Shown piece by piece: positions 1 through 64,000 of a stretch of 64,000 bases of DNA. The stretch's first letter is position 1. Every line of letters begins with the position of its first letter. The notes below the pieces were generated by a model. That model was given only the letters and a program-made list of their open reading frames with translations, was not told the origin of the DNA and did no database searches. The stretch is from Haliotis cracherodii (Eukaryota), in NCBI RefSeq assembly GCF_022045235.1, contig NW_027266264.1, positions 22,382,001 through 22,446,000 on the forward strand, in the 5' to 3' direction. Position numbers and translations under genes: made by a program.

Positions 1-246
1 CATTGTCATACATGTACAACCAACATAACACAAGCCTTGCTGGTCTAGATTATGGCATTGTCTCATTTAATCTTCCTTGGACTTTGCACATGTTGCAAGT
101 GCTACATTTTTTGAGCTTTATAATGTTTTGCTGATAAAACATTTTGCATGTTTCTAGACATGACACTTTTTTATGCAGGGATAATTGCAACTTATGTTGC
201 TTATCGTCAAGACTATGTCAGAGATTGTGAGTTTAGAATGGTTTGA

Positions 247-423
<177 letters not shown>

Positions 424-461
424 TAGAGAATACATAGAATATAGAAAATATGGACTAATTG

Positions 462-883
462 GGACCGCCTCCGTGGTCTAGTGGTAGAGCGTCCGCCCAG
501 AGATCGGAAGGTCTGGGGTTCGATCCCCGGCCGCGTCATACCAAAAGACGTTAAAAGATGGTACTTGTTGTTACCCTGTCTGGCCCTTGGCATTAAGGGG
601 TTAAAGCAAGGACTGGTCGGCTCGGAGTCAGTATACTGTGTCTGACTGGGGTATTCATGTTAAACTGCGGCATGGTATCTCAGTGTGCTAGCACTATAAA
701 TCGTCATCAGTCCGGTCTAGTACAAGCAGCCACATGCACGCACGCACGCAGGCACACACACACACACGCATGCACGCACGCACGCACGCACGCACGCAGG
801 CACACACACACACACACACACGTCACTATATAAGTGCAATAATCTTGGACACAACGTTAAACTGAATCTCACCTCACCTCACC
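462..883 (+). mobile_element. tRNA-headed SINE family A (Meta/MESC-like body), full length
   Basis: A box (tggtctagtgg) and B box (ggttcgatcc), internal CA/CGCA microsatellite, (CACCT)n tail, 13-bp TSD tatggactaattg. Confidence 0.9.
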
Positions 884-1191
884 TATGGACTAATTGCTAA
901 CCTGATCCTGATTTAAATAATAACCATTTGGATTGCTACAACCAAGGATATTCCTCTTTTATGCCAGCAAGTTTTCCCATTTCAACCCAAATACAGAATC
1001 CCCAAACAGTTAGAAACCTCCCAAAGGGAAATGGTAAAATATTTAGTGCATGGAGAATAGCATGTTATAAGTGGATTATGATTTGTTGTTGTTTATTATT
1101 TTGGTTTTGTTTATTGTTACAGCATTATTATTATTGTTGTTGTCTGTTGTTATTTGTTATCGTTATTATGATACTGGTCCACATTCACTAA

Positions 1192-1395
<204 letters not shown>

Positions 1396-4300
1396 TACAA
1401 CAACCAGTCACAGCAAATCTTACAAATACCAGAAGATGAGGATTCCATGTTACAAAGCATTACTAGTCTTCAGCGAGTCAGAATTGACACAATAGAACTG
1501 GTTCATGTTGCCCTGAGTTGCCACCCTGTGAGAACTGTTGTTCAACATCACGGATGGATGTTCAGCAGTGGTACAGTCAGTATTCAGCCATGGAACCCTC
1601 AGTGTTAGCAAAGGAACAGTCAGTGTCAGTCGAAGAACATACTGTTCAGCAGAGGAACATGCAGTGATCAGGAGGGGAGGATTCGGAGGGATGACAGTGG
1701 GATGTTCCTTGGAGGGAGAGTCATACTCAGTGTATAATGTCATTTTATATACAGACATCTCAACTAAATGATGAAATTATGATGAAGTGATACTGTGTTT
1801 TCTTCCAGGAAAGTGGATTGTTCAGAGAATCTGATGACATAGCCATGTTCAACTGTGTAAAATCTTCTTCGTCAAATTCTGTGACCAGAGCTACTTCATC
1901 TCGTCTGTTCTGGATGTAGAATAAAACACATTCAGCTTCTCATCTGTAGATATCATACGATCATCAATATTGGCATCACTGAAACAAATAATTAAATAGT
2001 GTCTCCCAGCTACAAGTGTGTTGTAGCTATCGTGTTATGAGCATGGTGGACAAATTGTGCATGTTCCCAAGAAGAATGTCTGTGTACCATGAACAGTGCT
2101 AGGGAATAAGCAACCATCTCTTTTGCTCTGATGCGGATGTTAGACAGCAAGAATTCAGACTGATGGAACCATTTGAATGAGATTCTTTCCATTGAATGCT
2201 ATAGTCTCCATTTGTCAACTGGCTTCTAACAATTTTCACAATTGATATTTTAGCAACGAGAACCCATTGTTAGTAAATGCGTTTGTGAGGATGAGAAAGG
2301 TAATATGTGGATGAGTATCCTGTTGCAAGAAAGATGCACAGATGGCCCTTATGATAAGACATCTGATCAGGACTGGCCACTTTAGACATCCATATTCAGG
2401 TGAAGGATGTGCTGGAGGCACTACAGAGGGTAGAAGAACCATGGAGGTGTACATCCATGTTTGTCGTATGATTCCATCATTGTCGAACCACAGGTCATTC
2501 AGGGTTACTATGTGCTGTGTATGTATGGCAGACTACAAGCATGATGTGTGCATACTTCCGGGACTGCCTGGCTATTGTGTACTGCTGTGTATATATGTAC
2601 CATGTCGATTATGTCACATTGTTTAGTTTGGATATGGCTCTTTTGTCAATTGTGCTACACATATTTCACACATTTATGAAAATCTTGGTGATATGTAAGA
2701 ATTAAGAGAAACCATCATAGTACCGGTACTATTGATATGACATGCTAAAGGTACGTCATTGTCTCAACTCGACATGCTCTAAGGAAAGCAGGTTTGCAAA
2801 GTTTCAAGTGCACAGGCCTATTAGGTTTTGTATTAATATTTTGTGGACTCATTTTACCCTTCCTACAAATTAATGGATGTAGTTGTCTTCAAGCTGAAAG
2901 TATATCTGTCACTGCTTTGCCTGTGTAAAGTGTCCCCACTGTCTAGAAAATGTGTCACATTTTCTTCACTTGTCTCTCTTACTCCTTGTAGGATTAAATG
3001 GCATATATTTTTTCTATATCTTTCATCCACATCAACAGCTATTTTTTACCTTCATGTTAAGATTCATCATGTGGTAGGCATGTACTGTGTGATGTGTTTC
3101 TGATCACTGCGGTTGGCATTGTGGAAGTGCTTGTCAGTGGTATTGGACTCCAGTATTTTGTGTGTGGATAGTTTCCTCCTGTGACGCTCTTGTCTGTTGA
3201 CTGTCTCAGTGTACAGAATGGAAGTACATTGCAGTACCTCCAGGACAGAATCAGTATTGACTGAAGTAACTTCACATGTTTGGGATGCTGGGTGATCAAC
3301 CAGTGGAACTAAGGCATCTTTTGTGCTTTTGAACAACAGCAAAGTCAAAGTGAACAATAACTTTAGTCTAGAAGTTGGTAAGTAAGAAAGCATACAATCT
3401 TATGGATAACAACTTCTGGTTTATTGCATATAGCCAAGTTTCAATGATGATTCTTACATTGATATCAAGTACCAGCTCCAGTGTAAGAATCTACATCGAA
3501 AAATCGCTATATGCAATAATCAAGAAGGTGTTTTTTTATGATTGTTCAGTCTGGTTTTGAAAATAGTTTTTCGTTTTTAGAAATGCAGCTATATTTAGCA
3601 TGCTTACTGTTATCTTTTCAAAATTTGCTTCAAACTTTAACTTTCTGTCCAATAAGCTTCAAATCTGTTTGGAATTGAGTGACCTCCCTGCTTTCACTCT
3701 CAGTCAAATATGCTTTAAGTCTACTTTCAGTTTTCCTTAACCTATGACTTTGACTCTATTATGCATTTGCCAATCTGGTCTTCTTCATTGGTTCAGTGCC
3801 TAGTACTGAAAATTAGTCAATCATTATTCGAAATGTGTAAGTTGGCTAAATGAATAGATCAAAGATGGCCAAATTGCAGGATTACTGGTAACGCTTTACT
3901 GTGTTTTTTGTCATATCATGCTAGTCATGCCCCAGCCAATGCAATATATCGAGAGACCGAGATTGTGAGAAAGTCGAAGAGAATGAATGTTCGTCATCGA
4001 ATCAGATGCTTTGTTGCTTCTGACAAATATGCATTATCGCCAAAGGTCACATGTAAATATGAGCATCCTACTTAACATTGTTGTATAGAATACATTAGGG
4101 TAAATCTCAAAACATTTTGTGACTACTTTCCAACTGTGGACAACTGCTTTGGTGTTCAGTGGAATTGTTCTGATCTGAGTTGTTAGCTTAGCCTAATCTC
4201 TAAGATGTGTCATTTGCAAAATGACTTTGAGAAATAGCACAAAACGTTTTGAGATGGTCCCTGTCGCATGTATAGCAATTTGTGTCATATTTATTGAATA

Positions 4301-5640
4301 GTCCACTGAAATGAGCTGTTTTAACAAGTGACAAAGGATGGGACAGGGATTTGATACTTCTAAACACAGGAACTGAACATACTCTTTGATATGAGAACAT
4401 GAGCAGTGCAATAAAGATGTGTATTGTAGTTTTAATGAAATTATCATATTGCAGAACAAATGTATGCGGGAGGTGTCATGCTGGGTGGTAACAGCTGGAG
4501 AGACATTGTCATGGATTTTAGACTTGTTATGTTTTCCAGTTTATCAGCATGATCATGTCACTTTTTCATTTCTTTTTAACATGTTGACACCTACGCCAGC
4601 GATTAAGGAGAGTTGCCCAACCATAGGTCATTGTGAATATTACATTGATGTCATTTCTGGGGTGTTGTCTGTTTTACCTTACCTGTTAGCAGCTACATTA
4701 TGGTCAACACACCTCTACAGATAAACAGTCATCAAATAGCAGAGTGTAAGATAATGTGTTCAAGAGCTCAAAGTGAAAAAATGTTTCATAATCATTTTGT
4801 GGTAAATGAATAATGTACGATTGGCATAATGTAATGTTAATCACATCAAGTTTGTTTTTCATGAGTTCTTTTTGAATTGCATTATAAAGAAATTATAACA
4901 AACTCTTGGGGATGTATCGGGGATCACACAGCCTGATATTGTGGCTATGAGTCTGCAGCGGTTCCAAAATTGTGATTAAAACTTTTTAATTTAGTTGGAT
5001 ATAACTAGAACTTATATTGTAAGTTTGCAAAGGTTCCTTTCATTTTCCTGATCACTGGAGAAAGAAATACTTTAATATTATGGGGTTTTTTTAAATACAA
5101 TGTTAAAATGCCTACAAATTTAGACTATATGGGTTCTTGCGAAAATCTCAAGTTTTGACAATACTTACTTTTCTTTCTAAATTTGTCTGTGAGTGACCAT
5201 GGTGACACTTGATTCAAAATCAAAAATAACTCCCGAGCCTATCAAGATGACAACTGCATATGAACAGATTACCATATCCATGTCGTTTTCATTCTGTACT
5301 TGGTCTTATCTCATGCACTGTCATGCACTGTCTTTGCCATCCACTCATAATCCTTCTTATCTGTACCATTGAAACTAATTTTCCTAATCAGTGTCGGAAT
5401 TCTTTTGTAGACAACATCCATCATGAGACAAGAATGTCCAGTTTAACTGTAGTCATATTGACATACTATTAATAAAGCAACAGTCATATACTGCCCTGAT
5501 AGCCATTTTGTCAAAGAGGTAGCTGTTAGTTGTTGTGTTGCCATTGTCGCCATCTCATTTTACTGTACATTGCCAAGTTTTAACTGTAAATATTACATGA
5601 TGCTCAAATATTATTTATGAATAAAACAAATGAAAGATGA
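1396..5640 (+). other. PI4KB: Probable long 3'UTR of PI4KB
   Basis: AT-rich with no SINEs or tandem arrays; AATAAA at 1920, 5471 and 5620, the last followed by a GT/T-rich tract. Confidence 0.5.
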
Positions 5641-6092
5641 AAGTGTGTTCCGTTTTCTGGATTTTTTTTAGAAACGTACATCTCCTCAGCAGGACCATGT
5701 TTTGAAGATCGCCTCAGCAGCACCATGTTTACAAGATGTCAAGACAAGAAGGAACGTGGTAGACACAATTTTATGGATAACTTCTTTAGTACTGTTAAAA
5801 GCGACGTTTCCGTATAGATCCTTAAACCGTTGTCAAGCAAGGATCTATACAGAAACGTTGCTTTTTACAGTATTAAAGAAGTTGTTATCCATAAAATTGT
5901 GTCTACCTTGTCATTCGTCAACTTCTAAGTAATGCCTATCAAACAATTTAGGAACCTGCCCCAGAGAATGTCTGTGGCAGGAATGACATGGTTAGCTGTG
6001 TTCGGGGAATCTCTGTACACATAAACATCAGTTGAGCCCAACCACGAATGGTGTGGTTCGTTTAGCATTAGATGAAACAAATGGTTGCATAA

Positions 6093-6108
6093 TTTATTTA
6101 TTTTTATT
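6093..6108 (-). promoter_or_regulatory. Candidate tandem poly(A) signals of the SLC15 gene
   Basis: Two TTTATT on + (AATAAA on -), ~400 nt past the stop codon. Confidence 0.45.
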
Positions 6109-6492
6109 TACATGTATGAAGACAGATTTCATTCTCAGCAGTGTTCAGTTAAACAGGCCCTAAACAGAAATTAAGCAATCTGTTGATTTGAACTACACAA
6201 CCATATTCACAGCGTCAAATGTCATCAAACTTATTCACTTTTCGTTTCTTTTTACGTGCCGATTTCCTCATATGAGTTGTTAAGTGAAGCTATATAACAG
6301 ACTATGAAGATACTAAGATGGTGAAAAAACTGCAGATTATTTAGTAGGGTAGATTGTTATGTAGTTGCGGGTGTCAGGGCAGATCATTAAGTAGTTCCGT
6401 CGAGCTAAATATGCAACCCATCCCCCACCTCGGAGTCGTGGGCACAACTCACTGCACACTATTATATGCCTCATTGGTAGCACCACTTCCTG

Positions 6493-6656
6493 CTAGTGGG
6501 CCATTCCTTCTTTGATGTCATCGTCTTGTGTAGGTGAAGATCTGTATAACAACGATGCAACGGTGAAGATGACAGTGACGATGATTAGGATCCCACCCAA
6601 GAGGAAAAGCAGGTACTCTGCATGACATGTGTTCAGATCATCAGATAACCAGGGGT
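6493..6656 (-). CDS. SLC15A4: SLC15A4-like terminal exon 10 (DPWLSDDLNTCHAEYLLFLLGG...EGMAH*)
   Basis: W..DDLN..H.EY.FFLL motif; TAG at 6495-6493; absent from the ORF track. Confidence 0.88.
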
Positions 6657-9600
6657 CTGAAACAGTAACAGTATCTAGTTGATCTGATAATCAGGGGTCT
6701 GAAACACTGACAGTGTCTACTTCATCAGATAATCAGGGGTCTGAAACACTGACAGTGTCTAGTTGATCTGATAATCAGGGGCCTGAAACACTGAAAGTTT
6801 CTAGTTGATCTGATAATCGGGGGATCTGAAACAGTTCATCAGATAACCAGGGATGTGAAACACTGACAGTGTCTAGTTCATCAGATAATCAGGGGTCTGA
6901 GACACTGACAGTGTCTAGTTCATCAGATAACCAGGGGTCTAAAACACTGACAGTTTTTGTTCATCACATAATCAGAAGCCTGAAACACTGAAAGTGTCTA
7001 GTTGATCTGATAATCGGGGATCTGAAACAGTTCATCAGATAACCAGGGATGTGAAACACTGACAGTGTCTTGTTCATCAGAAAAAAGAAAGATATTTCTT
7101 CAGTTTGTTTCAAATATGTAATTACCATTGTGCGTAGCAGCACTGACAGCAGCGAGTACACCTGTGCCGATGTAATTACCCAACCCGAACAGAGCCAGAA
7201 CTGCACCTTGCATCATCCCCTGCATAGACGAGGGCACCTGGGTGAAGCCGAACTCAAACGCTGCAAAGTATATTAACATTCCGTGAAGGTGATTTATTTT
7301 AACGTCAAGCACAATTTCTGTAAAATGGAACAAAACATCATACGCCCAAAATTTAAAGTTTCATTAATCTTGTGTAATGTTCAGTTGTATGAAGAAATAC
7401 TGGACAGTTAGTTTACTTTTGTTACACTGGAAGTACTTCATTGAAGCACAGGGCGGTAGGGTAGCCTAGTGGTTAAAGCGTTCGCTCGTCACGCCGAAGA
7501 CCCGGGTTCGATTCCCGACATGGGTACAATGTGTGAATTGCTGGAATATTGCTAAAAGCGGCGTAAAACCATACTCACTCACTCACTCACTCACTCATTG
7601 AAGTACATGGGCTGTTTTGTTGCTATCTTACCCTAGTTTATCACGTACCCTTTTCTCGAACACCTGGTGTCATCACTAAGTTTCAGTGATCCATTCATAT
7701 AATTGTCACCACTATTTTGCCTTTCTATGTACAATGGAATCTATTTCGAAGACTGGTTATCCTCTGGCGTTGGCGTTTTGTATCATTTCAATTATATTAT
7801 GTAGCTATTTTATTAATTACCCGGTACAAATGTGAAGACCTCACTCATTCCACCGATGACAATCTGAGGAGTTTGCAGAAACACTGAATAGTGGGACGAC
7901 CTGAAATCCTGTCCCCCTAGTGTCTGAATCATGCCACCAGAGGTCGCTATATCTCGCTTCCGGAAGATTTCAACCACACCGCTGACTACAACACCGATCA
8001 TCGCAATGATCATCCCGACACCTGCAATAGGAGTGAGCTTGGCGTAACGCTGATATCAACAATATTTTATATAACGGCGTGTCAGCACAATGTAGGGGGA
8101 ACGCCCGAGGTGAAGTAGGTCTTAGACGTTTACCACTAACATTGGTATGGAAACATTTTCAAGGCGAATCTTTGTTTCAGACCCACGATCACTGCATGTC
8201 TGGGTCGGCTAAGTGGCTCGTCTCTGCACAGCGAATTGTGGCACTGACTGAGCGCACGACTGTGGATTTAAAATATAAATTTGCAACGACAGGTCCACGG
8301 GACTGCAGATCTGAAAAACGATGTCCTACCAATCCTCTTGAGAAGCGTGAAGGGCCGACCAATCCGCTCCATGCAGGGGTAGAGGACGCGGTCGACGAAG
8401 GGGATGAGGATGAGGACGGCGATAGTGTTGAATATCCCTATAGCTGCCACAGGGATGGCGAAGTTGCCGAGCGTCACGTCCATCCTCAGAGACTGGAGGT
8501 AGGTTATGGACTGGGCCTGTGGAACAAGATGATGATGAATAATCAGGATGCCGCTGTGGACACTTTACGTATGTAGAGATCTTAAAGAATCTTAAACATG
8601 ATGACACCAGGTGTTCGAGAAAAGGGTACGTGATACACTAGGATCAGACAGCAACAAATCATCCCATGTACTTCCATGAAGTACTTCCAATGTAACAAAA
8701 GTAAATAACTGTCCACTATTTCTTCATACAACTGAACATTACACAAGATTATTTTAGGCTTATGATGTTTTGTTCCATTTTAAACAACATTTTAACATTG
8801 CACCCACAGCAGGAACGCGGCACTATAGGTGTCAACATGTTTCTTTCTCTGTATTGGTCCCGTCATCAGTAAAATACAAGTAACCTTCGCAAACTAAACA
8901 CTCAAGTTAGAACATTAAGATCAACCTCTGACGTCGCTTTGAGGCATATCTGGATGGGTCTTGTAATCGTAATTTTAAAATACATTTTAGCATTTAAGTA
9001 GTGTGTATACTGAAATTATGTCTTAATTGTCATACAGCACGGTTGTGAATGAGTAAATATTGTATAACGATGTATGAACATCTGTTCAATAGCTGTTCTT
9101 TGTAAGTAACATGAACACTGGGGTTGTTCAGAGGATACCTGAAAGTAGCAGGCGCCAAAGCCTGCGAGTGGGAGGAGAAGAAGGAGCACTTTGCCAAATG
9201 CAATGACCCCTGACACAGTTTCGTCGTCATAGCTACCACCGTAGCGTTTCCGGGGGGACTGGAAGAAAGGCTGTCCATCTCTTCTCTGCCTGACCGCTTC
9301 GTGAACCACACCCAAAGCAAGTTTCACGGAGCTCTCTGAAACTCATAGATATGCTGCTTTAATACTCCACTAACATTGAGTTAAATCAGCAGTGTCGATA
9401 CCCAGGTATATCAGACAGCACTATCGATACCAAGGTAGTTCAGACAGCACTATCCATACCCAGGTAGTTCTGATAGCAGTATCGATACCAAGGTAGTTCA
9501 GACAGCAGAATCGATACCCAGGTAGTTCATACAGCAGTATCAATACCAAAGTAGTTCAAACAGTAGTATCGATACCCAGGTAGTTCATACAGCAGTATCG

Positions 9601-12600
9601 ATACCCAGGTAGTTCAGACAGAAGTATCGATACCCAGGTAGTTCAGACAGCAGTATCGATACCCAGGTAGTTCATACAGCAGTATCAATACCCAGGTAGT
9701 TCATACAGCAGTATCGATACCCAGGTAGTTCAGACAGCAGTATCGATACCCAGGTAGTTCAGACAGTAGTATCGATACCCAGGTAGTTCAGACAGCAGTA
9801 TCGATACCATGGTAGTTCAGACAGCAGTATCGATACCCAGGTAGTTCAGACAGTAGTATCGATACCCAGGTAGTTCAGACAGCAGTATCGATACCCAGGT
9901 AGTTCAGACAGCAGTATCGATACCCAGGTAGTTCAGACAGTAGTATCTATACCCAGGTAGTTCAGACAGCAGTATCGATACCCAGGTAGTTCAGACAGCA
10001 GTATCGATACCCAGGTAGTTCAGACAGCAGTATCGATACCCAGGTAGTTCAGACAGCAGTATCGATACCCAGGTAGTTCAGACAGCAGTATCGATACCCA
10101 GGTAGTTCAGACAGTAGTATCGATACCCAGGTAGTTCAGACAGTAGTATCGATACCCAGGTAGTTCAGACAGCAGTATCGATACCCAGGTAGTTCAGACA
10201 GCAGTATCGATACCCAGGTAGTTCAGACAGTAGTATCTATACCCAGGTAGTTCAGACAGCAGTATCGATACCCAGGTAGTTCAGACAGCAGTATCGATAC
10301 CCAGGTAGTTCAGACAGCAGTATCGATACCCAGGTAGTTCAGACAGTAGTATCTATACCCAGGTAGTTCAGACAGCAGTATCGATACCCAGGTAGTTCAG
10401 ACAGCAGTATCGATACCCAGGTAGTTCAGACAGCAGTATCGATACCCAGGTAGTTCAGACAGCAGTATCGATACCCAGGTAGTTCAGACAGCAGTATCGA
10501 TACCCAGGTAGTTCAGACAGTAGTATCGATACCCAGGTAGTTCAGACAGTAGTATCGATACCCAGGTAGTTCAGACAGCAGTATCGATACCCAGGTAGTT
10601 CAGACAGCAGTATCGATACCCAGGTAGTTCAGACAGTAGTATCTATACCCAGGTAGTTCAGACAGCAGTATCGATACCCAGGTAGTTCAGACAGCAGTAT
10701 CGATACCCAGGTAGTTCAGACAGCAGTATCGATACCCAGGTAGTTCAGACAGCAGTATCGATACCCAGGTAGTTCAGACAGCAGTATCGATACCCAGGTA
10801 GTTCAGACAGCAGTATCGATACCCAGGTAGTTCAGACAGTAGTATCGATACTCAGGTAGTTCAGTCAGCAGTATCAAAATCGTGATAGGGGCTACATTTA
10901 AAAATATCACTACTCAGCACTAGAATTAATTAAATTTGTGAATCAAGACTATTCTACTCGGGAAGTGCGGGGGTTCCACAATATTGCAGCTGGCAGTGTC
11001 GATGTTCTTACCCCGAGGCGGAATGTGTCTGTAGAGACCACGTGTTACCACAAGGAGGAAGAGGCTTGTAACCATGGAAATCAGAGGTATGACGTAGCCC
11101 CACGTGAAGCTGATGTCCTGTTGGACGTAGGCAACGGCTGTGAAGGCGATGGTGCTGCCCACGTTTATGAACCAGTAAAACCTGAAGTTTACACGAAATG
11201 CCAGAACGTAGACCAGCTATCCAGGGTGTTATAGTAAGCATTACGTCGGTCGTCCCTCCAACATAAAGATGAAACGACTAATGTTACTGACAAATGTTCA
11301 AAGCGGCGTTAAACCAAACCCAATCACTTACTCTCATCAGAAGCTCCGCACAGAATGTCTCCCGCACACGGGTGTAATTTGACTGGACAGCTATTTTTAG
11401 GATTGTGTAATTCGAATCAAAACGAGGCTATGGCAGGCAATGAGTCCAGGGAATGATACGCTCGAGCCATGTTGCATATACACCTTGTGTGAAAGTGTGT
11501 AATTAGGACAACGATTAATTGTAATATTGATACACAACACTCGAGTTAGCTAACCAAAAACGAGTATTAGAATTATTGCCAATTCTCCCGAGCATACCGC
11601 CATTTAAACACATACCTGTCCGAGTTCAGGTCAGGCAGCAGTGTCGATACTGTTCAGTAAGTGTGTTTAGGACTATAAGATTAATGTTTCTGGCACGAGG
11701 AACTATCGGTAATGGCCAAACCTGTCCCTACACACTGCTCACCAGTTAAAGAACGACCGCACTGCACCCTTGCCGTACTCCTCCACCTGCTGCGCCCCGA
11801 AAGGCCCCACTGTGGCCTTGATCCCCCCAGTCCCCACGGCAATACACACCAGGGCAATGTAGTAGTACACGCGGCGAGTTGTCTTTAAAAACAGAATGGT
11901 TTCAGATATTTAAGTACATATTGTGTGACTACATTCCATCATACTGATTCTATCATATCACATCACAGGGTATTCACACTTAGGCAGTATGTATAGAAAA
12001 TATTCAGTATTTATAATCATAGCCCTAAGGGCAGGCATGTGAAGGTTTTGTTTTTAAGGATAGGTGAGCTTCAGTATCTTGGTTCTACTAGTGAGTTCGT
12101 TGGAGGAAGACGACTGTTCTTCAGTTCTTATGCATGATCATGTACATCCCAATTTTGAATTTTTGAATTCAAGAAATCTGTATTCTATATGCCCTTATAG
12201 ATTAGCATACGCCAATCTCATTAAAATCAGATCTTTGTTCTCGCTGCCGCTAAACAAAGATCTGAGGACATCCCATTACGGGTCACGTCAGGACGACCTT
12301 TCGCGAACTTTGACCGACCACTGAAATGACATCAGCCAAGTCGACATCAGCCAATTAGAAAGCAGCTTTCTCAAGCATTACGGCGCTCGTTTCAACCAAG
12401 TGAATTCCATTTCTGTCTACGCTTGAAAAATATATTGACACAGTTCTCGATTAATATTTTGAAAACTGAACAAACGAACATTCCGGAATGTCTCATATAT
12501 GGTTGAGAGTGTATGGCAGTGCTTCCCACGTACTGTGCAACGCGTTCTCCGTTCAAATGTTTATCCTACGGAAGCGAGAGATAGACGATAATTTTGACGG

Positions 12601-15495
12601 AATCAGTCGTACGAGCCGTTACTATCGTTCGGAATACCCCGTGCTAACGTTTTCGAGGTTGCATGATAAGAAAATACATTCCGACTGTCACTTTCATGAT
12701 CTGGTAAGCCACGCTTTGATTGGTTGGATGAAAGGTCGTTCTGACGCGACCCGTAATGGGATGTCCTCAGATCTTTGTTTAGAGATAGGGAGAACTAAGA
12801 TCTGATTTTAATTAGGTTGAGCATATGCAAATTAGCTTGTAGCGATTAGCATAATTCTTTTAAAATATTCTCAAGAGTCGTCCTATAACTAATCGATCAT
12901 TGAATTGATTATCGTAGTGTTGTATGCGTGCTTTGCTAATGAGGTTCCACCTGTCAATAATGTTGCACGCCTTACCAGGTCAAGGTCAAACTGAGATCCA
13001 TCCTCATCTGTACCAAACAAAGGGCGATAATCCATCGCGGAGGCGGGAATTAGCACGAGTCCTGTACAGGAAGAATGTGAAGAATATGTATACAGTGGTG
13101 CTCTAGGTCATGCAATTGCTTTTAATTTAACCGTCAAGTACAAATATATCCATACTTACCTACTATTCTGACGGGTTGAACAGTATTTGAGATATTTTCA
13201 TACTTACCTATGATACAAAAGAGTTGAACAGTATTTGAGATATTTCCTTACTTGCCTATGATACAGACGAGTTGAACAGTATTTGAGATATTTCCATTCT
13301 TGCCTACAGTACAGACGAGGTGACGTGAGTGCAGACCTACCTACTATACAGACGGACCCGTGAAGATTCAGGTTAGAATAGGTCTTCAGCAACCAATGCT
13401 TGCGGTAAAAGGCGATTATGCTTGTCGTAAGAGGCGACCAACGGGATCGGGTGGTCAGGCTGGCTGACTTGGTCGATGCATGTCATCGTATCCCAGTTAC
13501 GTGGATCAATGCGCATCATGTTAATCACTGGATTCTCTGGTCCAGACACGATTGTTTACAGACCGCCGTCATATAGCTGGAATATTGCTGAGTGCGGCGT
13601 TAAACAACAAACAAACAAACTATACAGACGAGGTGACGTGAGTGCAGACCTACCCACAACATAGATGAATCCCGAGCCCAGGATGGCGTTGTAGCGACCA
13701 GACATAGAATCAGCGATGTAGCCTCCGAATAAAGGCAAAATCAGGGCTGTTCCTGCACAGAGAATATTGCCATTGGTTGTCCTCACCGTTGATATATAAT
13801 ACACTCGTGACCATCACGTGACCACGGCTGGGAAGTACGTGAGATTGAGACATCAATATTATAAATATTCTTTAAAACACTGTGTTCGTGACGTTTAAAC
13901 TGACATCGTTATTCCTGCTTCCAAAACAGTGGTCACACTCTAGAAACGTTACATCTTATTGAGGGTTTTCTTCTCACAGATTGGACACGCAACTAAACGT
14001 TAGAGAATGGTACATCCTAAAATTAACAGGAACAGGATGTTGTTGTGTGTACTGTGTAGTCGTAACGATGTTGTGTGTGCTGTGTCGTGTAGTCATGACG
14101 TTGTTGCGTGTGATGTGACATGTAGTCGTAACGTTGTTGTGTGTGTGCTATGGAGTCGTAAAGTTGTTGTGTGTGTTGTGTCATGTAGTTGTAACGTTGT
14201 GTGTGCTGTGTCGTGCAGTCGTAACACTGTTGTGTCGTGTAGTATCGTCGTTGTGTGTGCTGTGACGTGTGGTCGTAGTTGTGTGTGCTGTGTCGTGTAG
14301 TTGTAACGTTGTTGTGTGTACTGTGTCGTGTAGTCGTAACGTTGCTGTGTCCTGTTGAAACGTCGTTGTGTGTGCTGTGTCGTGTAGTCGTAACGTTGCT
14401 GTGTCCTGTTGAAACGTAGTTGTGTGTGCTGTGTCGTGTAGTCGTAACGTTGCTGTTTCCTGTTGAAACGTAGTTGTGTGTGCTGTGTCGTGTAGTCGTA
14501 ACGTTGCTGTGTCGTGTTGAAACGTAGTTGTGTGTGCTGTGTCGTGTAGTCGTAGTTGTGTGTGCTGTGTCGTGTAGTCGTAGTTGTGTGTGCTGTGTCG
14601 TGTAGTCGTATCGTCGTTGTGTGTGCTGTGTCGTGTAGTCGTAACGTTGCTGTGTCCTGTTGAAACGTTGTTGTGTGTGCTGTGTCGTGTAGTCGTAACG
14701 TTGCTGTGTCGTGTGGTCGTAACGTCGTTGTGTGTGCTGTGTCGTGTAGTCGTAACGTCGTTGTGTGTGCTGTGTCGTGTAGTCGTAACGTCGTTGTGTG
14801 TGCTGTATTGTGATCTAGTTACGATGCTGTTCGACATGCATGTGATGTGTTCAGTATTCGTCACGGTGTATTTTTTCACGTTGTTTTAAGTCGACCCTGC
14901 TGTATTGTCATTACCAATGGCGTTGTAGTTGACGTGCTGTATTGTCGTTAACAAAAGCGCTGTAGTATACGTTGTGTTGTCTTGTAGTAAAAGTATCGTA
15001 TTTTCATTAACAACGATGTTGTAGTCGACGTGCTCTATTGTCGTTAACAAAGGTGTCTGGTAAATGTATCATATTTTCATTAACAACGATGTTGTAGTTG
15101 ATGTGCTGTATTATCGTTAACAACGCTGTTGTAGTCGACGTGTTCTATTGTCGTTAACAAAGGTGCTGTGGTAAACGTATCGTATTTTCATTAACAACGA
15201 TGTTGTAGTCGACGTACTGTCGTAACGGCAGTGTAAAGAGTGAGCACCTACCAGCAAACACCTGATGTATTTTGACAGCCAGTGGAGCCGAGAGCTGCAG
15301 GATGCTGGTGGAGAAGAGCATCTGATTGGCCGTGACGCTGTAGTACGTCAACCGCTCACACATCTCAACGGTGAGGATGAATACTGCAGCAACCACACTC
15401 CGCCACGATAATTTCTGAGCACCGACATCGCCTCCCTCTATTATATGCCTTGATGTATCGCCCTTGTTGGCCACAGTGTCACTACCGTCCTCCAT
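6493..15495 (-). CDS. SLC15A4: SLC15 / POT-PTR2 proton-coupled oligopeptide (peptide/histidine) transporter, SLC15A4-like; complete 10-exon CDS, 540 aa
   Basis: Exons 15252-15495, 13654-13752, 12976-13061, 11743-11882, 11012-11181, 9139-9335, 8330-8516, 7821-8021, 7126-7260, 6493-6656; all GT-AG, total 1623 nt, open frame; motifs EMCERLTYY (ExxERxxYY), GGYIADSMSGRY, GTGGIKATVGPFGAQQ, FFNWFYWFINVGS; exact paralog identity uncertain. Confidence 0.9.
6637..7080. repeat. 42-bp tandem repeat containing the SLC15 exon 10 acceptor
   Basis: aggggtctgaaac recurs at 6651, 6693, 6735, 6777 and onward. Confidence 0.9.
7126..7260 (-). CDS. SLC15A4: SLC15A4-like exon 9 (AFEFGFTQVPSSMQGMMQG...GLGNYIG)
   Basis: EFxxxQxPxSMQG motif; cag acceptor, gtaat donor. 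Confidence 0.92.
7451..7594 (+). mobile_element. Short tRNA-derived SINE family B
   Basis: gtagcctagtgg / ggttcgattccc boxes, tRNA-Asp-like gtcacgc, (ACTC)n tail, TSD tcattgaagyaca. Confidence 0.88.
7821..8021 (-). CDS. SLC15A4: SLC15A4-like exon 8 (GVGMIIAMIGVVVSGVVEIFRK...LQTPQIVIGGMSEVFTFVP)
   Basis: VE..R and QxPQ...G.SE motifs; cag acceptor, gtaat donor. Confidence 0.92.
8330..8516 (-). CDS. SLC15A4: SLC15A4-like exon 7 (AQSITYLQSLRMD...IPFVDRVLYP...LKRI)
   Basis: Q..RMD and IPxxDRxxYP...LKRIG motifs; cag acceptor, gtagg donor. Confidence 0.92.
9139..9335 (-). CDS. SLC15A4: SLC15A4-like exon 6 (central loop and TM7, ...YGGSYDDETV...ACYFQ)
   Basis: GGxY...V loop motif and YFQ; cag acceptor, gtatc donor. 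Confidence 0.88.
9390..10876. repeat. 29-bp minisatellite, ~50 copies (gatacccaggtagttcagacagcagtatc), in SLC15 intron 5
   Basis: Directly visible and highly homogeneous. Confidence 0.97.
11012..11181 (-). CDS. SLC15A4: SLC15A4-like exon 5 (FYWFINVGSTIAFTAVAYVQQDISFTWGY...PPR)
   Basis: FYWxINxGS motif; cag acceptor, gtaag donor. Confidence 0.92.
11743..11882 (-). CDS. SLC15A4: SLC15A4-like exon 4 (TTRRVYYYIALVCIAVGTGGIKATVGPFGAQQ...RSFFNW)
   Basis: Classic GTGGIK...FG.xQ and FFNW POT motifs; aag acceptor, gtgag donor. Confidence 0.92.
12213..12819. mobile_element. Non-autonomous DNA transposon (MITE) with ~90-bp TIRs and a 9-bp TSD
   Basis: caatctcattaaaatcagatct...agatctgattttaattaggttg; flanks agcatacgc/agcatatgc; solo TIRs at ~16562 and ~35672. 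Confidence 0.85.
12976..13061 (-). CDS. SLC15A4: SLC15A4-like exon 3 (GLVLIPASAMDYRPLFGTDEDGSQFDLDL)
   Basis: tacag acceptor, gtaag donor; phases fit both neighbours; absent from the ORF track. Confidence 0.85.
13355..13618 (+). mobile_element. SINE-like retroposon family C (no tRNA head, structured 5' end, (AAAC)n tail)
   Basis: Starts gacccgtgaagat; 12-bp TSD actatacagacg. Confidence 0.88.
13654..13752 (-). CDS. SLC15A4: SLC15A4-like exon 2 (GTALILPLFGGYIADSMSGRYNAILGSGFIYVV)
   Basis: PTR2 signature region; cag acceptor and gtagg donor. Confidence 0.9.
14035..15225. repeat. Compound GT-rich tandem repeats in SLC15 intron 1
   Basis: tgtgtgctgtgtcgtgtagtcgtaacg units, then ~50-bp attaacaacgatgttgtagtcgacgt units. 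Confidence 0.9.
15252..15495 (-). CDS. SLC15A4: SLC15A4-like exon 1 (MEDGSD...VEMCERLTYYS...HQVFA)
   Basis: ATG at 15495-15493; ExxERxxYY motif; g|gtagg donor. Confidence 0.85.
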
Positions 15496-15587
15496 ACTGG
15501 GATACTGGGTGTGATGTGCGCGTGTTATCACAACACACTAAATTGATTAAAGGACCAGTGACTTGTCTTGGCGTAAAATAATTATCA

Positions 15588-15690
15588 GGGCCCTGTTCCA
15601 CAAAGCGATCTTAATGCTTTGACTATCGCAAGCATATGTTAGAGTATACGATCACCTTAGCGCTAAGAGAGCTTTGTGCAACAGGGCACA
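15588..15690. mobile_element. Small Harbinger-like MITE just upstream of the SLC15 start codon
   Basis: gggccctgttccacaaagc...gctttgtgcaacagggcac TIRs, cag flanks; relatives at 24376 and 29590. Confidence 0.65.
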
Positions 15691-16733
15691 GGTGGTCTGA
15701 TACATTTATACACCAAAAGTACTGTATGACCTCGACCTTCGTGTACGGAAGCTGCGAGTAATGTAAGTAAGACCTATTCATGCATTCCCCGAACACCTTG
15801 TGTTATCCTTGAATGTCACGCAAATTTATAGTCTCTATTTAAATTGTCGTTTCTCTTGGTCTGGGGTTGTTTTTGTTGTTTACCTTATATGGCCAACAGA
15901 ATAAATGTCATAATAATTCATTATAAACCCAAATTACGTTTGGGCTCTCTGTTATAGGTTCCCTAAGGGAGGTTCGCTGTGCATGTGTGGCGGTGTTTCC
16001 TCCCAGTGTGACCACACCTCTGACAACATCAGCTCATAGCCGTGACGGCAATTATGTGATTTCACAGACATGTGAGATTTGCAAAATGACACCTCTTTTG
16101 TCATGTGTTTTAACCGCCATCATCCGACAAGAATGTGTTAGTAACACCCAACGAAGTGGTGATTAACATCCCCAGATACAGGCTTTAACGCACATTCCAC
16201 GTGAGCCGGGTACTGTGGGTAGGAGAGTGTATACCTACCTACATCTGACCCCCTCCCCTGTGTCAGCTGGCTACGTAGTACTGATGATGTCTGGAGCGAA
16301 TGAGGTATGTAGGGGAATTGCGGTCACCCGACAGAAACTCAGTTCTTATCTCATTGACAACAAACCAAGTAACATTGAGTATATACGAGGGTCATGACAC
16401 GGGTCTTCCTCGTTGTACACAATAGTAGAGCTCACACGATGATCCGATCTGATATTATTGCGTGAGATCTTCGATAAAGCACGGCGTTCTCTCCGACTCA
16501 GTAATGAGCGCAGTCGGTAACTAGTGAATTTCAAGTTATTTATTGGCAAGGATGTGCAGTTCAATCTCATTAAAATCAGATCTTAGTTCTCGCTCCTGCT
16601 AAACAAAGATCTTTATTTAACCGTGGATACATGCGTTATGTCAATGGTATCTCTGACTACTTGCATGATTTACTACTGGACAGATTTTTAAAATTTCGCC
16701 ATCTCCAATCTGTCCATGTCTTTACACGAAAGT

Positions 16734-17016
16734 GAGTGAGTGAGTGAGTTGGGTTTTAGCGCCGCTTTTAACAGTATTACAGTCATATCGCGGCGTGTCA
16801 GCTTAATGTGGGAGGAAAGCCCAAAATGATGCAGGTCTCAGACGTTTACCACTTCGGTGAAACCCACGAGCACGGGTATGGTGCTGACAAACCTAGAAAC
16901 ATAATCGGGGCGAACCGGGATTCGAACCCACAATCATAGGTTTCTGGCGTGCCCAAGGGACGCAACTCTGCACAGCGAATCGCGGCGCCTTAGACGACTG
17001 GGCCACCCGTGCCCCC
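16734..17016 (-). mobile_element. tRNA(Leu/Ser-like)-headed SINE family D with a V-domain-like body
   Basis: tggcccagtcgtctaaggcgc...gtgggttcgaatccc head; cgtgggtttc...tttcctcccaca body; 12-bp TSD ttacacgaaagt. Confidence 0.88.
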
Positions 17017-17213
17017 TTACACGAAAGTAGTTAGTTAGTTAGTTAGTTAATTAGTTATAGGAGAACTGGTAGTAGACACGGAGGCATGCCTGAATCATTG
17101 TAGACTGTGTATTGGTAGGTTTTCGATTCCATCAACACATTAGATAGATCTTCGACACTTTAGGTCAGAACTTGTCCTTTAACATTCAAAGTACATGTTT
17201 ATAACTGCGAAAC

Positions 17214-17468
17214 GGGGTCACGGGTGGCCCAGTCTTCTAAAGCGCATCCCTTGCGCGTGCCGGAAACCTTTGGACGTGGGTTCGAATCCAGCATTTCCCC
17301 TGATTATGTTTCTGGGTTTGTGAGCACCATACCCGTGTTCGTGGGTTCCACCAAACTGGTAAACGTCTGAGACCTGCACATCATTGGGCTGTCTCCCCAC
17401 ATCAAGATGACAGGCCGTGGTGTAACTGATGTACTGTTCAAAGCGGTGTTAAACAAACTCACACACTC
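17214..17468 (+). mobile_element. SINE family D, diverged, with shorter head
   Basis: Homologous to 16734-17016 in the opposite orientation. Confidence 0.82.
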
Positions 17469-17739
17469 GCTATAAATCCGAAGAGGAATGTACAAACACA
17501 GGGCTCCTAAACCACATTTGAAACACAGCAGTGTTACCTAAGAAACCACGATTCAGTTTGTGATGCAGCAAAACATTCAATGCCCGAAAAGACATCAGCT
17601 GGGCCTGCTCTCGTCACGTTTAATATAGTGTCAAACATTGTTGCGGTAATTTTTACCTATTGAACTTGGTGACAGGGTGATTAGAGAAGTGGCTCTCTCG
17701 CTTCATGTAGCAGTGTTACCATGACTACTGGGGATAAGA

Positions 17740-17984
17740 TTTGTTTGTTTGTTTGTTTGTTGTTTAACGCCGCACTCAGCAATATTCCAGCTATATGATG
17801 GCGGTATTGAATAATCGAGTCTGGACCAGACAATCCAGTGATTGACATCATGTAATTGGGATACGATGACATGCCTCAACCAAGTCAGCGAGCCTGACCT
17901 CCCGATCCCGGGACCCAGCATAATCGCCTTCAACGGCAAGCATGGGTTGCTGAAGACCTGTTCTACCCCGGATCTTCACGGGTC
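17740..17984 (-). mobile_element. Family C copy
   Basis: Reverse-complement homology; same 5' start; TSD-like gggataa. Confidence 0.85.
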
Positions 17985-18038
17985 GGGATAAAAAGCATGA
18001 ACCCGGAGCCGCCTTCTGGTTAGGTTATTGTAAGAGAT

Positions 18039-18180
18039 NNNNNNNNNNNNNNNNNNNNNNNNNNNNNNNNNNNNNNNNNNNNNNNNNNNNNNNNNNNNNN
18101 NNNNNNNNNNNNNNNNNNNNNNNNNNNNNNNNNNNNNNNNNNNNNNNNNNNNNNNNNNNNNNNNNNNNNNNNNNNNNNNN
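18039..18180. other. Assembly gap (N run)
   Basis: n characters. Confidence 1.
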
Positions 18181-19056
18181 TAACCAAACCTGTACCCAAA
18201 CACCAATCAGTCGTAAATACAACAACGTTCCAGTTTACTTAAATGATGTTTATCCATAAACAAACATTCACAAACACAGGCATGATTTACAGTCTACAAC
18301 TTTCAACATGTAATATGTACACACAACGTTCCCACTCATGATAACAAGGTCAAGTTTGGCACATGGAATAATGACACGAATTGTTGATATTTACAAAGAT
18401 TGCTATTCAAGTTCTTATGATCCGACATGCGATTGCGAGTTAGTTTATGCATACGAAATAAACATAATTACACAGATGACACAGGGCACTTGTTATCAGT
18501 GATATCTACCATGTCTTATGTCTGAGTGACCCGTTTCTTAACCTACACCGATGTTGTCATCAAAAATTGACACTGGCATTGTTCACATCGTTTACAAGGC
18601 GTCCATTTGTGAAATTATTCCCTCAAAACGGCCACATACGTCACTGATCATGACACTGGACATTGTCTAGAAAATGATTGTTTAACAGTTCAAAATTTTC
18701 AAACAATACACGTTTAGAAATATTAAAAGCTCCGCAGTGATGAAAGCTTCAATAATGAGAGTTACCTCCCTTGCATTGACTATGCTATCAAACTAAAATA
18801 AACTACCCTCAACGTTGTCGTTTGAGAGGTCTAAAGGTCTTCATCTGTGGTAAAATCGTAATGTATTCAGTATAAAATCATTCAAAATACATTTTGTAAC
18901 ACAACTTACAATCATCTTCTTGTGACACATTTCCCTGTATATTTGAACAGTAAAGCTAGGTCGTGATCAGGAGATGCAGCTCACGACCAGAAGCAATGAT
19001 ATGTACAGAGTGTCGAAAGAACGTCGTGGACAATAATCGATTTGATCCAAAGCGAA

Positions 19057-19226
19057 GTGAGTGAGTGAGTGAGTATGGTTTTACGCCGCTCTAGCAATAT
19101 TCCAGCAATATCACGGCGGGGGACACCAGAAATGGGCTTCACACATTGTACCCATGTCGGGAATCGAACCCGGGTCTTCGGCGTGACGAGCGAACGCTTT
19201 AACCACTAGGCTACCCGACCGCGCCC
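19057..19226 (-). mobile_element. SINE family B
   Basis: Full length; TSD atccaaag(c/a)gaa. Confidence 0.9.
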
Positions 19227-20465
19227 ATCCAAAGAGAAACTTTTGGAGTTAGGAATTGCAAACTTTTAATTTCGAGGCCCCAGTAATCTTGAAATTACAG
19301 TAGCGTTTGGTTACGTGCAAAACCAATCACGAAGTCAGCTAAAGTCACGAAGCACACTACAATCTCCCAGCAGTCCTGAGAATGTTTCTATGGTTACTCT
19401 GGAACTCTTGGTCCTTATGATCTACCAAAAACAACCCTTACGTCATAGCTGTCTGTGACGACCACAATCTCTGTTCCTGATTGTCTCCACGGGTCTAGAC
19501 GTTTTGTCATACCAAAATAACAGGACTGAGCAATACCATGTAGATGTCAGTTCGTGGCAGCATCACGATGCACGGCAAACCAGTTTCTCCCATCAACGCG
19601 AGGACTCTCTGCTTTGAACTGACTCTTTGTAACTGTCAATTCATTCTCCTCCCACTTCTGAGTTGAAGCCATATTAGCAAGCAGTTGATTGTCAAGAAGC
19701 TGGCAGAAGTATGACAGTAATCATATTTGAAACGAATGTCCATTCTACAACCATCGGCGCGCATCAGTTACGGCGAACTGGTGGTATGATCAAATTCGTG
19801 GAGAGGCATGATACTGATGTTCTTCAATGAATGACCCTTCACCGATATAAGCTCACAATTCCTCCCGCTCAAACTCCTTGCTTCACCGTAGGACCGTATA
19901 CTTCATCTTAGGACAACAGGCTCCATCTTAGGACAACAGGCTTCATCTTAGGACAATAGGCTTCATCTTAGGACAATAGGCCTCGCTACACAACATCTCG
20001 GATTCAGCCATACAGACGACGATCAAATTCTTCGTCTGCCAGTTTTGAGAAGTAGTTGAAACTAGCACTAACTGGTTACCTTATTGTCTGAGGTTCAAAC
20101 AGGGCAGAATCTACAATGTTAAATACAGACTGGAAAAAGGCACCAGGCATCGTGGTGCCCCTAGATCCGGTCATTTGTGACTGTAGCCTATGAGGGTTTC
20201 AGCGACACTTGGCCTCATCCTCCCATCACCTTGGTCACAACTCATTCCACTACCCTTCTTCGTAGACTTCACTTCGAACTAAACTCGCACTCTTCTAGTA
20301 ATGACTCACTGTTCATTGAAGTTACCTACTGCCTCAAACCCCTATCCAGCAGCGACATTATCAACAACAACAACAACCCCCGTTTGGTCTGCCCCATGGA
20401 CGATGTTGTCTTCGACTGTGTGTCCCATGTCCTCAATTAGCTGTTGTGTGTCCCTCCCCTGGCCA

Positions 20466-20677
20466 TCACATACATGTGGTCCTGTGTAGCCGACTCCGTA
20501 GTGTCTCCCCGACTGGCTGTTCCGTGTCCCTCCTCTGCTGTTTCACTCGGAAGGGTTTGAGGATGACCTCATGCCAGTTCTCCGGAAGCAAGATAAGCAG
20601 CAGACCGATGCAGATTAACACGAGGGCAGCGATCTTCATCCCCGAGAACTCCCGACCCTTCCACACAGAGTCAGCGA
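20466..20677 (-). CDS. SLC35F3: SLC35F-like terminal exon (VADSVWKGREFSGMKIAALVLICIGLLLILLPENWHE...*)
   Basis: tttccag acceptor; LLLLPE.W motif; TGA at 20468-20466. Confidence 0.9.
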
Positions 20678-21180
20678 CTGGAAACAACGCCAACATATAT
20701 CATTGTTTGTCTGAGAAGATGGGACCAGCGTGAATGTTTTATCAATTACATGACGGGCATATCAGAACAGAAGACAGGTGGTGCGTACACATTTTGTAAG
20801 CATAGTAAACATAGACAAAAAACCAACCTTTTGATTTACAACAAATTACACCAATACCAAACGCGAAATGTTTTCTCAAGCATGCTACAGTACACAGCAC
20901 GCCCGCACGCCGCAAGCACGCACGCACACGGGGCGGGCTGGGACCAGGAACGTATGACGTGGTGGTTGTGTTTTCGCCTTACCTGCACAGAGGGGAATAG
21001 CCACGGCCAGGCCCAGACCGGTAAAGAGTGGATACGTCAGCACAGCGACATAGTTGATCAGTATTTGGTACACTGAAACAGAGGCATTGTCTTCCTTCAG
21101 ACATAACTGTTGTGGTATAATAATCTACCCAGATGTCATACACCTAGGCTAACACTTTGTCAATGACAACATGTCACTAA

Positions 21181-21236
<56 letters not shown>

Positions 21237-33738: not shown

Positions 33739-36723
33739 GTGTGTGTGTGGGGGGGGGGGGGGGGGGGGGGATATGTACGGTGATGTAAATAAAGAGTGCC
33801 GTTTCTCTACCGATGTGTATATTTGTGACTCAATTTCGTCTACCGATGCGTTCATCTGTGACTCCATCTCGACTACAGATACGTATATCTGTGACTCTAT
33901 CTTATCTATCGATGCGTATATCTGTGACTCTATCTTATCTATCGATGCGCATATCTGTGACTCTATCTTATCTATCGATGCGTATATCTGTGACTCTATC
34001 TTATCTATCGATGCGTATATCTGTGACTCCATCTTATCACCCGTTACGTATACTTTTGATGCCGCCTTATCTACTGGTACGTGAATTTGCGATGCCGCTA
34101 TATCTGTCAATATGTGTACTTGACGCCATCTTGTCTACCGATGCGTACATCTGTGACTCCATCTTATCTATCAATACGTACATCTATGATTCCATCTTGT
34201 ATACAGACGCATACCTCTGTGCCTCTATCGTATCTACCGATGCGTATCTGCGACTCCATCTCGTCTACTGATGCGTATATGTGTGACTCCATCTTGTTTA
34301 CTGATAGAAGCAAAATCATTAGCAATAACTGTCCACGGTTCTTACGTTTCACACAGCACAAACAATTTACCCCTTTATCAGCAATATTGATTGAGTTTTG
34401 TTTGACTGTTTACACATTATCTTAGTTATATCTCTGCGTGTCAGCTAGATGTGGGAGGAAAACCCTAGTTGATGCAGGCTTTAGACGTTTACCACTTTGC
34501 TGAAACCCACGACGTGTCATGTGTCGTAAACATAGTATGACATGAACACTCACATAACATCCTCTATATATGCCCAACACGGCTTCTTGTGAGATTAAGC
34601 ACAACACAATAGTTGACCCGTCTCTGTATCCCGCTTGCAGGAAATGGTCCCTTCAGACTGCTGATCAATACCATATAATTAATATGAAAGATCAGGACTT
34701 AAGCGCCTTATTACTCCTCATTGTGCCGTAGATCTTAATGGCGTTCGTGGATGAAGATGTGTCTATACGTGTATGTGCTCGTCTCCTAATGTCACTGTCG
34801 ACACACGCTGATTTGTCATCACGAAGATAGTATGACTATCAGGCTGTGGCCTGACATTGTGCATTGATCTGCTCGATGAGGACGCTACACTCACATGTGC
34901 TAGCCCTGACTGGGATTATACCTGGTAATTTAGAGTATTCATAGAGAACATCTTTTTGTAAGTGACCAGCGGGACGATGTACTGGGCGTGGTACGAACAA
35001 ACAAAGACATACTACCCACATTTGGCTTCATCGCTGTGTCAATCTATATATTACATTAGTTAGCCTTTGTGTATGATTACACAATTCAGGTGTATCACGG
35101 AACATTATCTTAAATTGAGCGGTATTGTTTTTCTTCAGTATATTCCAGAAACCCCAAAACGGGAGAATACCAGAAATGGTTTTCATCCTTTGGACTGGGA
35201 TGTAGGGAATCAAACTTAAGGTGAACCGTTCACCATCTCATTAAATTAATGTCCTTCACTCCGATGCGTTAGAGATATGTCGACACCCTAAAAGAACTTA
35301 AAATCAGAATGCAAAATGTGTGTGTTTTGGGGCAAATAAAATGCCAGTTTTCTGAAACGTGTCGACTTGAAAATAAATACCCACACAGGACACACGTATG
35401 CCTTTGCTGGTACTCGCTTTTGGGTGTAGAGGTCAGGGAGTTCAGGGTATATAAAGTATCCACAAAAATATAACGTCGCGGCCCTATGTATCTACAGTCG
35501 GAACTTATCGATTCAATTCATTTTTGAGCTACAGAAGTCTGAATGCTTCGCTCACTCGTTTCAAGAATTTAAAAGCCTCGATGTTGATTGGTTCATTATA
35601 ATGTTCCCCTGACGTGACCATATATGGGGGTGCCCCCGGAAATTCACACAGAGGTATTGTATGAGAGTAAAAGATCTGATTGTAATTAGATTGAAGGCAC
35701 TAATTACACGGCTAGACTAAGACAGGAAATGAGGACCGTAGGCGTCGTTCTTTACTATTATCATGACGGTAATAGGGAATACGGTCTAATCCTTCTTAGA
35801 TCCCTCCACGTCGACAACGAAAGATAGTTTAAGGTTCTAGTAATACAACAGGGGAGGACCACGAAAGGGATTCGCCAGATACATCTATAAAGAGATGGAC
35901 CCTCAACCAATACTCAGCACACCATATATTTGTCCGCGAGGGGATTCCGGGTTAGATTTGTTTGTTTGTTTGTTTGTTTGTTGTTTAACGCAACACTCAG
36001 CAATATTCCATCTATATGACGACGGTCTGTAAATAATCGAATCTGGACATAGAATCCAGTGATTGACATAATGAGCATCGATCTACGTACGCAATTGGGA
36101 TACGATGACATGCTTCAACCAAGTCAGCGACCCTGACCACCCGATCCCGTTAGTCGCCTTTTACGACAAGCATAGACACCTTTTACGGCAAGCATGGGTT
36201 GCTGAAGACCTATTCTACCCCGGATCTTCACTGGTCTGGAAAAGGTCCCAGCAACCTATGATTGTCGTTAAAAGATGGCGGTGTTGTTGATCGTCATCGT
36301 ACAATGTTTATAATATCAACCACTATTTCTGAGTGCGGTTTAAACTCGCTTCACTCTCATGTATTAGAGGGGTGAACAACACGTGAACGTTCAACACACA
36401 ATTTCACCGACCAGTCAAAGCATGGCGCGTACATATGTTATGTATATACCTTAAAGTGTCCTTTGGTGATTTCCTTCCCCGTACGTTGACCAGTAGCAAG
36501 TACGCGGGGAAGAACATGGTCACCCACATCGTACAGAAGTAGGAGAGGGCGAAGGGAGCGTCGAAACCCGGCTGACTGGCATTTTGGGCCAGTTCCGAAA
36601 ACGCAACCCACGTGACAGCTATCAAGATGGCGAGAAGCACACCCCAAAGACACTTCCGGTGGAACTCGGTGAATTCACAGCACGGTTTGTAGGCCTGGGC
36701 AGGAGCGGCTGGGTTATCTACAT
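20466..36723 (-). CDS. SLC35F3: SLC35F3/F4-like (EamA/DMT family, putative thiamine) transporter; 7 exons recovered, 5' end missing
   Basis: Exons 36450-36723, 33400-33622, 25205-25330, 23686-23752, 22321-22443, 20983-21072, 20466-20677 join in frame via GT-AG; motifs FDAPF..YF.T.W, FVYMLSWIVL.EKFV.MRI, GIVLFAYVDGF, LLPENW; F3 vs F4 not resolvable. Confidence 0.88.
20983..21072 (-). CDS. SLC35F3: SLC35F-like exon (YQILINYVAVLTYPLFTGLGLAVAIPLCA)
   Basis: tttcag acceptor, gtaag donor; N....TYP...LG....IP motif. Confidence 0.9.
21830..22378. repeat. 65-66-bp tandem repeat containing an SLC35F exon end and its donor
   Basis: cttaccta(c/t)agtcaaagcagcag recurs 7 times. Confidence 0.92.
22321..22443 (-). 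CDS. SLC35F3: SLC35F-like exon (GTINIACLWPIVLALYYTGVEVIDWNQLPWQFICPTAALTV)
   Basis: tttccaaag acceptor, gtaagt donor; LY.T.VE...W..LPW..LC motif. Confidence 0.88.
23686..23752 (-). CDS. SLC35F3: SLC35F-like 67-nt exon (VLLKKLVGAATLGQISLFLTLI)
   Basis: tcttgcag acceptor, gtaagt donor; supplies the expected VLFK...GQVSLFL segment with correct phases. Confidence 0.88.
24376..24482. mobile_element. Diverged copy of the Harbinger-like MITE
   Basis: gatcttagcgct...gttacgatcgtc homology to 15588-15690. Confidence 0.55.
24601..24922 (-). mobile_element. SINE family A copy
   Basis: Reverse complement of 462-883 without the microsatellite; TSD ctcactcacatg. Confidence 0.88.
25205..25330 (-). CDS. 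SLC35F3: SLC35F-like exon (ILAMIFSITGIVLFAYVDGFGSQAMWGVVVAVAASAGIATYK)
   Basis: tttcag acceptor, gtgagt donor. Confidence 0.93.
26147..26300 (+). mobile_element. SINE family B, diverged
   Basis: Degenerate head and tail homology. Confidence 0.75.
26977..27108. mobile_element. Hairpin MITE, ~60-bp near-perfect arms and 12-nt loop
   Basis: ccacaggagtccgtatctaaa...tttagatacggactcctgtgg; flanks tcagtcagt/tcagtcatt. Confidence 0.85.
27343..27519 (-). mobile_element. Family C copy, 5'-truncated
   Basis: Homology from cgactaacgggatcggg to the tail. Confidence 0.8.
27850..28082 (+). mobile_element. Family D fragment followed by a diverged family B SINE
   Basis: cccgtgctcgtgggtttc...gtaaacgtct body, then gggcggtagggtagc head and (ACTC)n tail. 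Confidence 0.7.
28221..28428 (+). mobile_element. Family C copy, diverged
   Basis: gacccgtgaa start, single hairpin module, (AAAC)n tail. Confidence 0.8.
29590..29914. mobile_element. Harbinger-like MITE with an internal ~54-bp tandem expansion
   Basis: ggtgttcgttgtgcaaagc...ttttgtacaacggtaccc ends; 5 internal units; ctg flanks. Confidence 0.72.
30045..30206 (-). mobile_element. SINE family B inserted in the Tc1 relic
   Basis: Full length; perfect 12-bp TSD gacaacaaagga. Confidence 0.92.
30305..30592. repeat. ~58-bp G-rich tandem repeat
   Basis: gaattagaggggagggtgggtttactgttg x5. Confidence 0.9.
31101..31173. mobile_element. Mini hairpin MITE with 9-bp TSD
   Basis: cagactggttccctg...cagggaaccaggctg; flanks agttcccag/agtttccag. 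Confidence 0.78.
31285..32240. repeat. ~37-bp tandem repeat (tctacctggcgtgggtattatttc)
   Basis: Directly visible; explains the repetitive ORFs at 31323-32242. Confidence 0.92.
33030..33225 (+). mobile_element. Family C copy, old and degenerate
   Basis: gtcttcagcaacccatgc ... acgggatcgggtg homology. Confidence 0.7.
33400..33622 (-). CDS. SLC35F3: SLC35F-like exon (DGLRIF...FCLVWSVTIFTYIKAL...FVYMLSWIVLFEKFVAMR)
   Basis: cttttcag acceptor, gtagg donor; strongly conserved motif. Confidence 0.93.
33805..34305. repeat. 33-bp tandem repeat (gatgcgtatatctgtgactctatcttatctatc)
   Basis: Directly visible; preceded by (GA)n/(GT)n/(G)n microsatellites. Confidence 0.88.
35956..36236 (-). mobile_element. 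Family C copy
   Basis: Full-length reverse-complement homology. Confidence 0.87.
36450..36723 (-). CDS. SLC35F3: SLC35F-like exon (..KCLWGVLLAILIAVTWVAFSELAQ...FDAPFALSYFCTMW...)
   Basis: tttcag acceptor, ag|gtata donor; TM1-TM2 motifs. Confidence 0.88.
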
Positions 36724-37674
36724 CTGAAACAAATAAAATATACTTAGCCTCCTTTATTACATATATAACACAAACCATACACTAGTCGTGTCCAGTTGAC
36801 CGCTCCCCGCTTGACTTCTGTCGAGTGTACGGTCGGACCCCAGAGAGGAATGGCATGGTGGCCGGGTTATGGGCCGACAACAGACCATGTATGGTATCAA
36901 TATATACTGGAAAGTGGCACCACGCTACACTATAATATGGCACCACACTACACTAGAACATAGCACTAAGATATACTAGAACATAGTACCACATTATAGT
37001 AGACCATGACCCCAAGTTATCCTAGTAGACAGGAAGCTATACGAGAACATAGCTCACCACGCTATACCACAACACGACACCACACTACGCTGGAATATGG
37101 CACCAAGATAATTGGCAAATGGTAGGATTAGCTGTATCTGATTGCCTGTTGAAAACTGGTAAGTTTGTTTGGCCTCGTGGAATTGGTTGTGTCAGTGAAA
37201 AGAACTGGAGCTTTGAAATTCTCTGGTCTTGTCATGAGAATAATGAGATACGTTTTGACAGATCAGGTAATCGTCATGTTTTAATTACTAAATTGCATTT
37301 GTTCTTGTTTTTTATCAGACCCCCTTCATACAACAATAGTAAGTCCTGTTAAATCACGATGTCGTCCTTTAAAGCACTCGTATCATCATTGTCAGTCGCT
37401 GATCATCCATGGTGTTAAAGCGTCCTCTCTTTCATTTCAAACATGGGTACAATGCGTGAACCCCATTTCCCGTGTTACCCGCAGTGAGTATTCCTGGAGA
37501 GTCGCTAAAAGCGGCGTAAAACCACACTCATGGTGATGAGGGAAGTACGCATTCGATTTCATTCCTAACTCCCTAAACACTGGGTACACATTCCTAACTC
37601 CCTAAACATTGGGTACTAACATATAGTTGTTTAGTTTAATCGTAATCGTCTTGCTCCACACATGACCATTGTCA

Positions 37675-37843
37675 GGGGCGGTCGGGTAGCCTAGTGGTTA
37701 AAGCGTTCGCTCGTCACGCCGAAGACCCGGGTTCGATTCCCGGCATAAGTACAATGTGAAGCCCATATCTGATGTCCCCCGCCGTGATATTGCTGGAATA
37801 TTGCTAAAAGCGGCGTAAAACCATATTCACTCACTCACTCACT
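37675..37843 (+). mobile_element. SINE family B
   Basis: Full length; 14-bp TSD catgaccattgtca. Confidence 0.92.
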
Positions 37844-38294
37844 CATGACCATTGTCAAGAAATGTCATCTTTGTTTAGTTCGTACAACTCTACAGTTATC
37901 TCGTTGTGAAATGTTCATCCCACATCATCATGAATTTACCATTGTAACTTTTCAAAATCCAATTGACATACAATTTTAGCTCACACATCTTATCGTTTAA
38001 GTTACCGTCAGAATACACACTAGGAATTGGATAGAAAAGGCAAGATTTCCTTGTATTTTAAGTACGTCGACTTGTAATTTGTTTTGTAATGGTAGGGCAA
38101 GACATGCTTACCCTATTCGCGAACACCTGGTGTCATCACTGATATTCTGTGATCCATTCGTATAATATTAACCGTTATTTTGTCTTTCAGGCCTAATGTA
38201 TCTGTTTCGGACACTGGTCATTCTCTGGCGTTGACGTTACATATTAAATGAATATTTGACTTACAGATTAGATTATAACCACCGTGTAAAGTGA

Positions 38295-38453
38295 GGAAGT
38301 ATGGTTTTACGCCGCTTTTAGCAATATTCCAGCAATATCACGGCGGGGGACACCACAAATGGGCTTCACACATTGTACCCACGTCGGGAATCGAACCCGG
38401 GTTTGCTGCGTGACGAGCGAACGCTTTAATCACTAGGCTATCCTACCGCCCCT
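38295..38453 (-). mobile_element. SINE family B
   Basis: Reverse-complement homology to 37675-37843. Confidence 0.88.
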
Positions 38454-38629
38454 GTGAAGTGAATGAAACTGAACAACATTTAGCTTATAAAGGTAATGAT
38501 GCATAGTATGTTAAGTATCTATTAAACGTCTAACGGGCGTGGGGTGGTCGGGTAGCCTAGTGGTTAAAGCGTTTGCTTTGGATCTTAAACATCCAACCAC
38601 CTGGCACCATCGGTAAGTTCTATTTACCA

Positions 38630-40140
38630 CTTACTATGGATAAACAATAGTAACATCTACAGAACTAGTCAATATGGATAAAACAACAGTTAGATCTACT
38701 GTTCTACTCATTTGAATAAACAATAGTAAGATCTACATACATCTCAATGTGGATAAACAACATCAAGATCTACATACTACTCAGTGTGGATAAACAACAT
38801 CAAGATCTACATACTACTCAGCGTGGATAAACAACATTAAGATCACTATACAACTCAGTGTGGATAAACAACATCAAGATCTATATACAACTCCGTGTGG
38901 ATAAACAACAGCAAGATCTACATACAACTCCGTGTGGATAAACAACATTAAGATCACTATACAACTCAGTGTGGATAAACAAAAGTAAGGTCTACATCCA
39001 ACTCCATGTGGATAAACAACATCAAGATCACTATACAACTCAGTATGGATAAACAACAGCAAGATCTACATACAACTCCGAGTGGATAAACAACAGCAAG
39101 ATCCACATACAACACAGTGTGGATAAACAAAAGTAAGGTCTACATACAACTCCATGTGGATAAACAACATCAAGATCTACATACAACTCCGTGTGGATAA
39201 ACAACATCAAGATCTACATACAACTCCGTGTGGATAAACAACATCAAGATCACTATACAACTCCGTGTGGATAAACAACATCAAGATCACTATACAACTC
39301 AGCGTGGATAAACATCAAGATCTACATACAACTCCGTGTGGATAAACAACATCAAGATCACTATACAACTCCGTGTGGATAAACAACATCAAGATCCACA
39401 TACAACTCAGCGTGGATAAACAACATCACGATCTACATACAGCTCCGTGTGGATAAACAACATCAAGATCACTATACAACTCCGTGTGGATAAACAACAT
39501 CAAGATCTACATACAACTCCATGTGGATAAACAACATCAAGATCACTATACAAATCCGTGTGGATAAACAACATCAAGATCACTATACAACTCCGTGTGG
39601 ATAAACAACAGGAAGATCTATATACTACTCCGTGTGGATAAACAACAGCAAGATCAATACACAACTCCGTGAGGATAAACAAAAGTAAGGTCTACATACA
39701 ACTCAGCGTGGATAAACAAAAGTAAGGTCTACATACATCTCAGCGTGGATAAACAACATCAAGTCATTGTCTACATACAACTCAGTGTGGCTAAACAAAA
39801 GTAAGGTCTACATACATCTCAGCGTGGATAAACAACATCAAGTCATTGTCTACATACAACTCAGTGTGGCTAAACAAAAGTAAGGTCTACATACATCTCA
39901 GCGTGGATAAACAACATCAAGATCAATATACAACTCAGTGTGGATAAAAAACATCAAGATTTACATAATACTCAGTGTGGATAAACAAAAGTTAGATCTA
40001 CTTTTCTACTCAATGTGGATAAACAACAGTTAGAGATATTCTGTACATTTGGATAAACAGTTAGAGATCTGTATTATTCATATGAATAAACAGTAAGATC
40101 TATACTACTTACTGACTGTGGATAACAGTTTGATCTACTG
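38630..40140. repeat. 37-bp minisatellite (actccgtgtggataaacaacatcaagatctacataca)
   Basis: ~40 copies, more diverged at the edges. Confidence 0.95.
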
Positions 40141-42294
40141 TACTACTCACTGGGTCTTAATTTAACATTAACTGGCATCGTTATTCCCCTCAAGATAAAA
40201 CTACTACATCGCTAAATGGTCGATCATGTTTCAAGATACTTTCGTTCATTAAAGGAATGTCACGAGCTGAGGCAGGCCCTGAGACGCATGCAATATTTAG
40301 CATCATATATACCTCGGTATGTCACTGAGAGAACAGATGCGTTACGACTGCGGAAATATGCCGCGTTGAGGGTTTTCTAGGGAACCTGATCAAATAACTA
40401 TGTCTTGCAGGCAACCAGTACTAGATCTGGATGGTTGTTGAACAATAATGCGAGCAATAATTATATGATCGTTGGGTGCCTAGGACTGAAATCTTCGCTG
40501 ATTACATGAAACAAAGTTGGAGAAATGGCCTACTTAACATTAAACAGTGACTGAAGTTTGCGAAGGTTTAGCTTTTTTTTATATCACTTAACGAAATGAG
40601 ACAATTGCCATATGTTTAACAGGACCTTTCTAGCAACACTCTATTAACACGCCTAATGAAACAGTGACGGGCTGGCTTTCTTCAATAACGCTGACGCCAA
40701 CCGAGATAAGATCGTGGATGGATTCTCTCCTTCAGTCTCCCTCGGTGAGATCATACATAAAATCAGTTTATCCCCATTTCCGCTCTCGGTCCAATATCGC
40801 ATATTTGCCATCAACATGCAATTGGTGTTTAAAAAATCAAAGGACGTTATACACACGACCTCCGCCTGTAAAAGTGTGTCTATCTACCTTTTAGAGGAAT
40901 AAGTGTGTCAAGCACGTTGAGACCATCACATCCTTGTAGAAATACTTTAGACAAACGTGTTTACCTATCAACATTTCGGACAGATGTGTTGCGATTGAAA
41001 GACGTTTTTTTACCAATCGATACAGCTACTAAACACCCTTGTCCCTTGCTTAAAGTTGTGTCAGCCTCGGGGCCCATGACGTGAAGCAAGCGTATGATCT
41101 GCAATGCGTTGTCTTGATAAAAATGCTTTGTGTGTTTAGCGAAGACTCTCTCATATCATAGGTCAATGTTAATATCTACATCAAACTCCAAATGCTTTGT
41201 ACGTGAACGAAATTTAATATACAAATGTACAAATGGTTACTTTTATTTAGGAAACATAATTTCTTCTTTAATTGGTTATATACATAAATATGTATTCAAA
41301 TATAACCCTGCACAAAATGTATTTCATATTTTATTGAGCGTAGTTTCAATCATTTGGCATTGGCGATCAAAATACTAATCTGTATTTACAAAATATTCAA
41401 ATAAATCATTACCAAATATATTCAAAGTTATTATTCTGTTAAATAGTTCTTGTCAAACTGTACCATTCATTATTCACATTCTACAGTTCACAAATGTGAC
41501 CGGGGGGGGAGGGGGCTGCAGGAGGTGAGGGATAGATATATATGGTACACCAATGTGACCAAAGGAGTGGGGGGGACTGCAGGAGGTGAGGGATAGTTAT
41601 ATATGGTACACCAATGAAGACATCAGCTCATTATGCCAACAACGAGGTCGGTAAAAAAGTAAATAAACTGACCCAATGGCATTATGAAAACTGCAAATCC
41701 TCACTGGCGATACAGTTACACAGTTCACACGCAGTTCTCTTGGTTGCCGAATATATCTTCCTGTTTCTATGTTAAATTGGTGTCAACTACATCCAAAACC
41801 AGACAGGGCTAAATTTTGAAATTAACGTACAATTCGCAGCAAACGGATAATTTAACTATTGGTATATTGCCTTCACACGAAATACACTTTCTGAGATAAA
41901 AGATGAATTATAATTCCAAGATTGTTTCTCCGAAATATGATCAAATCCCCTAGAAAAGAGAATATATTTTATTTTTTATACTTATTATATTATAACACTT
42001 AAATATTTACATGTGTACGCGTAAGCAATGCTCGCCGAGTGCCAGATTCAGAGATGTTTCTGCCTTAGAAATGAAGGGTTTCTCCGACTTTGTCTCTGAT
42101 ATGCCGGGGGGACAGGGAAGGTGCGATAGCTGGATATAATAAAAATGCATTATCTGTAAAGAGATTCAGAATATATAAACTGAAGTCCGCTGTGTGATGT
42201 TCGTCAAATATGTTTCCTTAAAAACAGCCCATTTAAAGAAAGTCTTAATGTGACACATTATTCTCAAATATGTCTATGAGTGTTCAATATGATT

Positions 42295-42377
42295 GGATCG
42301 CCTCTGTAGTCTAGTGGTAGAGTATCTCAGTGGGCTAGCACTATGATATAGACATTATTCGCACTAGTACAAGCAGC

Positions 42378-42410
<33 letters not shown>

Positions 42411-42415
42411 GCACA

Positions 42416-42447
<32 letters not shown>

Positions 42448-42506
42448 CGAACGCGCATGCACGTCGATAATCTTGAATGCCACGTCAAACCCCATTTCAC
42501 CTCACC
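42295..42506 (+). mobile_element. SINE family A, internally deleted
   Basis: Head jumps from ggtagag to tatctcagtg; TSD tcaatatgat. Confidence 0.8.
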
Positions 42507-42860
42507 TCAATATGATCGATAGTTTTCGTAGGCTAGGTTTTGAATGGCTGAAACGGTTACAAGCTTTAAATCTATTTCTTATTCATTATAATGAATAAAA
42601 TATAGGAATGTGACAGAATGTTATTGTTTGCAAATGTCAGAGAGATCATTGCTGCAATCATATACATACTTACGATCTTTATCCACTCAGAAACTTGAGG
42701 ATAATGTACGCAATGAAGTATAACTGTGTTTACTTGATTATGTGAAAGTCAAATATCATAACAAGATCAGCCATAAAACAAGCCAAACAATGGGACAATG
42801 TTACATACAGTTGACCTACCCGTTTACACTTATCTGGGGGAGGTAGGGGGGGGGGGGGGA

Positions 42861-43075
42861 GACCCGTGACAATCTGGGGTAGAATAGGTCTTCAGCAACC
42901 CATGCTTGCCCTTAAAGGCGACTATGCTAGTAGTAAGAGGCGACTAACAGGATCGGGTGGTCAGGCTTGCTGACTTGGTTGATGCATGTTATTGATCCCA
43001 GTAGCGTGAATCGATGCTCATGATATCAATCACTGGATTGCCTGGTGCATAATTTACAGACAGCGGTCATATTGC
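42861..43075 (+). mobile_element. Family C copy, 3'-degraded
   Basis: gacccgtg start and body homology. Confidence 0.8.
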
Positions 43076-43136
43076 AGATTTAGTTCCATCAGTTGCGTAA
43101 TTACACCTGCAGAAGCGACTTAACATCACAACAACT

Positions 43137-43445
43137 CCTTAGTCTAGTGGTAGAGCGTCCACCCGGAGAGCTGAAGGCCAGGGGTTCGATCCCCGGCCGC
43201 GTCATACCAAAAGGCGTGAAGGGTGGTACTTATTGTTACCCTGTCTGGCGCTCGGCATTAAAGGGCTAACGCAAGGACTAGTCGGCTCGGGGTCAGTATA
43301 CTGTGTTTCAGTGGGGTATTCATGTGCGGCATGGTTTCTCAGTGTATCACTGTAAATCGGCACCATCTAGTACAAGCAGCCACACACACACACTTGCATG
43401 CACGTCGCTATATAAGTGCAGCGTTAAACCCCATTTCACCTCATC
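43137..43445 (+). mobile_element. SINE family A copy
   Basis: Homologous to 462-883; TSD tcacaacaact. Confidence 0.85.
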
Positions 43446-43684
43446 TCACAACAACTTGCATAATGATTAATGTAAGAATGGGATCGGTGGGGTAGCCAGA
43501 TGGTTAAAGCGTTCGCTCGTCTTGCAGGTTCGATTCCCCACATGGATGCCATGTATGAAGCGACTTAAACTATACTCGGTCACTGGTGTAATAATAGCGA
43601 CGAAAAAGACCGAAATAACATCCAAATGTGACAAAAAAATATGAATTTTCAATTTCACTGTTGTTTTAAGTTCAGAAAAGACAC

Positions 43685-43856
43685 AATTATGTTTCTAGGT
43701 TTGTCAGCACCATACCCGTGCTCGTGGGTTTCACCAAAGTGGTAAACGTCTGAGACCTGTATCACTTCGGCTTTCCTTTTCCACATTAAGCTGACACGCC
43801 GTGATATGACTGGAATACTGTTAAAAGCAGCGTTAAACCCAACTCACTCACTCACT
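43685..43856 (+). mobile_element. SINE family D, 5'-truncated
   Basis: Body and tail homology; TSD tcaga(a/g)aagacaca. Confidence 0.85.
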
Positions 43857-44144
43857 CAGAGAAGACACAGAAGTTAATGTTTATGAAGGGCAATGGACAA
43901 GGTCCATACATTGAGATGATAAGTCTCTCAATGTGAGCTCAACAATTCAAGCAAGAAGTTTGCTGGATCATTATGGTGACACATATGGACGCATTATTAT
44001 ATACGACTCTTAGTTCTTATACACAGGACTTTAATTACTTTACAAAACAATAACGTATATTCAGCTCAATCTATTATTTTGGATGAGTTAGGTCATTGAT
44101 GGGGTCAACTACGAACACTGGAAACAAATTCGATCCAAGATCAT

Positions 44145-44545
44145 CACTGTTCCCATCAGTGTCTATTTACTTTCAGAAGTACATAATTCAAACCCGGAAT
44201 ATGGTATGTTTCAATAATACTTATGATTATACTTATATACTAATCATACTATATACTAAAATTAAACCTTGAAACCCATGCTCACGAAGCCGGGTACGTT
44301 TCCCGGTCCCGATTACGTCATACTGTGACTAATTCATGCATCTCAGTCACTGTTCCCATCAGTGCCTATTTACTTTCAGAAGTACATAATTTAAACCCGG
44401 AATATGTTTCATTTGGCGAGCTTTGCATGGTGTGTTTTAACAATACCTGCCACAATGATTAAACTGGAAACCCTTGCTCACGAACCCGAGTACGTTTCCC
44501 GGTCCTGATTACGTCATACTGTGACTAATTCATGCATCTCAGTCA
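44145..44545. repeat. ~200-bp direct duplication
   Basis: tcactgttcccatcagtg...aattcatgcatctcagtca occurs twice. Confidence 0.85.
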
Positions 44546-45314
44546 TCAGCAGCTAAATCATGATTCCATTACGCACACTGTCACCAGATCGCTATAGTTG
44601 TGTTTTTAATACTGAACACAAGAAGCAACCAAAGTAACAGTATTAATCATTCCAAGTTGTTTCAAACATTGTCGACAGGTGTGTTTGCAGATGAATAAAA
44701 CAGATGCGATATTCTCAACGTGCAAGACCATTTCATTACTTGAGCTTCAGATTAACGAGTTTCAGATATTGTTCAATCAGTAGTGGGTGGGTGATCGCTG
44801 ACCAAGAACGTTGATTTATGTTTCTGAGAGGTGTGGACACAGGGCTTCAGCAAAGATAACACGATGTAAAACCGACACTCGTTAAGTCACTTTTGGGGAA
44901 GTGTTATAATAGTCTTTTCTTTTGCTTTTCTACAGATTATGTTTTCATAAGAACAACGTTTAATCGTGGTAGCGCAACGTTTGGGACAAGGAAAAGAACG
45001 GGTACAGAGTACGACTACATACTGAAACCACGTATGCATATCCACAATAAGAAGTTGGCATCCAACTTTGTTCCCTTGAATCGTGTCATTGAGGATTAAT
45101 GAAGAGGAATATCCCTCTGTAAAACTTGACAAAACGTCTGGTGATTTTTTGGGGGTTTTTTTTGGTTACTCGTCATTACTCGTCGCTATATGACTGAAAT
45201 AATGCCGAATCGACGTTAAACTGTAACTCACCCACTACTCGTCAACAGCACTGTGGTGTAGCTATGCGATATTAGTCAGCAAGCTGTGCAAGTGATCTTG
45301 GGTTCGAATCTCTG

Positions 45315-45602
45315 GGAGGCACGGGAGGCCCAGTCGTCTAAGGCGCCGCGATTCGCTGTGCAGAGTTGCGTCCCTTGGGCTTGCCAGAAACCTATGATTG
45401 TGGGTTCGAATCCCGATTCGCCCCGATTATGTTTCTAGGTTTGTCAGCACCATACCCGTGCTCGTGGGTTTCACCGAAGTGGTAAACGTCTGAGACCTGC
45501 ATCACTTCGGGCTTTCCTCCCACATTAAGCTGACACGCCGTGATATAACTAGAAAAGTGTTAAAAGCGGCGTTAAACCCTACTCACTCACTGGCTCACTC
45601 AC
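45315..45602 (+). mobile_element. SINE family D, full length
   Basis: Near-identical to the reverse complement of 16734-17016. Confidence 0.88.
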
Positions 45603-45828
45603 TCGAATGTCGTATTCACCCAGATTATGATCACTGGCCAGAACCCCTGTAATTACGAAACGCCTGTACGTCACCCGGATGTCATTATCCATTAATTTTA
45701 CTTTATAAGCCCATCTATTTCTTAGCACATGGATATCATACACTGCTTATACTTGCTTGAATATGTTGGCACTATCCTAACCCAACCCTGATTCTGACAT
45801 TCATAATTTGAAAAAAGTATTAATTGTT

Positions 45829-45920
45829 ACACACGTGTTAACAAAGACAGGCAGTGGCAAATCACTTTGTTTCGAATGTGTACCAGTTTTGGGAATGATC
45901 GCACCGCTTTCAAGCACAGT
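45829..45920 (+). pseudogene. RecQ-like SF2 helicase fragment (Walker A TGSGKSLCF plus motif Ia-like IAPLSS), probably transposon-derived
   Basis: Translation HVLTKTGSGKSLCFECVPVLGMIAPLSS; no recognisable continuation. Confidence 0.6.
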
Positions 45921-48704
45921 ACTTGGGCGATTTCAATTTAAAACTTGGAAAGACTTAGAAAATACTTGTCTTCGCTTAACTGGTGAAAGAACTTCAGCGC
46001 AAATTCGATAAAGCTATGGCAGCGGCTATGTTTTCGGAACCCGGACGTTAATTTTGTGAAACGTTCGCTGATTGGACTATCCATATGTGCGATAGTCCAA
46101 TCATATTTAGCACAGAAAAGTAGGCTTGATGTGGCAAGGATGGAAACTAGACTTTGATAAATAAGCTAGTGGTCGCCCATACCTTTGGAAGATGGAAGAA
46201 CCTCGACCTTTTTCAGCACGTTGCCAAGCTCTCTTGCAGAGCCTTGTTGGTTTCATACACGTGCAATCTTAATATAGATTTAAACATATTAGAAACAAAT
46301 ATGCTAAATGCTGCTTTCAATCAGGCCAAAGTTTCCAAATAACCACTAGAGAGAAGCTGCATGTCTCTGATGACAACACGCGGGACAGGTACGTTGAAAG
46401 ACGTTGACGGTGCATGACGTTGCTGTACACGATGACGTCTCCCAACGAAGTAGGAGGAGGCGAGGAGATGGGGCTCATACGAGGACAATGAGATCTTAAG
46501 AGCGCCGCTGATTTCCGTCCAGTTATAACCTTCATAGCAAGAGTTCTCTGACGAAATCAATGACATCAAACCGAGCCATCTCAGAAGGTCCTCCGTAGAC
46601 TTGAATGCACGTCCGATCCGTGTTCACGCCAGGAATAGTACCTGTCCATAAAGATGAAACCATTGCTATTTGTTTCTGTGTCATCTTAGATTTGTGTCTG
46701 GACTGACATTGGTGCTGTGGACTAGCTAGTGTACAGCTCTGGCCAAGGTTCATAACCCCAAGATCGTACCTCCCTTACTATGATCAAAAGAACGGTAGAC
46801 CTTGAATAAATATATTACGCCTTGAAACTTCAATCCAATATAGAAGCCATGCTATATATAACATCAACGCAAAGAAATAACCATTCTCGACTATCCATCG
46901 AAACAGATTTCATTGAGCGTAAACGGATCACTAGTTTAGTGATGACACCATGTGCTCCCCAAAAGGGCAATACTGTCCAGCACTACCAGCAGCCACCAAC
47001 ACAGGTTGCAATAAAAGTATGTTTGTTGCCACACCACAGTACTGCCATGCGACTGCGGCCTGAAAACAAACCAGACAATCAAGTGATGGACCAAAACAAT
47101 ACTCGAATACCAACTGTCAACATTTGGATCGATTGCTACAGTACTGAAAATATTATGATATGTATCATCGGATTTTACAAACTGAACGAATTTCTGAACA
47201 TGGTTTAACCTATATTTAACTACTCAATGTAAACCAGACTAGCTTGAGTTTGCATGTGTTTGTGACGGGTGGGACAGTATACGCTCCCCTTTTCACGAAC
47301 ACCTGCTATATCATCACTATTTGATAGTGATTTTACAAAGTCATGACATAGTCGTATTCGTACAATTGACTCCGCTTCAAGCAGAGAGTTCCTATGATCA
47401 TAGACAGGGTTTGTCGCTTCTATCTAATGCTTGTGAAGTAAAAAAACAACTATTCAAACCAAATGTTTCCTTCTCATCTTGAACTGCTCTCCTTCGTTAT
47501 TATGAGGAATTAAAATATAGACATTTTATGGATTCAAAAAACACCATGCCTTTACAGAATAACAGAATATGTTTAAATATAGTTCATAACTGTTTAAATT
47601 TTAATTTGAAATGATTTTTTTTCAGATAGACCCGGGTTCGATTCCCCACATTTCGTAATACTTCAGACCAAAGGGATAAGTTTGGAGTTACGTGCTTTTA
47701 AAACATCGCAGAATGTCATAAATAAGAACATGATGACAGCTACACCCGCCTTTGAGTAGGACGAGAGGGCAATACGATATGCACAAAGTATTAAATACAC
47801 AGTTGACAATTGAAGTATTGCCGGACAGTGCTTAGTTAATCGTGTAACAGCTATTATTGGTTTGATCCTCAGGAGATAGTTCTGAGTGTGTTACTGCTTT
47901 CAAGGTATCCTTGTTGCACATCCGTTGGTCGCACTACGAGAGACATGAAAGCAATTCATTTAGTTCAACAGCCAAGTTGCTAAAACGTTTGATTAACGTA
48001 AAGCAATGAAGAGACGGTTACCGAAACATATTGATGAATGATGGATTCAGCATGATATTTTTTGAGTAATTTAATTTGTCCAACTAGTAGTATGTGATGT
48101 GATAGAAACATACACGATGGACGTTGTTGGTTCAAAACAGAAGTTGGCTGGTGGTATTTAAGAACCACGCGGTGAGTACAAAGTAATTTTACAAGTCACT
48201 ATTTATGCTTTATATAACAGGTAGGACAAACTATAGTTGATGAAATGCTGCCAACATAAAAAAATATGTATGAATGCATTGATATCCATCAGCTAGTTCC
48301 TCGTTTATTCAACAAAACGCTCCGAAATTGGAGTTCCACAGGTATTCAACCAAATCACCTCACTCACTCAACATACGAATGTATAAAGCATCCGGGATGC
48401 GAAGGAGCTGCTGATGGTGTTGTTATCAGAAAGGCATTGGAGTTGGCAATTGGTCACAGTGTCTCTGTGTTCTCTGGATTACCCGAATGTTCTCATCCTG
48501 CTATTACACAGTGCACCAGGTGAGCACCGGAAGACATTCACACGAAGAGATCTACTCCATCAAGAATGGAAGTTAATTTTTGAAATGAGATGTCTTATTG
48601 CTTAGTTTTCGTATAGGCCATGTCGGAATGTGACTCTTCTTAACTGAGATCAGCAGTTTAATTCTGTCTGCTTCAATTACGAAAGAGACAATTACAATGA
48701 CAAC

Positions 48705-49428
48705 ATCAGCCTCGTGTACATGAACAACACCTGCCTCGTGTACATGAACAACACCTGCCTCGTGTACATGAACAACACCTGCCTCGTGTCCAAGAACAAC
48801 ACCAGCCACGTGTACATGAACAACACCTGCCTCGTGTCCAAGAACAACACCAGCCTCGTGTACATGAACAACACCTGCCTCGTGTCCAAGAACAACACCA
48901 GCCACGTGTACATGAACAACACCTGCCTCGTGTTCAAGAACAATACCTGCCTCGTGTACATGAACAACACCTGCCTCGTGTTCAAGAACAACACCTGCCT
49001 CGTTTACATGAACAACACCTGCCTCGTGTACATGAACAACACCTGCCTCGTGTACATGAACAACACCTGCCTCGTGTCCAAGAACAACACCAGCCACGTG
49101 TACATAAACAACACCTGCCTCGTGTACATGAACAACACCTGCCTCGTGTACATGAACAACACCTGCCTCGTGTCCAAGAACAACACCAGCCTCGTGTACA
49201 TGAACAACACCTGCCTCGTGTCCAAGAACAACACCAGCCACGTGTACATGAACAACACCTGCCTCGTGTTCAAGAACAACACCAGCCTCGTGTACATGAA
49301 CAACACCTGCCTCGTGTTCAAGAACAACACCTGCCTCGTGTACATGAACAACACCTGCCTCGTGTTCAAGAACAACACCTGCCTCGTGTACATGAACAAC
49401 ACCTGCCTCGTGTACATGAACAACACCT
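48705..49428. repeat. 24-bp minisatellite (aacaacacctgcctcgtgtacatg)
   Basis: Directly visible; open in several frames only because the unit is stop-free and a multiple of 3. Confidence 0.95.
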
Positions 49429-49463
49429 CACCTTTTGTCGAACACCTGGTATCATCACTATTT

Positions 49464-49823
49464 GGTGAGGTGAGGGGAAATTGGGTTTAACGTCGCGTCC
49501 AAGATTATTGCACTTATATAGCGACGTGCATGCACGTGTGTGTACGTGTGTGTGCGTGCGTGCGTACGTGCGTGCGTGCGTGCGTGTGTGTGTGTGTGTG
49601 GCTGCTTGTACTAATCCGGACTGATGCCGATTTTTAGTGCTAGCTCACTGAATACCATGCCGCAGTTTAACATGAATACCCTTACTTAAACACGGTATAC
49701 TGACTCCGAGCAGACCAGTCCTTGTTTTAGCCCCTAAATGCCGAGCGCCAGACATGGTAACAACAAGTACCATCTTTTAACGTCTTTTGGTATGACGCGG
49801 CCGGGGATCGAACCCCGGACCTC
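49464..49823 (-). mobile_element. SINE family A copy, 5'-truncated
   Basis: Homologous to 462-883 from the B box onward. Confidence 0.85.
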
Positions 49824-50378
49824 TGGTAATGATTCAGTAACACGTGCTCATGATATAGTCGGTATCGGATTTCTGACTACTAAAATACCTTCGTCCCTTT
49901 CATGTAAATCAAATGGAATGGTGTGTATAAGAGCGTATTTGAATTGATTTCAGGTGAGTAAAATGAATATTATCATATCAACTTCCCTAACCTAACTAAT
50001 TAGTGTTTTATTTTATTTCGGGATAATACCTTCCAGATATGTACAGATTAACACAAGAGACCAAGGCATTACTCCAGTGGATGTACAAAGCCCGAACTAA
50101 TTGTCATCAAATTTGAAACAAGTTGTCAAGAAAAAAAGGAATTGCTGCCACAAAGAATACATTGTTGCAATGCATTTTTCTTTCAAATAATTCAGGCTCA
50201 CAGTTTTAAATAAAAATATATGTGGTTTTGCAGCTGAAGCTCCATACACAATCCCAGCCCCAAGAATATCAAATTGTCGGTCCCTTTTTACACAGATAAT
50301 AAAAGATAATACATTGCGACCAGTAACTGTAGGACAGTAATAGTGGATGGGTACACGTGCTTGTGTACATTGTCAAAG

Positions 50379-50624
50379 GACCCATGAAGATCTGGGGTCA
50401 TCATCAACCCATGCTTGCCGTAAGAGGTGACAATGCTTGTCATAAGAGGCGACTAACGGGATCGGGTGGTGTCGCTCGCTGACTTGGTTGATGCACGTCA
50501 TCGTATCCTAATTGCGTGGATCGATGCTCATGATGTCAATCACTGAATTGTCTTGTCCAAACTCGATTATTTACAGACCGCCGTCATGTATCTGGATTTT
50601 GCAGCGGCGTTAAACATCAAACAA
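50379..50624 (+). mobile_element. Family C copy
   Basis: gaccc start; 12-bp TSD acattgtcaaag. Confidence 0.87.
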
Positions 50625-52544
50625 ACATTGTCAAAGTCCAGGTAACCCTTCAGTACAGAGTTGCAGGTATGGCAACCTGCATGTAGATTTGGGATCAACA
50701 TTACATGACGACATCGTGACAGTTCTCTTAATAATTTCTAAAGAGTGACAAAGAATTTCGTAGGATAATCTGTACCAACGATCACTGTTGGTTTATTTTG
50801 GTGTTTGATTTCGTTGAAAACAATGTTAAGAAACATTGAAATGAGAAGAGTACATTCATCGATTTCTGTTATGTTTCAGTGTCGGTCGATGCTCCTGACT
50901 GATAAAATATGTCATAATAAGTCTGCGGGAGAACAGTACCAAGAGAAAGTAAATCATTAGCGAAAATACAAATCTGCAAACATAGCTGTAAGGCTGAGTA
51001 AGTGTAAGCAATATACTGATACGCGTGTGTGTTCCTCTCTAGGTTCCATGTACTCAAGCACGAATGCTCTACCACTTTCAGAAACTAACTAATGTCTCAA
51101 AGTTGATCAATTTGCCTAAGAGATGGCTCTTGCAGCTTGCGGCAACACTTCAGTAGAAATGAAAGCATTAATAAAGAGGCGGTTCGCCCACTTCACAAGA
51201 AAATATTAATTTTAATAACCAATGATGAAGACGAGATTCCTCCAGCCCGAAGGCAAAGTCAAAGGTCAGCCATGATGTTATGACATGGTGATGGGTATGA
51301 AAACATGTCCGAAATACATTTATGACTGGCCAATATTTGACTCAGACTGGAAACCGACAAACACAACCTGATTTGGAGCCTAGGGTGGCAAGGGAAGTTC
51401 TTGGTCGTCTATGTCTACATGCTCAGTGAAGGGCGAAACCCTATAAAATGAAGGTCGATGTCAAATACAGCGTCATTTAAGTATTGCCTATTTAAGCGTT
51501 GTTTAGTTAAACGGGGGTACCTTGTTGACTGCGTGTCATTGTGTCTCCTTGGCATGGATCAATGTACTGATGTCCCTATTTCTCTGTGTTTTTCACTGAT
51601 ATATCGAACTTATTCGTATGTCGAATCGGGATCCCTGGAGTAGTCTAGTGGTTAAAGCGTTCGCTCGTCACGCCAAAGATCCGGATTCAGTTTCCCACAG
51701 GGTTACACTTACGCCGGTTCACAAACGACTAGTAAATGGGCACGTTTTCATGCAGAGCAAATAGACAAGCCAGGCATAACCATGAAACGTCTTCGTAAAG
51801 AAAGCGAAAACACAAAGTCATCGATATTCCCCGACCTTTTAGGTACGTTGAAAATACCACAGAAAACTATACAACAAGACATTGTGAAGATTGGCGAGGT
51901 AAATACATAGTATTTATTCCAAATACACGGATTTTACCATCCTAAAACACACGAGCGTGATAACCTCTTCATCCTACAACGTCATTCTTAATTTTCTCAC
52001 AAACGATACCTAAACATTGCAAGTTTTCCTGCAATGTGCACATTGATATATTATGTCACAATGTTAATGATTAGACAGTCGGACACTGACAAGAGCCAGT
52101 GCTTGCTTTTTTGGGCCATCAAACAGTCGAGTGTTTCCTGTCAGAGTCAGTTAGTGCGAGTGCGTTGACCTTACCGTTTCATTCGTTGTTTTTTACCTGC
52201 CGAGAAACCCACCAACCAAATCGCTCACACAGACAAACACACACACACACACACACACACGCACGCACACACCCAAGCACACATACACTCACACGCATAT
52301 ATATATGGTTATTCTTAAAGCTTGCGGCTACAACTGACATTACGAATGAAAAGACTACACCAAATGCTTCCCGCTATTCTTTAAATGCGTTCTATAGTTT
52401 CCAATGGCGTGAATAATTATATATTACTTTTCAATTGACAGAATTGTTTACGCTTGCACAGTTACATATGGTTTATGAGTTGAGTCTAGCATGTTAATGC
52501 CTTAGAAATGCAGGGCAGACAAAACATGGCTAAAAGGATCTTAA

Positions 52545-53485
52545 ACAGAACAGTAAATAGAACATGAAAAACAGTGGATAGGACAGAATAACACTGATTA
52601 GAAGAGAAGAACAGGGAATAGACGAACAATGAATAAAACAGGACAATAACCAGAACAGCAAACAGGAGAATAGTGAGTAGAAGAACAATGAATGGAACAG
52701 AAGGACAGTGAAGAGAACAGCGACAGGAGAATAGTGAACAGAAGAATAATGAATAGGAAAGAAGAACAGTGAATAGAACAGCAACAGGAAAATAGTGAAT
52801 AGAAGAACACTGAATAGATAAGAAGAACAGCGAACAGAAGAATAGTGAACAGAAAAACCATGAATAGGGCAGAAGAACAGTGAATAGAACAGAAGAACGA
52901 TAAAGAGAACAGAAGAACGGCGAATAGAACAGAAGAACAGTGACTGGAACAGAAAAACTATGAATAGAACAGTAGAACGAGAAAGAGAACAGAAGAGCGG
53001 TGAATAAAACAGAAGAACAGTGACTGGAACAGAAGAATAATTGATAGAACAGAAGAACAGTGAATATATCAGAATAACAGTGAGACTGTATAGAACAGAA
53101 GAACAGTGAGACTGTATAGAACAGAAGAACAATGAATCGAACAGAAGAACAGTGAGACTTTATAGAACAGAAGAACAATGAATAGAACAGAAGAACAATG
53201 AGACTGTATAGAACAGAAGAACAATGAATAGAACAGAAGAACAATGAATAGAACAGAAGAACAGTGAGACTGTATAGAACAGAAGAACAATGTATAGAAC
53301 AGAAGAACAGTGAGACTGTAAAGAACAGAAGAACAGTGAGACTGTATAGAACAGAAGAACAATGAATAGATCAGAAGAACAGTGAGACTGTATAGAACAG
53401 AAGAACAATGAGACTGTATAGAACAGAAGAACAATGAATAGAACAGAAGAACAGTGAGACTCTATAGAACAGAAGAACAGTGAGG
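52545..53485. repeat. Purine-rich AGAAC-based compound tandem repeat
   Basis: tagaacagaagaacagtgagactg units. Confidence 0.92.
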
Positions 53486-54299
53486 CTGTTCGAGGTAGAC
53501 CTGGGGAGAATATGAAAAACATTGCTCGGTGCCGTGCTGTGCTATCCTGCACGGGTAATCTTGGCGGCGTGAGAGGCGGATTTCGTGAACATTACTGCCA
53601 CTAACTTTACAATTTAAGAGACGATCGAGGACTGAAGCAACTGTTTAAGTAATTCAGGGAAACAATTGGGTCAATGAGTTCAATCAGTTTCTTGTATTGT
53701 GTGTCAGTTTGGCATTGTGTGCGTAAATCCAACAGATTACAGAACATTGGATTAGTGGTACCAAGTGTCTATACTTTGGTGATTAAATATTAAAGTACAG
53801 ATAATGTACGCCGGATAATATTTTAAGCACAAGCATTTGGCATTACGAAGTACAATGTATAGACATTGACCTAAAGTCTGTTACATGCTCTCGGCACTGT
53901 CTTTTGAAACAAATACTGTTTTGTTTTAAAATTAAAAGCGACAAAACCATTTCCATACTCATAAGAAATGGCTGCCAAAAGCAAAAACGTTTTTCGCTGG
54001 ACATACTGGATATCGTGAGAGAAATGTGTTGTGAAAAAGGGAGTTTGTCCCACCTGATACATGGAGGATAGGTCGGCCTTGAATGTGGATTCCTTGTATT
54101 TACGTCAGATGAGTCTTTTTATAACATTTGTAACTAACAAAGTCATAAAAACAGTCCCATAAATGTACGTCTTAGTATGATCATGTAGGTGTGTCGCGTT
54201 AAATGTATATCGTTTAGTAAACACAGTATACGTACTCATATCTTATCGTGACTGCGGTTTATCGTTTTAGTCCTAGTAGTATATCGGGACGTCGCATAG

Positions 54300-56310
54300 A
54301 CGCTGTAGTATTAACACCGTAGCATTGACGCTGTGGTGATAACACTGTAGCAATGACATCGTAGTGATATCACCGTAGCCATGAAATCGTAGTGATATTA
54401 CCGTAGCCATGACGTTGTAGTGATAACACCGTAGCAATCAAGTTTTAGTGATAACACCGTAGCAATGACGGTATAGTGATAACACCGTAGCAGTGACGTT
54501 GTAGTGATAACACCGTAATGGCAACGTTGTAGTGATAACACCGTAATGGCAACGTTGTAGTGATAACACCGTAGCAATGACGGTGTAGTGACAACACCGT
54601 AGCAATGGCGTTGTAGTGATAACACCGTAGCAATGGCGTTGTAGTGATAACACCGTAGCAATGACGGTATAGTGATAACAACGTAGCAGTGACGTTGTAG
54701 TGATAACACCGTAATGGCAACGTTGTAGTGATAACACCGTAATGGCAACGTTGTAGTGATAACACCGTAGCAATTACGGTGTAGTGACAACACCGTAGCA
54801 ATGGCGTTGTAGTGATAACACCGTAGCAATGGCGTTGTAGTGATAACATCGTAGCAATGACGGTATAGTGATAACAACGTAGCAGTGACGTTGTAGTGAT
54901 AACACCGTAATGGCAACGTTGTAGTGATAACACCGTAATGGCAACGTTGTAGTGATAACACCGTAGCAGTGACGTTGTAGTGATAACATAGTTCAGTGAC
55001 ACTATAGTGATAACACCGTAGAATGACGTTGTGGTGATAACACCGTAACAATGACGTTGTCGTGATAACACCGTAGCAGTGACACTATAGTGATAACACC
55101 GTAGCAGTGACGTTGTGGTGATAACACCGTAGCAATGACGTTGTCGTGATAACACCATAGCAATGACGTTGGCGTGATAACACCGTAGCAGTGACGTTGT
55201 AGTGATAACACAGTTCAGTGACACTATAGTGATAACACCGTAGCAGTGACGTTGTGGTGATAACACCGTAGCAATCACGTGGTCGTGATACCACCGTAGC
55301 AGTGACACTATAGTGATAACACCGTAGCAGTGACGTTGTAGTGATAACACAGTTCAGTGACACTATAGTTGTAACACGGTAGAATGAGGTTGTGGTGATA
55401 ACACCGTAGCAATGACGTTGTCGTGATAACACCGTAGCAGTGACACTAAAGTGATAACACCGTAGCAGTGACGTTGTGGTGATAACACCGTAGCAATGAC
55501 GTTGTAGTGATAACACCGTAGCAATGACACTGTAGTGGTAACACCGTAGCAATCACGTTGTAGTGATAACACCGTAGCAGTGACGTTGTGGTGATAACAC
55601 CGTAGCAATGACGTTGTCGTGATAACACCGTAGCAATGACACTGTAGTGATAACACCGTAGCAATCACGTTGTAGTGATAACATCGTAGCAATGACGGTA
55701 TAGTGATAACACCGTAGCAGTGACGTTGTAGTGATAACACAGTTCAGTGACACTATAGTGATAACACCGTAGCAGTGACGTTGTAGTGATAACACCGTAG
55801 CAATGACGTTGTCGTGATAACACCGTAGCAGTGACACTATAGTGATAACACCGTAGCAGTGACGTTGTAGTGATAACACAGTTCAGTGACACTATAGTGA
55901 TAACACCGTAGCAGTGACGTTGTGGTGATAACACCGTAGCAATGACGTTGTCGTGATAACACCGTAGCAGTGACACTATAGTGATAACACCGTAGCAGTG
56001 ACGTTGTAGTGATAACACCGTAGCAATGACGTTGTCGTGATAATACCGTAGCAATGACACTATAGAGATAGCACCGTACCAATGACGTTGTAGTGATAAC
56101 ACCGTAATGGCAACGTTGTAGTGATAACACTTTAGTTATGACACTGTAGTGATAACACCGTAGCAATGACGTTGTAGTGATAGCACCATAGCAATGACGT
56201 TGTCGTGATAACATCGTAGCAATGACTCTGTAGTGAGAAATCCGTAGCTATGACGTTGTCGTGATACCGCCATAGCAATAACGTTGTAGTGATAACACCT
56301 TAACAGTGAC
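54300..56310. repeat. 28-bp minisatellite (gtagtgataacaccgtagcaatgacgtt), ~70 copies
   Basis: Directly visible. Confidence 0.96.
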
Positions 56311-56710
56311 GCAGGGAACTATATACAAAAACGTGAAGCAGATCTCGTTTCCCTACATGACATAGACATGCACTTATGTCCGTAACACAAGCTCGCCTCC
56401 ATCAGTCCACAGTCGACTGACATTTATATTTTCGAATACATGTTACTTTTATTCTTTGTCACGACGTCTCCGAGCTACCTCTTGCCTTCCAACTCCAAAA
56501 TGAATGTCAAAGACTCCATCTATATTTTTATCATAACAAGCTCGTAAATCAATGTTCGGATGTAAGCCAAGGTGAAGGCTGTACGAAGCCAATGATTATT
56601 CTATTGGAAAAGCTAATTGTCTGTTACAACATATCGATATGTATTCATATAGCTTACGACAAATACTGGATGGGCGCATTTAGAACAACAGCACTAGAAG
56701 AGACAATGCC

Positions 56711-56905
56711 NNNNNNNNNNNNNNNNNNNNNNNNNNNNNNNNNNNNNNNNNNNNNNNNNNNNNNNNNNNNNNNNNNNNNNNNNNNNNNNNNNNNNNNNNN
56801 NNNNNNNNNNNNNNNNNNNNNNNNNNNNNNNNNNNNNNNNNNNNNNNNNNNNNNNNNNNNNNNNNNNNNNNNNNNNNNNNNNNNNNNNNNNNNNNNNNNN
56901 NNNNN
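56711..56905. other. Assembly gap (N run)
   Basis: n characters. Confidence 1.
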
Positions 56906-57319
56906 GATGCTGCTACTACTTAATCTACCTCTACAGTAGTCCAAGCATTCTTTTAAATTTTAAGGAAAGATATTTCAAAATATAACAAATGTCGGGAATT
57001 TAGTTCCTGAACAGATTTTGTCTCATGCAATTCATGCTAAAACGTGTGTTTTACTTGATACTTTAGGCACATTTTATAACCTTGTTTTATTTAATGAGGT
57101 ATGTCTGTCTGCTAGAGAGTATCATGTACCGTGACACAGATCACACCTTGTCCATTATGGGCGTGACACTGGCTGATGGTCCGTATTGTGGTTTTAGAAG
57201 TTAAGGAAGATAGGAAAATATTTCAGGATGCAGTGATGTATCGTATAATATGTAGTTTTTCGGCAGGAAAAAAACAACGAATGAAAACTGTAACCGTTGG
57301 GGTCATTTTCGGATAGATA

Positions 57320-57745
57320 TGAAACAGATCGGGTAGGTCTTTTTTTTATCGAGTCAGAATGCACCATCGGGGGTAATTATTGGGATAATTGTTATCATTA
57401 TCACAAGAACAATCTGATATCAATTATCAGTTTCTAAAAGATGTGGCTGACTTCAATATATCTGTCTTGAAACAGATCGGGTAGGTCTTTTTTTTATCGA
57501 GTCAGAATGCACCATCGAGGGTAATTATTGGGATAATTGTTATCATTATCAAAAGAACAATCTGATATCAATTTTCAGTATCTAAAAGATGTGGCTGACT
57601 TCAATATATCTGTCTTGAAACAGATCGGGTAGGTCTTTTTTTATCGAGTCAGAATGCACCATCGGGGGTAATTATTGGGATAATTGTTATCATTATCAAA
57701 ATAACAATCTGATATCAATTAGCAGTATCTAAGAGATGTAGCTGA
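57320..57745. repeat. ~148-bp tandem repeat x3
   Basis: tgaaacagatcgggtaggtc...gatgtggctga occurs three times. Confidence 0.92.
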
Positions 57746-58799
57746 GGCCTTTTACAAGTGTGGGGAGCATTGGAGCTATAAACTGCAAAGCAATTAAGCT
57801 AAGACGGAAAGGGTAGGTCTATCAGTTCCTATACCTGTGCTTGTAAACCACTACGTCTACGTCGAAATTTTACTTTATTTCATTTTGTCGTTGCGTGGGA
57901 CATATGACTGATTTTCTTAACGTTAGAACAATGTTATGACTAGGTAGACTCTAGTCTCGTAGGTTAGACGAGTCTCTTTTCCTACATGGTAGTTACGCCA
58001 CTCTCTTAATAACAACATTCGTGACCAACTCGTGTTATTCCGGGACAAGCCGAATAGCGACTCGTGTACCTCACGTGGCCATTTTTGCGACCGGGTTCCG
58101 TCTGAGCGCAAACGGGCATACCTAAAACAATTGTCAACTCGTTGCGTAATGGTTCACAAATATTTCCCCATATATTATATATATTTCAGATGCAATTTAA
58201 ATCACATCGGGACATGCGGATTTATACAGTATGATTGAACACATTTAACTGTGTCTTGGGTATATTTTTAGATGCAAGACATATGTAAAATCAAAAATTG
58301 TTTCTGAGGAATTCTTTGACGAAGAACTTGAAATTATACACGCATTCTGATTGGTTTGTCGTAATTTCGTACATAACATTCATCGATAGGGGGACGAGTC
58401 TTCTTGTAGGTTACGGAAAGGGGCGAGTGGTGACGAATATTAATAACGTTTCATTTGGAACCCGTACGTTGCCTGTAACCCGTATGTTCACTGTACGACT
58501 GAATTTGTGACGTAATACATTTAATGCGCAAATTCAAGTACACATGTTCATCTACCTTTTGTGATAGATGTGAATACCCCCTTTTGATGATAGAGCTTTA
58601 GAATGACATATGATAAAGAGATATTCACGTGAGTTTTTGGTAAATTGTAAATATCTTATATTTAGGAATACACTATGTATGTAGCTCGCAAATGTTTATC
58701 ATTTAGTACAGGACAATTACCATCCCAAAAACAACATTCGCGAGCTAGCCTCCATATATAGAAATATCAGGCAATGTGGGTGATAATACCAGTGAGGCA

Positions 58800-60028
58800 G
58801 GTATGTGTGTATTGAACTACAGGTCACGTGGGTGTTCGCAAACGTACGTCATAAGTATGTATTGAACTACAGGTCACGTGGGTGTTCGCAAACGTACGTC
58901 ATAAGTATGTATTGAACTACAGGTCACGTGGGTGTTCGCAAACGTACGTCATAAGTATGTATTGAACTACAGGTCACATGGGTGTTCGCAAACGTACGTC
59001 ATAAGTATGTATTGAACTACAGGTCACATGGGTGTTCGCAAACGTACGTCATAAGTATGTATTGAATTACAGGTCACATGGGTGTTCGCAAACGTGCGGC
59101 ATATATGTGTGTATTGAACTACAGGTCACATGGGTGTTCGCAAACGTACGTCATAAGTATGTTTTGAATTACAGGTCACATGGGTGTTCGCAAACGTGCG
59201 GCATATATGTGTGTATTGAACTACAGGTCACATGGGTGTTCGCAAACGTACGTCATAAGTATGTTTTGAATTACAGTTCACATGGGTGTTCGCAAACGTA
59301 CTGCATATATGTGTGTATTGAAATACAGGTCACATGGGTGTTCGCAAACGTGCGGCATATATGTGTGTATTGAACTACAGGTCACATGGGTGTTTGCAAA
59401 CGTACGTCATAAGTATGTTTTGAATTACAGGTCACATGGGTGTTCGCAAACGTACTGCATATATGTGTGTATTGAACTACAGGTCACATGGGTGTTCGCA
59501 AACGTACGTCATAAGTATGTTTTGAATTACAGGTCACATGGGTGTTCGCAAACGTACGGCATATATGTGTGTATTGAACTACAGGTCACATGGGTGTTCG
59601 CAAACGTACGTCATAAGTATGTTTTGAATTACAGGTCACATGGGTGTTCGCAAACGTACGTCATAAGTATGTATTGAATTACAGGTCACATGGGTGTTCG
59701 CAAACGTACGTCATAAGTATGTATTGAATTACAGGTCACATGGGTGTTCGCAAACGTACTGCATATATGTGTGTATTGAAATACAGGTCACATGGGTGTT
59801 CGCAAACGTACGCCATATATGTGTATTAAAATACAGGTCACATGGGTGTTCGCAAACGTACGTCATAAGTATGTATTGAATTACAGGTCACATGGGTGTT
59901 CGCAAACGTACGTCATAAGTATGTCTTGAAATACAGGTCAAATGGGCGTTCGCAAACGTACGTTATAAGTATGTGTATTGAAATACAGGTCACATGGGTG
60001 TTCGCAAACATATGTCACATGGGTGTTC
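58800..60028. repeat. ~51-bp minisatellite (attgaactacaggtcacatgggtgttcgcaaacgtacgtcataagtatgt)
   Basis: Directly visible. Confidence 0.95.
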
Positions 60029-60684
60029 TGGAATATAAGACATGTGCGTGAAAGAGATTTACATGTACGTCATAGGGGTGTATGGGATATACATGTCGGT
60101 CTAATGGTTGACCAGCGTCTAAGCCCAGCATCACATCGGTTTGCTCATATCCCGAATTGGCATTGATATTATCACTGCCGTGCACAAGTAATAACTTAAC
60201 GAGGGAATATTTGCCTGTTTTCCAATCCTTTTCCCTTTTTTTTGGAAACACATTATTTCACTTCGTGACTTCTCCCAAATTCACTTGACACGCTATGAAG
60301 TTCCCTTCTAATTAGGATGCTATGAGTAGTCGTAGTTGCTGCCGAGGATGATGGAAGAAAACACCGTTCCTAGTGACAGCACCTACCAACAGGTATATGT
60401 CACAATATCTCACAACAGGCAGTGGCTGAGCTCTGACACGAACTAACATCCGATCAATAACACTGTGATAAGTTTTACAATGAAAAGTCATTACCAACCT
60501 GCCATTACCATCTTCGATCTGACGCTTTTGTATGTGTTGTAATAGTTGGAATGACGTCATCATCATTATAATCCTTATTCAGGAAGGTTCCTTTATGAAT
60601 GATCTATAGATTTCCATGGTAACATATGGAAAAATGTATATACGATAAGCATGCATGTTACCTTGTCCAAGGGACTTTGGATTC

Positions 60685-61797
60685 AGATAAGATCCGACTT
60701 CAATATATCTGTCTTTATTATATCTGACTTCAATACACCTGTCTTTAATAAATCCGTCTTCAATATATCTGTCTTTATTATATCTGACTTCAATACACCT
60801 GTCTTTAATAAATCCGTCTTCAATATATCTGTCTTTATTATATCTGACTTCAATACACCTGTCTTTAATAAATCCGTCTTCAATATATCTGTCTTTATTA
60901 TATCTGACTTCAATACACCTGTCTTTAATAAATCCGTCTTCAATATATCTGTCTTTATTATATCTGACTTCAGTACACCTGTCTTTATTATGTCCGATTT
61001 CAATATATCTGTCTATATTATATCTGACTTCAATACATCTGTCTTTATTGAATCCGTCTTCAATATATCTGTCTCTATTATATCTGACTTCAATACACCT
61101 GTCTTTATTAAATCCTTCTTCAATATATGTCTATATTATACCTGACTTCAATATATCTGTCTTTATTATATCTGACTTAAGTATATGTCTTTATCATATC
61201 TGTCTTTATTATATCTGACTTCAATATATCTATCGTCAATATATCTGACTTCAATATATTTGACTTCAATATAACTATCTTCATTATATCCAACTTCAAT
61301 ATATCTGACTTTATTATATCTGACTTCAATATGACTATCTTCAATATATCTGACTTCAATATATCTGCCTCTATTGAATCCGTCTTCAATATATCTGTCT
61401 ATATTATATCTGACTTCAATACACCTGTCTTAATTAAATCCGACTTCAATATATCTGTCTTTATTATATCTGACTTCAATATATCTGCCTCTATTATATC
61501 TGACTTAAGTATATGTCTTTATCATATCTGACTTCAATATATCTATCGTCAATATATCTGACTTCAATATATTTGACTTCAATATAACTATCTTCATTAT
61601 ATCCAACTTCAATATATCTGACTTTATTATATCTGACTTCAATATAACTATCTTCATTATATCCGACTTCATTATATCCGACTTCAATATAACTGACTTC
61701 AATATAACTATCTTCATTACATCCGACTTCAATATATCTGACTTCAATATAACTATCTTCATTATATCCGACTTCAATATATCCGACTTTATTATAT
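60685..61797. repeat. 15/30/60-bp hierarchical AT-rich tandem repeat (gacttcaatatatct)
   Basis: Lines 60721-60960 repeat exactly with a 60-bp period built from 15-bp subunits. Confidence 0.93.
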
Positions 61798-62524
61798 TCT
61801 GGCGACATCATATCACTACTCTGTAGCTGCTCGAGGTATTATCTAAACCAGACCGACCCGATTAACACATCTAAAATCTACAAATCTACGCATTGTGACA
61901 TCAAATATCAAGGCAACGAGTATGAGTACATATGGATGCTGCGTGTCTATTTAGTTAAACTAATTTGATAAAGAGGTCAAGGAATGGAAGTACGTGAAAG
62001 ACATTGTCAAATACTCCAAATTAATGCCCATCTCTTCGTTAAACTTGATTGAACAATACGAACATTACCGAAAACTACCGAAGATGTATTGACTATTGAC
62101 GAGCAATAGTAGTACAAGATTACACGGAAATTGAGTTCGTTCCACCGGAATAAGAAGCCATGGTATTATCTCAATTTCCATATGAAAGGAGGCCCGACGC
62201 ACTTCCGACCGGCAGTAATACGCGCAAATGATTTGTCTGCTACCACCAAGGACATTACCAGTTGAAGCCTTGCCCCAAGATATTCGAAATTAGAAACATC
62301 ACTACCGAGTGGCCTGTGTCACTTTGAAACAAAGATGATTGCTATGTTTTATTTAAAGAGAGTTATTATTCTGAAAATAAAATTACTTGGCTGATAAGGA
62401 TGTCTGTATCGATGTCGGCTAGTATTCCCTAACAAGTCATTCGATACTTCAATGAAAGGGACAAATCTAGAATCTAAGGCTTCTTGACAGATAAAACAAG
62501 CGACGGTATCTCATTGGATTAATG

Positions 62525-62712
62525 TGATGCAGGTCTCAGACGTTTACTACTTCGGTAAAACCCACTAGCAGGGGTATGGTGCTGACAAACCTAGAAACGA
62601 TCGGGGCGAACCGGGATGCGAACCCACAATCATAGGTTCCTGGCGTGCTTAAGGAACGCAACTCTGCAAAGGGAATAGCAGCGCCTTAGACGATTGGGCC
62701 ACCGTGCCTCCT
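62525..62712 (-). mobile_element. SINE family D, 3'-truncated
   Basis: Head and body homology. Confidence 0.8.
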
Positions 62713-64000
62713 TATGTCAGTGAAGGCAATGTGTTAGCTGTATAACGGGTACTTTCTACTATCGTTAAAGGAGAGCAATTGACAAAAGTATAAACTCTCA
62801 ACTTACCAAGAACACAATATATGCTAACCCACTTAAACAGAACAATAGATTCCTGAAAATAAATAAATTATTACTTAACCAGCCGTAACTTTGCACGAAA
62901 GAGACGGGAATGGGTTTTCATGCATTGTTTATGTAAAACACTGTAGATATGCGCTAAAACAGTTCAGAAGCACTATGTGTAGTCAAGTTAAAGTGTGCAT
63001 GATATCTTATACAACACAATCCTCACACTGTTACAACCCTTGCTGTGACCACACACGGTCACAAAAATTGTTATTTCCTGTCAAATAGAAACACAATAAA
63101 GCCAATCAAAATTCTTGAAACATTACAGTAACATTAAAGTCCATTACGTTAATGGCCTTCCGTTCCTCTCTATTGCCCGGGGTTCTAGGGGGAAAGGTTC
63201 ACTCGCTCACCCCACCATCTGTAGCACCACAGCATGGGTGTCTCCGAGCGTCTGCAGACCACACAGCAACGGTCATCCCAGGCGGAGCCAATGAGAGGGA
63301 GGGGAGGGGCGTTCATTACAATCGATCGCACCATCAGTCGAGGCTAATAGGAAGAGTAGGCAACTTGTAAAACAGAGAATAAGATTTTAGTTTCACAGCC
63401 TAAGGCGACCTGAATGGATTTAAACCTCTTCTTTTACTGATGGTAGGGTCTACAAACATTGCGCGTGCGTGTGTGCGTGTGTGCGTGTGTGATGCTTGTC
63501 TTCCTCATACACAGCATCTGTGTGAAAGTTGGTAATAGAAGATTCAGGCAAGAAGAACGCAGAAACTGTGCACCCCTCCTTGTTGATCTGTTTCTCCTTG
63601 CTTCCTCTGAAGTACTGATTGAAATGACAAGGTGAAATCCCAGAAAGTTGGCAAAAAGATTACCTAAGCTTCAACGAACAATATGGTCAAATAACAAATG
63701 TCCTTCCTCGGATTTACCCACCTGAACTAGAAATAGAATACCAGTGAAACCAAAGCATCTGTTTCATAATTAGATCTGTGCATATATATTAAGAGTGAGC
63801 TGGATACCTCGACCGAGTACCTAGTACCTAGTACCGCACCTAAGGCCGGTTGGAGTGGCTGAATGAATGGTAAAACGTTTGATCGTGACTCCGAAGATTC
63901 CCCACATGGGTAAAACTTGCAATGTCATGTATTTGTGTCATTCGTCTTGATAATACTACACCACGCGAGCAGGTGTGTGACTGAGTTGGGTGTGACAGCA

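Follow-up and report, generated by a model that had tools for sequence, protein, structure and literature searches.

A LINE-derived pseudoknotted RNA module at the 5′ end of a Haliotis LP-type SINE and in RNA-virus-like contigs: a tentative candidate for a block to 5′-3′ decay

The LP-SINEs described in 2016 (Hdi_LP, Hmi_LP, Lsa_2 and Sgl_LP) are short elements flanked by target-site duplications (TSDs), with a head of ~70 nt that is shared with the LINE 5′UTRs Nimb-17_LMi, I-3_DR and RTE-9_CPB (PMC4758252). In its accessible text, that work proposes a promoter, gives no structure, viral copies or HDV-headed partner LINE, and leaves open both the role of the head and the polymerase that makes LP RNAs. 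A different kind of defined 5′ end is provided by the HDV-like ribozymes at the 5′ ends of R1, R2, R4, RTE and Ingi as well as LOA LINEs, RNA folds that could free a retroelement from dependence on a promoter of its own (PMC5786205, as far as accessible).

The window analyzed here, a stretch of 64,000 nt from Haliotis cracherodii (contig NW_027266264.1, positions 22,382,001 to 22,446,000), contains copies of a retroposon, family C, of ~265 nt, with a head and a tail of I/Nimb-type LINE origin. Family C agrees with the LP-SINEs as published, so that the element family itself would be one already described, the comparison with Hdi_LP being by description and length only (a Haliotis LP consensus of 255 bp versus ~265 nt; PMC4758252, in part). 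The hexamer AATATA named there for the Haliotis LP reads AATATT in the copy at 13355. This copy (13355-13618, forward strand) runs from a 5′ GACCC to (CAAA)n between two 12-bp TSDs, of which the left (13343-13354) adjoins G1 and the right occupies 13619-13630. The first-pass annotation had six window copies starting with GACC(C), with TSDs adjoining that start at 13355 and at 50379, and on checking both observations were correct. The other five heads are at 17911-17984 (reverse strand, with a single hairpin unit), 28221-28294 (forward, decayed), 36141-36236 (reverse), 42861-42956 (forward) and 50379-50465 (forward, with a deletion that removed the 3′ strand of the S2 helix described below), and the remaining two copies are 5′-truncated.

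A 31-mer of family C has 14,257 exact matches genome-wide and its reversed control none. The sharp 5′ end is real: among 111 copies chosen by their body alone in 664 kb of unselected DNA, 50 start at bases 1-3, and a TSD is present in 24 of 48 near-complete copies, the tail being (CAAA)n. The end is slightly ragged, with 32 of 40 best hits beginning at base 1 compared with 40 of 40 for the HDV-bearing LINE discussed below; junction formation or the age of the copies may be the source. A cap-derived G was rejected, since G is not enriched at position -1. Three small-RNA runs contributed 30 reads with no pile-up at the end and were uninformative.

Covariation across animal retroposons and viruses supports four helices, S1, S2, P3 and P4, in which the sequence varies and the pairing is kept, as judged against shuffle controls that ignore the relatedness of the sequences. 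The head is accordingly modeled as a LINE-derived RNA module of ~75 nt, predicted to consist of two stacked H-type pseudoknots around an invariant hairpin. In the forward-strand copy at 13355, the 5′ strand of S1 (13357-13360) pairs with 13369-13372, with covariation across the homologues and one mismatch in this copy, and is separated by a one-base loop, L1 (13361), from S2 (13362-13387), which is formed by 7 bp between 13362-13368 and 13381-13387 and has two-sided changes at 7/7 pairs. The S2 loop contains the 3′ strand of S1 and a conserved AGAAUA (13375-13380). Immediately 3′ of S2 sits P3 (13388-13400), with 4 bp between 13388-13391 and 13397-13400, two-sided changes at 4/4 pairs and a loop (13392-13396) that is the 5′ strand of P4. 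The 3′ strand of P4 (13442-13445) pairs with this loop, again with covariation, to make the second pseudoknot, and it is preceded by the invariant hairpin GUCG-UANRAGG-CGAC and then UAA, which is CAA in this copy (13424-13441). About 20 loop and hairpin bases of the head are nearly invariant; the invariance of the hairpin is partly selected, because the homologues were gathered with patterns placed on it. In family C, and specifically there, the hairpin unit is duplicated in tandem (22 nt), with the first and degenerate copy at 13395-13416 (forward); two units are present in 46 of 58 heads. The copy at 13355 shows decay at two conserved positions.

The first-pass annotation had proposed a structured RNA for the head, and homologues do covary significantly, though in the arrangement of S1, S2, P3 and P4. 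Its TGAAGAYC/GGTCTTCA stem is real, whereas the pseudoknot that it drew between the G run of the loop and AACCC lacks covariation (score reached by 432 of 5000 shuffles), as does the helix closing the 5′ end on ACGGG (3448 of 5000). When family C itself is folded, the latter pairing is the nested minimum-energy structure, and it may therefore form there as an alternative. P3 and the hairpin duplication were absent from the earlier fold, and the description of the head as highly structured is not borne out by folding energy (z of -1.1 and -1.35).

New here is the occurrence of the same fold in viral sequence: in six contigs resembling RNA viruses it sits just 3′ of the final stop codon, and in one large DNA virus it is intergenic. 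We found no prior description of the fold or of its viral occurrence in the searchable literature, outside which lie most subscription papers, figures and bioRxiv supplements. The motif in the six contigs is on the sense strand, at 3-195 nt past the stop codon, with 14-119 nt left to the contig end; in one of them a second, truncated copy is present in tandem. RdRP_3 was found in two of the carriers and an S-domain coat in one, and one of the six is without a Pfam-supported viral gene. A model built on retroposons only scores the seven viral contigs at 43-70 bits, compared with 27 at most for core-only chance hits, and S1 and P4 still covary when the viral rows are taken by themselves (28 and 31 of 5000 shuffles). 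Because the retroposon model finds the viral contigs and these two helices covary among them, we conclude that the head functions at the RNA level, and with a fold backed by covariation this function can be tested on a 75-nt RNA. When the viral patterns were widened, in two cases by dropping the hairpin stem, only one further locus, L288, was gained. A search of 185,579 prokaryotic genomes gave 8 pattern matches, 2 of which score like chance; the other 6 we read as animal contamination because of their repetitive non-coding flanks, short contigs or contig-end positions. No match was present in 50,697 phage records.

The suggestion that the head was taken from a LINE 5′UTR is upheld by the presence of the motif in the 5′UTR of L276, a LINE of the same genome with the domains APE-RT-RNase H, which we place in an I/Nimb-type clade by its domains, head and tail. 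There a canonical HDV-like ribozyme precedes the motif. Our own HDV descriptor (nested P1/P2/P3/P1.1 with the catalytic C in J4/2) matched upstream of the motif in 23 of 30 LINE leaders and in 0 of 30 family C copies, so that the nested HDV-like topology is a feature of the LINE and not of the family C head. Among 30 LINE copies selected by downstream sequence, 28 start at G1 of the HDV, 2 are cut inside it and none begins at the motif. Behind the HDV the UAA is relaxed (207 exact matches to CCRA versus 6 to UAA), and the helices persist, with a compensatory change in S2. L299 and L381 are HDV-less versions of the same LINE 5′UTR in which the core is intact. A search for an HDV-less LINE subfamily in the Haliotis genome returned one divergent fragment, with no close relatives among 40 scored.

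The 5′ end tracks structure, not sequence or spacing. Between 0 and 2 nt precede S1 and 7 nt precede S2, and this 7-nt lead over the first S2 pair is common to family C (n = 41) and to three metagenome families (n = 39, 8 and 9), the first base being G, A, G and G, respectively, and the start-to-AGAAU distance varying from 15 to about 31 nt. The head of the pectinoid MESC SINE of scallops has the same hairpin core (PMC4758252, in part), the four helices can be fitted to it by eye, and scallop copies start within a C run. These data bear on the published LP hypothesis that the head is an internal, DNA-level promoter, with a start at G1 and with the RNA fold serving a later step. Its position at the 5′ end of LINEs as well as SINEs agrees with that proposal, as made in the accessible part of PMC4758252. 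The +1 purine in the four families and the slight raggedness also agree. I-group LINEs, moreover, have internal Pol II promoters. Against this stand the unfixed distance from start to conserved block, the C-run start of the scallop copies, and the 57 nt of HDV that the intact-core LINE copies carry upstream and that a promoter firing at S1 would skip. S1, S2, P3 and P4 keep their pairing despite sequence change, and RNA viruses, which have no DNA stage, retain the conserved bases and show compensatory changes that a DNA promoter would leave unexplained. On this poor fit we regard the promoter explanation as very doubtful.

It is also improbable, if not to quite that degree, that the head is an undescribed self-cleaving ribozyme cutting just 5′ of S1 and so freeing the element from read-through transcripts, in the way of the HDV-like ribozymes of R2, RTE and Ingi. 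The sharp 5′ end with its fixed geometry and any base upstream, the double pseudoknot with invariant loop bases, and the HDV-less LINE 5′UTRs with an intact core would all suit such an activity, and the accessible text of PMC4758252 itself draws the parallel with ingi/L1Tc. The UAA is altered in most HDV-carrying LINE copies, as expected if cutting was switched off. A new class of small ribozyme would follow, one that we think hardly probable in full: confined to eukaryotes, exchanged among SINEs, RNA viruses and LINEs from different clades, and weakened where an HDV ribozyme took over. However, HDV is retained in 7 of 8 LINE copies with an intact UAA, an efficient cut would take the last 90-180 nt off linear RNA virus genomes, and the HDV LINE has more precise ends than family C does. 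Self-cleavage is disfavored because LINE copies with the intact motif keep the HDV and because RNA viruses carry the motif before their 3′ ends. Known ribozyme models do not fit either. An Rfam scan gave no match on the motif at gathering or E-value thresholds, and neither Rfam nor the HDV descriptor matched the head, in line with the earlier remark that it fits no catalogued ribozyme; hammerhead, twister, twister-sister, pistol, hatchet and hairpin ribozymes gave no match where Rfam 15 has a model (E up to 5-10; 6, 15 and 11 loci). The Rfam xrRNA families had no match on the motif, and a tRNA, 5S or 7SL head is absent (no Rfam or ARAGORN match on the head and a B box in 0 of 30 copies).

Our preferred explanation, held tentatively, is that the head acts as an xrRNA-like block to 5′-3′ decay, so that the SINE RNA is what is left of a longer transcript. 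The SINE would be made as part of host Pol II transcripts (introns, read-through), Xrn1 or Xrn2 would halt at the fold, and trimming would yield a stable RNA beginning at the structure, for copying by an I/Nimb-type LINE. In viruses the fold would, like an xrRNA, leave a 3′ RNA shielded from decay, and downstream of the HDV ribozyme it could act as a second, partly redundant guard. The product of HDV cleavage has a 5′-OH, which Xrn1 does not attack, and a passive block is thus compatible with retention of the HDV. We also count in favor of the block the RNA-level function, the start at a constant distance from S2, the relaxed UAA beside persisting helices behind the HDV, the slightly ragged family C ends and the missing G excess at -1. 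Viral xrRNAs resemble the head in being compact pseudoknotted RNAs of viral 3′UTRs, sometimes several in a row, and they stop Xrn1 with a precision of 1-2 nt; unlike them, the head has no three-way junction, has another topology, lies at retroposon 5′ ends and is a candidate for resistance (PMC5760640, as far as accessible). Mosquito-borne xrRNAs are described, in the accessible accounts, as halting Xrn1 5-6 nt ahead of the first stem and tick-borne ones inside a stem. With only 0-2 nt before S1, the head fits an xrRNA only if the halt position is measured from S2 (7 nt), following the tick-borne case. The ~20 nearly invariant bases exceed the obvious need of a mechanical block and are typical of catalysis or factor binding, and the block may require a bound protein or ribosome. 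If the decay block is correct, the head could be, with the same reserve, a new class of xrRNA and the first by which a retrotransposon's 5′ end is defined. It would offer a third route to a defined retroposon 5′ end, besides promoters and ribozymes, and an uncatalogued xrRNA common to several animal RNA virus families and host transposons would imply the exchange of a functional RNA module.

Alu reaches ribosomes via SRP9/14. A comparable explanation for family C, which we judge unlikely, has the head bind ribosomes or an initiation factor in the manner of a TSS. Such an element might, with no better prospects, promote cap-independent translation both in viruses and of the LINE RNA, which is uncapped, and deliver the SINE to ribosomes engaged in ORF2 protein synthesis; its 5′ end would, just as doubtfully, be the by-product of a ribonucleoprotein roadblock or be set otherwise. 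The order of strands in the head is that of the ribosome-binding TSS, which counts against a decay block. According to the accessible text of PMC5336357 and PMC5712577, the TSS 3′CITE of Turnip crinkle virus (TCV), close to the 3′ end of this RNA virus, has a 5′ pseudoknot strand, three hairpins and a 3′ pseudoknot strand, with two coaxial H-type pseudoknots. It is about 100 nt long with a long H5 bearing a large symmetrical loop, whereas the head has 72-95 nt and a short, invariant third hairpin of 15 nt without such an internal loop; the head is also carried by animal retroposons and unrelated viruses and is only a putative ribosome binder (PMC5336357, PMC5712577, in part). The TSS-like explanation gains from the shared viral 3′UTR position, in carriers with RdRP_3 or an S-domain coat, and is consistent with HDV retention, and a conserved eukaryotic partner would go well with the invariant loop bases, our searches of prokaryotes and phages having given no convincing case. 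On the other hand, the motif lies about 530 nt away from the start of LINE ORF1, and on its own ribosome binding leaves the shared S2 distance of the retroposon starts unexplained. If it did apply, family C would hold an animal counterpart of the plant-virus TSS and an Alu-like trick in SINEs, just as self-cleavage would mean a new ribozyme class.

The rest of the element has a separate history. The body (13446-13562, forward) is without a B box, and across 30 copies none has one within one mismatch, so that this half of the statement that family C has no Pol III A or B box stands; the other half is not confirmed, since an A-box-like 12-mer lies ~107 nt inside the element (13461-13472) and is exact in 7 of 30 copies. 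A tRNA remnant in the body was considered and rejected, the resemblance being collinear and not significant (197-311 of 1000 shuffles; 51 of 300 shuffles), as was derivation of the body from a LINE 5′UTR, that of L276 having no matching part (232 of 500 shuffles). Family C resembles bipartite non-autonomous LINEs of the RIME and Bov-A type in having both ends LINE-derived and no ORF; in the accessible text these are reported only for RTE, Ingi, Vingi and R2 (PMC5786205), and family C differs in its unmatched body. The tail (13563-13618, forward), which includes the (CAAA)n, is homologous to the 3′ end of L276 (0 of 1000 shuffles), and this LINE-related tail is common to family C and the tRNA-headed SINE of the window.

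The family C copy at 13355-13618 is a retroposon of about 265 nt with a 12-bp target-site duplication (TSD) and a (CAAA)n tail, inserted in a degenerate ~50-nt tandem repeat (window 13130-13352 and 13619-13665) that prolongs the match past its TSD. Both this SINE family and the derivation of its head from LINEs are already published: PMC4758252 describes LP-SINEs in Haliotis (consensus 255 bp), Ostrea, Saccostrea and Littorina, with a head of ~70 bp common to the 5' ends of Nimb-17_LMi, I-3_DR and RTE-9_CPB. Scallop sequences of that paper carry the same hairpin core as family C, which by head, core and length may correspond to Hdi_LP. As the first-pass annotation stated, the element has neither a tRNA head nor a B box; a match in Rfam is absent as well. 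The annotation's suggestion of a LINE 5'UTR origin is supported: the motif is present in that of L276, a full-length LINE of the same genome with endonuclease, RT, RNase H and a TSD. The L276 tail is homologous to that of family C (0/1000 shuffles reach the score), but the two end in different microsatellites, so that L276 may not be the exact partner. A tRNA-headed SINE whose A and B boxes are good (window 7461, 19149-19220 and 37686) has a LINE-type tail in common with family C; its head and the family C body can be aligned collinearly, yet not significantly.

Homologues of the head were collected from the abalone genome, metagenomes (at least 122 loci), genome contigs and viral contigs. A 7-bp helix, S2, followed immediately by a 4-bp helix, P3, is evident when 19 non-viral rows are simply aligned with MAFFT. 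After 30 rows had been fitted to the model, pairing held in 92% of 449 cells versus 71% in shuffles, with two-sided changes in 7/7 S2 pairs and 4/4 P3 pairs and none in the hairpin stem. With three redundant family C rows left out (27 rows), two further helices, S1 between the 5' strand and the start of the S2 loop (4.19 versus 3.10 bp) and P4 between the P3 loop and the segment after UAA, each gave 0/5000 shuffles, in controls that ignore kinship among rows. The earlier proposal of a pseudoknot between the loop G-run and AACCC fared poorly on the same rows, its score being reached by 432/5000 shuffles. The proposed closure of the 5' end on ACGGG likewise lacks covariation (3448/5000), but it is favoured by nested folding energy in family C, so that this family may adopt an alternative conformer. 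In the predicted fold two H-type pseudoknots follow one another; L1 is a single base, AGAAUA lies at the end of L3, and the second pseudoknot encloses the hairpin GUCG-UANRAGG-CGAC-UAA. In family C the hairpin is duplicated, P4 is shortened and the nested folding energy of the head is unremarkable. The 7-nt hairpin loop (window 13428-13434), closed by G-C, resembles a T-loop motif in having U at position 1, a purine at position 4 and A at position 5, although the A at position 2 is atypical.

The GACC(C) start noted for six of the eight copies in the window was confirmed. One family C 31-mer has 14,257 exact matches genome-wide (reversed control, 0), and extrapolation from the window together with 60 other stretches, 664 kb of DNA taken without selection, would put the total in the order of 10^5 copies, fragments included. 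Among 111 copies chosen by body alone, after removal of those too close to stretch edges, the start falls at bases 1-3 in 50 and at bases 4-10 in 9; several later-starting ones are one-hairpin variants with a separately aligned head. A TSD was recovered in 24 of 48 near-complete copies, in 12 of which exactly G separates it from A2. The ends are slightly ragged (base 1 in 32 of the best 40 matches) compared with those of the HDV-headed LINE (40/40 best matches at the same start), a difference that copy age and junction effects could explain. The same genome has older variants of the head (L044, L053, L068 and L360:3818-3893) that differ in S2 sequence and carry a single hairpin unit, which suggests several LP-SINE subfamilies. 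When family C was compared with three metagenome families (n = 41, 39, 8 and 9 copies), conservation set in at the same point in all four, 7 nt upstream of the first pair of S2; the first base is G, A, G and G, and the distance to AGAAU varies (15, 18, 20 and mostly 31 nt). Because the flanks are short, exact TSDs were found for only 1, 1 and 2 copies of the metagenome families; these TSDs, the tails and the non-coding flanks point to animal retroposons. Scallop copies begin in a run of 2-5 C.

The LINE begins with a compact, 57-nt HDV-like fold with weak RF02682 matches, upstream of the motif (L276:258-314; G000:C67 near 45,531,657), as do about 2,000 first-look candidates. This LINE is probably an I-group element, Nimb-like by head and tail. 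A descriptor made for this analysis finds the HDV-like fold in 23/30 LINE copies versus 0/30 of family C. LINE copies chosen on sequence downstream of the motif start at HDV G1 in 28/30 cases, within the HDV in 2/30 and at the motif in 0/30, in a set containing the query itself and duplicated flanks. Behind the HDV, UAA is mostly replaced by CCRA (207 versus 6 exact matches), and 7/8 distinct UAA-bearing LINE copies still begin at the HDV. S2 carries a compensatory variant between LINE subfamilies, and L299 and L381 are single-copy, HDV-less versions of this 5'UTR with the core intact. If the motif were itself a ribozyme, the 5' ends and the replacement of UAA would be accounted for, yet the retained HDV and the position in viruses would not, and we consider this reading quite unlikely. 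Dense clusters of the LINE occur at G000:C2:20.8-21.75 Mb, C3:30.2-31.1 Mb and C4:14.2-14.4 Mb, and some elements are nested within one another (L275, L277, L278).

A core-only pattern, requiring neither AGAATA nor the helices, gave 11 viral matches, seven of which (six distinct sequences) carry both upstream; another pattern search added L288. Scored with a model lacking viral rows, seven distinct viral contigs reach 43-70 bits, against at most 27 for core-only chance matches. Neighbouring ORFs match Peptidase_A21 (L033), RdRP_4 (L036), RdRP_3 with a nodavirus-type capsid (L038), RdRP_3 (L040) and an S-domain coat (L288), whereas L031 matches no Pfam family and resembles an RNA virus by eye only. 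In these six small contigs the motif lies in sense, 3-195 nt downstream of the final stop codon, and 14-119 nt separate the end of its core from the contig end, which in L031 interrupts a second copy. One intact motif also lies between two genes of L034 (1452-1526), ~118 nt past a stop codon; this DNA virus contig of 212 kb encodes an NAD-dependent DNA ligase. UAA is kept in 7/7 viral contigs, patterns lacking UAA or the hairpin stem found no further viral case, and genome and phage record searches gave no convincing prokaryotic or phage copy. PMC4758252 proposes a promoter role for the LP head and remarks on the ingi/L1Tc promoter-plus-ribozyme parallel; a promoter leaves the viral copies unexplained and seems improbable.

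Given the viral copies, the function would have to act at the RNA level and tolerate a downstream genome end; given the SINEs it would have to be able to define a 5' end, and given the HDV-headed LINE to tolerate retained upstream sequence. Because a block to 5'-3' decay would meet all four requirements, we tentatively put it forward, at somewhat less than an even chance. Two features fit such a block less well: the leader before S1 is short, and many loop bases are invariant. Mosquito-borne xrRNAs have a leader of 5-6 nt, although tick-borne ones halt inside a stem (PMC5760640). Ribosome binding, suggested by a strand order identical to that of the TCV TSS as presented in PMC5336357 and PMC5712577, would leave the 5' ends unexplained and is doubtful. 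The four roles (decay block, ribosome binding, ribozyme and promoter) can coexist.

The motif is a real structured RNA that is uncatalogued: the fold, the viral copies and the HDV-plus-motif leader were found neither in Rfam nor described in the literature searched, which was mostly the main text of open-access papers. The fold may still be present, unnamed, in large automated compilations of viral RNA motifs. Animal-like retroposon DNA occurs in several bacterial genome records (L294-L299), in short contigs or at contig ends. An element headed by the motif at L298:974-1200, close to where a soil MAG contig begins, is likely animal contamination; it continues in sequence that resembles RTE 5'UTRs and finishes with a long GAA repeat. 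The 5' ends of family C or of the LINE recur in inverted or head-to-head pairs (L003, L064, L309, L318, L391, L393/L394), which may reflect twin priming or elements inserting into copies of themselves.
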